Source: an uncultured Nitrososphaeraceae archaeon
GTDB lineage: Archaea; Thermoproteota; Nitrososphaeria; Nitrososphaerales; Nitrososphaeraceae
Direction: 5' to 3'
Assembly: GCA_963779615.1 (NCBI GenBank)
Contig: CAVZZA010000005.1
Location: 512,001-576,000, forward strand
Length of the DNA stretch: 64,000 nt
The position numbers were made by a program, and so were the translations under genes. The stretch's first letter is position 1. Every line of letters begins with the position of its first letter. Below are positions 1 to 64,000 of the stretch, one piece after another. The notes beneath the pieces are model-generated. The model had not been told where the DNA came from, did no database searches, and was given only the letters and a program-made list of their open reading frames with translations.

Positions 1-3
1 TAT

Positions 4-639
4 TTATTGCTTTTTTGCTGTTGTTGTAGTGCTGTAGTCTGTGGATGAGGAGGAGGAAGGTGTAGAGGCGGACACACTGACGCTAGAGTTTGCTGCTGCG
101 TCTTTGGCTGCCGCTGTCAGGTGTCTTGAGTTTTGCTCAAATGTTTTTGCCGTGTTTACGCCCATGTTTGACAGGTGCTTTGAGTTGTCCTTTGCCTGTT
201 GCAAAACTGTTTTCCATGAGTCCAGGTTTGAGAATATCACGTTGTTTGTGAGTCTGATTGCTGACACTGTGTTGTCTGCTACATTGCTGACAAACCTTGC
301 GTATGCCTTGGTTGCTGCGTCAGGGTATGAGAACCTTGTGACTAGCCCGTTAAAGCTTTCGCTGTATGGAGCCCATGCTGATTGGAGTGAGCTGATTATT
401 TCCTTTTGTGAGTCAATGTACTCCTCTGAAACCTCTTTTGCGGTTTGGAGTGATTGCTCCTGGTAGCTGTTAACGATGTTGTTGATTCGTGGAATCTGGT
501 TTTTTGACTCGTCTATGGATTTTCTGATGTTGTCTTTGGCCTCGTCAAGTGACCTGTTGACTGACTCTTTGAAATCATTGTTATTGTTGTTATTGTTATA
601 TGAGTAACTTTCTTGTGTTTCTATTTTCTTTGACATCAC
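4..639 (-). CDS. Phasin-like (PHA granule-associated-like) helical protein
   Basis: 211-aa ORF with amphipathic helical pattern (SVNRSLDEAKDNIRKSIDE..YQEQ..SQKEIISSLQSAW) recalling Nitrososphaeraceae phasin-like paralogs; Ser/Thr tail; TATA-like CTTTATATAG about 20-28 bp upstream. Confidence 0.6.
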   Translation of the reverse strand: MMSKKIETQESYSYNNNNNNNDFKESVNRSLDEAKDNIRKSIDESKNQIPRINNIVNSYQEQSLQTAKEVSEEYIDSQKEIISSLQSAWAPYSESFNGLVTRFSYPDAATKAYARFVSNVADNTVSAIRLTNNVIFSNLDSWKTVLQQAKDNSKHLSNMGVNTAKTFEQNSRHLTAAAKDAAANSSVSVSASTPSSSSSTDYSTTTTAKKQ

Positions 640-865
640 TATCTGTTGGTTGGCATCCTATATAAAGACTGGTATTAAACGGTTTTTAATGTCAATAATT
701 TACAGAAGGGTGGTCAACCGCATGTGCATAGATGTCAGATGGCAGCAGCACCGTAACCTTGACCATGTAAATCATCAGCATAATCTGGACGTCTACTTTT
801 ATCAATGATAGGCAGAGTTGGTTTTCGGTATTGGATAGCCCCCTTTTGCAAGGCGACAAGATCAC

Positions 866-934
866 AGCCAAAATTACAGTAGCGGCGGGTCCGGAGGGCT
901 TTGTGCCGATATCGGTCCTTTAAAATAGATTCTT
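866..934 (+). repeat. att-like site 1 (tRNA-3'-end core, right-arm type A)
   Basis: GCGGGTCCGGAGGG at 885-898 followed by CTTTGTGCCGATATCGGTCCTTTAAAATAGATTCT, near-identical to 7098-7146. Confidence 0.8.
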
Positions 935-1247
935 ATTTTTTAGGCGATGTTAAATTATTTAAAGATTTACTTTTGATGGACATTATTTTAATAAGAAAAC
1001 AGACTCCACTTTTACATGGAGTTGAAATACTACACGATTTGTCCTGTGAATGGCATTAGTCTTACTGTAAATCAAAAGATCTTATATGACAATTTATCTC
1101 CATACTTATATAATTGTCCTACCATGACAAACTACGCCCAACATAAGTGGAGAATCTAGTCCTGATTATGGTGTTAAGCAAATCTCCCAAGCAACTGAAA
1201 TAAAGAATCTTTACTTCGATCTTTTAAAGTCACCTAAAAAGGAAATA

Positions 1248-2875
1248 ATGCTGATTTTGCCTACCAGTAATGCCTTTGAGCGTCACGTGCGAATTGGAAT
1301 ATTTGGTTTATTAAGGCAGGTTGAAAGAGAGAAAAACCTCCGGGTTAGAGTTAGGATGCTGGTGCCAGTGGAAAACTTAAAATACAGTGAGGAAATAGTG
1401 CAAGAAACATTTTCTTCAAAAGAAAACTATGAGCAAGATCCCAGTAACAATATCCATATACGGTATATCGCCGAGCAACGGTCTGTCGACCTACAAGAAA
1501 CCATCCTGATAGTGGACAGGGAAACCTCCCTCATAATTGAATTGATGGATGACACGAAAGCTGCTTTTGAAGAGGCAATAGGTCTGGCAACCTACTCTAA
1601 CAGCAAATCAACAGTGTTGTCCTATGTCTCAATATTTGAAAGCCTGTGGGGGCAAACAGAGATGTATCAGGAACTAAACCATCTATACAAGCGGCTCCAA
1701 GACCACGACAAGATGCAAAACGAGTTTATCAGCATTGCAGCCCATGAACTGAGAACCCCCATACAACCAATACTTGGACTGTCCGAACTCCTTCTTTCCA
1801 GGAAGGTGAACATCGAGCAGGAACAAGAGTTGCTAAACGTCATAATCAGAAACGCAAAAAGGCTGCGAAAGATTTCAGAAAACATACTTGATGCAACAAA
1901 AATTGAGAGTCAGCAGTTAAATGTTGACAAGCAATACTTTGGGTTAAATGACATGATAGCAAATGTTCTTGCAGAGAACAAAAAACTGCTGGAAGGCAAC
2001 AACCAAAGAAAAATAATGTTAGCATACTCCAGCAATGATGACAACATTGTTGTAAAGGCAGATTCAGAGAGCTAACTCAGGTTGTCTCGAATCTTTTGGG
2101 TAATGCCATCAAATTCACCCAGAGCGGGGAGATATCCGTTAATGTTGCAAAGGATGAATCCGATCAACAAATTATCGTCAGTGTGACCGACACGGGTCAG
2201 GGTATCGATCCTGAAATAATGCCAAGGCTGTTTTCAAAATTTGCCACAAAATCCATTGCAGGGACAGGATTGGGCCTGTACATATCCAAAAGAATCATTG
2301 AAGCCCATGGAGGCAAAATGTGGGCCGAGAACAATCCAGATGGAACAGGTGCCACATTCTCATTTACGATCCCACTGGTAACTCAGCAAGGCCATAAGGA
2401 AAGCATGGTTATCGACACTGTTTCCACCATGAACAACGGCATTGGGGAAGGGGTAAGGAAGGGAAGTGTGTATCATACCACCCATAAGGCAAAAACAAAG
2501 CGGATATTTTTGGTGGACGATGACCAGGATCACACTGTTACCTTCAAGTTGGGTTTGGAGCTCGCAGGATTTGAAGTTGATGCGTATAATGATTCAGCAA
2601 TCGCATTGTCAAAGTTCAGGCCGGACTACTATGACCTGCTGCTAATTGATGTCAAAATGCCAAAGATTGATGGATTAGAGCTTTATGAAAAGATAAGGAA
2701 AATGGACAACAAAGTTGTGGTGTGGTTTATCACCGCATATGAAACGTATTACAGATCATTAAAAGCAGTCTCACCAACGTCAAAAGGAGAAATGAGTCCA
2801 GGTCCTGTCATTGAAAAACCCATTGAGATAGACAGGCTAGTGAAGCAAATAAAGACAGAGTTGCATCTCAGATAG
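1248..2875 (+). pseudogene. Hybrid sensor histidine kinase/response regulator (HisKA-HATPase-REC), frameshifted
   Basis: H-box AAHELRTP in 1248-2075; N/G boxes (NAIKF, DTGQG, GTGLGL) and receiver (VDDD..DVKMP) in 2096-2875; adding one base at about 2070 (GAGAG^CTAACTCAG) restores DSE-R-LTQVVSNLLGNAIKF. Confidence 0.85.
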
Positions 2876-2996
2876 GCATCCCTTGTCACAGACCTGATTG
2901 CATGTGCATATGGGGAACACGCATCGCAGTCTTGCCCCTGCTGTTTTTGCCCCATACCCAACTATTGATTTGTGGGCCCATTATTTTGTTTTGATC

Positions 2997-3069
2997 CCCA
3001 ATAAAGTAGTGAAACTGCGACGGGCCCGGAGGGATGTGATTCAAGATTCAAAAATGAATGAAACCTAAA
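2997..3069 (+). repeat. att-like site 2 (right-arm type B)
   Basis: CCCAATAAAGTAGTGAAACTGCG-ACGGGCCCGGAGGG(3020-3033)-ATGTGATTCAAGATTCAAAAATGAATGAAACCTAAA. Confidence 0.75.
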
Positions 3070-3419
3070 TTCAGTAATAAAATAGCATCCTTTCATCTTC
3101 ACTGGAGTTTGTCTATACTTATTTTCTCCATAGGCCATGTGAATCCCATTTATGGTTATTGCAAGTCCAGACCTTGATTCATTCCGTCAATAATGCCGTC
3201 TCCTGGCTGGATGGGCCATCCATCGTAAAGTACTTTCTCCCCTCAATAGACGTTTGTTAAGGCTATTGAGGCGGTTCTATTTGTTCAGGAAGACCTGACG
3301 TTCTTTCAATCCTTTTTTGTAGCCAAAAGATAAAGTGTAACGGGCTCTTCACATTCCTCTTCTCTTATCCACAGAACGTGGAAGTTTTCATCAGACATTA
3401 AATTTAAGGTTTCTTAGTT

Positions 3420-3960
3420 TGAAGGGAATCGAATCTCAAATCCGTATATATCACAAATCCCATTTTCAACCTCAACGCCCTTACCACAGAATTTGCCATT
3501 ATGGTTTCTTGCCGAAAAGAAGTTTAGGCCATTTGGCTTTAGCACTATTTATTTCTGAAAGTATGGAATGAATTTCTTCTAAAGAAAACCTCGTGTTAAG
3601 CAGCATGTGGGGGAATACACCGCATCAAGATGAGCATCTGGAAAAGGAAACGGTTTATTGACATCGTAAACTCGCGGTTCTATTTTTAATTTTTTTCCTG
3701 TGCCATTTCACATAATATTTCGATAGCCGTGATGGAGTAGTAGTCCAATGCATCTACCGAAAGGCCTTTGGAAGCAAAAAATACCGTATCCCTGCCGTGA
3801 CCGGCCCCAATCTCCAATATCCCCTCTACATTGTTTGCCCTCATATCACCAAAACAAAGCATGGCAAAGCTGCTGGGTTCCTCCCCAATGAAACTGCCGT
3901 CTGAACCGTATACCCTGTTCCAAGCTTCACTGAACTCCTTTGTTTCTAGTCCTTTGTTAT
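3420..3960 (-). pseudogene. Class I SAM-dependent methyltransferase, fragmented
   Basis: ILEIGAGHGRDTVFF..VDALDY motif in ORF 3686-4024; C-terminal half (KPNGLNFFSARNHNGKFCGKGVEVENGI) continues in broken frames. Confidence 0.75.
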
Positions 3961-4067
3961 CATCATCTTTCCTTTTTTTTGTAGTGATAGAGTGCAGACA
4001 ATGCAATGTAATCATCAGACACAAAAAATGAACTTTTTTGTTCTATGAGATCTCAAAAATTTATGGA

Positions 4068-4883
4068 TTAGTGCTGCATCATTGCCATAGGCATTTTATC
4101 TGCAGTTTTGTTTGCCGCTGCCTCCTCAGGACCCATCATTGTTTTGGTTGAAATAGAACGGTCTATTCCAATTCCGCTAATCAGTGTTCCAAACATTTCG
4201 TTTGAGCTTGAGAAATGCCCCCCTGTTTTATTTACATCAATTGTGAGCCCTAGAACTTTCTTACCCATGAGGTGGACAATCAGGGGAACCTGGTCGTATT
4301 CCAACCCATTGTCAGAGTGAATATCTGCTGTTCCAGTTACAACTATGTCATTGCCTGTAGGAAATACATTATTCGATGAAAAGTTTTTGATTGTGTGGTT
4401 GTGCGAAAGGCTTCCGTCTGGCTTTATCATGGTGAAATCGGCAGCAAAGTTTGCTTTGTAGTTGCTGGCACTTGTCTGATTGTTGTCATTGTTGTTGTTG
4501 TTACCGTCATTATATGTCACATTATTTATTTGAAGGTTCCAAAACCCACCTTGAATCCATGTGACAACTCCCTCTTTAATCTGGTTGTTTGCAAAATGCC
4601 CTGATGCCTCCATTATGCTTTCAGGCTTGTTTTGGTTGTTTGTGTCTTTGTCTGTCGGCGAGATATTTGCAGAAGGTTGTTGTTGTTGTTGTGCAATAGC
4701 CTGCGGGATGTCGTTATTGGTATGTGATAAAGGTTTTGTTGGTATGCCTGTTGGCAGGTTTTGAAATGCTGTTATAAACAAAAATCCAATGAGAATTATG
4801 GTGTGCATGTTGTCCTTGACTGAATATTGAAGAAAATTGCTCCCCATATAGTATTTTTTATTGTTGTTGTTTATAAAAAGCAC
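4068..4883 (-). CDS. Secreted hypothetical protein (start probably near 4808)
   Basis: Hydrophobic N-terminus, AIAQ cleavage-like site, beta-rich core, Met-rich tail. Confidence 0.7.
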   Translation of the reverse strand: MLFINNNNKKYYMGSNFLQYSVKDNMHTIILIGFLFITAFQNLPTGIPTKPLSHTNNDIPQAIAQQQQQPSANISPTDKDTNNQNKPESIMEASGHFANNQIKEGVVTWIQGGFWNLQINNVTYNDGNNNNNDNNQTSASNYKANFAADFTMIKPDGSLSHNHTIKNFSSNNVFPTGNDIVVTGTADIHSDNGLEYDQVPLIVHLMGKKVLGLTIDVNKTGGHFSSSNEMFGTLISGIGIDRSISTKTMMGPEEAAANKTADKMPMAMMQH

Positions 4884-4903
4884 CCATAAATTGAAAAATC
4901 AAA

Positions 4904-4921
4904 TTTTGAGGGCCCTCAAAA
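4904..4921. promoter_or_regulatory. Perfect 18-bp palindrome, candidate operator
   Basis: TTTTGAGGGCCCTCAAAA upstream of the 4068-4883 gene. Confidence 0.4.
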
Positions 4922-5351
4922 GGACGGCCGGTTGGCGGTTTTTTTGCTTTTGTCATTTGAATCCTTAATGCGGCTGAGAGAAACCATTTGAAAAGGTATT
5001 TGTTTCTATTAATAGAGAATTGGAAATCTACAAAACCTGAATAAACCATTTATTTGACCATTTAACCATCCACCGCAATAGTTCTAAGGGAGTACAAGAA
5101 TGAGTCGGCCCCTTTCTAAAATTGTTTTATGGCCTAAAGAAAAACAGTACCAGAGTAAAGGACATCAGATACGCCATGGACAGCATGAACGCCATAATGG
5201 CCTAGAGCAGCGAAGGGGCAAAATGAAGGAGGAGGAGGAGGTTCATTCGCTAAAAGAGGAGAGGACATTGTTGGACAACCTGGGCGACATCAAAAGGGCA
5301 TGTTGTTGAATGTCCGCTTAATACCATTCTGAAAGAAGGTTTGACTGGTCT

Positions 5352-5609
5352 CTATTTTATAAACTCTATAATTGCTTGTCTTGGGTCAATGTTGTTTTCA
5401 TTCAAAGTTTCCAACAGTTTTAGTGGGTCTTTGGCGCTGTAGACTTTCCGGTTCTTTACTGCAACAAACTCGTTTTTGTGCTTTAGGCAAAGTTCGTCGT
5501 GCTTATCACTAAAGTACTCGAAATCCTTTTCATACTCTTTTGATAGTTCCCTTTCTTCACCCTTGACGGCTTTTCTCTTGCCCACACCCATAAGATAGGT
5601 CTCACTCAA
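5352..5609 (-). CDS. Small DUF5678-like protein
   Basis: DFEYFSDKHDELCLKHKNEFVAVKNRKV..KDPLKLL pattern. Confidence 0.6.
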   Translation of the reverse strand: MSETYLMGVGKRKAVKGEERELSKEYEKDFEYFSDKHDELCLKHKNEFVAVKNRKVYSAKDPLKLLETLNENNIDPRQAIIEFIK

Positions 5610-5848
5610 AAATACTTTTTGATATCAAAAGCTGTTATCCAATACCATTATAAATTCATAAAAAGATGTAACCGGGTGTTGTTTGTCAGCCACAATGAAC
5701 ACAGGTTTTAACATGTTCCTGATATAGCATGTTCGCCCTTTCACCGTCTCTTGTCCATCTTCTCAACCAATTAATTTTCGAGTTGTTCCTAAATATTTGA
5801 TGCACTAAATTACTCACATTTTGTAAAGGAATTACTATTGAGTTTGAA

Positions 5849-5913
5849 CCCAATAAATAGTCAATTTGATGCGGGCCCGGTGGGGTGCGGTTCAAAAATT
5901 AATGAAACCTAAA
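5849..5913 (+). repeat. att-like site 3 (right-arm type B)
   Basis: CCCAATAAATAGTCAATTTGAT-GCGGGCCCGGTGGG(5871-5884)-GTGCGGTTCAAAAATTAATGAAACCTAAA. Confidence 0.8.
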
Positions 5914-6160
5914 CTGGTTTATTTGTATTTCAATAAATGTTATAAGATATTATTCTAACGATTGTAAAAAAAGAACAACAAGGTTATTGTCCAAGTTCAT
6001 CGTAACCAAATTACCATAAAATTACTACAGGCCACATTTTACAGTCAACATAGAATTGAGAGGATATCAGTAAAAATAAAAAAAGGATTCTTTTAAATTT
6101 TTTACACATGTGTTTAGATGTTGGTCATGTTAAATTGAGTGATGTTTACACAGCATAACT

Positions 6161-6730
6161 CTATGGTCCGAATGCCAATCCGGAGTCCTTTAGACACTTT
6201 ATCAAGTTGTTGATTAATTCATCTGAAAGGGCAAACTGTTCCTTTAAGTAATCCCTAATCAACGATTCTGAAATCATACCCTCACTTGCCCCTGCTGCGC
6301 ATTCACCTGCAAGCGAAATCTGATTAGTGTCAATTAATATCTTGCTTATTTGTTCCGAGGTAAAGAATTTTGTGAAACACTGCTCACAGGTTAATGGTGC
6401 CGGTTGTGTTGGTGGTGTTGCAGCGGATGGTGTGGATTGTGGAACACTACTGCTTTGGTCGTTGAACCCCTTTGCGTCGTTGTCCTTGCCCACTATCTGT
6501 TGTGCTTCATTTCCCTGCTTGCAATCGTCGCTCCTGTAGCAGAAGTTGTCCTGGTCCAGGTGTTGGCCTGCGCTCTTTTTGTCAACTTCAGAGCCTGCCT
6601 TTACAGATGACTTGAAATCAGTGGCTTTTTTGTGCTGGTCTGCATATGACTGCATCGGGATTATGCTAGTTCCCATTATTAATAACGATGTGACTACTGC
6701 CATCAACAGAATGTTTCTAGTATTGCCCAT
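6161..6730 (-). CDS. Secreted protein, conserved N-domain plus variable Cys-containing C-domain (paralog A)
   Basis: Signal peptide ..PMQSYA; LDQDNFCYRSDDCKQGNEAQQIVGKDNDAKGFNDQS shared with 7438-8028. Confidence 0.85.
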   Translation of the reverse strand: MGNTRNILLMAVVTSLLIMGTSIIPMQSYADQHKKATDFKSSVKAGSEVDKKSAGQHLDQDNFCYRSDDCKQGNEAQQIVGKDNDAKGFNDQSSSVPQSTPSAATPPTQPAPLTCEQCFTKFFTSEQISKILIDTNQISLAGECAAGASEGMISESLIRDYLKEQFALSDELINNLIKCLKDSGLAFGP

Positions 6731-7072
6731 AATTGAAATTCAGACGCATTTGTTGATATAATTGAAGTAAGTTTGTTAATACTTAATATTTTGTCGGAAT
6801 TTATTAACCTGAAAAGACAAGTATAACATTTATGCCATATTGTTTAAGATGATTATTTGATAGAATCTTTACCTCATTTATCAAATGAAGTGTAGCTGCT
6901 ATATTTCGGTGAAACAACTTAAAAAACAACACATGTAACAAAGCCTTGGATGTTGTAATAGTAAATCATAATGGGCGATTTCTTGCATCTTTAAAAACCA
7001 ACCTGTATATCCACATCATATGTACGATGATTCTAAACAGACAGCAAAAACAAAAATTGGTCATAGACTTGG

Positions 7073-7146
7073 TCCCAGAAAAAGCGTTATCATTGAAGCG
7101 GGCCCGGAGGGCTTCGTGCCGATATCGGTCCTTTTAAATGGATTCT
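7073..7146 (+). repeat. att-like site 4 (right-arm type A)
   Basis: CCCAGAAAAAGCGTTATCATTGAA-GCGGGCCCGGAGGG(7098-7111)-CTTCGTGCCGATATCGGTCCTTTTAAATGGATTCT. Confidence 0.8.
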
Positions 7147-7437
7147 AGTCATATTGAAACTGTTAGGATATAAAGTTATCAATTCATATAAAATACAATA
7201 TCGTTTTTTTCATAAGAGTATAAAAAAATATGCAAGTTATTGCAGTACCTTTTGTTGATTTTGAAGGTAGGTATAAAGAACATCGTTAAATTATAAGATA
7301 AAGTTATGCTAAACATTTCTCTTTGCATTTCTAGTGTAAAAATTATGCTTATATTTTCAGGTAAACAAATTCCAATAAAATATCAGGTATCAACAATCCT
7401 ATCCTAATTATACCAAAAAATGTATCATATTCCAATC

Positions 7438-8028
7438 ATGAATAACACAAAAAATTTATTATTGATAGCAATAATCGCGATAACACTCGTTTTGGGGACA
7501 AGCGTTATCCCAATGCAGTCATTTGCAGACAAGGACAATGACAATCACAAAAAAACCAAGGACTTTAAATCCTCAATAATCGCAGGCTCTGAGTCAGACA
7601 AGAAGAGCGCAATCCAAAAACTGGACCAAGACAACTTCTGCTACAGGGGCGACGACTGTGAGCAAGCCAACCAGGGACAACAGATAGTTGGAAAGGACAA
7701 CGACGCAAAGGGATTCAATGACCAAAGCGACAACCTCGCAATATCCACTTCAGCATCAGGCGCAGGCAATGGTACAGGAACGGGAGGAACAACAACACCT
7801 CAACAGAAATGTGAACTCTGTCTATTGGATGTTGACTTAACAGCCTTCTTCTCTGCTGCCCATGTTAGCGATTCAGGAATTGATACCACCGCAAAGCTTT
7901 GTGCATTGCTCTCGGCTGGCACTCTCGATGATGTCATTTTAGAGATATTATTGAGATTTTTAAGCGACCCTACAGAGCAATGCTTGATAGACGCAGGCAT
8001 TAATCTAACTGTTCGTCCTACACAATAG
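7438..8028 (+). CDS. Secreted protein, conserved N-domain plus variable Cys-containing C-domain (paralog B)
   Basis: Start at 7438 by alignment with paralog A (MNNTKNLLL vs MGNTRNILL); same QDNFCYR..GFNDQS block; G/T linker, then CELC..C..C. Confidence 0.85.
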   Translation: MNNTKNLLLIAIIAITLVLGTSVIPMQSFADKDNDNHKKTKDFKSSIIAGSESDKKSAIQKLDQDNFCYRGDDCEQANQGQQIVGKDNDAKGFNDQSDNLAISTSASGAGNGTGTGGTTTPQQKCELCLLDVDLTAFFSAAHVSDSGIDTTAKLCALLSAGTLDDVILEILLRFLSDPTEQCLIDAGINLTVRPTQ

Positions 8029-8054
8029 AAAAGAATTACAGAATCGTGAAAAAG

Positions 8055-8088
8055 ACACCTAAAGATAGGTGTGAAATCTTTTTTTTTA
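8055..8088 (+). terminator. Hairpin plus oligo-T terminator-like element
   Basis: ACACCTA-AAGA-TAGGTGT followed by a T-run downstream of 7438-8028. Confidence 0.45.
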
Positions 8089-8212
8089 TAATCTAATACA
8101 ATAAGATTTATTTTCATGGATATACCCATGGGAATAGTTACAATATGAATTATTATTCTTTTTAAAGGACCTGGAAAGGTTTCTTAAGGTTTGAATTTCT
8201 GCATTTAAGAAA

Positions 8213-8400
8213 ATAACAATAAATGCAAAATTAGAAAAACGAACCAGAAGAAATTAACCAGTCGCTTAAGGAAAGGGACAAATGTAAGGATGACGCCATA
8301 ACAATGCTCTCAGACCAGCTTTTGACAATCACGGAGAGCAGAAGGAACTGGAAAGAAAGCAACAATTCCAAGAAAACAAAAAATCCGGATATGTCATTCT
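8213..8400 (+). pseudogene. Frameshifted coiled-coil remnant, possibly a tyrosine-integrase C-terminal tail
   Basis: Stitching three frames gives INAKLEKR/EEINQSLKERDKCKDDAITMLSDQLLTITE/QKELERKQQ; family assignment is from recalled resemblance only. Confidence 0.4.
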
Positions 8401-8504
8401 ATTTACTAAAGTAAATAACTAGAGTTTTTAGACTATTATAATTATTTCCATCATATTTTTTTTAATAAATTTTCTTTAGTTAATGTGTTAATCTAGATTA
8501 ACAA

Positions 8505-8570
8505 CCCAAGAAAATAGTCAAATTTGATGCGGGCCCGGAGGGGTCCGGTTCAAAAATGAATTGAATCTAA
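8505..8570 (+). repeat. att-like site 5 (right-arm type B)
   Basis: CCCAAGAAAATAGTCAAATTTGAT-GCGGGCCCGGAGGG(8529-8542)-GTCCGGTTCAAAAATGAATTGAATCTAA. Confidence 0.8.
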
Positions 8571-8717
8571 TATAGTTACAACTATCCTATGCATTTCTAT
8601 GTTAAACAATATATAAAATAATTAAAAAAACAATTTTATCAAGTATCCAATGGATTGGTGTGGCCAGAATCCACAGAGTAGTTGGTCAGTTAACAGGTAA
8701 GGTATTCCCTTGCTTCA

Positions 8718-9797
8718 TCAACCAGAGGGTGTTGTAGTCGACAGGAATGTATTTAATATCTTACCAATTTCTTCTGGATATTGATCCATTACTGCATGAC
8801 CAGCATCTTTGATCTGTACCAACCATGCCCCTGGAATCTTTTCTACAATCTTTAAAGAATTGACATGCGGCGCGTAAGTCTTATCGTCTGTTCCAGTTAT
8901 GACCAAAGTGGGCTTATCCAATTTCGCAAGCTCATCACAAGCACCACTCCAGTTTGGATTATCCTCCCAATGCTTTCCTATGTTATTCTGGTTATTCATT
9001 ATTTCAGGGGGCAAATCAGGCTTTAATTGCTGCAACATTGTAATGTTTTCTGCAACGTCAGCAGATTCAGGATGCAATTTTATCCATCCAGACCCTAATG
9101 AGGCAGTTACAAGGGATTTCATCTCCTCCCGAGAAATAGATTCATTGTTTAGAGATTTGTTTACGATATCGGCCTGCAATTTTATAAACTCGGGTGGTTT
9201 AGGAGTATGATCTTTTCCACCACAGGTAGAACCAACAAGTATAAGACTATTGACCTTATCTGGATACATCATTGTAAGCTGTTGGGCCAAGTTTGATCCA
9301 AGAGAATATCCAAAGACATTTGCCTTTTGTATTTTTAGAGCATCAAGCAAACCAGCTGAATCGTTTGCTATTTGCTGATAAGTGTATGGCTTGAAACCAG
9401 CTGTTGTATTTCCAATCCCACGTTGATCAAACGCAATTACTGTGTGATTTGGAGAAACACTACTTATAAAGGACGGATCCCAGGCATCCATACCATCAGA
9501 AGCGCCATTGAAAAGTATTATTGGATCACCCTTGCCAACCATCTTGTAGGCAACATCAATGTCTCCAACATGGACTTTTTCCAATTGGATGTCTTGCATA
9601 TTCACCAAGTTCGCAGTATTGGAATTGGCCTGGCCAGGATCTGTTTGACCATACACTACATTGGTAATGCCATTATAACCATTGGCACTAATTGACGAGT
9701 TTGAGAAAACTAGAGTAGATATGACTGCAATAATGAAAAGATAATCTTTCCTTTCAACTCTATTACCATTCACAAACTTATGCTTTTTCTCAGGCAT
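8718..9797 (-). CDS. Secreted alpha/beta hydrolase
   Basis: GYSLG nucleophile elbow, FDQRGIG, GTDD, AGH; N-terminal hydrophobic segment. Confidence 0.9.
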   Translation of the reverse strand: MPEKKHKFVNGNRVERKDYLFIIAVISTLVFSNSSISANGYNGITNVVYGQTDPGQANSNTANLVNMQDIQLEKVHVGDIDVAYKMVGKGDPIILFNGASDGMDAWDPSFISSVSPNHTVIAFDQRGIGNTTAGFKPYTYQQIANDSAGLLDALKIQKANVFGYSLGSNLAQQLTMMYPDKVNSLILVGSTCGGKDHTPKPPEFIKLQADIVNKSLNNESISREEMKSLVTASLGSGWIKLHPESADVAENITMLQQLKPDLPPEIMNNQNNIGKHWEDNPNWSGACDELAKLDKPTLVITGTDDKTYAPHVNSLKIVEKIPGAWLVQIKDAGHAVMDQYPEEIGKILNTFLSTTTPSG

Positions 9798-9850
9798 ATA
9801 AACGAGATGCAGTAATAGACAAAATTACTACCCTATTTACACATAACACT

Positions 9851-9990
9851 CATGTTTTCCCCCGTTATCCCTTACCAATATTGGTAACTGCAATGTTTAA
9901 ATTTGGACAGGCCTGAAGCGTTGAACCAATCTCTACGAAAGATAGTTTTCAGGGTTTAAAGGGGGAAGAGATCTCCAATGGGCGCAAGGG
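9851..9990 (+). repeat. Dispersed ~140-bp repeat copy 1 (copy 2 inverted at 39397-39533)
   Basis: Shared CGTTGAACCAATCTCTACGAA..AGTTTTCAGGGTTTAAA. Confidence 0.8.
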
Positions 9991-10156
9991 GATGGTATTA
10001 GTAACAAACCTGACTAAACCAGGAGATTTGGGAAGATATCATTTCTCTGCTTCATTGAAGAGCATCCCAAAGAACCTGCAGCAGGTATCACCAAAAAAGA
10101 ACTAGAACGCTAACAACAACTAATACTCATTTTTTATTTACTCGCCTCCCTTGTTT

Positions 10157-10747
10157 TCAGTTTCTCTTTACCTCATAGTGGAGCAAAACTACACCAGATT
10201 CAAACGCTATTGATTCAATAAGTGTGAGTTTTTGGATCTCCTTCAGGCCCTTGAAGATGGTCTTCCCAGTTCCCATTAAAAAAGGGTTAATAAACAAGTA
10301 AAATTCGTCGATCAGTTTTTCCTTAATCAGGGAAGAATCGAATGAGGCACCGCCATAGACTATGATGTCCTTGCCGTTTTGGCTCTTTAGCTTGGTAATC
10401 TCATCCTTGAGGTCGCCTGTTGCAACATCTGTGTTTATCCACTCAGATTTGCTTAGTGTTTTAGTGAAAACAACTTTTGGGATTTCTATCATTTTTTTAG
10501 CGAATGCATTCCATGGCTCATCAGGTTTGCTCATTACATCAGACCAATATGAAATAAATACATCGGTCATTTTTCGTCCCAGGATAATGGTGCCGACTGT
10601 ATCAGTTAATTCGTTTACATATTCATTGAGTTCATCATCATCCAAGACTAACCAGTCCATTTCATCATTTGGCCCCGCTATGCATCCATCTATTGACATT
10701 TCCACCTGTAGTTTTAACTTTCTCAACCCTGTTTTGTTATTTGCCAT
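10157..10747 (-). CDS. Dihydrofolate reductase family / RibD C-terminal domain protein
   Basis: MSIDGCIAGPN, ILGRK, YGGASF, LIDEF..GTGK. Confidence 0.9.
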   Translation of the reverse strand: MANNKTGLRKLKLQVEMSIDGCIAGPNDEMDWLVLDDDELNEYVNELTDTVGTIILGRKMTDVFISYWSDVMSKPDEPWNAFAKKMIEIPKVVFTKTLSKSEWINTDVATGDLKDEITKLKSQNGKDIIVYGGASFDSSLIKEKLIDEFYLFINPFLMGTGKTIFKGLKEIQKLTLIESIAFESGVVLLHYEVKRN

Positions 10748-11259
10748 CCATGTTCCCTATCAATACATACAATAAATAGTAACTGGCGATTCTCGTTTAG
10801 CATATTTTTTATAATGTTTCTGCGCCCAAGGTAACACAGGGTTTATGATTATCCAGATTGGAGATATGGTATCCAGCAGAGGAAAACCATGCAAAACGGC
10901 TCAACTGCAACAATGCTTGCGATTTACCAATGACTCTCATGCGACAGTCCTCAGCCGAAAGGGGTCAGTGCCGATAAAGCCTCTCCACAGCAGATTCTAG
11001 TATTGGGTAAACTATAGATGGTATAAGGATTCAATGAATGAACTTCATTACAATCATACAAAATAAAACAAGTGTTACAATCAAAAGGTTTGAACTTTTC
11101 GGTATGAAACCATAATGGCAAATTACGGTGGCGGCAAGAGAAAAACGGTAAAGTAGGTGAATTCAAGGAACCTAAAGAATCAGAATTAAATTTTATGTTG
11201 TTAAAATGGATGAAAATTACATCACCTGGTATTTGATAAAGGTTAAAGAGAGTCCATAC

Positions 11260-11600
11260 TCATCCCTTTTCCTCCTTATTGCTGGGTTGTGTGAGATGGG
11301 TGGTTGGTACCTGTTTGCTTATTGTGGGTAATCCGTATCCAACTATGATTAACATTTCCCTTTTCCGAAACCTATTAAATGGTGCACCGGAAAACACCCT
11401 AAAGACACAACCTGCAAGTTGAGGAACCCTCTGTCACACCAAGCGACGCTCTTGAGACCCCTAAACTGCTAACTAAGAAAAGGGGAATGACACCCAAAGC
11501 CACCTGTACCGAAAAGTCGGTAAAGAAACTTACCAGGCCCACCGCAAGGACATTGCGGATTCCCGCTGGCCTGCCTTTCTCTTTTTTTATCATCATCTTT
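11260..11600 (-). pseudogene. MFS transporter N-terminal fragment
   Basis: NVLAVGLVSFFTDFS..LGVIPLFL..LGVTEG, then broken frame ..IIVGYGL. Confidence 0.7.
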
Positions 11601-11786
11601 GTATTCCTTGAGCCGCCTTTTGGAGTCAAACTTTCATTCATTCCTCCCCCATTCATCAAATATAGTTATTAGATCCTTTTTCTCAGGATTTATAAAAATT
11701 ACTCATTAGGTTTAATTTCAACAGTCTTAAAACCATCAGCAAGATATTTTACCAGTATCTCGCTTCCGTATGTCAGGCAGCAGACA

Positions 11787-12173
11787 ATGAAGGGAATTGA
11801 GTTTGTTTTTCTTGGAATGGGTGCAATTTTGGGTGCGTTCTTGAGATACAAAATAACAGCTGCGCCCCTGCTGTTTGGAAGTTTTGTCTCAAATGTGCTG
11901 TTGGTAAACATTGTGGGAAGTTTCATCTTGGGAATCTTTTCAGTGCTGTCCGCATCCTTGAATCTTGATTCAAGGTCATCCTTTCTTGTTGCAATAGGTT
12001 TTTGCGGATCCTTGACCACCATGTCCTCGTTCGCTTTGGAGAGTGTCAACATGCTGGATGATCGGCAATTTTTTAGCGTCGCAGCAAACATCATTGCAAA
12101 TGTTTCATTGTCCCTTCTTGCGGTGTATGGCGGTAGAATTCTAATATCTCAGATCATACAAGGTAACAACTAA
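11787..12173 (+). CDS. crcB: Fluoride channel Fluc/CrcB
   Basis: GAILGAFLRY, VNIVGSFILG, GFCGSLTTMSSF motifs. Confidence 0.95.
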   Translation: MKGIEFVFLGMGAILGAFLRYKITAAPLLFGSFVSNVLLVNIVGSFILGIFSVLSASLNLDSRSSFLVAIGFCGSLTTMSSFALESVNMLDDRQFFSVAANIIANVSLSLLAVYGGRILISQIIQGNN

Positions 12174-12487
12174 TGGTAAGACAATCAATGCTCTGCCTAA
12201 CCATACGAATCAAAAAGAATGACGAGGTAAATGGAAAAAGACTGGAAAAGGCATTGCTGGAATTCCTGAAGAAATCAAAAGTGTCAGGAGCAACAGTTTG
12301 GTTGGGTGTTGATGGATTTGGCAAGAGCGGAAAATCAACACTCCATTTGGAGGGCCTGACAATCAACCAGCCCATGATGATTGATATTGTTGAAGAAAGC
12401 TCAATAATAGAGCCACTGCTTCCCCAACTCAAAAGGATGGTAAATGACCATGGAATAATAACGATACAAAGGGTGGAGGTAGTTTAA
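12173..12487 (+). CDS. DUF190 (PII-like) protein coupled to crcB
   Basis: SGATVWLGVDGFG..PMMIDIVE; TAATG overlap with crcB, a common pairing. Confidence 0.9.
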   Translation: MVRQSMLCLTIRIKKNDEVNGKRLEKALLEFLKKSKVSGATVWLGVDGFGKSGKSTLHLEGLTINQPMMIDIVEESSIIEPLLPQLKRMVNDHGIITIQRVEVV

Positions 12488-12789
12488 TTAACCAATCAAT
12501 CAATTTCTCGCGTATTTAGAGTCATTGCTTTTTCTCATGTCCTAAATCTTTTAATGCCCATGCAACCAACAAATTCTCCATCTCTCTGGACATTGTTTCT
12601 GCTTCTGCAGACTTGAGTGCCTTCTTCCATTATTCCGTTTTTGTTCAAGTCGGCTTTATTTGACAGCAAATCCGGTGGAACATATGGAAGAAACCATGTC
12701 TCCTTGATCGAGTGAAAGCAACAGCATCAACTTCGTTACCCTCAAACATTGGGTGGTGTTTAATAATGTATGCTGCGTATTGGGTATTA

Positions 12790-13203
12790 ATGACACTAAA
12801 TAAACCAAATTACACCATTCTTGCAATTATTGCAGCAACAAGTCTAGTTTTGTTTTCATACAATGTTGCCTCCTCCTACGCACAGACAAACGCAACAGAC
12901 AACTCCACCTCTTCCGCATCCATGGCATCCAATGTTACCACTTCAGCAGCAGCAGCAGCAGCTCAGTCCCCATCCCCAGGCAATCCGGCAGTAACGAGCA
13001 TTGATGCAGGGATATCCGCATTGAAAAGCGGAGACAGTGAGGGTGCAAAGAGTAACCTGTACAAGGCAGAGGTGGCACTAGAAGGCAATCCCAATAGCGC
13101 AGGAGCAGAGAAACATGTCGAAGCAGCCCTGAAGGCATTAAAAGACGGTGACACCAAGGGAGCAACATTCCATGCTGAGGAGGCAAAAAAAGGCCTCTCT
13201 TAA
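12790..13203 (+). CDS. Secreted hypothetical protein with duplicated helical motif
   Basis: Signal peptide ..SYAQ; repeated ALKSGDSEGA/ALKDGDTKGA. Confidence 0.75.
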   Translation: MTLNKPNYTILAIIAATSLVLFSYNVASSYAQTNATDNSTSSASMASNVTTSAAAAAAQSPSPGNPAVTSIDAGISALKSGDSEGAKSNLYKAEVALEGNPNSAGAEKHVEAALKALKDGDTKGATFHAEEAKKGLS

Positions 13204-13243
13204 CTATCGAAATTCCGATTAGTTTCTTTTTAAGGTGAGTCTC

Positions 13244-13681
13244 ATGGCAAATCAAAAAGTCATTGTGTACTTGTTATGCGCATTTCTAATCGCAAATGCC
13301 ATCATATACTTCTTGGTCGCACTGGGAGAATACACCGATTTAACGGAACTTCTCAGTTATGGCATTGAAGGCGAGACACAGGAAAAACAGGTGGAAATCA
13401 CCCTTTTTGTGGGCTCGGGTATTGTGTACTTGGGGCTATTTGCATGGGTGTTTAAGGCTGGAACAAGGAAAAGGCTCCCATACGTGGCTTCAATTGCCGT
13501 GGCAGTTGCATTAATCATAACCTATGTCGCATCAAGGACTGTTGGTGTGCCCATAGTAGGGGTAGAGTATTATGTAGGCAGGTTAGATGTGGTTTCAAAG
13601 GCCCTCCAGGCCATTGTGATCGGCATTTCGGGATTTGCGCTGTTTAACATGAAAAAGCAATTTACAAAAGGTGCCAAATGA
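13244..13681 (+). CDS. Membrane protein (about 4 TM)
   Basis: Hydrophobic segments; YVASRTVGVP motif. Confidence 0.75.
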   Translation: MANQKVIVYLLCAFLIANAIIYFLVALGEYTDLTELLSYGIEGETQEKQVEITLFVGSGIVYLGLFAWVFKAGTRKRLPYVASIAVAVALIITYVASRTVGVPIVGVEYYVGRLDVVSKALQAIVIGISGFALFNMKKQFTKGAK

Positions 13682-13928
13682 CTGTTTTGATTCACCCCTG
13701 TAATTTATTTTTTCCCTTAGTTTTCCATATCTACTATGCTTCCATAAACCTTTTCGTTTGAAAGGCTCAAACCCATTGCGGTATGGCTCTCAATTATGTG
13801 CACCTGTAAACAACACCACAACTGAAGTAACAACAAGTCTAGAGAGCATGATACCCGGCATGAACGGTACAGAGCCTGAACGGGTATTTCCAGCAGGGTC
13901 ATAAAGTGGTTGATGAACTATATCGAGT

Positions 13929-15080
13929 ATGAAAATTACAAACAGTACTTTTGTGCTCCAGGCTACGTTTTTGTCATTGACAACCATCCTCCTTTTTCTG
14001 TCATCATCGGGTTCATTCAGCGTAAACACATTATCATCATCATCATCATTAGCATTTGGGCAAATTGATAATTCCACATCATACAACAGAACTTCTTCAG
14101 TTAATCAAAACACCACCAGCAATGCTGATTTAGTCCCGGCCACTCAAATACTTCCCTCTTGGAATCAGGGCACAGTGAAAGAAAGAATAGTAAATTTTGT
14201 AAACAACGTAACCAACCCTGAAAGCCCAAACTACGTTCCACCAGAAGACAGGATAGCGGTCTTTGACAATGATGGAACCATGTGGTCAGAAAAACCAACC
14301 TATTTTCAAGCTTTTTTTCTACTGGATAGGCTTGAACAGGTGTCCAATTCAAATCCCCAAATAAAGCAAAACCCGCAGATACAGCAGCTGTTGGATAAAA
14401 ACTTTACAAATTTGCAGTTAAATGAAAAAGATGTCATGTCTTTGGCATTGTTAACTCATTCAAACATGACTCAGCCCGCATTTAACAAAATGGTTGAGGT
14501 GTGGGCAAAGACAGCACAACACCCGCAGACACACATTAGATTTGTGGAGATGGTATACCAGCCAATGATTGAGCTCGTCGGTTATCTTAAAGCAAACCAT
14601 TTTAAGGTATTTATAGTCTCAGGGGGCGGGGTTGACTTTATGAGAGAAGCCCTCTCTCTAGTATATGGGATACCACCAGACCAGATGATAGGAAGCAGCA
14701 TAAAATACCAGTATGTTAACGGAACTGACGGAAGAAACTCAACTATATTTAGGGAGCCAAAACCGGATTCTTTTGATAACAATGAGGTGAAACCGGAGAA
14801 CATTCAACTGCATATAGGGCAAGTGCCCATACTTGCTGCAGGAAACTCAGATGGGGACCTGCAAATGCTCACATATACTGACGATAACAACAAAGTTGGC
14901 AAATCACTAGAAATTCTGGTCCACCATGATGACGGCACTAGAGAATACTCCTATGATAAGGGAGCTGAAAATGTTCTACAAAAAGCCAAAGACAGAAACT
15001 GGGATGTGGTAAGCATGAAGAATGACTTTAAGGACATGTTTCCTGTCGAAAATAAAAATAAGACCGCATTAAATCAATGA
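13929..15080 (+). CDS. Secreted HAD-family hydrolase (nonspecific acid phosphatase-like)
   Basis: FDNDGTMWSEKP, VSGGG, GNSDGD, HDD..REYSYD motifs; signal peptide. Confidence 0.9.
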   Translation: MKITNSTFVLQATFLSLTTILLFLSSSGSFSVNTLSSSSSLAFGQIDNSTSYNRTSSVNQNTTSNADLVPATQILPSWNQGTVKERIVNFVNNVTNPESPNYVPPEDRIAVFDNDGTMWSEKPTYFQAFFLLDRLEQVSNSNPQIKQNPQIQQLLDKNFTNLQLNEKDVMSLALLTHSNMTQPAFNKMVEVWAKTAQHPQTHIRFVEMVYQPMIELVGYLKANHFKVFIVSGGGVDFMREALSLVYGIPPDQMIGSSIKYQYVNGTDGRNSTIFREPKPDSFDNNEVKPENIQLHIGQVPILAAGNSDGDLQMLTYTDDNNKVGKSLEILVHHDDGTREYSYDKGAENVLQKAKDRNWDVVSMKNDFKDMFPVENKNKTALNQ

Positions 15081-15954
15081 TACTGGATTAGTATCACATT
15101 TTTCATTTGTGTAGCTCGGCTTTGCAGTTTTCAATCAGGAAAAATTGTATCTATCGATATTTAGATTGATCGGGGTCAAAACACTGATCTAACGTATCAA
15201 CCAGTTTATCCCTGTGTTCCTTTACATTTTGGAGGATTGAGCCAGACAACCCCCTAGCGTTGAGCCTTTAGAATAGCACAGAACGGAAGCCCAAGGAAGT
15301 ATAATAGGCTAACAGTCCTATAAAGGGTACACGAAACGTCTTGTAGTCCAGTGGTGTTTGTTTTGGTAACATACACACAACTCCAGTAATGAAAAGAACA
15401 CATTTCATTTGGTGGTTGAAGATAAAGAAGCAGAATACAGAGCAAAACAATTCTGCCTACAGATGCGGAGGATATATATGTACATTAAATCTCGCATAAC
15501 TAGGGATTTCAAACACCACTCCTTATCATTTTTATTTGCCATTTAATGGTGGTGATTCCCATTATAAAGTTTAAACATCAAAAACATATGGCTGTACATT
15601 ATGACCATCATCGGCACAGGTAAGGGTTGGGAAGTACCAAAAAGACCAAAAGAATAAAGGCATTCCAAATGTAGTTGATGGTGTCCATTGTCATAGCAAT
15701 GACAGCATATGCACTTGCATATAGTTATAAAAAGAAAAACGGATGCCAATCTATCGACTAGTTAAAGTGGAAAAAAGACATATGACAAGAAAATCCGAAA
15801 CATCTTTCTTGTACCTGATAATCCATTACAATGCAAAAGTCAAGTAAAACACAAAAGAGATATCAAATTTATCCGGGAACAAAATTTGCGCTCTTGTGTA
15901 TATGCCCCAAAATAGTGTAATAACTTAATATGCACGTCTTAATATTGAACCAAC

Positions 15955-16317
15955 ATGAGTAAGGATATATAGTTGATACTTCAGGTCACTGTTGAAGAGG
16001 GAAGGATCGAGGAGTTCAAGAGGTTGGTAGAGGAGATTACAAGAGCTGTTGGTCTTAATGAACCAGGCACCAAGAGTTATCAATATCACCTCAATGATGG
16101 TGAAACAAAGTGCGTAATAAGCGAGTTATATGCAGACTCAGAAGCTGTTCTTGCTCACCTGAATGGAGTTGCAGCACAAACAATACTTCCAAAGATTTTC
16201 AACGTTTCGAAGATAAACCGGTTTGAAGTTTTTGGCGATCCAAGCGAGGAATTGCAGGAAGCGTTGACAAAGTCTGGTTCACAGAATTATCATTTTTTCG
16301 CTGGCTTTACTCGTTAA
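15955..16317 (+). CDS. ABM / putative quinol monooxygenase family protein (TAG at codon 6 from the ATG, or TTG start at 15973)
   Basis: NEPGTKSYQY..ELYADSEAVLAHL..FEVFGDPS; ATG AGT AAG GAT ATA TAG TTG. Confidence 0.8.
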
Positions 16318-16491
16318 GAGTATCATGGGATTAAGAAAAAAGCGGCTGAACATTAGCAAAGATACCAAAACAGTTTATTGATCCTTCAGGCAGTCCCTGC
16401 TTAATTAACTATGCCAAGGAAGCCACACAATCCCCATGTTATTGATTGGAGAGCTTTGGACAAACACGCCATACAAAAGACCCTAGACCTG

Positions 16492-18627
<2,136 letters not shown>

Positions 18628-20019
18628 TCGTAAAGGTTATTGTTAGATATTATACAAGAGTTCAAAAAATTCTAAATCTTTTAACATTAACCCATATAGT
18701 CTCAAATATTCCATCTTTGTTGTATATGTTTAATTAAAAAAAAATATGTGTTTTTTAAAACCCCGGCATTAATTTATTAGCAACACAACGCAGACTTCTA
18801 AAAACATTCCTGCGGCTAACCTTACTCAATTGATATCCTTGGTTGAATCCTCCAAGGCCATGGCAATGTCAAAAGGCAATACGGGGTCCACAGACTTTTG
18901 GTTGGCCAAACTGGAATGAATCCCATGATGGGGAATAACGCATTTCAAACATTGTCTTTGGTTAAAAACACAAGCATCCAAATTGGGGCTGGTAGCATAG
19001 TCACAAGGTTTGGTCAACACCTCGAACCATTTCCATGGGGCTGCATGGAGGCATGGGAGAAGATGGGGTGGAGAACCAGAAGCATCTGCCGTGCCAAAAG
19101 AATTTGGTGCAGTGTGGTTGTTCCTTTTTTTTGGTTAGTGCTTTTCAGTCCAGTCGATTAAATTAGTAACATGTGACAGGGATTGCTTTTTTTTATCTTT
19201 CCTGCTTCATGCAGATAACGGTGGTAGACTTCTTGGCTTCAATAAGCATGTTACAGCAACAACCTTCTCAGAAAAGATGGTGCTGCTGTATATCAATTAG
19301 GGATTGCATGCCAAAATGACAAATGGCTGCATAGAAATGACAAGTGTATCAAGCACTTGCCTCAGCATTGCTGTGGGTGCTATTGTTGGTGCTCTGACAG
19401 GAGGGTGGCATATCAAATGGCATCACATCAATTCGATCAACGTTCCTACAATTAAAACTGACAAGAAGAATCATAATAGAAACCAACAGTTCCCCTACCC
19501 ATGCCAGAATCGAGGCCCACCGGGACAGTTATTTCCTTTAGTAACACGGTGAGACAGGGAACAAAACACATCAAAACTACAATACTGCCATCCGGAGGCT
19601 CCAGTTTCTTTATGTTTTTCAGAATATGGTCATTGTTTGGCTATCTTATCTTTTATCGAATTTACAATAACGGAGGCATGGTCATAATTCATTTCATCGC
19701 TTGATGTGTTTCATAACATATTAAAGCTAACCTCTGGAATATTATTTTGGATATAACTGTAGCAAAGCAGATCGCCAGATTAAATGAATCCATCCTTTTT
19801 TAGCATCCTGTATCGTACAATGGTCCGGAGTGACAAACAAGGCTTGTGTCATTTGCCGGGAACTACCAAATGTTCCGTTACCTGAATTAAACAAAAGTGT
19901 GTGAAGTATTGGAATCACACTACAAAATTTTCTTAAATTCTTATATGAAATGATCCTCCTGATATTCTCAATATGCATGTTACCTTCCCCATATATAAAA
20001 TAATTTAGGTAATACTGCA

Positions 20020-20385
20020 ATGAAAAACAATCTTAAACTATTGTCAGCAAGTTTGTTCTTAGTAATGGTAATAGGAACTACCACTAGCGGCGCACTTAGC
20101 TCAGCGTATGCTGGCGGTGACAAGCACAAGGTTAACGACAGTGTGAAGGTAAACTGCAACGATGTTGGCATTGCTCTTGCAACACTAAGTTTGGCTTATG
20201 GAGACCTTGATTCAGATGGGAAGGCCACACTTGAGGACGAGCTTCAAGAAGGAGAGATAGCACCGAATGTGGATGCCATAAGAGATAACTTGCAAAGCGT
20301 ATTGCACACAGTTCAGGATAAGTGCGGGAATGTTGATTTTCTAGGCTTTGTTGACTTTAATTCCGAAGATTTTGTGGTGGATTAA
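20020..20385 (+). CDS. Secreted acidic hypothetical protein
   Basis: Signal peptide ..SSAYA; two Cys; T-run downstream. Confidence 0.8.
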   Translation: MKNNLKLLSASLFLVMVIGTTTSGALSSAYAGGDKHKVNDSVKVNCNDVGIALATLSLAYGDLDSDGKATLEDELQEGEIAPNVDAIRDNLQSVLHTVQDKCGNVDFLGFVDFNSEDFVVD

Positions 20386-21142
20386 AACTTCCATCAAAAA
20401 CATAACCCCCTTTTTTTTATTGATTTATTCACAAGTTTAGGATTTGAATCATCAATTATTGCAAAGTTAACGAGATTATTGCAAACAATGTTTTAGTTTC
20501 CCGATTTGCCCTAACACTAGATGCAGACTCTATTGTGGAGGTTGAAATGTTTACGCCTTTTGCCAACTTGCCCATTCGCTCAAGGTCTGAAACCCTGTTT
20601 CTTCAGGGCCAAAAAACAGGTTTCAAAGTCCTGTGATCAGGTTAAGTCCATCACAAAGAAAAAGACAGTCCGCTAGGTGGATAAGGAACACCTTGCTATC
20701 CGTTATTTTTCACATTCTTTTTTTTTGATGAACGCGCAATAAAAAAATACAGTGTTTGCCTTTTTTCAGAAGAGGACGGAAACAACAGTACAGAGAACCC
20801 TGACAAAAAACTTGATTCGTTTTTCAAATATGGAACATGTACAAGTTAGTAAAAATATCTTTTTATGATTACATCATTTTTTGCCTAATCAAAAAGTTTT
20901 TTCCTGTCACACTACTCATAGATTTCTCTCGAGATGAGACTAATCACATCATTCGCTCAATTTAATACCTTTCGCAAAATAGATACAACAAATTTAATGG
21001 AATGGGACTAACTTTGGCAATCAGGCTAAAACCATTCTCAAAGATAGATTTTGATTAAGAATAACTCCAAAGAGGAAAAAAAAGGAGCGTTTAATGAAAA
21101 AACTATAAGATACCAAAACCACACAAGAAAAAGCGGTAGTGA

Positions 21143-21454
21143 ATGAGCTCCAAATCAGACATACTGAAAGACGCACCACAGGAAATAATGGCAACCTACG
21201 CAAGGTTGACCCTGTTGTGGGACGAGAAGCACCATAACGGCGACTGGAACGGGTTAATCCATGGAGAGGACATCGATAGGGTTTACGGTGGCAGGGACAA
21301 AGCGCAGGTGTCCGAATCCCTCAGGTTCCTGGTTGATAATGCCTACATTACGGTTGACAATAACGAGAAAGAAGATGTTGTGGGCATTACGATGTACTCG
21401 AGGGAGTTGGATGAGGAAGTATTGGGAAGCATACTAAAGCATATCCACACATAA
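21143..21454 (+). CDS. Hypothetical protein, possible winged-helix
   Basis: QVSESLRFLVDNAYI pattern. Confidence 0.5.
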   Translation: MSSKSDILKDAPQEIMATYARLTLLWDEKHHNGDWNGLIHGEDIDRVYGGRDKAQVSESLRFLVDNAYITVDNNEKEDVVGITMYSRELDEEVLGSILKHIHT

Positions 21455-21638
21455 AATTTGCTTTGCCTCTGGTTTGATTGCGATACAATATTGATTACGG
21501 ATGCTAATGACGAGCGTACAGCAATGCGTTAAATAAAAAAAGGCATGAGGCATTTTCACAATTTACTGTCATGCAGTGTGTACTGTCTTCTTAAGCGAAC
21601 GGTAGAGGATAAATTAACTATTCCACACATGTATTGTT

Positions 21639-22160
21639 TTAACGGATTCTGCAATGTTTGCTTTTGATTTCGCCTAGTTCTGTCTCGTAATACTTTTTTG
21701 TATCCATCGGCTTGTCCATGTCGTATTCTAATAGGACTTTCTCTTGCTTTAGATTACATATTCTCCGTGCCAAATCAACAGCATGGCTCAAATCCCTCAT
21801 CTTGATGTTGGCTCCATTCACAAAATCAAATAACTTCAGGTATGCCCCTACTAGATTCCTCTTGTTTTCCGTTAATACACATGAGGCCTTTTCTATGTTT
21901 TGCAATATCAGATAGTCAAGATGGATTTTCAAAGCCTGGCCTGTGGGCAGGTCAAGCCCAATGGCAACTTGGACAATGGACTTGCCCTCCAAAAATAGAT
22001 TAAAGGCCTGGGATGAAACAGACAGTGGTTTTTTATTTTTATCCCCTTGTTGCTGCCATTCATCAACCTCTCCAGTTAGTTTCTGCCTTATCTTCTTGAT
22101 GTAGGAAAACAATAACATGGCCATCTTTGAAATCTCCATTGTAGTATGACCTTTTTTCAA
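21639..22160 (-). CDS. Hypothetical HTH/coiled-coil protein (mobile-element-associated type), probably 5'-degraded
   Basis: SSQAFNLFLEGKSIVQVAIGLDL HTH-like segment plus coiled coil. Confidence 0.55.
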   Translation of the reverse strand: MKKGHTTMEISKMAMLLFSYIKKIRQKLTGEVDEWQQQGDKNKKPLSVSSQAFNLFLEGKSIVQVAIGLDLPTGQALKIHLDYLILQNIEKASCVLTENKRNLVGAYLKLFDFVNGANIKMRDLSHAVDLARRICNLKQEKVLLEYDMDKPMDTKKYYETELGEIKSKHCRIR

Positions 22161-22643
22161 TAGTCAACAACTAGCGCCCATTTGTCTTTTGCGGAAAATA
22201 CTGTCAACAACCGATATTTTATCTGGTTGCTTTATGAAGAGATGAGGTTGCCATCTGTGCTACACATTTTCTTGACTGTTACCGATGTTTTCAATTTCTA
22301 CATATGTTGTTTTGTATGTTGTTTTTGATTGGTGTTCAACATATTATCCATACATAAAAATAAATCTATAAAAATACAAACCACTAGTTATAAACAAAGA
22401 CAGATAGGCAGGGATACGAAAATTGGTGGTAGGTATATCTATTGCTATTTTTCTTTATTGCAATCATTTTTTTTACTTGTCTTTCTATTTTAACTGAGGC
22501 AAGAAAGATGGATTTGAGTCAAGATTGACATTTATTGATTGCAGTAATTCATTTCTAAGAACAGTAACTACCATATTTGTCTCCAACTTTCTTCCCATTT
22601 TCAATATAACTTAATAGCTCGTGGATGTTCTGGATTACCTATA

Positions 22644-24512
22644 GTGGCATTTTCTATAAAATATATTTTTTTAGGGATTTTAACTCTGTTTACTCCTTTT
22701 GCAATATTTCCCTGCATTTATGCACAGACACATGATAAAACCCTGTATGAATTGACAAAACAATCTCCCAAAATTGAAGTATCTCATATTGATGTAGGCA
22801 AAGAGCCTTTTACCATAAAATATGTTGCAAATGAAAAAGTGTATGTTGCCAACTCCGGTTCCAACACAGTTTCGGTAATAGATGCAACCACCAACGAGAA
22901 GACAAAAGACATAGTTGTTGGAAAGTTTCCCTTCGTTATAGGTTATTCTGGCAATACAGTGTATGTTGCCAACTCCGGTTCCGACACAGTTTCGGTAATA
23001 AATGCATCAAAAGGCGAGAAGATAAAAGACATAGCGGTTGGAAAGTTTCCCAAGGCTATAGATTCTTCCCGCGATGCGGTGTATGTTGCCAACTCCGGTT
23101 CCAACACTGTTTCGGTAATAAATGCAACCACCAACGAGAAGATAAAAGACATAGCGGTTGGAGTTTACCCTTGGGCCACATATTCTGCTTTTGATAACTT
23201 ATATGTGGCAAACTTAAATTCCGACACAGTTTCGGTAATAAATGCAACCACCAACGAGGTTGTAAAAAACATAGTCGTTGGATTTGACCCTATGGCTATA
23301 AACTCTTTTGGTGATTCAGTGTATGTTGCAAATTACGCTTCCAACACAGTTTCGGTAATAAATGCAACCACCAACGAGAAGACAAAAGACATAGCGGTTG
23401 GAGATAAACCCAACATTTTAGATTTTTCTGATTATGCGGTGTATGTTGCCAACTCCGGTTCCGACACAGTTTCGGTAATAGATGCAACCACCAACGAGAA
23501 GATAAAAGACATAGCGGTTGGAAAGTTTCCCTTCGCCATGTATTCCTCCCGCAATGCGGTGTATGTTGCCAACTCCGGTTCCGACACAGTTTCGGTAATA
23601 GATGCAACCACCAACGAGAAGATAAAAGACATAGCGGTTGGAGATAAACCCGGCGCCATATCCTCTTTCTTTGATACAGTATATGTGGCAAACTACGGCT
23701 CTGATGGAGTGTCGGTAATTGACGGGATATCTAATGAAGTAGTAGCAGGTGTAAAATTTAATGTTCATCCCATTAACTCAGGTTATATAGAGTGCAATAA
23801 GCTAAAAACTCCAACAGAACATTATCTATATGTATATTCTGGAGACAAGTGCACGGCAAAGGCATCCAAAGGTTTTGAGTTTCAAAGCTGGCAAATGAAC
23901 CTGAAAAATAATGCAACTCTTCTACTGAATACATCCTCTTCCACCTCCTCTTGGGACTCAGTTTTAGACATTTTCAACTTAAAAAAAGATAAGCCTGAAG
24001 CAACTATCAGCATTACAAAATTTGGAAGCTTCACCGCAAACTTTAATGAACTCCCACCGCCACTTCCTCCAGAATACTGGGCCACGCTGTTTGGTTTTGT
24101 TGTTACAACCATCTTGGGCACTTTGCTAATCCCTGCCATCGTACGCTGGTTTAAATCGAGGTCAGATATAAAAAATCTGAACAAATACCATAAAATAATC
24201 GCTAAAATATATGCTGACGAGAAACAGGATGAAAACGACATTGCATCCTTGAACCATTTAAGTGGCTGTGTTTCTGATGACTATTCGAGAGGAAAAATAA
24301 ACAAGGAACATTATGAAAGCTTGAAAAACGAGGTTTCTTCCACCTATGAAGAAATATTCAGAAAAAGATTTCATACAATAAACCCATCAGACAAAGACTC
24401 TAAAGAAAAGGTAAAGGAACTCCGGGATGACATCCTATACGCTTTCTCGAAGGGAAAGATAAATGAGACTCACTACAATATGTTGAAAGAGACGATTGGA
24501 GAGGACAAGTGA
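22644..24512 (+). CDS. Membrane-anchored YVTN/YncE-type beta-propeller repeat protein
   Basis: Signal peptide, 8 x 40-aa VYVANSGS.TVSVI repeats, PPPLPPEYW plus TM segment, cytoplasmic tail. Confidence 0.9.
   Translation: MAFSIKYIFLGILTLFTPFAIFPCIYAQTHDKTLYELTKQSPKIEVSHIDVGKEPFTIKYVANEKVYVANSGSNTVSVIDATTNEKTKDIVVGKFPFVIGYSGNTVYVANSGSDTVSVINASKGEKIKDIAVGKFPKAIDSSRDAVYVANSGSNTVSVINATTNEKIKDIAVGVYPWATYSAFDNLYVANLNSDTVSVINATTNEVVKNIVVGFDPMAINSFGDSVYVANYASNTVSVINATTNEKTKDIAVGDKPNILDFSDYAVYVANSGSDTVSVIDATTNEKIKDIAVGKFPFAMYSSRNAVYVANSGSDTVSVIDATTNEKIKDIAVGDKPGAISSFFDTVYVANYGSDGVSVIDGISNEVVAGVKFNVHPINSGYIECNKLKTPTEHYLYVYSGDKCTAKASKGFEFQSWQMNLKNNATLLLNTSSSTSSWDSVLDIFNLKKDKPEATISITKFGSFTANFNELPPPLPPEYWATLFGFVVTTILGTLLIPAIVRWFKSRSDIKNLNKYHKIIAKIYADEKQDENDIASLNHLSGCVSDDYSRGKINKEHYESLKNEVSSTYEEIFRKRFHTINPSDKDSKEKVKELRDDILYAFSKGKINETHYNMLKETIGEDK
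22839..23750 (+). repeat. Intragenic 120-bp tandem repeat x8
   Basis: Units start at 22839, 22959 ... 23679. Confidence 0.9.
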
Positions 24513-24803
24513 ATTCAAAATCCCGCACTTAATTCCTTGGAATTTAAAACTTGAATTGAATTGGATTATTAGCCGCTGCATCTATCCTAGACACAGGAGC
24601 CGACATGGCCCTGGCGTTTGCCATCAGAGATTTTCTCTCACTGCTGTACCTTGTTCTTGGAGTAGGTCACAGAGTTTGCAGCTTGTGCTTCCTCAATCAT
24701 CGGGATGGCGGCGACTAGGCCTCCAGCCTGAATACAGCAAAGGCCAAGACTACTACATTGAAGGTGGTAGTGATTGATTTTGCATTACATACCATATGCA
24801 ATG

Positions 24804-25806
24804 TGCTTTGTTGCATGATTAGTATTTTACGGATAGAAAAATTGCTATTGATTTAGCAAGATGCAAATTTATTATACACTGAGGCTTTTAGCATCATTTC
24901 TTTTACCATATTCTCTAATTTAACAGAATAAACATTCTCTCCAAACGTTCTCTTTATACAAGAAAGCACGTTTTCTGCAATCCATCTTTGTCCACAGCTT
25001 ACGCTATCTTTCCATTTTTGTAAACCGTTTTTCTTCTGAGACATAACCGACAGATTTCTAATGAAATGGTTTGTTTTCTTGGCTTTGGCGTTTTTCCTTA
25101 CTTTAATACATGGCAAAATGCCACTGTCTGCAAGACATTTAAAAACAGTATTAATGTCGTAGGCGCAATCTGCAATTATTTTACCAACTGTCACATGTTT
25201 TGACTTTGAGATGGCATCAACTATTTTTGGTAACATCTTGCTATCATGGATATGCTCATAAGTTACCTTCATTGAAATTATTTTCTTGCTTTTTACATCT
25301 ACTGCAATGTGAATCTTCAAATAGCCTTCCTAATGTTCCATTTGTCTCTAATCCAATGGCCCCTGTTTGTTACCTTTATTCGTGTACTGTCTATTTCAAC
25401 TATAATATAGTTATCTTTGGTGGATTCTTTGTCAGTAATAGCAGCATCTTCAACTTTGATGTTCAATCGGTTGATTCTTCTGTTTATTGCAGTGTAATCA
25501 GGAATGGATGGAACCTTGTCTTTAGCATGCCCTTGTGCAATACTTTCGGTTTGTCTGCAAGGCAAGTGGAAATATACTTTGGCACATCCAAGCAAGAGAA
25601 GAAACGTGTTCGGATAATGAAATGGTTCACCAGCCTTGTCTTTATTCATCTGTTTTAATTCTTTATCCCAGTTGTCAATAACATCAAAACCAATCAGTAG
25701 TTCTCCTCGTCTATCTAGAGATTGGTTGTAGACGGACAATTTCATAGAGATTATTGAAGAGCGTTAGCTAAATGTATTTGGAAATCAAGAAATCATGCAG
25801 CAAGCA
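24804..25806 (-). mobile_element. IS5-family (IS903 group) element with split transposase (25317-25745 and 24853-25320)
   Basis: YNQSL..RGE, PDYTAINRR, IDSTRIK..W, KIHIAVD, AD.AYD, RWIAE..SCIKRTFG; TIRs at 24804-24821 and 25791-25806. Confidence 0.9.
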
Positions 25807-25950
25807 CATATACTCTACTGCTTTATCACGGTATTTTTCCTCGGTAGGATTGTGATTTTTTGTTATCTTGAACCAAGTGGTTTCACATTTCGCAGGATAT
25901 GGTTTCGCAAGTTCTTCAATTACACCTCCCACTTCAAAATAGTCAGGCAT
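25807..25950 (-). pseudogene. Hypothetical gene truncated at its 3' end by the IS5 end
   Basis: ORF 25768-25950 reads into the TIR after KAVEYM. Confidence 0.55.
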
Positions 25951-26444
25951 AAAAATAAACTCCTATCTCAAAAGATTGGTTGCTAATATGGTGTCGTAAG
26001 ACCTGTTTACTACATCCAATAAATCAGTATATATGAATTACATGTTTATAATTTAATCTGTTGCTTATTTGCTTCCGCTCCCGATATTCAAACAATATTA
26101 ATATAAAACGCACTATATTTATCAAAGTAATTCAAGTTCTCTGTCAATCAGCACATGCACAAATCCAATGTCCAGTAATTCGTCTTGTTATGAAAATACA
26201 TCATGAAGACAAAATGCAAAAACTACCAGATGAGGATGATAATACCAAGAAATGAATCTAACTTACACATAGTGCATGTAATCGAAGAATTCGGTGAATT
26301 GATACAACGATGGGAGCAACACGACAGTTACGTAGAAGAAGTAAAACAGCTTCGTAAAGACTTGCTTCGTCAATGTCTTCTAAATTAGATCTAATGTACG
26401 TAAATACTATGAAGTGGAAGTTCCTCTTCTGTTGTCAGATAAAG

Positions 26445-26834
26445 TCAAAGCAATAATTTTCTTATAGTTATTTCACCAACTCTACGGATAATGTTTGAAT
26501 GGTCAGCTTGTACTTCTGTAGTTATATAAAGCAGATGATGATCATTATCATCACCTAATGACATCGTAATACGTTTAATCTTTTCATATTCTGCCAATAC
26601 ATATTTTCCTTTTCCTATTTTTGGTGCAAGTTTGGTGCGTGTCTTCCATGAATTTACAGCTAGTTCAAGTGATTCTTTACTTTCTTCTGGCGTTAGCAAA
26701 TTCTTAACACCTTCACGATGCTCAGAATATACTGCTCTTCCATTTGAATCGCATATGGTAACTAGTCTAATCCCTGCATCTATGTTCATAATATCTTCAT
26801 ACATTTTTTCATAGTCTGTTTTTTTATAGTCCAT
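26445..26834 (-). CDS. Roadblock/DUF6659-like thaumarchaeal protein
   Basis: IRLVTICD.NG..REGVKNLLT.EES..KIGKGKYVLAEYEKIKRIT. Confidence 0.8.
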   Translation of the reverse strand: MDYKKTDYEKMYEDIMNIDAGIRLVTICDSNGRAVYSEHREGVKNLLTPEESKESLELAVNSWKTRTKLAPKIGKGKYVLAEYEKIKRITMSLGDDNDHHLLYITTEVQADHSNIIRRVGEITIRKLLL

Positions 26835-26998
26835 CTGCTTTAACTATATATAACACTGGATTTAAAAAAATCTTTTGAAGGCTTTCATTGCAATAATTGA
26901 ATCGATTACCCATTTTGATAAGGCTTTAGTTATAGATTCAAAGAATGTTGCTACACTAACTGGTAAAAAAATAAATGCATTGCTAACCCGATAAAGAT

Positions 26999-27313
26999 CT
27001 AATTTAGTAGTTGGATTCGAGCTTGCCATGTTACATTGTCAAGAATTATATCCTGCATTCTTCCTTGAACCCGTTCTAAAGCTTGTATCCTTATCATTGC
27101 CATATCTGCGTCATAATGATTATCTGACTTTTGCATAGCGATTTTAAGCTTTTTTATCTTAAGTTCTAACACATACCAAAACCTATCAGCGAAATTAACT
27201 ACGTCTTTAACTTCGGGAGAATCATGTTTGATATAGGAATCTTTAGCGGTATTGAGTTTATCGAGATTGTACATATCATAATTATTTTCTTTGTTATTTT
27301 TAGTAATGGTCAT
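26999..27313 (-). CDS. Hypothetical protein
   Basis: 104-aa ORF similar to the neighbouring 27318-27542 segment. Confidence 0.55.
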   Translation of the reverse strand: MTITKNNKENNYDMYNLDKLNTAKDSYIKHDSPEVKDVVNFADRFWYVLELKIKKLKIAMQKSDNHYDADMAMIRIQALERVQGRMQDIILDNVTWQARIQLLN

Positions 27314-27317
27314 ACGG

Positions 27318-27542
27318 CTAAACTAACATGGCCATCTTTTTTTGATCTATCAATATCAGTTTCTTGGTATCTTTGCTTTCGTTATTATTATTATTGTCGT
27401 TGTTGATGTTGATAACTATATCCTGTATGGGTGCTTCAACCCATTGATACGTCATTATTTGAGATTGTATCCTTTCAACGTCTATAGTCATGCAGGTATC
27501 TAACATTTCTCGCCTACATTTTCTTATTTTAAGGTCTAAAAC
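27318..27542 (-). pseudogene. Hypothetical gene 5'-truncated by the MITE
   Basis: Open frame VLDLKIRKCRREMLDT..WVEAPIQDIV runs up to the MITE end; aligns with VLELKIKK..RVQGRMQDII of its neighbour. Confidence 0.5.
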
Positions 27543-27682
27543 TGCTTTGTTGCATGATTATTTTAAATCGTTTTTTGTTGACGTTTTGTTGATAGGAGTA
27601 TGACGAAAACAATGAACATTGGATTATAATTGTCCTAGCTGAAGTATAGTTTTAGCTGTTTTTCGAATCATTCAACAAAGCA
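27543..27682. mobile_element. 140-bp MITE with IS903-group TIRs
   Basis: TGCTTTGTTGCATGATTA ... GAATCATTCAACAAAGCA, no coding capacity. Confidence 0.85.
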
Positions 27683-28181
27683 TATGCAATGAAATAAAAT
27701 ATGCATTTAAATATATCGATGAACAACAATGGTAATTCCAGACAAAACTATTCTTTATCCAAGTAAATTGAAGTTTATACCCAAAACTTTAAAACTTATT
27801 CCGATAGCAAGGCAAGAAAATTTGTGCCTAAAAAAACAAGAATGAAATTGCCTGAACTAATCACCCAACAACAACAACACTCCCACAACCACCGCTAGCA
27901 AAATAACGCTATTTACAAAGATTACAATAAGTACTATATTTTCAAACAAACAATCTCTGATTTCTACAACTATTTTATATATCCATTGGTCATGTAAGGC
28001 CCTGTTACCTTATCTGTCATTTGTCCATTCCAACTAGTAAAAGTATGCCAAACAACCTGGCATTATTGTAGTGGCTTTACAATAAAAATTCATTATCATG
28101 ATAACCATAGCTTTGGTAGAAAATAGTCAATATTAATTATTTAAGTCAGTGAACTTGTACAAGTTGGTATAGTAGGGCACC

Positions 28182-28655
28182 TTGTCTGACAATACAAATA
28201 GCGGATTTCAATTAAAAAAAGGCAAAGGAACAGAGATTTACTTTCGTGGTACAAAAATGACCGTCAAGGTTTCTGGAATTGATTCTGAGAACAGGTACAG
28301 TTTGATAGAGATGACACATCCCCCAAATAGTGGTCCTGCATTACATGTTCACCCAAAAGCGTCGGAGGCCTATTTTGTACTTGCCGGCGAATACTCCATA
28401 AAAAGCGGCGATAGAACATACCTATCCCAAATTGGCGATTTTGTTTTCATTCCAAAGGATGTTCCTCACAACTATCAATCAGGTCCTAATGGTGGAAAAG
28501 TGCTGGTGATATCCCCTGCGGGACTAGAGGAGTATTTTAAAGAGGTTGCAGGCATTCTTCATAAGCAGAATAAAATCCCATGGAGCACAGAAGTAGAAAT
28601 TGCACAACGGTATGGCCAAGAATTTCTGGACAACCTAAAACATTGGGGTCAATAA
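28182..28655 (+). CDS. Cupin domain protein
   Basis: GPALHVHP..EAYFVLAGE..GDFVFIPKDVPHNY..ISPAGLE. Confidence 0.9.
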   Translation: MSDNTNSGFQLKKGKGTEIYFRGTKMTVKVSGIDSENRYSLIEMTHPPNSGPALHVHPKASEAYFVLAGEYSIKSGDRTYLSQIGDFVFIPKDVPHNYQSGPNGGKVLVISPAGLEEYFKEVAGILHKQNKIPWSTEVEIAQRYGQEFLDNLKHWGQ

Positions 28656-28738
28656 AAATTATTTATTATTATGCATGTGAAAGATAAAAAGTCTATTATA
28701 TTCTCGATGACACAAGAATAACCATTGCACAAAAACTG

Positions 28739-29455
28739 CTAAGCAATGTTAGACCTCTTGTCGCTCTTTGCCAGCGAAGTCAATGCACTGGCCTTTATGG
28801 AATCCACATCACAATCAACATCTAACCCAATTGATTGTAGCATTTGCCTGGCCTCAACAGTATCGGGTATATTTTTTATCCTAAAATAATCGCCATCTTT
28901 ATAAACATAGAATATGGCAAACAAGCCTGAAACAGCAGCTCCTGCAAATACTGGCTTTACATCACTATTTTCATTGCTGCTGGATATCTTCAGGATATTT
29001 TTTAACCCTTGAATCCCTTCCTTCTGCTTCTTCCTGTTTAGTTTTATTCTGCCCATATCCACAAAATTATCCTTTTTTGGTTCTGCTTCCTCCTTACCAA
29101 ATCCCAATTCATCCACTAATGGCTTGCCGGGTAATTTTATGCTTCGAGTGCAGTCACAGGCTTCGCACTCCATTGTACATTCGTTTCTTAAGCGGGCGTC
29201 TTTAACTTCGACAACATCTTCAAAATATTTGCTCAATTCGGGAATTTCCATAGCCATGGGATATAATCCAGCCTCCAGGCAATAGCAAATTTCAATAAAA
29301 TGTATCAGATTGTCCTCATCTATAGTTGCTTCTCTTAACGCCGTTTGCATCCCTTCATAAAATACCTTGCCACGACCTAACGAGCCGTTTTTTAATGAAT
29401 CTGACAGTTTTTGCTTTTCCAAAGGACTTAACTTGCATTTAACGTAATATCGCAT
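28739..29455 (-). CDS. Hypothetical Cys-motif protein
   Basis: 238-aa ORF with EICYC and CTMECEACDC. Confidence 0.75.
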   Translation of the reverse strand: MRYYVKCKLSPLEKQKLSDSLKNGSLGRGKVFYEGMQTALREATIDEDNLIHFIEICYCLEAGLYPMAMEIPELSKYFEDVVEVKDARLRNECTMECEACDCTRSIKLPGKPLVDELGFGKEEAEPKKDNFVDMGRIKLNRKKQKEGIQGLKNILKISSSNENSDVKPVFAGAAVSGLFAIFYVYKDGDYFRIKNIPDTVEARQMLQSIGLDVDCDVDSIKASALTSLAKSDKRSNIA

Positions 29456-29641
29456 TAATGGGCAACCTTATGTCATCAAAAAACCATTTAAGCATTTAAT
29501 CAAGGCAAGAGGAAAAGGAAATGAATCGTACCATGTTCATTAAATAAGAAGACTGTGGGATACGAAAACAGCAAAGAAGAATCAAAGGTTAAGTAACTGA
29601 CTCGGTTTCTTTTATTATGACAACAATATATTGGTTAAAAG

Positions 29642-29900
29642 GGCCCTGTTCACCTAAGGATTTTCAATTCTTTATTGTGACAACCTACAAAAAGATGCAG
29701 CCAATTCATGGCATGCTTTAGTTTGCATTTCTTTTTTTTGCAGGATAGCAGTCAGTCACCATCAAGGCCTTCAGCTCCACCATCCTTCAAGTATTGCATT
29801 GTTCCTTCAACAATGCTTTTCCCATAAGGGGAATGCGGACGTGGTTTACCTTTCAGAATCCACAGGCTTGAGGATACCAAGTACCACAGTCTGTTGACAC
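29642..29900 (-). mobile_element. IS6-family transposase 3' remnant with terminal IR
   Basis: HPVSTDCGTWYPQAC / HSPYGKSIVEGTMQYLKD / KKKCKLKHAMNW in broken frames; end GGCCCTGTTCACCTAAG. Confidence 0.75.
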
Positions 29901-30893
29901 AGGGTGTAACAGAATCAGGGAATATAGCAGATGTCAATGACGCAAAAAAACTATGAACGCAATGGTGGTTGCGGCTGGCCTGAGAATCTAAGGCATTATT
30001 GGCAAAAATGCCAGATTATGCGGAATGTCACACTTGGTATAACGATACACCGTACAGCAATTTAATGGCCAAGCCTCAATAGCTTGAGTTCAAAAGCATG
30101 TTCACTTTTTCAAAAAACTCCATGGACGATGACATCAAAGGTTACACAAATAAGGACAGTCCTTTAGATGACAGCAAAATAACATTATCAAAGAGAGTCT
30201 AGTCCCTAAGTCAACTTACACGGATAGAGAAAGAGATTGTGAAACTTATGCAAAGAAACAGCAGCAGCAGCATTAAGATGCCTAACTATGGAGGATACGC
30301 AAAAATACAGCCTTAAAAACCAAGACATTCATTGACTAGACCTGCCTTGGATTCCTAAAAAAACCGAAGAGCAAGGGAACAGTGGATGGTTCTACAGGGC
30401 AGCCAAGGAGCACGAGTGGCATATCCCAAATTGCAAAAGGGCCATGGACAAGACAGAGCAGCATGAAAGGGAACATCTGTGGAGTGTGGTGGAAGACCCA
30501 AACACAAAAGAAAATGCCAATTTAAAGCATTCCAAGAACTCCATAACTTGACAGAGACATGTGTTTTTTCTCTTAAGTGTTCTGTAAATACATTGAATGT
30601 TTAATGTAAAGTATTTGTAGTTATTTTGCTTCATTTGCTTTTTAAAAAATGGTTCAAATAAACGATTAGTGCAACCATTTGGTGTGTGAAAACAACCACA
30701 GTTTTTTTACAAACACAACTAGGCTATATCTGACACAACTCTCAATGGCTTGCCATTTGTAACTGATTTATCGAGATTCTATCACTAATATTTTAAAATC
30801 TAAAATATGAATTAAAAAAAGGTTGGTGTCTTTTCGTCAAGTGAAGATTGAAATTAGGCTGTCTATTACAAAAGATGCCTTGTTAAACGATTT

Positions 30894-31619
30894 TTAATTA
30901 AGGCTCTTAGCATATTGACAAAATCGTATTGTATTGAAGTATTTTAACTTTATTGGCTTTTCTCTTGCCCCATTACATTCATCGACTAGTATTTGAAATA
31001 AATTTGAATTGCCATGTTTGGGCCAATTTAAAGCAAAACCATCATACCTTTTCCGTTTAGTTGGAATGACAGGATACCGTATGCAGTTACTTGTTATGTT
31101 AGGAAATCTGCTATTAATCAGCATATTGGAGAGTTCCGGTGTGGAAAAAAGACCGATCATTTCAATTTGACTATGAGCAACGGCTGCCTCATCTATAGCG
31201 GGGCCTATCAGTAATTGGGTTGATAAATAGTATTCCCCATAGCTTATCGCCCCCCTTAAAAAAAAATTTGACTCGAGGGAAAAAATGAAAGGGTTTATCA
31301 ACAAACCAAATAGATAATTGGCGTAACCTGGTTCGCATTGGCAAGTGATGATTATGGTGTCAGAAATGGTCGTGAAATAGTGTTTAAATTGTTTAAGTGG
31401 GGTTTGTTGTAGCGAATTTGCGAATTGAGCCATTATGTTTTTCCACCGGTTAAACGCTACATTAGGATCCATTCTTTCCCAAATTCCTTTTACACCTAAC
31501 GCATCAATAAAAATCACAAACCCCGTCTGATGGTGAGAATGAGAATCCCTCATAACAGGACTTGTCCCATCATAGACTACTACTGGTGCGTTAGAGTGGT
31601 CATCTCCAATGTTTGGCAT
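30894..31619 (-). CDS. Class III nucleotide-cyclase-like protein
   Basis: FIDALGVK, ISDTII, LRGAISYGE, LIGPAIDEAA; likely start ATG at 31619. Confidence 0.65.
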   Translation of the reverse strand: MPNIGDDHSNAPVVVYDGTSPVMRDSHSHHQTGFVIFIDALGVKGIWERMDPNVAFNRWKNIMAQFANSLQQTPLKQFKHYFTTISDTIIITCQCEPGYANYLFGLLINPFIFSLESNFFLRGAISYGEYYLSTQLLIGPAIDEAAVAHSQIEMIGLFSTPELSNMLINSRFPNITSNCIRYPVIPTKRKRYDGFALNWPKHGNSNLFQILVDECNGAREKPIKLKYFNTIRFCQYAKSLN

Positions 31620-32176
31620 TTTGCTATAGGAATGTATTGAATTAACCAATATATCTACTAGATAACAAAAAAGGTATAGGGTGTTTGTTATTGTTGCGGT
31701 ATTTTTTTTATGGGTTTTATACAGTCCAAGTCGCAACCACAAAAAAATCAAATGCATGATTTTGGTTTCGCCTTCAATTATGGTAGCAGGAATCGTCCTT
31801 AAGCCATATTTTGGTGAATGGGCATCCGCGACGGAATGTGCAGCAGAAGAAGAAGCATATGGGTTAATGATGACCGTAAGGCAATGTTCCAATCTGTCCT
31901 TACAACAGGGAATTAACCATAGTTAACGTAAAAAATATCCTGCAAGACGTCTTTGATACCCACACCGCCAAAGCGGCCTGAGAATAACTTTTGTCCAGAA
32001 AAGTCCTTATTGTTTAGGTGGCCGCCTGACTTTACCTCAAGACTTTATGCCTTGCAAAGCCGGATGAAAGTATTGCATCTAAGGTTGTTTATAATCGGAT
32101 GTCCGTCAAATGTTGAAATGAAGGGTTTATGGGTTTATGGGTTTACCCACAAAGGATACGGCGGTGTAAAAATGGG

Positions 32177-32450
32177 CTAGGCAGGCCTTCCATAGGCGTT
32201 GGTTACTGTGCATGTGGCTGCCTGTCCTCCACTGCATATTGTGCCGTTGCATCCATCTGGAAATGTCGTTATGAGTGGCACTATCACGGAGACGGTGCTA
32301 CCACCGGAGTTTGCCACATACAAAAACCCATTGTCGGGGTTGAAGGCAATGGACAATGGACGTGTTCCAACGGGTATGGGGGGTCCAGCAACGGTGTTTG
32401 TTGATGGGTCTATCACGGATACGTTGTTGCCAAATTGGTTTGTCACATAT
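32177..32450 (-). pseudogene. C-terminal fragment of a YVTN-repeat protein
   Basis: YVTNQFGNNVSVIDPSTNTV..IAFNPDNGFLYVAN..CNGTI..ATCTVTN. Confidence 0.8.
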
Positions 32451-33129
32451 GAACCCGTTCTCTGGGGTTTAAGGCGAATCCAACCGGACCCGATCCCCCT
32501 TCCAGCCGAGCAGACACCATTCACTTGTACCCCAGGGTGAGGAGCACCCGCTTTAGGGTTGCCCCGTACCCATTGCGGGCGTCAAATGCAGGAGATGCCT
32601 CTATACAGCACGGCACACTTTACAAAAAAAGGAGAATCCAACCTTTGTCATAATGTTTATATATAAGTATATGGGGGTTGTGTACTTTTATACACCAATC
32701 TTTAATGAATTATCCATAAGTACACTATGTCGACATTGCTTATATAACGCAATACAGGGAACAGGGTTGGCATTTGCCAAAACCATTCGTTTGGGGATGG
32801 AGGTATTTTCTGTTGCCACCCACATAGGCTCCCCTTCCCAGGCCTTACAGAGCATTTTTGGACTTTTGGTTTGCGCATACCCACGCACCATGGCAACAGA
32901 ATACCATATACCGCCGCTGGTTTGGACCTATGATTAGTTGTGGTTGTTAGACTGGTCTTCTGCAATGCACAACATCGACGATCCGGTGACCGCGGATTTG
33001 CATTATTGCTGCAAAAACTTGGGCAGGGCAAGCCCCCGTTGAAAGATAGCCTGTCTGCAATCCAGGTGACAGGCCCAAGTGAGTCACTTTCTCGGGTAGT
33101 AGGTATTATCTATAGCCCGGGCCAAATGC

Positions 33130-33390
33130 CTGAAGCCCCAGATCTGTGCCATATACCTCATCGGCGAACAGCTCAATGCCGGTGATGAGAGTGCTGTCGT
33201 CTGGGGCGAGGATTGTGGCGGCTTTCGCGGTTTCGTCAGGGCTCCCATCCACCCCAGCGGCGGCACAGCGTTCACGAGGTTTGCCTTTAACTGCTCGCCT
33301 TGTTCCTCTTTGGATCATGCCGCTGGTCAGCGGTGTGCCTACCGGACCGGGGCTTGTGGCGTTGACGTGGATCCTGCGCTTTAGCACGAC
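33130..33390 (-). pseudogene. GC-rich SDR oxidoreductase C-terminal remnant
   Basis: RRIHVNATSPGPVGTPL..GSPDETAKAATILAPDDSTLITGIELF/MAQI. Confidence 0.7.
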
Positions 33391-34332
33391 AGACGGGCGT
33401 GCCATCGGCAAGGGGCGATAGCGATGAAAGGAGATGAGGAAAGGGGATTGTGGAAGGGAAAGGCGGTGTGGGTTTTGGGACTTGAGCGACTAGGCGTGGG
33501 GGCGTTGCCTCAAGCGGTGTGGCCCCTGGTTTATTTATATATGTATAGATATAAGCAAACAGGCGATAGATATAATGATGGGACCTTAATTACAGTTTGG
33601 TGTCCAAAAAGACCCTGCAATTGCTTTTGCTTTCGGCAGGTCAAAGGCTGTGGGGGACGGTGTTGCGTGCCTCCCATCCACCATAGCATATCGCCAAAAC
33701 GCTAATAAATAAACGGAGCACCGCTTTTGTGCCTCATCCAAAAACCAGATGGACCCAACTTCAACAATTCTTACCATCTATTGGCTATAAACTCCTTTTA
33801 AAACCATTGAATGGATCTAGTGAAGAGTCAAGGGCAACATGAGCCATTGAACCCCCTAAAATCCTCCCTTGGCGATTGCAACACGGATGTTTTCAGTCCC
33901 GGTTCAAGTTAAACCAGGGGTCGCCGCTGCACAACATCGCAAGGGTGACCACACCCCCTCCAACACTTGCCAATAAAGGTTACAAAAACAAGGCCCAAAA
34001 CCCTGTTCGGGGACAGCGTGCTTTGTGTTTGGCGCAATTCAGGGGCAACCGTCCATCCGCCATCAAATGGGAGGGTGACGGCGGAGGGCCAGGCTATGTG
34101 GTGGCGATACTCGGGATTGGCAGACTTGGGTGTCCGGTCATCCATCTCCCAACAGGATGGACTTTGGGACCATGGTCATCGGAAGAGGAAGGGACAGGTT
34201 GGGATATGGTAAACAGGCTTGATGGTTGCATTGCATTGGCAACAACGTGCAGAACGTAATTGAGGAACTTTTGAGGCAGAGTTTTGGGTTTATTAAACAT
34301 ATAAGGCTTGTTACCTTCATTATATACACATT

Positions 34333-35534
34333 ATGAAATCGTTAGTTATCATGGAGCTAAGGATGTCAGAATAGATGACAAGCCAAAACCACAGATTCAA
34401 GATAAAGAAGACATAATTTTAAAAGTTACATCCACTGCTATTTGCGGCTCTGATTTGCATCTTTATCATGGAAACGTACCGGGTATGGAACCAGGGCAAA
34501 CTTTGGGACACGAGTTTATGGGTATCGTGGATGAAATTGGATCGCAAGTAAATGAACTAAAGAAGGGAGACAGGGTGGTAATTCCTTTTAACATTGATTG
34601 CGGAAAATGCTGGTACTGCAGGACTCAGCAATGGTCGCAATGTGACAGGTCCAATCCAAATGGTAAAAGTGGAGCTGCCTTTGGATACACCCAATTGATG
34701 GGCGGATATGATGGGGGGCAGGCAGAATATGTCCGGGTTCCATTTGCCAACACTACATCACTCAAAGTACCTGACTCTCTTAAAGACGATCAAGTGTTGT
34801 TTCTAAGTGACATCATACCCACTGGATACTTTGGAGCAGATATTGCAAACGTTCAACCAGGGGACGATGTTGCAGTGTTTGGTGCAGGTCCCGTGGGTTA
34901 TTTTGCAATCATAAGTTCGTTTTTAAGAGGAGCAGCCAGGGTTTTCTCAATTGATCATTGGCCAAATCGATTAAGCAAGACAAAAGATTTGGGGGCGGAG
35001 ATCATCAACTTTGATGACGCAGATCCTGTAGAATTAATAAACAAGGAAACTAATGAAAAAGGCGTAATTTGCATAGATGCAGTTGGCTATGAAGCAGTGG
35101 GACACACCGGCAATATTTCATCATCATCCTCATCATCAGAGAATAGCGAGAATAACAAAAAAATTCAAAACATGCATGATCATACCAGAGTGTCAAATCC
35201 TACATATGAGCCTGCCAATCCATTGCAAATAATCTCATGGATAAGTCAAGTTGCCAAAAAAAATTCAACTGCAGCCATTCCGGGGGTGTACATATCAGCA
35301 CATGATAAATTTCCTTTGGGAGATCTTTTTCAAAGAGAAATTCAAATAAGGATGGGTCAATGCCCTGTCAAGAAATACAATGAGCAGCTCTTGCATTTGA
35401 TTGAAGTTGGCCGAATAAACCCACTTCCTTTAATAAGCCATACAATGAGTCTTGATGAAGCTCCAAAGGCATATCACATGTTTGACAGCCAAAAAAATGA
35501 CGTAACAAAGGTGGTGCTTAAAACAGGTTTATAA
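34333..35534 (+). CDS. Zn-dependent alcohol / formaldehyde dehydrogenase-like protein (apparent frameshift at codon 6)
   Basis: ICGSDLH, GHE, C..C..C.......C, GGQAEYVRVPFA, LSDIIPTG, GAGPVG; ATG at 34333 (MKSLV) is out of frame with YHG. Confidence 0.9.
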
Positions 35535-35570
35535 TATTACTTATAAACAATTTATCGCATAGATTGCAAT

Positions 35571-35837
35571 ATGCCCAAACAAAGTAAAAGAAATGGTAGC
35601 GAAAAGGAGGAGGAGTTATCTGAGGCCACTGAGAAAAGAATTGATCAGCTTCCAGAGCACGCTCAGCATATTTTCAAAAAAGCTCATGCCAGCGCTGTTG
35701 AAGAGTATCAAGAGCCTGACAAAAGGAGAGGAGGCAAAAAGCAAAGTGCTGAAGAAGTTGCACACAAGGTAGCATGGGCGGCTGTCAAAATAGAATACGA
35801 AAAGGATGGAGAAAAATGGGTTAAGAAGAAGGAATAG
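35571..35837 (+). CDS. chaB: ChaB family protein
   Basis: LPEHAQHIF..A..EY..AHKVAWAAVK..YEK..W. Confidence 0.92.
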   Translation: MPKQSKRNGSEKEEELSEATEKRIDQLPEHAQHIFKKAHASAVEEYQEPDKRRGGKKQSAEEVAHKVAWAAVKIEYEKDGEKWVKKKE

Positions 35838-36797
35838 CAACTGTTTCTACATCAGTCATTTGTTCCGTTGTTGAAAACAGGCAGGCAGGCGGATTTTTAT
35901 CACCGGACTTGATTTTTTATGAGGCGACACTAATTTGACTATTTCCCGTATCGGTGTTTTTATTTGTATAACTGTCTCACATTTACATTAAGTCATGGTG
36001 ATATGAATCGCATAATAGGAGTAATTTCGCCTGATGCTGCCTCTTTTTTCATTTCAAGAATTTTATCGATGGGAGATTACCAAAATAAGGAGTTGTTTTA
36101 ATATGACTAAAATCATTCAACATATCCGCAAGGCCTTGCAACTTCCCTTCTCTCGCCAAATCCGTCAAATTACTAGCTTCTGATGAAGGTGCAATTTGGT
36201 AGAGAACCCAAGTACTACAAATCCCGCAAATTCCTTAGTTTTCTGTTTATCTCTGTTGACAGAGGGTATTGATAAGCTTATCACTGGTTTAGTTGATTGA
36301 CAGATCATTCCTATCATTAAGGTGCATATGTTTCTCTATAGAGGAATGTTTAGTGTATATGGATTCACATTATGAATAGGTAAATTATAAATTATAAGAC
36401 CTTCTGATTTATAATAGGAACTATAAATTGGTAACTAACGTGAGAAACATTCTTCTTCTAAACAGATTGTACAAGAATACACCCATCATCGCCTTTACAA
36501 TGCTTTCCAATTTGGTTGTAGATACACATATTCTCCAAAGTTTCTCTCTATGGATGAAAATACCGTTTCTTTGGCCATCAATCTTTTTTGATCTAACTTT
36601 TTTATCTCGAATACGGGCATTCTTTGACGATTATGAAAAGAACAACAGAGATAAATAAAAAACGCATATCCATGTTATTTATGGTAATGATCAATTTATT
36701 ATATCACAGCCAACATTTGAGCCTAAACTCGATTATTTAGAACATATTGTCATTTTTTTATCATTGACTGCAATCTTAATTTCAGGAAATACTTAAA

Positions 36798-38018
36798 TTG
36801 TATCTTTTAAACTCTTTAACAGAATTGTCAATTGAGATTGGTCAGGTTGTTCATGATTTTGCCGTTATCATGATTGTGGCTGGTTTTATGGCTGTTATCT
36901 CAATCAAGCTAAAGCAGCCAATGGTAATTGGATACCTCTTGGCAGGAATGGCAATAGGTCCCTATACGTCACCATTTAACCTTATTTTAAACATTGACGT
37001 TTTAAACTTGTTTGCGGAGATTGGAATCATCTTACTACTGCTTGTCGTTGGGATGGAATTTCCCATTGAAAAACTTAGAAAAATAGGAAAAAAGGCTTTT
37101 GTTATTGCATTATCAGAAGCCCTGGTAACATTTGGTGTTGGATATTTTTTTAGCCATTATGTCTTGAATTTTGCGTTCTACGATAGCCTATTTTTAGCTC
37201 TTGCCATCTCGATTACAAGTTCTGTACTGGTAATGAGAGCTTTAGAAGAATTGGGAGTAATAAGGGAGGAAACATCCTCACTAATACTTGGGGTTTGTGT
37301 TATTGAAGACATAATTACAATATCCATTCTAGCGGTTTTACAATCAGTGGCAAGTACTGGCAGTTTTTCAATGCTACAGATAGGAACATCCATTGGAATT
37401 GTTTTGGTGTTTATAGTTGGAACGTTGTTAATAGGCTCCAAGATAATACCAAAGCTTATCAACTATGTGGGAAGGCTCAACAAACCTGATGTATTGGTAG
37501 TTTGTGTTTTGGGGGTTGTTTTTGGACTCTCATATGCTGCCTATGAGATTGGCATTTCAATTGCCACAGGAGCCTTTTTTGCTGGTGTATTGATAGCCGA
37601 ATCAAAAGTACAGGTGGTCTCAAAAGTCATGGCAACTCCAATCAGAGACATGTTCTCCGCTTTGTTTTTTGTGTCTGTTGGGGCGCTAATGAACATTAGC
37701 CTGATCCCTAACTTTATTCTGTATGCAATACTTTTCATCTTGCTATCAGTTTTTGGAAAATTTATATCGGTTTACCTCTCGAGTAGAACTCAAGGATTTA
37801 GCAAAAAAGTCTCGCTTAGGGCAGGATTTAGCCTATTATCCTCAGGTGGGGAATTAGCGCTTGTAACTGCAAGAGCAGGTGAATCCATAGGTGTGACATC
37901 CCCATTCCTATTACCCATGATAGGCACAATGACTGTAATCACCACTTTTCTTTCACCATACATAATCAAGGCAGGTTGGAGATTTAGGGGTGAAAACCTC
38001 AAGACGGAAAGAAGATGA
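36798..38018 (+). CDS. Cation:proton antiporter (CPA2/Kef-like)
   Basis: QPMVIGYLLAG, GVCVIEDI, GAFFAG, RDMFSALFFVSVG; many TM segments. Confidence 0.92.
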   Translation: MYLLNSLTELSIEIGQVVHDFAVIMIVAGFMAVISIKLKQPMVIGYLLAGMAIGPYTSPFNLILNIDVLNLFAEIGIILLLLVVGMEFPIEKLRKIGKKAFVIALSEALVTFGVGYFFSHYVLNFAFYDSLFLALAISITSSVLVMRALEELGVIREETSSLILGVCVIEDIITISILAVLQSVASTGSFSMLQIGTSIGIVLVFIVGTLLIGSKIIPKLINYVGRLNKPDVLVVCVLGVVFGLSYAAYEIGISIATGAFFAGVLIAESKVQVVSKVMATPIRDMFSALFFVSVGALMNISLIPNFILYAILFILLSVFGKFISVYLSSRTQGFSKKVSLRAGFSLLSSGGELALVTARAGESIGVTSPFLLPMIGTMTVITTFLSPYIIKAGWRFRGENLKTERR

Positions 38019-38071
38019 TTTTTTTATTTTTTTTTTGGACATTGCCAACAAGACTAGACTACCCTTATGGT

Positions 38072-38377
38072 TCATATTTCGCAACGATTTCTTTCACCAT
38101 CGCAATTATACAGCTGTTGTATGCATACAGTAAAACCCACATGAGCACAATCATTTAGACTGCAATTAGTACAAAATGGTGCACCGTCCTTTATTTTTAC
38201 TATTACGTTTTTATCCAGATATGAATCATAAAGCAAAGCTTGTCTTCCATTTACAAATTGCATTAAAACAAGTGGATTATCTTTTGATTTCTTGTTATCC
38301 GAATTAAGCCATTGAACAAAAGCTTTTCTACCTTCTTCAACAATGTTGCATTTGAAGGGCATTAATGTAACAATCAT
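38072..38377 (-). CDS. Hypothetical protein with SWIM-like CxxC-x4-CxH motif
   Basis: FCTNCSLNDCAHVGF. Confidence 0.6.
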   Translation of the reverse strand: MIVTLMPFKCNIVEEGRKAFVQWLNSDNKKSKDNPLVLMQFVNGRQALLYDSYLDKNVIVKIKDGAPFCTNCSLNDCAHVGFTVCIQQLYNCDGERNRCEI

Positions 38378-38468
38378 ACAATGCAGTTTGCTTTATATAT
38401 TTATATTCTTGATCAATAAAAAGACAAAGCATTACAGCATCTAATAATGTTTTTTTTTTGATATTGGG

Positions 38469-38580
38469 CGCTTTGCTGCATGATTCCTTTTTCCAAATGC
38501 ATTTAGCTGACACCTTTCAATAAACCACGTGAAATGGTCAAAATGCAACCAATCCCTAGTCATGGCGGTGGTGAAATTCA
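38469..38580 (+). mobile_element. Truncated left end of an IS5/IS903-group element
   Basis: GCTTTGCTGCATGATT..TTCCAAATGCATTTAGCT..GTGAAATGGTC aligns with the reverse complement of about 25700-25806, including the transposase start. Confidence 0.8.
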
Positions 38581-38672
38581 GAGGGCTGGGGCAACAATCC
38601 AAACAAACACAACCAATCAAGCACGGGAGGCAATAATGGATCAACTAGTGATGAAGGAAGAGAAGGGCAAAC

Positions 38673-38813
38673 CTACTCCCCTGCTGCACCCTTACCTTTT
38701 GTAGCCCTCAATATTTCTGTTAACAATTCATTTGTTTTTTTTTGTTGTGCCAAAATTTCTCCAAGTAAAGAACCCTGGTCTTGTGGTATATCTGTTCCTG
38801 GATCTGAACCCAT
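38673..38813 (-). CDS. Small hypothetical protein (46 aa)
   Basis: MGSDPGTDIPQDQGSLLGEILAQQKKTNELLTEILRATKGKGAAGE; TATA-like TTTAATA upstream. Confidence 0.45.
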   Translation of the reverse strand: MGSDPGTDIPQDQGSLLGEILAQQKKTNELLTEILRATKGKGAAGE

Positions 38814-39396
38814 GCTAAAAACATCAAAGTCTGAATATTAAACCTTTTTCAACAACTCCCAAAACTTTGGTTCTGTTTCACCATCAGGTGTTTTGTTCCG
38901 CTGTTGATTTTGCGCTGGTGAGGTAAAATGTTGTGTGAAAACGGTCGGTGGAATTAATCGCTCGCCATTACCAATTTGACACTCATCAAGTTGTTGCGCT
39001 TTTTCTAAACTTCTAGAGTTATGTCTCCAGCATAGTTCTTAACCACCATGAAAGGGTTCGAATGCGTGCAGAATGGGTCCAATTTGAAATCGCCAAAAGA
39101 GTTGAAATCGTCAAACACAATTCCAAATTCGTCTCCAAAAGCCCATTCATTGCCAATGTCAAGTTCAAAGTGGGGGGCACATAATAGGAGCCGATCGTCG
39201 CTTCTGTCAAGTGTCAAGTGTTACGACCATCCTCTTTTTGAATATCTGTCATTTGCGTTCCCTTAGCATAATAATCATTTGGGATAGTACCCTCCTGCCC
39301 ATAGGAACCTTCCCCACGGGCCCGATGATTAAAAACTTGAAAGAGGAATTGAAGGACTGCAAAGTAATTGAGCCCCCTCACCTGCCCTACCCAGAC

Positions 39397-39533
39397 TCCC
39401 TTTCGCCCATTGGATCTCTCCCTTTTAAACCCTGAAAACTGTCATTCGTAGAGATTGGTTCAACGGTTCGAGCCTGTTCAAATTCACACATTGCATTTAC
39501 CAATATGGGTAATGGGCAAAGATGGAAAGCATG
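39397..39533 (-). repeat. Dispersed ~140-bp repeat copy 2, within a decayed gene
   Basis: Inverted homolog of 9851-9990. Confidence 0.8.
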
Positions 39534-40605
39534 ATTGTTGCATGCATGAACAGGCAACCCTTTTTGCCATTTGATTAAAGCGTTCCTTTAACTGTTCCTA
39601 AACAACATGGTTTTACAAGCATGCAGAAATTGAGTGTTTTTGGAAAAATCGTCATATTATTTTATTGTCATTGACGGCTTTTAGGAATTGATATTTAAAA
39701 CAAAATCACTACTAAACAAAAATATATTTATAAAAGGATGATATATCCTGTAATAATTTTATAGATAGTGTTTAACTACCGTAATATGCATACATACATT
39801 GCATATACACGCCATCCCTTGAGCAAGTCAAGTCACATACCAAACACACCTCATGCAAATCTGGACCATGTTTAGTACACCTCATTGCTATGGGCCTCAG
39901 TCAAACTCCACTACACTCACGGAGGTAAGCATCATTGACACAGGGGTACTTACCAAAACTGAGACCCATGGTTCTCCCTTGTCGCACATTGCATGGAATG
40001 CGGACATTCAAATCCTGTTAAGATTTTTATGGTATTGTAACTGTTATTTTGTTAAATCGATACTATTTTCTATAAATTTGATATTCAAATCTATTTCTCT
40101 TTTAAATAAATTCCGTGTTGAAATAATTTGGTTCGCGTTATCATCACTTTCCTTTTCTAGATATTTGTCTATCTTATTTATCTGTCGACTGAGTATTTCT
40201 TTTAATCCACATAGTTTTGGTAATACCTGCCCTACAAACAAATTAATATTATTGAATATTTTAAAAATGTTAAATTATTCATAAGATTCACGTTCTTTGT
40301 TATAAGATGAACATCATCAAGAATTTTTTAGAATTTTCCTGGTCTTTGTTTTGCCTATAGTAAAGCAGTACTGCCATCAAAACTCCTATTAGAATGGATC
40401 CTATTGCCAATATTCTGTCAATAAAAGCATTAGGAGTGTTTAAAGGTGTATAAATTGCTGAATAAATGACATTATTGATCTCATTAAACTGATTGAAAGA
40501 ATCCAAGAAAGTATTTTTTCACAAATATACACATTGTTATTTTACGATGAAAGTATTAAATAAAAAATAAAAAATATTGTAATTTACACTGGACTATTCA
40601 TAACC

Positions 40606-42180
40606 TCATCCTGAGGTGCGTTGAACTGGTGGTGGGCTCCATGTTCCATCAAGGACGGTTTCTGTTGGCAGATACATACGCAAGATAAGGTTAAACGAAT
40701 CCTGAGGTGCTGGCAGCCAGTTGGATTCCCTTTCTTGTCCCGGGCTTTTGCTCTGCAAATATATGTCAAGTGAGCCGTCAGTGTTGTTCTTTAGCCCCTC
40801 TGTGAACATGCCTATTGCGTAGCGATTTATTGGATTGTCGACAAACAATGACTTGTTGTTGTACATTGTAACAGACCAGAATGCGTCGACTGGCGGAGTT
40901 TGCCCTGGGTCAAAGTGGATTGTGTAGTTGTTGGCTCCGGTGAGGGGCTTTCCCTGGATATCGGTAAATGTAGTTGGATAGAGGGCTTCTTGACCTATGT
41001 TTGCGCCAAATCCAAATTTGGTGACTGCGGCACGGAAAAGGTAGTCAGTTCCATAAACTCCGGGCGCTGCGTTTACAAGCCATCCATTAACTTTCTCCCC
41101 AACGTTTGCCACTTTAGCATCTATCAGCCTTTCTCCCTCTGTTATGCCCGTTTGCAGTGCCGCTTTTATTGTGTCGTTGGTTTCAGCTGAAGGTACTTTG
41201 CCGGGGCCAATGCCTATGCTGGCAAGCTTGCCGACAAGGCCAGGATCAGGCGGGTTTAGCGGGTTGCCAGTCATTGCCTTGCTAATCTCATCATATATTT
41301 TGATGCCTGTGGTGGGTATAAGGGCAGGCTGGGGTGCAATTGGAACTCCATTCGTTGACGCGTTTACTGATGCTGCGGTTGTTGTGTTACCCTGATAAAC
41401 GGAAAGGGGTGTCAGACTTGTCTTGTCCTGGATTGCGTGAACATTAGGTATATCCTGTGGTCCCTTTACAAGTGTTCTTTGAAGGACCCACGCAAGGTTG
41501 TTTGGAGTCCATATCTTTGTCATTCCTTCGGGAACCTGCCCATTCCAGTTAGGGCCTGCAATAAGGTATGTGCCGCCAGTGGAACCTGTGGCCCGTGTTC
41601 CAACATATGCGTAGTCATTTGTGTATGCGTCCAAAAACTCAAATGCATAATACCTATCTTCAATTGGTGGAACCTTTAGAACAAGGGGTTCTTTCTTCAG
41701 GTCAAGCCAAGCAATTCCATACAGAGTATCGGCATTTGGACTGACAACATCCTTGAAACTTGCATTTACAAGATCGCGTGCAAAGTTAATGTTATTTGCA
41801 GGGCCACTTCCAATTACTCCCTTAGCTTGGGTATCAGGACTTGTGAAGTAGTCAAAACTTCTCTGCATTGTTATGAGTGGATAACCCCATATGTATGCAA
41901 GTGTGGCTATATCTTCAGGGTTGCCTGAAGATGAAATGTCTGCCATTTGTTTTTCCAAATCATTGCTTGTGATAGTTGAATTACTGGAAACAGTGGATTG
42001 GTTACCTGATTGAGGTGTTGTCACATTCGAACTAAATGATGCTTTCACATAAGAGGCTTGTGCGAGTGCATGAACATTGTTGACAGTCAACGGTTGTACA
42101 GAAGCAACAGCAGTAACAGACGATGACGTTAAAACAACCATCAAGAGTAACGACAGAAAAATGTTACTTGGCTTTTTCAT
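40606..42180 (-). CDS. Secreted DUF1254/DUF1214 protein
   Basis: AYIWGYPL, PNADTLY..AWLDL, FWSVTMY, DGSLDIY, NWLPAP, LRMYLP. Confidence 0.92.
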   Translation of the reverse strand: MKKPSNIFLSLLLMVVLTSSSVTAVASVQPLTVNNVHALAQASYVKASFSSNVTTPQSGNQSTVSSNSTITSNDLEKQMADISSSGNPEDIATLAYIWGYPLITMQRSFDYFTSPDTQAKGVIGSGPANNINFARDLVNASFKDVVSPNADTLYGIAWLDLKKEPLVLKVPPIEDRYYAFEFLDAYTNDYAYVGTRATGSTGGTYLIAGPNWNGQVPEGMTKIWTPNNLAWVLQRTLVKGPQDIPNVHAIQDKTSLTPLSVYQGNTTTAASVNASTNGVPIAPQPALIPTTGIKIYDEISKAMTGNPLNPPDPGLVGKLASIGIGPGKVPSAETNDTIKAALQTGITEGERLIDAKVANVGEKVNGWLVNAAPGVYGTDYLFRAAVTKFGFGANIGQEALYPTTFTDIQGKPLTGANNYTIHFDPGQTPPVDAFWSVTMYNNKSLFVDNPINRYAIGMFTEGLKNNTDGSLDIYLQSKSPGQERESNWLPAPQDSFNLILRMYLPTETVLDGTWSPPPVQRTSG

Positions 42181-42745
42181 AGTTTAGTGTTAAAATTACC
42201 ACATATAACTATTACCCATTGTATGTCTAACCAATTTACAAGTATACTATCCGACAGTAATATGCAAATCATGCACCAGGTGTTTTGGTTTGGTTGGTGT
42301 TTCTATAATGTTTACTTTTCTCAAATCAGCTTGAAAGTCCCTGCAATAAAATCATCACAGACTGTTCCAGTTATCAAACTGTCCTCTTTTTCTATGTGAA
42401 TCGAACCGCCCTTTATTGGATCTAACAGGCAGCGGTGGCTACCGATGTCTGATATAATGTTGGAAGCATTGCGATTCGTCTTGAAAATTGTCACTTAAAA
42501 GACCACTGCCGATGTTTGACACTATGCCATAACCTGGGAAGTGACATTAAGGGTTGGGAATCACCCATTGATGATGACGACAGGCCATAGCCTCAACTGA
42601 CAAGATTGACAAGGTAACAACTATTACAGCGAGTGAAACCGCAAATATTGGAAGGCTCTGCAACATGATTTGTTTTATTATTTTTTGGTAAACACATCTT
42701 AATATCTTCTAATTTGTTAATTTCTCCTTAAAAAAAGATGTGGGT

Positions 42746-44317
42746 TTATTTTCCAGACTGAATAATTGGTGGTGGGCTCCATGTTCCATTCAAAAGTGAT
42801 TCAGATGGCAGGTAATTACGCAAAACCAATTTAAAGTTAGGAGAATCTTGAACGGATGGTGCGGGCAGCCAGTTGGGTTGTTTCTCCGGTCCAGGACTAT
42901 CATGCTGTATGTAGATGTCAAGTGAGCCATCAGTGTTGTTCTTTAGCCCCTCTGTGTACATTCCCACACTGTAGCGATTTATTGGATTGTCTACAAACAA
43001 TGACAAATTATCATACATTGTAATAGACCAAAATCCATTCACTGGAGGAGTTTGTCCTGGCTCAAAGTGGATTGTGTAGTTGTTAGATCCGGCCAGAGTT
43101 TTTCCTTGAGAATCTGCAAATGAGATGGGATAAACCGCTTCCTGTCCTATGTTTGCCCCAAACCCGGCTTTAGTAACGGCAGCACGGAAAAGGTAGTCAG
43201 TTCCGTATACACCCATACCTGCATTTACACTCCAACCGTTAACTACACCCCCAATGTTTGCTACTTGTGCAGATATCATCTTCTCGCCTTCAGTAATGCC
43301 GGTTTGAAGGGCCGATTTTACCGTGTCATTAGCCTGTGTTGACGGTGCCTTACCAGGGCCAACGCCTATGCTGGCAAGCTTTTTGACAAGATCCGGGTCA
43401 GGAGGACTCAATGGGTTGCCAATCATCGCAGCACCAATCTCATCGTATATTTTGATACCGGTGGTGGGTATGAAGGGAGGAGTAGGCTTGATTGGAACTT
43501 CAGTGCTTGATGAATTTGTCATGGTGGTAGTGGTTGTCCCGGATGATGTGCCTGTTGACGTTGAAGTTGAGTTGCTTAGGTAAACTGAAAGCGGCATCAC
43601 TTTTATCTGGTCTTGAATTGCATTTACGTTAGAAATGTCAGATGGTCCCTTTACCAGGATCCTGTTAAAAACCCAGTTAAGGTCGGTAGGGGCCCATATC
43701 TTGGTCACACCATCAGGAACTGTGCCTTGCCAGTTGGGGCCTGCGATTAGATAAGTGCCGCCTTCAGAGTTTGTGGCCCTGGTACCGAGATATGTGTAGT
43801 CATTTGTGTATGCGTCCAAAAACTGAAATGTGGAATACCTGTCCGGCTCAATTGGGGGCACCTTTAGAACAACTGGCTCTTTTGTCAGGTCGAGCCAAGC
43901 CTGGCCATACAGTGTATCCGCATTTGGAGTTACAGCGTCTCTGGAACTTGCGTTAACGAGTTCACGGGAAAAGGCAATCTCGTTTACAGGTCCAGAAAAA
44001 GTTATTCCCTTGGCCATGGTATCGGGATTTGTGAAGTAGTCAAAACTTCTTTGCATTGTTATGAGCGGATAACCCCAAATGTACGCAAGGGTTGCTATAT
44101 CTCCGGGATTGTTGGAAGTCGAGATATCAACCATTTTCTTTTCGATGTCGCCAATGCTTGAATTTACAGAAATGTTTGAACTATTAGAAACAGGAGAGGT
44201 GGTGGAAGATGGGATTTCCTGCGCCCTAGTAGTTAAAGGGCTGATTCCAATAAATGGAGACACAGTCAAAATCCCCATTAAAAAAACGGATAGAAGAATG
44301 TCCTTATTGATTCTCAT
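42746..44317 (-). CDS. Secreted DUF1254/DUF1214 protein (tandem paralog)
   Basis: Same motifs; long near-identical DNA blocks shared with 40606-42180. Confidence 0.92.
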   Translation of the reverse strand: MRINKDILLSVFLMGILTVSPFIGISPLTTRAQEIPSSTTSPVSNSSNISVNSSIGDIEKKMVDISTSNNPGDIATLAYIWGYPLITMQRSFDYFTNPDTMAKGITFSGPVNEIAFSRELVNASSRDAVTPNADTLYGQAWLDLTKEPVVLKVPPIEPDRYSTFQFLDAYTNDYTYLGTRATNSEGGTYLIAGPNWQGTVPDGVTKIWAPTDLNWVFNRILVKGPSDISNVNAIQDQIKVMPLSVYLSNSTSTSTGTSSGTTTTTMTNSSSTEVPIKPTPPFIPTTGIKIYDEIGAAMIGNPLSPPDPDLVKKLASIGVGPGKAPSTQANDTVKSALQTGITEGEKMISAQVANIGGVVNGWSVNAGMGVYGTDYLFRAAVTKAGFGANIGQEAVYPISFADSQGKTLAGSNNYTIHFEPGQTPPVNGFWSITMYDNLSLFVDNPINRYSVGMYTEGLKNNTDGSLDIYIQHDSPGPEKQPNWLPAPSVQDSPNFKLVLRNYLPSESLLNGTWSPPPIIQSGK

Positions 44318-44599
44318 GCGTTTTTGTAATTTTACCAGTATTTAAGCGTAAATAGTACATACATGGCTTATGGTATTGGCGGGCTCCGCTAACTTAAAGA
44401 TAACCCCATATGATAATGGGCTATTCTTTTTGTGGATATCAAAGGAAATATTGCGTTTTCTTGATAATATCTTGGCTATGGTTTGTTGTTACTGCATTCT
44501 TGTTATTACATCACTATGTAACTTTATTTGAGAATGATTGCCTGCCCCTAACAGGACATGATGTCAAACGCTCATCAATTTTGATAAACTATGGTGAGT

Positions 44600-44860
44600 G
44601 TGAATGTGAGACAAGTAAAGCAATAGATGTATTTTCGTTATGTGCTTTGCAATCAGGAAACCCAAAGTCAAGGCAGGGTCAAGATATGCCATTGATGTTT
44701 TGCCAGATAATTATACGCCTATTGCGACGCCCACAAAGGGGGCAAATGCAATAAGGGGGATACCCAATCTTCAACCCAGTTTGGCACCCATAACCGCAGA
44801 ACCCTCATCCAATACCACTAAAATGAACGTTCTAATTATTTCAACTAAAAGTTTTATTTG
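44600..44860 (-). pseudogene. Aquaporin/MIP N-terminal remnant
   Basis: LLVEIIRTFILVV..LGIPLIAFAPFVGVAIGV*LSGKTSMAYLDPALTLGF (degenerate NPA box, internal stops). Confidence 0.7.
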
Positions 44861-45446
44861 ATTGAACGATATTTTATTTTTTAGTAGTATTGAAGATAGT
44901 TTTGTTCCTTTCAAAGTTTATCGCATTCTATTTTTTTGTTGTTTTTTATGCGACAAGACACTCAAGGACAATTTAATTTCATGCACATCTACATTAGGTG
45001 CTACATATGGCGAAAGCGTTAAGAGTACCAGCAATAATAGAACAGGGAAACTCGTGAAAAAAAAGAAAAAGATAAAATTTTTGCCTTTTGTTGATGCTTT
45101 CTGATTTCATGCGTATTGGATACTTTTTTAATGTTCAAGGATACCATACAGGTCTAACCCTTGCCTCTAAACCAATAAAGCAAACTACAACATGTCAAGA
45201 TATTAAAAAACATTTGAGACAATACACACTGTAGATAAGGTATATCCTAAAGGAAAAACAAATGAATTGCGTCATAAATTACCCAATATAGGATAGTAAA
45301 ATGCCAAGAAAAAATAGGAATGCAACAGATATTTTTTATCTATTGTTCATTGTTCATTATTTTACAGCTGCTTGGAAAATAACTCAATTTCATATTTCAG
45401 GTTTATACCGTATTTATGAGTCATCCGTATCAACAAACAAATAAGT

Positions 45447-46010
45447 TTAATTATCTGTAGGCCTATCAGAATGTCTTTTTCCCTGGAAATAAGTCAGTGT
45501 GTATGTTAAACCTCCACAAATGACTCCCATGCTCAAGACTCCAATGGAAAAAGCTATTGGAGTAATTAACTCGTTCAATACTTCAACATTCTGTGCACCT
45601 ATTTTTCCTTCGGTAAAAACAGACAATACGCCAGCGCCAGATAACCCAGCAAATATCATAAGTATGGTTGCCAGGGGACCTCCAATATTCATGCCGACCA
45701 AATGGATCCATGCTAAAGCATTTGGCATGCCAGAAATCTTTCGTTTAAGATTGACTTCCAAATGTATGTAAAAAATGGCAGTAACCGCTATGGCGACAAT
45801 GAGAATAAGATAAAATATTATGCCAAGAAAAAACCATTTTGCAGGGCCTTCAAAAGACAAAGATAAAAACTGTATCATGTTCAAATTGCTTGCAAAAACA
45901 AATTGAGCTCCCACCATTGATAATGCCATTGAGGTCACTATACCCCCTTGGATTATGGCTGCAGCGATGAATCTATTACCCCAGGTTGTATTATGCGTAT
46001 CGTTCATCAT
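45447..46010 (-). CDS. Membrane protein (about 4 TM)
   Basis: WGNRFIAAAIIQG..LAWIHLVGMN. Confidence 0.8.
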   Translation of the reverse strand: MMNDTHNTTWGNRFIAAAIIQGGIVTSMALSMVGAQFVFASNLNMIQFLSLSFEGPAKWFFLGIIFYLILIVAIAVTAIFYIHLEVNLKRKISGMPNALAWIHLVGMNIGGPLATILMIFAGLSGAGVLSVFTEGKIGAQNVEVLNELITPIAFSIGVLSMGVICGGLTYTLTYFQGKRHSDRPTDN

Positions 46011-46716
46011 AAGACATTGTTATTTTCTGTCAACTTATTATAGGTTGATTTAAAATTTCCAGCATGTTTTGAATGAACTGTGCACAAATGATGTTCCTAC
46101 AAAAAAATTGTGACCTGTCGCCATTTCCCATCAGGACAACATTGAATGCTCTTTTGATTCAAATCATTCAAATCCAAATGAATAAAGAGATAAAAAATGC
46201 ACTAAACATCAAAAACACTTTTCACTTTGGATACGGAAACACTGCCAAACCAATTGCATTAAGTGGTTATTCATAACTTTAATTTAGAATGTTGTTAAAT
46301 CAGTATGCCATCACAAGAAAAAGCCAGGATACAAAAGGGTTAAAATTAACAGATAATGCGAATTGATTCTTTATCTCACCTGTCTTGTCAACTGATTAAA
46401 TTGATGGAAGGAATGAGAAAAATGAAAAAAGTTAGGTTATGTGTTGAAAACGGGTCAACAAAATAGGACATGCACATGACCTGGTTACCGCACCCAAAAG
46501 CTTGAAGCTATCGGAATAAAAAGATTGGTCAATGAGGCTCCATGGGTTCAAGGTGTTAGAAAAAAATCTCAAGCAGGTAAAAAGGCCAGTAAAAAGAAGA
46601 CAATGATGGTGACTATCATCAAATCATTATTTTAATACATTCATATATAATTAATAGAGATGATTTATCTGCCATTATTTCTGTTATCATACCTGAAATT
46701 CTTGTTTTTTAAATAA

Positions 46717-47295
46717 TTATTTATTGTTTTTTAAGTTCTCAAACTCTTTTTTAAATGCGTTTACTGTTTCAACATCAAGCAAGCAAAATTCTACAATCTT
46801 GATATTTGAAGGCAAACCTTCTCTGCGAGTTAAAAAGTTCATTGTTTCTTTTACCAGTATTTTTGCACACCTGTCCTTGGGGAAGCCAAATACTCCTGAA
46901 CTTATTGCAGGTATTGATATGCTTTTAAATGCTTTTTGTGTGGCGAGTTCAAGACAGCTATTGATGGCGTTACTTAACTTTTCATCTTCATTACCTTCGC
47001 CCATTTTTGGGCCCACAGTATGAATTACCGCTTTGCATTGCAAATTTCCACTTGAGGTTATTGCAGATGACCCCACTTTTACAAAACCAATTCTGCTGCT
47101 TTCTTCTTGTATGGTTTTTCCTCCTTTTCTTGCTATTGCACCAGCTACACCTGCGCCATGTATCAAGTAAGAATTTGCGGCATTGACTATGACATCAACT
47201 TTTCTATCGGTGATATCACCTTCAACCAATCTTAACAACGTGTCACCATTAACCACAAGGTCGTCTATTGTCCTGGAATTCAATCTGTTATTCAT
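46717..47295 (-). CDS. Macro domain (ADP-ribose binding/hydrolase) protein
   Basis: GDIT..DVIVNAAN..HGAGVAGAI, VIHTVGP, PAISSGVFGFP. Confidence 0.95.
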   Translation of the reverse strand: MNNRLNSRTIDDLVVNGDTLLRLVEGDITDRKVDVIVNAANSYLIHGAGVAGAIARKGGKTIQEESSRIGFVKVGSSAITSSGNLQCKAVIHTVGPKMGEGNEDEKLSNAINSCLELATQKAFKSISIPAISSGVFGFPKDRCAKILVKETMNFLTRREGLPSNIKIVEFCLLDVETVNAFKKEFENLKNNK

Positions 47296-47806
47296 AATGT
47301 TTTTTCATGTTATTAAAAATTAAGATAAGGTGGAATTAACTATAAAACATTCAAACTACTTTTGACCAAAATCTTTCAGGATGTGTTTTGATTTTCCCAA
47401 AGAAACCTTTATACAAATCGGCAACATCTCAGATGAGGTTCAGAGAAAAATTTCAAAATCAACCACCATGTGATTGAATTCATGGTATTTTATAGAAATA
47501 TTTCAAAATTTACATGATACTAATAAACAAGCTCAAAGAACAAATAATTTTAATTCTGTAACTGCATGAACAGTGTTTTTATCAACCTTTGCTTTGATGG
47601 AACTTGAAATATTCAGGATTTATTTTGATATTTCAGTTGTGCCCTGAAATTATTATTTTTGTGTCGTTGTTGCTGCTTTAATGAATATTCCCATCCTTCA
47701 TTTCCATTTGCTGTGTTTAAAAGTTTGGAGGCAACAAAAAAAGATGAAGGTTATTTGTGGTCACAATGGGGCAATATTTGAATTACAGCAACAGTGCTCC
47801 CAGCTG

Positions 47807-48142
47807 CTAGTTGTTCCTGCTTCCGCCAACACCATTAGGTGCATTAGTCGACTGTTGGCATGAAAAATAATCTTTTCCTTGCCCTGATATGCAACCCGAC
47901 AGGAATCCTTCATAGTAAGCCCGTTCGTTGATACCACACTGACTAAACGCGCTTTGATTGTATGCATGGTTTTGTTTTCCGTCAGCAAAACCTGAATTAT
48001 AACAAGCTTGGTTCTTTGGGTCATTCCTGTTTTGATCATCACGGTCTTCGTCATTGCTGCCATATGCAACCATGGTTCCCATAGGTGCAACAGCACTGAT
48101 TATACCTAGAACTGCTATCATTGTGAGGTACATTTTTCGCAT
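47807..48142 (-). CDS. Small secreted Cys-containing protein
   Basis: Signal peptide; CYNSGFADG..AYYEGFLSGC. Confidence 0.75.
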   Translation of the reverse strand: MRKMYLTMIAVLGIISAVAPMGTMVAYGSNDEDRDDQNRNDPKNQACYNSGFADGKQNHAYNQSAFSQCGINERAYYEGFLSGCISGQGKDYFSCQQSTNAPNGVGGSRNN

Positions 48143-48354
48143 CAGTTGAATGCACTCCCTCTAGTTACCACATATTTAAGATTAAGATCGGCTATTAGCA
48201 TAACTCTTTAGTAGTAAAGAACTAGTTAAGCTTTGCTGCAAATCCATATAAAAAACTATGCTGTTGTAATCTATTCCATAACTCGGTATCATAAAATTAG
48301 TTCTGTCAGGTTTGTGCCCCTCTTTTTCCAAACATGCTGTACAATAATATGGTT

Positions 48355-48520
48355 ATCTTCCTTAGGCGTTGGTTATTGTGCATGTGGCTGTTTGGCCTCC
48401 ACTGCCTATTGTGCCATTGCACCCTTCCGAAAATGTCGTTGTGAGGGGCGCCATAGCGGAGACGGTGGTGTCACCATTGTTTGCCACGTACATAAGGCCG
48501 TTGTTCGGGTCAAAGGCAAG
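48355..48520 (-). pseudogene. YVTN-protein C-terminal fragment, homologous to 32190-32350
   Basis: GGCGTTGGTTA.TGTGCATGTGGCTG.. shared; internal stop. Confidence 0.75.
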
Positions 48521-48619
48521 TGTTTGATATTATTTTTGAGAATGATAAATCATATGCGTCTTATCTTGGTTGCAATTACAACCCTATCCTCATAGAATCC
48601 ATTATTGTGGCGACAATTT

Positions 48620-48950
48620 TTCATAACTACAAGATTCATTTTGGAAATGGTCAGATTCCGCCAGTAAAGCCTGGTGACTTTTGGTCTCTCCCAGTGTATG
48701 ATGAAAAGGGATTTCTTGTAAATAACCCACTAAACCGCCATGTAACAAATGAGGAAACGGAATGACTAAAAAAAGGTGATCACGGATCCGTTGATATTCA
48801 TCTCTCCGCTAAAGATCCAGGTGTCGACAAGGAATCAAACTGGCTTCCAATTCCCACTACAAAGTTTAACGTGGCTCTTTTAATCGATATTCCGGAAGAT
48901 CAGGTAATGTCAGAAAAAGTACAAGGCCCCCAATACAAAGGGTAACGTAA
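48620..48950 (+). pseudogene. DUF1214 C-terminal fragment
   Basis: NYKIHF..PPVK..FWSLPVYD..NPLNR..*..GSVDI..KESNWLP. Confidence 0.75.
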
Positions 48951-48984
48951 TCTGACTTGTTCCTGATGAAGGGGATTAAGTCGG

Positions 48985-49100
48985 GTTGCACCTTTATCAT
49001 GGAACCATACCTACAATGAAACCAGGTCAAACCTTAGGACATGAGTATATTGTAGGCCATACAAGAAGATGGATCTGCAGTAACTGAAGTAAAAGAGATA
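48985..49100 (+). pseudogene. Zn-ADH N-terminal fragment
   Basis: LHLYHGTIPTMKPGQTLGHE, homologous to 34454-34513. Confidence 0.7.
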
Positions 49101-49182
49101 ACCAGCGGGACATGATTTTCATTTATATCCTCATTATAAAATTTTAAAGAAAATTAAAAAATTAAAAAATTAAGATTGCAGG

Positions 49183-49737
49183 TTATTTCATCTGTATGTT
49201 TCGTGGCCTCCCGGTTACCCCTGCCGAAATTATTTGTATGCTGGTTACAAGCAAGGATATCCCTATCAGTATCCCTGCAAGCGCAAGTCCAATTCCAGGG
49301 TAAGCAATTACTATTATGCCAAAGATTATGGACAGAATGCCCACTCCAATGCCAAACTGCTTTGACCAGCCCTTGCTGTGCTTGTCTTTGACACCGCGAA
49401 TAACCCTTGATATTCCGTCAACCAAAAGTGCAATGCCAAGCAACAACACCACAATAACACTTGCCCCTGCAGGGTATGCCATGGCAACCAACGCCACAAC
49501 TATAACAATTATCCCCAACCCTACGCTTAAGAAACGGGATTTTACAGGCAACAGAATACCGCTAATCACCATTTCGATTCCGGCAAACAACAAGAGAAGG
49601 GCAAGAAAGAAAATGACAGAAATGCTTCCCAGAATTGGATTGATTAACACAATTATTGACAATGCCAGGATAATTATACCCAAGCCAATTTGGGCTATTC
49701 GTACCCAACCGGGTGACTTTTCAATGCTCAAACACAA
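49183..49737 (-). CDS. HdeD/DUF308 family membrane protein
   Basis: Threefold repeated helical-hairpin TM pattern. Confidence 0.85.
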   Translation of the reverse strand: MCLSIEKSPGWVRIAQIGLGIIILALSIIVLINPILGSISVIFFLALLLLFAGIEMVISGILLPVKSRFLSVGLGIIVIVVALVAMAYPAGASVIVVLLLGIALLVDGISRVIRGVKDKHSKGWSKQFGIGVGILSIIFGIIVIAYPGIGLALAGILIGISLLVTSIQIISAGVTGRPRNIQMK

Positions 49738-50154
49738 TTACCTCCAACAGTTGCTATGCCTTGTTTTGAACACAGGCCATTTGTAAAAACGAGATGTACT
49801 ATTTGCAGATAATTTTTCCTGATTGGAAAAATATTCAGATCATTTGCATTATTCATACTATATCCAATTAGGATACCTGCACACCAATAGATAAGATTTT
49901 GACAACACCTTGATGAAACCTACCAAGCATTGCGAACTTATCAATACTTGGTTGTTTAGCAGCCCATTTGCAAATAGGATAAACGCAACATCAAATAACA
50001 ATGAAAAGCCAGACATGCATCATACATGACAATCCAAAACACGCAATTCACAAATTTCCAGTTGGAACAACGATAGGAAAAGTCATTACCACGGGTCGGA
50101 ATCTGAAGTATTAAAACTTATAACGCATGTTTTAACCTTACCTATTATAATATC

Positions 50155-50541
50155 ATGGAAGAATCCGGCGGAAACATTGGGGAGTTAATCCTAAACCAAA
50201 TCATTGAACACACAGTTTTTGCTTTAGAGTCCATAATAACAATATTTATCATAATAATCGTGGTTATCACTTTAGTATCCTTTTTTAGAATAATGCTTTC
50301 GAGATTTAAGAAAAGAGACAAAGAGCAACAACCTACGAAGATACACAATACGGTGGTACGAATGCTAAGGGGTTTGCTGGTGTCCCTTGATTTCCTAATT
50401 GCCGCTGACATTCTAAAGACCATGCTGGTTCCGTCAATCAACGACCTTGGAATACTTGTGGTTGTTGTAGTCATAAGGATATTGTTAAGCTGGTCGATGT
50501 CAAAGGAGATACAGGACCAGCGTGGTAACGACGGCAAATAA
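50155..50541 (+). CDS. DUF1622 membrane protein
   Basis: GLLVSLDFLIAADILKT..P..DLGIL..IR..LSW..EI. Confidence 0.9.
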   Translation: MEESGGNIGELILNQIIEHTVFALESIITIFIIIIVVITLVSFFRIMLSRFKKRDKEQQPTKIHNTVVRMLRGLLVSLDFLIAADILKTMLVPSINDLGILVVVVVIRILLSWSMSKEIQDQRGNDGK

Positions 50542-51100
50542 ACACTGGCAGGTGGGATGATAAAGCATGCAAAAAAGAGTTTGCACCATGTGACATGTGA
50601 CATGCCCATGATTGAAATCTCCGGTTATTTGCAAAAATTTCAATTTTAACCCTCTCTTTTTTCACAAATAAACCCAGTGTCCCCTAAATAAACAAACGGG
50701 TTTGTGAAAACACATAAAACACCGAAAAAGCCTGGATGCAGGCACCATTATTTGATACCCATCGCACACATCAAATGATGTGGCAATTCTGATGCAAACT
50801 TGGCCAAAAAGGCATATGCAACACTCGCAGGTAACCAGAGACACGAATGCAGAGTATGCGTCAGGGTAACCATTTGCATTTAAAAACAAGTTTAGCACGG
50901 GAGAATCATTCTCACACTATTGAAACAAAAGGTTCTGCAGGAGAAAAAGAATGCAGACCATGCTATTCGGCAAAGGAGGTTGCATATGCAAATGCCGACA
51001 ACTGTGTTTTTTTAATGTGTCCACTTTAATAACAGAATCTTTGATCCCTGTCCAGGAATCGGTATCTACTGGTACAGAACACAGGTGTTTTTTTTAGGAT

Positions 51101-51346
51101 CTATGCATTTAACTTGTCTATTTTTTTTGCCAAACTTATATCCTTTTCACTGATTTTGTTTAGGTCATGGGTAATCAGCTTTATCTCTACCTTGTTGTAC
51201 ACGTTTGTGATTTCAGGATGGTGATCCATCTTTTCAGCTTCAAGTGCGATTTTGGAAATAAAGCCAAAGGCCTCAACGAAGTTCTTGAATTTAAAATCTT
51301 TGCACAGTTTTCCATCTATTTCTTTCCAGTCTTGTAATTCGCTCAA
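51101..51346 (-). CDS. phhB: Pterin-4-alpha-carbinolamine dehydratase
   Basis: FKFKNFVEAFGF..AEKMDHHPEI..YNKV..THD. Confidence 0.93.
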   Translation of the reverse strand: MSELQDWKEIDGKLCKDFKFKNFVEAFGFISKIALEAEKMDHHPEITNVYNKVEIKLITHDLNKISEKDISLAKKIDKLNA

Positions 51347-51410
51347 ACTATTTGATTGTTTTACTGTATAATTTAAATACTTTTACGCGACTCAACCCGG
51401 GAAACATTAG

Positions 51411-52433
51411 TCAGGCTTTTATCTTTTTTTGGCTTATGATCAACCTTATGTTTTCATCAATGATGGAGTGTATAATCAGTCTATACTTTAGGAGTTTGTT
51501 GTTTATGTCATCATTGTTGTCTTCTGGTTGATGAACGTCGTCTTTGAAGAACTCTTCATATTCGTGTATCAGGCCATCTATTCTGGATAGGGAAATCCTG
51601 AGTGTAAGCTGGACTTTTTTGAGAAAGAGTGATTTTCTATCGCTGACATCCAAAGCGCTTTTGCTATTCCCAAAAAACAATCCGTTGTAAATTGTTTCTG
51701 ATTCCTTTTCCACCACTCCATTGTCTTTATCCGCTTTTTGTTTAAAATTGCCATTAAATGCAACATCATTATCGTCACCGCATGTGTCAATGTTATGGGA
51801 TGTAGTAGCACTGCCCCTGACATTCAGGATGTTTTTGATGTTCCTTAAATCCCTTACAGACAGTTTTTTGCTTATGGCGCTGCTTGCCACAATTTTCTGC
51901 TCATTTTCACCAAAGCCCAAGATTTCCAGGGCATGGGAAACCTTTAGCTCCTCACCTTCGATTTTCTGCAGAATATCCTCTGGCAGGTTTAAAAGTTGTA
52001 TCCTGCTGGAAACATACTGCTCACTTTTCATTATTGCATTTGCCAGTTGGGTGATTCCTCCCCAGCCATACTCTGTAACGTATAGTTTAAACGATCTTGC
52101 TTCCTCGACAGAGTTCAAGGTGCGTCTCTGTATGTTTTCAACCATCTGGATCTCAAAAGCATCCTTGTCTGACAATTCTTTCACATGGGCAGTAATTGCC
52201 TTCCACCTGAGTAGCTTGCACGCAAAAAACCGCCTGTGTCCTGCAACAATTTCAAACCCATTTTGGGCAGGTCTAACTATGATTGGCTGCAATAACCCAT
52301 GCCTTCCTATACTGGCTGCCAGTGCTCTTATGGTAGACCGTTGCGCACCTTCACTGGATCTCGTTTGAATCATAGCGGGTGATATCGTGTTCAATGGCAA
52401 ACTTTCTTCTATGGCGGGTTTATCAATAAGCAA
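51411..52433 (-). CDS. ParB/RepB/Spo0J family protein
   Basis: GLLQPIIVRP..IVAGHRRF, ENIQRRTL..EEA, HTH. Confidence 0.92.
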   Translation of the reverse strand: MLIDKPAIEESLPLNTISPAMIQTRSSEGAQRSTIRALAASIGRHGLLQPIIVRPAQNGFEIVAGHRRFFACKLLRWKAITAHVKELSDKDAFEIQMVENIQRRTLNSVEEARSFKLYVTEYGWGGITQLANAIMKSEQYVSSRIQLLNLPEDILQKIEGEELKVSHALEILGFGENEQKIVASSAISKKLSVRDLRNIKNILNVRGSATTSHNIDTCGDDNDVAFNGNFKQKADKDNGVVEKESETIYNGLFFGNSKSALDVSDRKSLFLKKVQLTLRISLSRIDGLIHEYEEFFKDDVHQPEDNNDDINNKLLKYRLIIHSIIDENIRLIISQKKIKA

Positions 52434-52599
52434 TTACTATTGTGTTATTGAGGAGATCCGGTATTTATCTACGCTGTTAAAAACAAGCAATAAGACTAAC
52501 ACAATTTTATATTTATTCCATAGGCATTAACTCTTTTTTTATTCAGCTGATACTAACAATACACACTTTATAAGAGAAATAAACAAAGTTCACAATAAA

Positions 52600-53388
52600 A
52601 TGTCATTGTCACTAGAGGATAAGGTTGCGGTGGTGACCGGGTCCACCGGGGGAATCGGGTTTGCGATAGCAAAAGAGTTTGCTGAAAATAATGGCGCAAT
52701 GACTATTGTTTGCTCTAGAGCTTATGTGCAAGCTGAAAGAGCAATAAAAAAGATAAACAGCAGCAAGGTGTTTGCTGCCGAAGTTGATGTGACAAGCGAT
52801 AATAGCGTAAAAAAATTTGTGGAGCAGATATTGTCTAGATTTGGACGAATCGATGTTTTGGTAAACAATGCAGGCTACCCCTTTGATAAAAGCATTTGGT
52901 ACAAAAGGTTTCACGAGGTCACAGATGAAGAGCTGCAAAAGATTCTGGAGGTTGATCTCCAGGGAACTGTGCGAATGTCCAAGGCGGTTATTCCATCCAT
53001 GCTTGAAAAAGACTCAAGCAAAAATGGAGGTGCCGGAGGAGGTGTAATAATAAACATTTCTTCAACGCCTGCAATTGCAGGGCACACCCAGGGCGCCCCA
53101 TACACTATTGCAAAATCTGGAAACATAGCGCTGACAAAGTGTATCGCAATGGAATATGGCAGCGAAAACATCAGGTCGTACACAATGGCCCTTGGCAACA
53201 TTTCAACTTTGGCAACATTAAGCTCAATGACTGAAACGGATAGAATCAACGCCGCAGAGGAGCCCACAATGAAAAGATGGGGGAAACCTGAAGAGGTGGC
53301 AAAGGTTGCTGCAAGCATAGCAGGTGACAGCTTTTCTTATGCAACAGGCAACACCATTGTAATAGATGGCGGGGTTGTGCTATGGTGA
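52600..53388 (+). CDS. SDR family oxidoreductase
   Basis: TGSTGGIG, NNAG, YTIAK. Confidence 0.93.
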   Translation: MSLSLEDKVAVVTGSTGGIGFAIAKEFAENNGAMTIVCSRAYVQAERAIKKINSSKVFAAEVDVTSDNSVKKFVEQILSRFGRIDVLVNNAGYPFDKSIWYKRFHEVTDEELQKILEVDLQGTVRMSKAVIPSMLEKDSSKNGGAGGGVIINISSTPAIAGHTQGAPYTIAKSGNIALTKCIAMEYGSENIRSYTMALGNISTLATLSSMTETDRINAAEEPTMKRWGKPEEVAKVAASIAGDSFSYATGNTIVIDGGVVLW

Positions 53389-54013
53389 TACACACTATTA
53401 CCACTGTTCGATGACATATACACACACGTACAAAATAGAAAATAGAAAATCTGTTTGAACCAATTTTTTAACCTTCAACGGCAAAGAATTCAATAGTGTT
53501 TTGCAAATCGTAAATGAATGTTTTGCAATACCAGTAACATGGGTTAATGTAATGCACATCTTTGAATCCAGGTTTTACTGCCAGCCAAATGGCACCATAT
53601 AACGTTCTTAACTTGTAGTGCTCGAGTAACCTGTTTTGTTTACCATAGGTTAATTCCAGTTTAACATCTGGATATTGTGTAAACGAATTAGCGTAATTTA
53701 ACCGGAACAATCCTGTCAACATGCAAGGCGAAACCAAAACAAGGAATGAAAAGGAATGTCTTTTTGCGGCGGTAACTAGATCATATGTTTAGTGCCGTCT
53801 ATGGGTTTTTACAGAAATGGGCAGCTAAACCTACATATCCTAAGCAATTGCATGATGGGTTGATTATATAATGCAAACAAAATGTGCCAATGATGAAATG
53901 AATTAGATTGGTGATTAATTATTACACCACTCTTTACAGATAATACAACCACCATAACCTTGGTTCGGCAACATCCCAGTTAACAAAAGTTAATTAGCCT
54001 TGTTTTTGAAAGT

Positions 54014-54793
54014 ATGCTGGTTATTAAAATGGGTTACATGGATCTTATGAGTAAAGTTGAAAATGTTGACTTAATTGGAAAAATGATTAGAGATTATATG
54101 GCAGGCGCCGATGGAAATGTACAGAATGTGTTTGATTTGGAGGATGCTTTCGCTAGAACCATTTGGATGGATGCATGTGTAAAAAGGATAAAGGAGAATC
54201 CGGATTCCGCAAGGTTGATTGAGGAAAGATACATGGGCCCAGAGTATAACCTAGACGATCTTTTGAAGCAACCCAAAGATTCGTTTGGATACACTTATGC
54301 TAAAGTGATGACTCTCAAGGGCTTTGCACCCCATTTTTATAGGGATAGACCTAGTGTTGACGATGAACGAGATTACATTACCATGCGTGTTCGCAAAACA
54401 CATGATTTGTATCACACACTTAGTGGGTTTAGCATGACTCTTGGTGAGGTGGGAGTTATAGCCCTTAATATTGTCCAACAATCTTACCCTGCTTTCACCT
54501 TAATAGATAATGTCATATTGACCACAACATGTTTTCCCGGCTTAGCCAGTCTTGGAACAGGAGAAAAAGGCAAGCAGGTAACTGATATGATCAATGCGGG
54601 CATGGTGTTCGATACCCTATCTGCGGGAGTAAACATGGGACGTAAAGCAAAAACACTCTTTCCTTTGAAGTTTGAAGAGATGCTCAAAATGCCACTCGAA
54701 GAGGTCAGAGAGGATCTGAATATTAATCCCATTAAGGAAGGGCTAGGTAGCTGGTACCAGGATCCCGTATTAAAGGACGCAGGACTCCATTGA
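54014..54793 (+). CDS. Coq4 family protein
   Basis: LDDLLKQPKDSFGYTY; THDLYHTLSGF..GE (HDxxH-x-E). Confidence 0.85.
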   Translation: MLVIKMGYMDLMSKVENVDLIGKMIRDYMAGADGNVQNVFDLEDAFARTIWMDACVKRIKENPDSARLIEERYMGPEYNLDDLLKQPKDSFGYTYAKVMTLKGFAPHFYRDRPSVDDERDYITMRVRKTHDLYHTLSGFSMTLGEVGVIALNIVQQSYPAFTLIDNVILTTTCFPGLASLGTGEKGKQVTDMINAGMVFDTLSAGVNMGRKAKTLFPLKFEEMLKMPLEEVREDLNINPIKEGLGSWYQDPVLKDAGLH

Positions 54794-55237
54794 GCAACAA
54801 TGCTAAAGGATAAAGGATAAACAGCCATAATTTATCATGGCGCTCTTTTAATGCCCTTTTAATAATTTGCCTTTCCCCATTTCTTTATCTTGGCTTTTAG
54901 ACAACTGGATGTTTTGTTGTTGAATGGTAACAACATAAGCAAATAACCATGTCCTTAAGGCGTGTTTGGCGCCACAATAAATTGTGTATTCAATTGTGGA
55001 AAAACTTTCACAATAAATGAAGTCTCACCTTCCACATGCATACTGGTAGTGTATCAAATTCATCAAGGCCAAGCTTAATGTAAACCATAATTGATTCTTG
55101 TAATGCAGATATGATTAGCAGTGTTACTTTTTTTGAATAACACTCATATCAATCCCCTTCATCCCCTGGAAAACACAAAAAATTCACAAAAAATTTTGAA
55201 ATCTTTTTTACCAGCCTGCCATGACACCTATCTTATA

Positions 55238-55966
55238 ATGGCAAATCAGAATAATGCTAAACACGATTTCTCAAACAAGGTTGTGCTGGTAACCGGCGGG
55301 ACCGGGGCTTTGGGAAGATCCATAGCACAGGCTTTTGTTGAATCCAACGCTACGGTAATATCCACATATGTTAATGACAGGGAAACAAGCCAGGGAGGCT
55401 CGGAAAACAAATCAGCGGTACAGCTAATCAAAGCAGATGTGACAAATGATGAGGAGGTAGGCAAGTTAGTTTCAAACATTATTGGCAAATACGGTCATAT
55501 CCACATACTGGTCAACGTGGTTGGCGGTTATATTGGAGGCAAGAGCCTACCAGATCTTGACGAAAAAGAATGGGATAAAATGATGACTCTAAATCTAAAA
55601 ACTGCTTTTCTGATAAGCAAGTATGTTACTCCGCAGATGATCTCATCAAAATATGGAAAGATAGTACACGTCTCTTCCAGAAACGGGCTAAAATCCGAGG
55701 GACACGATTCTGCCTATGCGGCATCAAAAGCTGGTTTGATCAGGCTTGTGGAGGCACTGGCGGAGGAAACAAAGGAGTCAAACATTAACGTAAATTGCAT
55801 AATGCCAAGCACAATAGACACTGCGGCAACCAGAAAAGCGATGCCAAATGCAGATTTTAGCAAGTGGGTAAAGCCTGAGGACTTGGCAAACGTGGTGTTG
55901 TTTTTAAGTTCAGAGGAGGGAAAAGTCATAACGGGTGCTGCCATACCCACTTATGGAGTAGCCTGA
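55238..55966 (+). CDS. SDR family oxidoreductase
   Basis: TGGTGALG, YAASK, PSTIDT; likely start MANQNN. Confidence 0.92.
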   Translation: MANQNNAKHDFSNKVVLVTGGTGALGRSIAQAFVESNATVISTYVNDRETSQGGSENKSAVQLIKADVTNDEEVGKLVSNIIGKYGHIHILVNVVGGYIGGKSLPDLDEKEWDKMMTLNLKTAFLISKYVTPQMISSKYGKIVHVSSRNGLKSEGHDSAYAASKAGLIRLVEALAEETKESNINVNCIMPSTIDTAATRKAMPNADFSKWVKPEDLANVVLFLSSEEGKVITGAAIPTYGVA

Positions 55967-56255
55967 ACAAACTTAGGTCAAAACTAGCAAACCATTGTTC
56001 TTTTGATAGACTGATTATAAATTGAATAATCTGCAAAATATTTTAAAAACAAGTACAGTCTTTTTTTTGCCAAATTTTGGCATAGTGTTTTCTACTGCTG
56101 TTGTTAATTAGTTTGCCAAACTCAATGTTGCCTTAAAACAATGCATGAAACTGCCATAATCATGGATAACAGATTCGGCATCGACGACAGGCAGAATCCA
56201 TAGACAGGGTATTTGGCTTCAAAGCATAATAGGATCATAGTCCAGTTCAACTTAT

Positions 56256-57644
56256 ATGAAGTCACCAGCTAATCAAAGGGCATTAGTTCTACAAGGCGGA
56301 GGATCGCTTGGGGCTTATGAGGCCGGAGCATATCAAGCACTTTACGAGAGAATCACAAAGAATGACAATGAAAACAATGATGCAGACAGGCCATTTTTGG
56401 ACATTGTAGCTGGAACATCAATAGGTGCGATAAATGCCGCAATAATAGTAAGCTTTGTGCTGGAAAACAACACATGGGAAGGCTCTTCAGAAAGACTAAA
56501 CGAATTCTGGGAATATTTGTCAAAGGAATCATCATGGGATAAGGTTCCTGGTTTCACATACTGGTGGGATTACATGAATAAATACGTTAACAGCAATATC
56601 GCCTCTGGCGAGGCTGCAAGAAGATACTATTCATCAAAAGAGTTTTCGATTAAAGGGGTTCCTTCAGTTTTCTCCCCTTTAATGCCGCATTTGGATACAA
56701 GGTATTTTGACCCTCAAAACACATGGTATCGCTTTGACAGCGGACCTTTAAAGAGAAGCTTGGAGAGATTTGCAAAATTTCCAATATCGACAAGTTTTAA
56801 CGAAGAAGTCCAGCAACCAAGACTTCTTCTCGTTAGCGTGGATGTGGCAGAAGGCGCTGCGGTGACATTTGATAGCTATGTAAGGGAAGATGGCTCGAGA
56901 AAATCCGAATACGGAAAATACATTATTAAAAACGGGAAAGAAATAGGTCATAGTCACATCATCAGGTACAACAACGGAATTACATCAGAACAGGTTATGG
57001 CAAGTGCATCGGTGCCAATCCATTTCAATTATACCACCATGGAGGTTGAAAGTTATGATAACACCACAGGTAACTATACGAAGAATAGTCGATATTTTTG
57101 GGACGGCGGCCTAATGAGCAATACCCCGTTAACACAACTTGTGCTTTTGCACCGCTATTACTGGCTCAAGGTAATGGGTTTAAAAGACACTGTCCCAAGG
57201 CTAGAAATAGGCATAGTCAACGTTCATCCCTCAAGGCAGGATGCAATTCCGATGGACCGTGATAGTGTTTTAAACAGAAATAATGACATAACCTTTTCAG
57301 ACAAAACATCAAAGGAGCAAGAGGCCCTTTTAACCATGTCAGACTATATTGACATGGCAAGAGAGCTGATCAAGATTGCAAAGGACCATGGAGTAAAAGA
57401 TGACGTTATAAACAATTTGTTGAGTAGAAAGACAATTAACCACGGTCTAACAACAAGACCCAGAAAATATATGGATATCCTTAAGGGTCAAATCGAGATA
57501 GGAAAGGTAATACGCATAAATCGCAAAAATGATGAAAACACCATATCAAACAAAATTTTTGACTTTTCATCAAAAACAATTAGGCAGCTAAAGGAAACAG
57601 GGTATAAAAATACAATGGATCTTACTGACGTGGAATTTGATTAG
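56256..57644 (+). CDS. Patatin-like phospholipase (DUF3734-type C-terminus)
   Basis: QGGGSLG, GTSIG, WDGG, K.FDFS. Confidence 0.92.
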   Translation: MKSPANQRALVLQGGGSLGAYEAGAYQALYERITKNDNENNDADRPFLDIVAGTSIGAINAAIIVSFVLENNTWEGSSERLNEFWEYLSKESSWDKVPGFTYWWDYMNKYVNSNIASGEAARRYYSSKEFSIKGVPSVFSPLMPHLDTRYFDPQNTWYRFDSGPLKRSLERFAKFPISTSFNEEVQQPRLLLVSVDVAEGAAVTFDSYVREDGSRKSEYGKYIIKNGKEIGHSHIIRYNNGITSEQVMASASVPIHFNYTTMEVESYDNTTGNYTKNSRYFWDGGLMSNTPLTQLVLLHRYYWLKVMGLKDTVPRLEIGIVNVHPSRQDAIPMDRDSVLNRNNDITFSDKTSKEQEALLTMSDYIDMARELIKIAKDHGVKDDVINNLLSRKTINHGLTTRPRKYMDILKGQIEIGKVIRINRKNDENTISNKIFDFSSKTIRQLKETGYKNTMDLTDVEFD

Positions 57645-57948
57645 AATGATCATACAGTCAATTTCCATATTACGTGACATTAAATGACCGTCTAGGATGA
57701 CGGTAAATCACTTAAATGGGTTATTGCAACACCAAAAAAAATAACAGATTCAAGCATTACAGTTAATCTCATTCAATCTTAAGCAATCCAAAATTACGGA
57801 GGCATTATTGCATTTTAATGGATCTCCAATTTAAGCAACATGCACACCACAAACTTTTGGCAATATAGACATGATTCTCAAATTAACACAAGGGGTTTAC
57901 ATCATGATAAACGTTACCATTTTTCTTGCCTGATGTGTTCCTTTTTTA

Positions 57949-58410
57949 TTAAATCATCTGTTTATAGATCCTACTTAGCAAGAAAAGTATTGCTCCAGTG
58001 GGTACGAAGAGCAAGAACAAAAGTAGCAGATAGTGTTCATCCCCAGGCCCTAACGCAGATCCCACCACCGCTATCCCATAAATTATGATTACTATAGCTG
58101 GAATAACCATTGCCAGTATCAATATCCTAAAGTACCTGTTCATAGTAGCAGACAATTTTGAAGCATTTGAAATACTCAGCCCCAGAATAAACGAAGAGGT
58201 TCCCGTCAGGAATGACACCACTGTCAGGAAATTCTGTGTTGCAGACGTTGCAACACGGGCATCAGTGCCCTCACTGACTGCCATGGCGACTGGGATATGG
58301 AGTAAAATCGACGATATTAGAACAAGCATAACGGGTAATGATAGGATTTGAAGTGTACGCATTTCCATGCCATTGCATTTTGATAGACAATGATTGTAGC
58401 CACTGACCAT
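57949..58410 (-). CDS. Membrane hypothetical protein
   Basis: About 4 hydrophobic segments. Confidence 0.6.
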   Translation of the reverse strand: MVSGYNHCLSKCNGMEMRTLQILSLPVMLVLISSILLHIPVAMAVSEGTDARVATSATQNFLTVVSFLTGTSSFILGLSISNASKLSATMNRYFRILILAMVIPAIVIIIYGIAVVGSALGPGDEHYLLLLFLLFVPTGAILFLLSRIYKQMI

Positions 58411-59304
58411 ATCATATCACCCTAGAGATGAGCCAACAATTTCTTGCAAAACAAGAACCCAAACCGCATAACATCACAGGTTTCTCAAAGCGAACAATCA
58501 TTGTTAAAAATCGAGCAAAAACGTAAAAGAATCTATCAAGTAGGGTCCCAACACCGTACATAGCTAACAGAGCAGCATTAGGCCCTAATAGCATTTTCCT
58601 CCGCATCATGGCCATTGTTGTTGATATATCATCACACATACCCCCTTCCTTCCTCACCATCATAGCCATGGATTTGACTTAAAAACAAGCATGTTATTGA
58701 GAATTCCACAATGCTTTGAACGCATCTGCCCGTTCCATAACTGGGAAAACTACTTTTGACACCGTCCTGTCTATAACCAATAAACCATCCTTCAATTAGG
58801 TTTTTCAAGCATAAAGATGTAAATACAATAACCATGTATTTTCAGGATCCGTAAATTCCATCAAAGATTTGGATATTTAAAATGGTATCGCTATACTCCA
58901 TTCTATATAATAATTGGTGATACGATTATTCCTTTTTTTCAATGTTAGTTTAGATAATTATATGTGAAAATATTATAAATTATATAAATTTCACGACGTC
59001 TGGTGATTTATAAATTGACTGAAAACCAGGCATATGTTTTCTATACTTACATACTTTATAGCAATATTCCTTTCTCTTGACACGGTTATCAACCACCCCC
59101 CCCTCTATCCAGGCAATTTAAAAGAAGCCAACCAATACACATGATCAGAGAAACCCATTTTATAGCCTTTTTTTGATTTGCAAATGCCAAATGTTTGTTT
59201 ATGAGCGTCTCTTTCGGTTGCGGTTAAATAAGGAGCAGGCACAAATCAACATCTTTTAAATAGCCCCATTAATTATTTCTGTAAGAAGGGAATGACGCTA
59301 CAAC

Positions 59305-60183
59305 TTGGGAGCACTTGAAAGTCTTACAGCCATAGTTATCGTGGTAGGGATTATTTCCACCATGTTCTCCATTGGTTTGGGTTTGAATTTAAGGCAGATC
59401 AAAAGCGTGTTATCCAACTATAGTTTGATGGCCCGAGGCCTAATTGTAAACTTCCTTGTCATTCCTGTTGTAGCTTTTGCGCTGACCAAAATAATACCAA
59501 TGGATGAAGTGGTAGCCATTGGCTTTATAGTAGCTTCAGTTTGTGCAGGCGCCCCCTTTGGGCCAAAATTAGCCCAAATAGTCAAAGCCGACGTACCTTT
59601 TGCAGTCACAATGATGGTTGTTCTTTCAGGGTTGACCATCATAGTAACGCCCATATGGCTTTATGTTTTTCTGGGCCCCGCCACATTAAGCGAGGCATCC
59701 ATTGATCCCTTACCGTTGGTTGGCCAGATTATAGTCATATATTTACTGCCCATGATCATCGGGCTTCTCATCAATACAAAATATCCAGCAATGGCTCAAA
59801 AAATCAGGCCTCCGGTGTTAAAGGTCTCAAACGTGACATTCCCAATAACCATTGCTTTGATAGTCATAACAAACATAAGTGGACTTGTATCCCTGTTTGG
59901 TTCGCTGGGAATCATAACAAGCATCATAAGTGTTGTTATCTATGGCTTGCTAGGGTATGTGTTTGGAGGACCCAAAATAGGCACCAAGCACTCACTTGCT
60001 TTTGACTCTGCAATACGCAATGGAGGTCTTGGAATACTCTTGGCTGCACAGGCCTTCTCCCATGAACCAAAGGTGGCGGTCATGGTTGTGGTGTTTGGAA
60101 TAATTCAAACCATTGTTATGTTACCTGTAGCCACACTGCTGGCAAGGCGAAAACCCGCAGAATCGGCTGAAATAACCAAATAA
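59305..60183 (+). CDS. Bile acid:sodium symporter family transporter
   Basis: MFSIGLGL, GAPFGPKL, RNGGLG; about 9 TM. Confidence 0.9.
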   Translation: MGALESLTAIVIVVGIISTMFSIGLGLNLRQIKSVLSNYSLMARGLIVNFLVIPVVAFALTKIIPMDEVVAIGFIVASVCAGAPFGPKLAQIVKADVPFAVTMMVVLSGLTIIVTPIWLYVFLGPATLSEASIDPLPLVGQIIVIYLLPMIIGLLINTKYPAMAQKIRPPVLKVSNVTFPITIALIVITNISGLVSLFGSLGIITSIISVVIYGLLGYVFGGPKIGTKHSLAFDSAIRNGGLGILLAAQAFSHEPKVAVMVVVFGIIQTIVMLPVATLLARRKPAESAEITK

Positions 60184-60466
60184 CCTAATCCTAAATGAAA
60201 AACAGCAACATCAAAAGGAAACTGGTTAGGTTTTAGCACTGATACTTTCTCTTGATATTTGCAGATGAAACACACCACAGGGTATTAAAAAAACGCCCAA
60301 AATAAGCATAGTCTTTCTTTCGCAAAGACTGTTGTGATAGACATTCAACAATAGTAAAAAAAATGTTTTGAATAACAAAACACAAGATGAAACGATATGG
60401 GGAGTGCACCTAAAGTTACAATTATGCATTGTTTCCATCCATCTTTACTGTTTCACCATTGTGGAA

Positions 60467-61861
60467 TCATTCCACATAGTGGTGGTGAATCAGCTGGTCA
60501 TAGAACCTTACAGACTTTATGTTTACGAATTCCAATGATCCGTACCTTGACAACTCTCTTCCAAAACCGCTTTTCTTGACGCCCCCAAACGGAACCCTTG
60601 GATCAGAAATTACCACATTGTTGACAGACACCATGCCAGATTCCACAATATCGGACAGCCTTTCTGCCTGATGGAGGTCTTGAGTCCATATGCTTGCCCC
60701 AAGACCATACTCGGAGTCGTTTGCCATATTGATAGCCTCATCTGCGTTTTCAGCTATAATGATAGGGGCGACTGGGCCAAAAACTTCCTCCTGCACTATT
60801 TTCATATGCGGGGTGACATTCTTAAGAACGGTTGGACTGTAGAAATAGCCCTTGCTTCCTATCTGTTTTCCCCCTGTCAATACTTCAGCACCCTCATTTA
60901 GTGCGTCTTTAACCTGGGAATCTATTTTTTTCAAGCCGCCAGCGTTTACAAGAGGTCCAATGTCCGTGTCATCCGACAACGGGTCTCCCACTTTAAGTTT
61001 CTCCGTTTTTTGGACAAATTTCTCAATAAATTCATTTGCCACACTCTTCACTACAATAAATCGTTTTGATGCTATGCAGCTCTGGCCGCAGTTTATAAAG
61101 CGTCCCATGACCGCACCGCCTGACGCTTTCTCGACATTGGCATCTTCACACACTATAAAGGGATCGCTGCCTCCAAGCTCCAGAACGGTTTTCTTTAGCT
61201 TTGAGGTTGCCCTTTGTGCAACCTTTGAGCCTGCAGGGACACTTCCGGTGAATGTTACAGCGTTAATGTCCGAATCGATAAGCGTGTTTGCGATGCTGGA
61301 ATCACCTATAAGGGTTTGGAAAATCCCATCCGGCAGACCGGCTTTGTTGAAGGTCTTCTCAATCTCAATTCCGCACTGCATTGTGGCACTTGCCGGTTTC
61401 AACACTATGGTGTTTCCAGCTATCAATGAGGGAGCTGCAAATCTAAGGGCCTGCCAATATGGAAAATTCCAGGGCATTATGCTTCCTATAACCCCTAAAG
61501 GCTGAAACTTGATTGTGCTCTTTCTTGCATCGGTGTTAACAACCTCGTCATGAAGAAAAATCCCGCCATTGTCTGCGTAATAATCCATTGCAATAGCGCA
61601 TTTTTCTATTTCAGACCGGGCCTCTTTCATTGCCTTGCCCATTTCATTTGAAGATGTCCTTGCAAGGCCTTCCTTGTTTTTCCTTAACTCCTGGGCCAAA
61701 TCATGAAGGAAATCGGACCTTCCAGGGTTTTTTTTCCACTCTTTGTATGCGTCTCTTGACTTTTTTACCACGGAGTTTATCTCCGCATCCGTCATGATGT
61801 CATAATTGTTAAGAACTTCTTCTGTTGCAGGATTTATGGTGGTTATCTTGGCTGTGCTCAT
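60467..61861 (-). CDS. NAD(P)-dependent aldehyde dehydrogenase, succinate-semialdehyde dehydrogenase family
   Basis: PWNFP, FTGS, LELGGSD, GQSCIA, EEVFGP, PFGGVKKSG. Confidence 0.93.
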   Translation of the reverse strand: MSTAKITTINPATEEVLNNYDIMTDAEINSVVKKSRDAYKEWKKNPGRSDFLHDLAQELRKNKEGLARTSSNEMGKAMKEARSEIEKCAIAMDYYADNGGIFLHDEVVNTDARKSTIKFQPLGVIGSIMPWNFPYWQALRFAAPSLIAGNTIVLKPASATMQCGIEIEKTFNKAGLPDGIFQTLIGDSSIANTLIDSDINAVTFTGSVPAGSKVAQRATSKLKKTVLELGGSDPFIVCEDANVEKASGGAVMGRFINCGQSCIASKRFIVVKSVANEFIEKFVQKTEKLKVGDPLSDDTDIGPLVNAGGLKKIDSQVKDALNEGAEVLTGGKQIGSKGYFYSPTVLKNVTPHMKIVQEEVFGPVAPIIIAENADEAINMANDSEYGLGASIWTQDLHQAERLSDIVESGMVSVNNVVISDPRVPFGGVKKSGFGRELSRYGSLEFVNIKSVRFYDQLIHHHYVE

Positions 61862-62910
61862 GGGTTAATTATCCCTCTGCCGAGAATTTTGCCATTCTTT
61901 AGCATTGTCAACGCCTCCGTTGCCTGGTCAAGTTTAAATCGATTGGAGATAATTGGTTTGATTACCCCACGCTTTGCCAAAGAGACAAGCTCTATCAAGT
62001 CCGTCATGCTACCTGTATAAGATCCAATCAACTTATACGCTTTGGTTGGCATCGAGACTAGGTTTAGTTTTAGTTCACCGCCAAAAAGCCCCACTAACAC
62101 GACCTTCCCTCGCCTTCTGAGCAGCTGCATGTCAGTCTCCACTGTTTTGGAGGAGTTTACAAAGTCAATTACCGCATCCGCACCCAAGTTGCCAGTGAAC
62201 TCCTTAACAGCCTTGATGGGATCTTCGTTTTTTGAGTTGATTGTGTTATCTGCACCATTTTCCTTTGCTGCTTTTAGTTTCCCATCATCCAAATCCATGG
62301 CAATTATTTTTGCGCCAGTAATTGCCTTTGCCAGTTGAATAGCCATCAATCCAAGGCCTCCGGCCCCGACAACTACAACATTGTCATTTGGGGCCAAGCC
62401 AGTATTCTTAACTGCACCATAGGCGGTAAGAGCCGAGCACGATAGGGAGGCACTTGCATCAGAATCCAACTCGCCTGTTTTTACCAGGTACCTGTAACTT
62501 GGCACCAGCAGGTATTCAGAATATCCCCCATCAGTGTAGACGCCTAGTGATCTTGGCTTGTCACAAAGATTTTCCTGGCCGATTCTACATGCAGGACAAA
62601 GCCCCTCGCCTATCCAGGGAAAGACAAGAACCTTTTCATTCACGCTAAAATCCTCTGCCTGCTCACCCATGCTGTCAATCACACCCGCAACCTCGTGTCC
62701 TGGGGTTAAAGGATAGCTTACACCTCTGTCGGTGGTTTTTAAAAGCACTCCTCCGGGACCCTCATATCCCCCTTCCCACAAGTGAATGTCGCTATGGCAA
62801 ACGCCTGATGACTGAACCTTGACAAGCACTTGAGACCCCGTGGGTTTAGGGGTGGGTAGTTCCTGAATTTCAAGAGGCTGGTTTGGTTGAATTATTCTTG
62901 CTGCTTTCAT
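61858..62910 (-). CDS. Zn-dependent alcohol dehydrogenase, overlapping the ALDH start
   Basis: VCHSDIH, GHE, GAGGLG; 4-bp ATGA overlap. Confidence 0.93.
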   Translation of the reverse strand: MKAARIIQPNQPLEIQELPTPKPTGSQVLVKVQSSGVCHSDIHLWEGGYEGPGGVLLKTTDRGVSYPLTPGHEVAGVIDSMGEQAEDFSVNEKVLVFPWIGEGLCPACRIGQENLCDKPRSLGVYTDGGYSEYLLVPSYRYLVKTGELDSDASASLSCSALTAYGAVKNTGLAPNDNVVVVGAGGLGLMAIQLAKAITGAKIIAMDLDDGKLKAAKENGADNTINSKNEDPIKAVKEFTGNLGADAVIDFVNSSKTVETDMQLLRRRGKVVLVGLFGGELKLNLVSMPTKAYKLIGSYTGSMTDLIELVSLAKRGVIKPIISNRFKLDQATEALTMLKNGKILGRGIINP

Positions 62911-63583
62911 AATGAAGGGTCGTTCTTTCTATTATATTAGAATTAATCATTTCATAATTATTTTATTTTACCTTGTTTCTTCCTCCTCCTCCTCTTAATC
63001 CTCCTCTACTACTACAGGGCATCTGCCATGTAGCATCATCACCTGCAGAAAAATAATTTGGTGACAGGCTCAGGATTTACCTAGGCAAAACAGACACAGT
63101 TATTCATCTGTCACACCTCATTTCTCTACAGCATGAATTGATTGGGACACACCAGTTCTTACTCACTACCAAACGCCCACATTGTGGATCCAGCGACAAG
63201 TGTCAATATAGGCACATTACGCCCTGGCAATTGGCAAAAGGGTCGCCACCATGGATTGGTTAAACGGTTTCATTGGAACCGAAATTTTTTAGTTTCTGAA
63301 GCCTTGCCTTGGACTGGCACACACTCAGCATACGCTAGCTGTTACACCCCTTTCCGCTGCTGCTGCGCCTGCGGGGTATACCACAATGGAATAATTCTCT
63401 GCATGTCCAAAGAACCATCATCTTTTTGTCCATGGAAAAGGAGATGAAAAAATGCCAGAGCAATGTTGCCACTGCGAAACAATGGAGGCAACAACCGCTG
63501 TTTACACCCTCAGGAGATGCAAGGAACACTATCCAACAATAACAATAATAACAATAGCAATTAAAGCACTCATAAAGAAAAAG

Positions 63584-64000
63584 TTGAAAGCAATATTAGT
63601 GGCTGGTGGTTTAGGCACAAGGGCAAAGCCGTTTACCGACTATTCACCCAAGGCTTTAATTCCAATACACGGCCGTCCTGCAATAGACCATCTTGCAAGG
63701 TATTTATCAAAATTTTCTTGCGTTAGCGAAATCATCATAGTATGCGAATTTGATTCTTTTGGCAGGCAGATCATCAATTACTTTGAGGGAAAGGAGAAAA
63801 CCATTGGCAAAAGAATTACATTCATAGAGGACAAAAAGAAGGGAACAGGTGGCTCAATTTTACATGTTGAGGAAAGTGTCAAGGATGACGGGTTCTTTTT
63901 GGTCTGGTTTGCAGACAACCTCTGCGCTTTGCAAATAGGTGGCTTGATAGCAGAATACAACAAAGTAATTGATGAATACAAAAACCAGGTTTTGGGGGTG
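63584..64000 (+). CDS. Sugar-phosphate nucleotidyltransferase (runs off the window end)
   Basis: MKAILVAGGLGTRAKPFTDYSPKALIPI..GTGG..FADN. Confidence 0.9.
   Translation, partial: MKAILVAGGLGTRAKPFTDYSPKALIPIHGRPAIDHLARYLSKFSCVSEIIIVCEFDSFGRQIINYFEGKEKTIGKRITFIEDKKKGTGGSILHVEESVKDDGFFLVWFADNLCALQIGGLIAEYNKVIDEYKNQVLGV

What the first reader, a model, noticed from the sequence alone, without database searches (positions are those of the whole stretch)
866..8570. Array of five tRNA-end att-like junctions delimiting integrase-less gene cassettes (integron-like system candidate)
Seen: a GC-rich core GCGGGCCCGGAGGG (at most 1 mismatch) recurs in direct orientation at 885, 3020, 5871, 7098 and 8529. 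All copies are outside credible genes, in AT-rich DNA, with spacings of 2135, 2851, 1227 and 1431 bp. The left arm is conserved (CCCAAnAAAnTAGTCAAnTTGAT, best at sites 2, 3 and 5) and the right arm comes in two alleles. Each interval holds 1-3 self-contained accessory genes: a hybrid kinase; a methyltransferase, a secreted protein and a DUF5678-like protein; secreted paralog A; secreted paralog B. None holds an intact recombinase. Established: CCCTCCGGGCCCG is the 3' T-stem, acceptor strand and discriminator of GGGCCCG-starting archaeal tRNAs (Arg/Lys type), and tyrosine integrases duplicate such ends. Inference: arms on BOTH sides make these attP-like junctions of tandemly stacked mini-elements mobilised in trans. 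No intact tRNA was seen in the remaining 55 kb, so the array may work detached from its tRNA, like integron cassettes.
Basis: partly seen in the sequence, partly recalled or inferred. Interest (0 to 1): 0.88.

Follow-up and report, generated by a model that had tools for sequence, protein, structure and literature searches.

The report
tRNA-end recombination sites flanking gene cassettes
Five short sites built on the 3' end of arginine/lysine tRNAs separate small integrase-less gene cassettes in this soil ammonia-oxidising archaeon, and related strains differ by whole cassettes cut exactly at these sites.

Summary
The 14-nt core occurs five times in direct orientation (0.01 expected by chance). 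It is the 3' end of four real tRNAs in this genome: Arg-TCT, Arg-GCG, Arg-CCT and Lys-TTT.

Each site has three parts: a left arm from one of about six families, the core, and one of two right arms (A or B). Profiles of core plus arm find 47 copies in this genome. They also find copies in 31 of 34 (A) and 34 of 34 (B) genomes of the genus, but almost none outside it.

Homology between copies breaks exactly at the core. The kinase cassette is duplicated core-to-core elsewhere on the contig. One metagenome contig lacks cassette 4 precisely between two cores. Another joins the end of cassette 4 to the start of the kinase cassette at a core.

A tyrosine integrase family sits directly behind such tRNAs here and in relatives, but none lies in the window.

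Best reading: these are att junctions of stacked, integrase-less mini-elements, gained and lost by site-specific recombination with an integrase supplied in trans. The closest known cases are bacterial cis-mobilizable elements and tandem tRNA/tmRNA islands, not true integrons. I rate it a new variant of a known kind. Ongoing mobility is inferred, not shown.

The parts
4..639 (-). Cargo of the cassette left of site 1: a 211-aa low-complexity, coiled-coil-like protein. It belongs to a gene module present in many copies.
   Evidence: ORF and translation. Only a weak Pfam hit. At least 10 copies in the genome at 75-88% identity. One copy's homology ends exactly at base 885.
840..944 (+). Site 1: left arm (shared with the site at C5 829592), core 885-898, and right arm type B 899-944.
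   Evidence: B model 65.6 bits, E 1.5e-19. Left arm homology.
945..2989 (+). Cassette 1: a hybrid histidine kinase/response regulator, broken here into two ORFs (1248-2075 and 2096-2875).
   Evidence: Pfam HisKA, then HATPase_c plus Response_reg. An intact 576-aa copy lies in the duplicate cassette at C5 588699-590847, 94% identical. A contig of run X3 carries an extra T after 2070.
2990..3076 (+). Site 2: left arm L5, core 3020-3033, and right arm type A, which carries a 7-bp internal duplication.
   Evidence: A model 49.5 bits, E 1.5e-14. The same L5 arm occurs at C5 590834.
3077..5844 (-). Cassette 2: ORFs 3686-4024 (112 aa, with a SAM-binding-like motif seen by eye), 4068-4883 (271 aa) and 5352-5609 (85 aa, weak DUF5678).
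   Evidence: ORFs. Pfam gave nothing except DUF5678 at E 0.0055, below its cut-off.
5845..5921 (+). Site 3: left arm L4, core 5871-5884 (the GGTGGG variant, as in tRNA-Lys), and right arm type A.
   Evidence: A model 53.4 bits. Core assigned to tRNA-Lys.
5922..7067 (-). Cassette 3: secreted paralog A, 6161-6730 (189 aa).
   Evidence: ORF. It is 47% identical to paralog B.
7068..7157 (+). Site 4: left arm L3 (the sequence that also follows tRNA-Lys and tRNA-Arg-CCT), core 7098-7111, and right arm type B.
   Evidence: B model 66.5 bits, E 7.6e-20.
7158..8502 (+). Cassette 4: secreted paralog B, 7420-8028 (202 aa). This unit is absent from a related strain.
   Evidence: Its N-terminal 100 aa are 51% identical to the leader of NHL-repeat proteins. 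The X3 contig skips 7083-8523. Homology to C5 202592 and C5 226417 starts at base 7099.
8503..8578 (+). Site 5: left arm L4, core 8529-8542, and right arm type A.
   Evidence: A model 48.7 bits. Local DNA hairpin with z -3.4.
8718..10747 (-). Genes right of site 5: an alpha/beta hydrolase (8718-9797) and a RibD_C-like reductase (10157-10747). The same gene families are cassette cargo in a relative.
   Evidence: Pfam. RibD_C genes sit in single-gene cassettes of G004:C13.
10946..11004 (+). A possible decayed sixth site of type B.
   Evidence: cmsearch E 0.16 and nhmmer E 0.18. Weak on its own.

Best explanation
The five sites are junctions left by site-specific recombination at the 3' end of tRNA genes. 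They lie between small mobile units stacked head to tail.

Each unit is: right arm (A or B), then one to three cargo genes, then a left arm. A copy of the tRNA 3' end sits on either side. A circularised unit would carry one complete site of about 100 bp (left arm, core, right arm). It could recombine with any resident core, inserting itself and duplicating the core. The reverse reaction removes it.

The likely enzyme is a tyrosine integrase of a family abundant in this genus. Its gene normally lies directly behind the target tRNA, separated from it only by a left arm. The units in the window have no integrase, so they would depend on one supplied from elsewhere. One apparently intact copy is at C4 212888-214153.

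Shown: the identity of the core with tRNA ends; the modular arms; homology breaks at the core; a core-to-core duplication; a strain lacking exactly one unit; and integrase genes next to the same kind of site.

Inferred: which integrase acts, that it acts in trans, that movement goes through a circle, and that the array still turns over now that it is no longer attached to a tRNA gene.
For: (a) Core identity. The core is the T-stem, acceptor strand and discriminator of tRNA-Arg(TCT) C4 251943-252031, tRNA-Arg(GCG) C4 214209-214284, tRNA-Lys(TTT) C1 648006-648099 and tRNA-Arg(CCT) C5 869777-869845.

(b) Breakpoints. In blastn of +-1500 bp around 33 sites, pairs with the same left arm align up to 1383 bp to the left and 0-6 bp beyond the core. 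Pairs with the same right arm align up to 979 bp to the right and -2 to +2 bp to the left.

(c) Arms recombine freely. L1 occurs with A, with B and with the tRNA. L3 occurs with A, with B and with two tRNAs.

(d) Duplication. The kinase cassette occurs twice at 94% identity. Both copies are bounded by a B site on the left and L5-core-A on the right, in different surroundings.

(e) Strain differences. An X3 contig of 395 nt, depth 5.5, with sides of 172 and 212 nt, reads L3 arm, core, then the A arm of site 5, and lacks 7083-8523. An X5 contig, depth 2.1, shorter side 95 nt, with 8 shared letters at the joint, joins 8534 to 891.

(f) An anchored example. On C4, tRNA-Arg(TCT) is followed by a split integrase and then by cores at 267768, 277486 and 283849 in the same orientation. 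Separately, tRNA-Lys is followed by a 1.7-kb unit holding only a NosD/beta-helix gene and ending in an A arm plus core.

(g) Integrase. An intact 421-aa integrase (PF00589 E 7.5e-6) begins 41-56 bp behind tRNA-Arg(GCG). Fragments lie beside seven other sites or tRNAs. The family is in 32 of 34 genomes of the genus. In relatives it sits directly behind tRNA-Arg(CCT), tRNA-Lys and tRNA-Ala.

(h) Conservation. The A model hits 31 of 34 and the B model 34 of 34 genomes of the genus. Left arm types L1, L3, L4 and L5 recur in other species. G004:C13 has 13 same-strand sites over 46 kb, including four consecutive single-ORF units, and no tRNA.
Against: No integrase and no tRNA lie in the window or within about 100 kb, so nothing ties this array to an active enzyme.

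Part of the cargo looks decayed. The kinase is split and the methyltransferase-like ORF is short. That fits a graveyard as well as a working system.

The strain evidence comes from metagenome contigs of low depth (2.1 and 5.5) laid at 90% likeness, not from reads of one culture. A 14-bp direct repeat could also mediate deletion without any integrase.

The X5 joint cannot separate a circle, a tandem copy or a different cassette order.

Most integrase copies in this genome are fragments. The one intact copy scores just under Pfam's cut-off (26.3 against 27.1 bits) and has no sequence relative among solved structures.

No extrachromosomal form was found. There were 0 hits in viral contigs.
Confidence: 0.72

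Rival explanations
1. Inert scars. The sites are fossils of full-size integrase-carrying elements that integrated one after another and then lost their integrases by deletion. Nothing moves any more, and differences between strains are old events or repeat-mediated deletions.
For: Most integrase copies are truncated or split. The kinase and the methyltransferase-like cargo look broken. Many cores are degenerate. The array is far from any tRNA.
Against: The arms of 30-60 bp are kept at about 85% identity across species whose cargo is unrelated. A unit of only 1431 bp without an integrase differs between strains about 94% alike, with ends at the cores. Single-gene units recur in another species.
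Confidence: 0.2
2. A dedicated integron-like platform. A specialised recombinase and folded single-stranded sites would capture promoterless cassettes at a fixed locus.
For: Arrays of direct sites with single-gene units occur (window; G004:C13). Sites 3 and 5 form a local hairpin (z -2.0 and -3.4).
Against: No recombinase gene or promoter module lies at either end of the array. Three of five sites show no stable fold on either strand (z -0.02 to +0.99). Arm symmetry is not above shuffles (mean 12.4 of 28 against 11.8; 3 of 27 sites reached by 25 or fewer of 500 shuffles). Genes point both ways. The core is a tRNA end, and the same sites occur at real tRNAs next to ordinary integrases.
Confidence: 0.04
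3. A regulatory repeat. The arms would be promoters or terminators copied along with expanding paralog families, and the tRNA-like core would be incidental.
For: Both the B arm and the L2 arm contain a TATA-like TTTAAA followed by GGATTCTA. The B arm sits about 330 bp before NHL-family genes at 5 sites.
Against: The core matches tRNA 3' ends of at least six tRNAs. Homology breaks exactly at the core whatever the flanking gene. B arms also precede a kinase and other genes. Integrases adjoin the sites. Promoter activity of the arms is compatible with the best explanation and does not replace it.
Confidence: 0.03
4. A miniature transposon or tRNA-derived SINE-like repeat of about 100 bp that inserts on its own.
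For: There are many dispersed copies: 47 in this genome and up to 54 B hits in a relative.
Against: The two arms continue into different long homologies on each side, so there is no compact unit. No terminal inverted repeats stand above chance. No target-site duplications were seen. The left and right halves assort independently.
Confidence: 0.01

Closest known systems
Cis-mobilizable elements (CIMEs) and tandem accretion at tRNA genes in streptococci (ICESt1/ICESt3 type). I read passages of the review PMC5704250.
   Same: Units are flanked by att sites derived from the end of a target gene. They have lost their integration and transfer genes. They stand in tandem with other elements because incoming elements integrate into a resident att site.
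   Different: Here the host is an archaeon and no conjugation genes are in sight. Units are as small as 1.2-1.4 kb with one gene. Arrays lie far from any tRNA, and dozens of sites are spread over the genome. Both arms are conserved across a whole genus, while the core changes with the tRNA.
ssrA-specific genomic islands of Dehalococcoides. I read passages of PMC3146451.
   Same: Multiple tandem islands are bounded by a 20-bp direct repeat of the 3' end of a structured RNA gene. A conserved motif lies beside the repeat. That paper reports 15 islands without an integration module and suggests they are cis-mobilizable.
   Different: Those islands use a serine recombinase. All their repeats lie within 100 kb downstream of the single ssrA gene, and the islands are larger. 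Here a tyrosine integrase family is implicated, several tRNAs serve as targets, and the arrays are detached from their tRNAs.
Integrated elements of Thaumarchaeota and other archaea that target tRNA genes. I read passages of PMC6563490.
   Same: Tyrosine-recombinase elements integrate into tRNA genes, have short att repeats (median 17 bp in that paper), and can form arrays by re-using a site.
   Different: The word Nitrosocosmicus does not occur in that paper's main text. It describes elements with identifiable modules. In the passages I read, it does not describe a family of integrase-less single-gene units with two conserved arms.
Integron gene cassette arrays (from general knowledge, not read here).
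   Same: Direct arrays of small units, each carrying one recombination site, that are inserted and excised as circles by a tyrosine recombinase encoded outside the cassettes.
   Different: There is no intI, attI or Pc platform. The sites are not attC-like folded inverted repeats. Genes point both ways, and the core is a tRNA end.

Membership tests
tRNA-targeting integrative elements (tyrosine integrase) | Direct repeats identical to the 3' end of a tRNA gene bound the element | tested here: met
   The core equals the 3' end of four tRNAs of the genome. Other sites carry the ends of other tRNAs.
tRNA-targeting integrative elements (tyrosine integrase) | An integrase gene lies inside the element next to an att site | tested here: not met
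   None of the window's units has one. The feature is met at other sites of the genome and in relatives.
tRNA-targeting integrative elements (tyrosine integrase) | One end of the array is an intact tRNA gene | tested here: not met
   No tRNA lies in the window. The nearest tRNAs on the contig are more than 100 kb away. The feature is met for the array at tRNA-Arg(TCT) on C4.
Cis-mobilizable elements (CIME) | Flanked by attL/attR-type sites made by site-specific recombination | tested here: met
   Homology breaks at the core. Core-to-core duplication. Core-to-core absence in a related strain.
Cis-mobilizable elements (CIME) | Lacks its own integration and transfer genes | tested here: met
   No PF00589 or tblastn integrase hit in the window. 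The cargo is a kinase, small secreted proteins and unknown ORFs.
Cis-mobilizable elements (CIME) | Moves together with, or by means of, an autonomous element | not testable with these tools
   This needs excision and transfer assays. Here there is only indirect support.
Integron | intI gene, attI site and promoter at the head of the array | tested here: not met
   No integrase lies within the window or next to the array.
Integron | attC-type imperfect inverted repeats that fold as single strands | tested here: not met
   Arm symmetry is not above shuffles. Three of five sites have no stable fold on either strand.
MITE or other small transposon | A compact unit with terminal inverted repeats and target-site duplication | tested here: not met
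   The arms continue into unrelated long homologies and are not symmetric.

The most novel reading that the evidence does not exclude
This genus of ammonia-oxidising archaea runs a working gene-cassette exchange system. Bipartite sites of about 100 bp, built on tRNA 3' ends, would let integrase-less single-gene cassettes be captured, stacked, reshuffled and lost in arrays that no longer need a tRNA gene. Tyrosine integrases encoded elsewhere in the genome would drive this. That would make it an archaeal functional counterpart of integrons that arose independently from tRNA-integrating elements. It would also be a main route by which secreted-protein and enzyme families expand in these soil nitrifiers.
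Probability: 0.35. Interest if true: 0.8.

Novelty: new variant of a known kind. Interest (0 to 1): 0.64.

Why it matters
Accessory genes of soil ammonia oxidisers would be organised as exchangeable units with defined ends. Examples are NHL-repeat and NosD-like secreted proteins, hydrolases, RibD_C-like reductases and kinases. That gives a concrete mechanism for the large, variable genomes of this genus.

It would also extend cis-mobilizable, integrase-less cassettes to archaea. And it offers a compact recombination site plus a candidate integrase, which could be tested as a genetic tool for a group of organisms that has none.

Tried and rejected
1. Inverted-repeat symmetry of the two arms. 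I compared the reverse complement of the left arm with the right arm at 27 strong sites. The mean was 12.4 of 28 matches against 11.8 for shuffles, and only 3 of 27 sites were reached by 25 or fewer of 500 shuffles. I rejected symmetry as a general feature. Only the L2 arm resembles the distal B arm in inverted orientation: the B profile hits it at several loci with E from 7e-6 to 0.07.

2. Single-strand folding, as for attC. Sites 3 and 5 fold somewhat (z -2.0 and -3.4 on the + strand). Sites 1, 2 and 4 do not (z -0.02 to +0.99 on both strands). I rejected folding as a shared property.

3. Link to the replication strand. Sites are strongly co-oriented within contigs, but the relation to the GC-skew slope is opposite on C1 and C5. 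No conclusion.

4. An exact scan of metagenome contigs for the core plus A arm of site 5 gave 0 hits. A degenerate B-arm pattern gave 0 hits in viral contigs. In metagenome contigs it gave 8 hits, all from distant relatives at 75% identity or less to this genome, and none informative for this array.

5. The integrase has no significant match among sequences of solved structures.

6. A first look at the kinase cassette in two relatives (L002, L003) found only one flanking site, in G009. I did not pursue it.

7. Runs X1 and X2 gave no joints. Parts of the stretch without cover in any run say nothing.

Supplements of the papers were not opened. Supplementary tables of PMC6563490 may list elements of related genomes that I could not see.

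Full report
OBSERVATION

The core GCGGGCCCGGAGGG, with at most one mismatch, occurs at 885, 3020, 5871, 7098 and 8529, all on the + strand. Shuffles give 0.01 on average, and none of 100 reached five matches. The alignment of the five sites and the two profile searches of the window confirm two right-arm types. Type B is at sites 1 and 4, and type A at sites 2, 3 and 5.

The left arms are not one family. Sites 3 and 5 share about 24 bp (L4). Site 2 has a related arm (L5). Site 4 has another (L3). The left flank of site 1 recurs at one other site, C5 829592.

The window holds no tRNA and no integrase.

Two degenerate B-type sites in the same orientation flank the five. One lies 666 bp before the window start. 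The other, weak one is at 10946-11004.

WHERE THE CORE COMES FROM

The window is C5 512001-576000 of a 3.17-Mb, 5-contig genome of about 36% G+C. Relatives of its integrase carry record titles such as 'Candidatus Nitrosocosmicus sp.' and 'Nitrososphaeraceae archaeon', so the organism is probably of that genus or close to it.

Genome-wide the core occurs 3 times exactly, 16 times with up to one mismatch and 23 times with up to two. Four of the 23 are the 3' ends of real tRNA genes, read on the opposite strand:
- tRNA-Lys(TTT) at C1 648006
- tRNA-Arg(GCG) at C4 214209
- tRNA-Arg(TCT) at C4 252031
- a tRNA at C5 869777-869845

ARAGORN misses the last one, but Rfam scores it at 38.1 bits. Its anticodon loop reads CCT, so it is an Arg tRNA.

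The B arm continues the identity to tRNA-Arg(TCT) by five more bases. The A arm continues the identity to the TTCAAAT-loop tRNAs by a few bases.

ANATOMY OF A SITE

Each site is left arm, then core, then right arm. The left arms fall into families. These are the same sequences that lie immediately downstream of the real tRNAs:
- L1 follows tRNA-Arg(TCT).
- L2 follows tRNA-Arg(GCG) and tRNA-Arg(TCG).
- L3 follows tRNA-Lys and tRNA-Arg(CCT).

Arms assort independently. L1 is found with A, with B and with the tRNA body. L3 is found with A, with B and with two tRNAs.

Profiles of core plus arm find 47 hits in this genome at E 0.01 or better. Twenty are type A and 27 type B. One of the B hits is an L2 arm behind tRNA-Arg(TCG), hit in the opposite orientation. 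Cores at other sites match the ends of other tRNAs (Arg-TCG, Met-CAT, Ala), so at least six tRNAs have served as donors of the core.

THE CORE IS A RECOMBINATION BREAKPOINT

I compared 1500 bp on each side of 33 sites in all pairs. Pairs that share a left arm align far to the left and stop 0-6 bp beyond the core. Examples are 1301, 1383 and 743 bp for L1 sites, and 870 bp for two L2 sites. Pairs that share a right arm align to the right and stop within two bases of the core's left edge. Examples are up to 979, 969 and 651 bp for B sites, and 172 and 121 bp for some A sites.

The kinase cassette of the window (885-3033) exists a second time at C5 588699-590847 with 94% identity. Similarity begins at the right end of a degenerate core plus B arm. 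It ends 36 bp after the next core, inside the generic A arm, and the surroundings are unrelated.

Homology of cassette 4 to two other loci begins at base 7099, the second base of the core. Homology of the module left of site 1 to C5 828595-829597 ends at base 885, the first base of the core.

STRAIN DIFFERENCES

I laid contigs of four metagenome runs on window 1-10000 at 90% likeness. Two contigs are informative.

One contig of X3 is 395 nt long at depth 5.5. It covers 6911-7082. It then has 11 letters that are the remainder of the L3 arm. It then continues at 8524-8737. In other words it reads L3 arm, core, the A arm of site 5, and on into the hydrolase side. It lacks exactly the 1431-bp unit between cores 4 and 5. 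Both flanks extend well beyond the generic arms (172 and 212 nt at about 92-94% identity), so this is the orthologous locus of a related strain.

One contig of X5, at depth 2.1, joins 8534 back to 891, with 8 shared letters at the joint and 95 letters on the shorter side. This places the end of cassette 4 with its L4 arm directly before a B arm and the start of a kinase cassette. It may be a different cassette order, an extra kinase cassette inserted at site 5, a tandem copy or a circle. Contigs cannot tell which.

The tool warns that joints at under 95% likeness in metagenomes often come from other organisms or repeats. The long specific flanks argue against that for X3, and less strongly for X5. 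X3 also has contigs over 7349-8016, so a cassette-4-like sequence exists somewhere in that sample.

INTEGRASES

PF00589 finds three integrase genes in the genome. One of 421 aa, at C4 212888-214153, starts 41-56 bp behind tRNA-Arg(GCG), with the L2 arm between them. By eye it keeps the Arg, His-x-x-Arg, His and Tyr positions of tyrosine recombinases. Its Pfam score is just under the cut-off (26.3 against 27.1 bits), and it has no sequence relative among solved structures.

Fragments of the same family lie beside:
- the L2 site C4 267768
- tRNA-Arg(TCG)
- C1 627500
- C2 18892
- C5 221600-221900
- tRNA-Ala
- tRNA-Val

A split integrase of a second family lies directly behind tRNA-Arg(TCT).

On C4 the tRNA-Arg(TCT) gene is followed by cores at 267768, 277486 and 283849 in the same orientation. 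This is a classical tandem array anchored at its tRNA, and two of its units end in B arms. Behind tRNA-Lys lies a 1.7-kb unit holding only a NosD/beta-helix gene. It ends in an A arm plus core.

The integrase family is present in 32 of 34 genomes of the genus, often in many intact and broken copies. In relatives it sits directly behind tRNA-Arg(CCT) in three genomes, tRNA-Lys in three and tRNA-Ala in one, again with an L2-type arm between.

DISTRIBUTION

The A profile hits 31 of 34 genomes of the genus and the B profile 34 of 34, with up to 54 B hits in one genome. In a sample of 101 genomes of the order, hits at E 1e-4 or better were confined to:
- this genome
- the 4 of 4 other sampled genomes of the genus
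- one genome of another family, with two weak hits

The other genera of the same family gave 0 of 5.

Left arm types L1, L3, L4 and L5 recur in other species. In some relatives the same arms flank a different core, the end of another tRNA.

G004:C13 carries 13 sites on one strand over 46 kb, with no tRNA in the 60 kb read. Four consecutive units there hold a single ORF each. Two have no Pfam match, one is DUF1428 and one is RibD_C. Detached arrays of single-gene units are therefore not peculiar to this window.

MECHANISM

The simplest account is serial site-specific integration. A circular unit carrying left arm, core and right arm recombines with a resident core, inserting itself and duplicating the core. 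Excision reverses this. Loss of the integrase gene leaves units that still have both arms.

The X3 difference concerns a 1.4-kb unit with no integrase, between strains about 94% alike. So either such units are moved by an integrase supplied in trans, or the difference arose by integrase-independent deletion on the 14-bp repeat. I favour the first for two reasons. The arms are conserved across species while the cargo is unrelated, and the same core-to-core pattern appears in the duplication. But this step is inferred.

How arrays became separated from tRNA genes is unknown. Integration into any resident site, followed by rearrangement, would suffice.

COMPARISON WITH KNOWN SYSTEMS

The closest described cases are bacterial. 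One is cis-mobilizable elements and tandem accretion at tRNA genes (passages of PMC5704250). The other is the tandem ssrA islands of Dehalococcoides, of which 15 lack an integration module (passages of PMC3146451).

Thaumarchaeal integrated elements at tRNA genes, with short att repeats and occasional arrays, are described in PMC6563490. The word Nitrosocosmicus does not occur in its main text. Two further literature searches returned nothing on such cassettes in this genus in their listings. That is not proof that it is unpublished, and supplements were closed.

It is not an integron. There is no intI/attI platform, no attC-like symmetry or shared fold, and gene orientation is mixed.

VERDICT

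What is new relative to known kinds:
- the archaeal host
- the very small single-gene units
- the two conserved arm families kept across a genus while the tRNA-derived core varies
- the existence of arrays far from any tRNA

Activity today and the identity of the enzyme remain to be shown.

Noticed in passing
window 1145-2875; C5 588960-590690: The hybrid histidine kinase of cassette 1 is split into two ORFs here, while its duplicate encodes an intact 576-aa protein. An X3 contig has an extra T after window base 2070, which suggests a frameshift (or an assembly error) in this copy.
   Followed up: partly
window 1-766 (C5 511397-512766): A module encoding a 211-aa low-complexity protein and a 148-aa neighbour occurs at least 10 times in the genome at 75-88% identity. 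It also gives dozens of hits in other genomes of the genus. Several copies lie just left of B-type sites.
   Followed up: partly
whole genome, sites: Sites are strongly co-oriented within contigs: C5 17 plus and 2 minus, C3 10 plus and 2 minus, C4 all 3 minus. On C1 the strand switches between 488 kb and 497 kb, near the cumulative GC-skew minimum at 515 kb. But the relation to the skew slope is opposite on C5. Unexplained.
   Followed up: partly
L066-L072 (G004, G031, G032): In some relatives the same A and B arms flank a different core (TTGGGCGCGTGGGG or ATGGGCCCAAGGGGG), the end of other tRNAs. So the arms are the conserved part and the core is exchangeable.
   Followed up: partly
C1 130155-130190; L073-L082, L092: The L2 arm behind tRNAs, read in the tRNA's direction, resembles the distal half of the B arm (a TATA-like TTTTAAA followed by GGATTCTAC). 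It lies about 25-30 bp before the integrase start. It may be a promoter, so the arms could be divergent outward promoters.
   Followed up: no
C5 869777-869845: ARAGORN misses tRNA-Arg(CCT), both in the tool and in my script. Rfam finds it at 38.1 bits.
   Followed up: yes
window 3034-3076: The A arm of site 2 carries a 7-bp internal duplication (GATTCAA) relative to all other A arms.
   Followed up: no
window 5866-5900 and 8524-8560: Sites 3 and 5 (L4 arm plus a GGTTC variant of the A arm) form a local hairpin around the core (DNA fold z -2.0 and -3.4). The other three sites do not.
   Followed up: partly
window 6161-6730 and 7420-8028; L013 17073-18644: The two small secreted paralogs share their first 100 residues (signal or anchor plus a Cys-containing stretch) with much longer NHL-repeat propeller proteins. 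Those proteins often lie about 330 bp right of B arms.
   Followed up: partly
L013 1-337 and 3943-4031 (C4 248001-252031): The tRNA-Arg(TCT) gene that anchors a tandem array lies 3.6 kb downstream of the end of the large-subunit rRNA gene.
   Followed up: no
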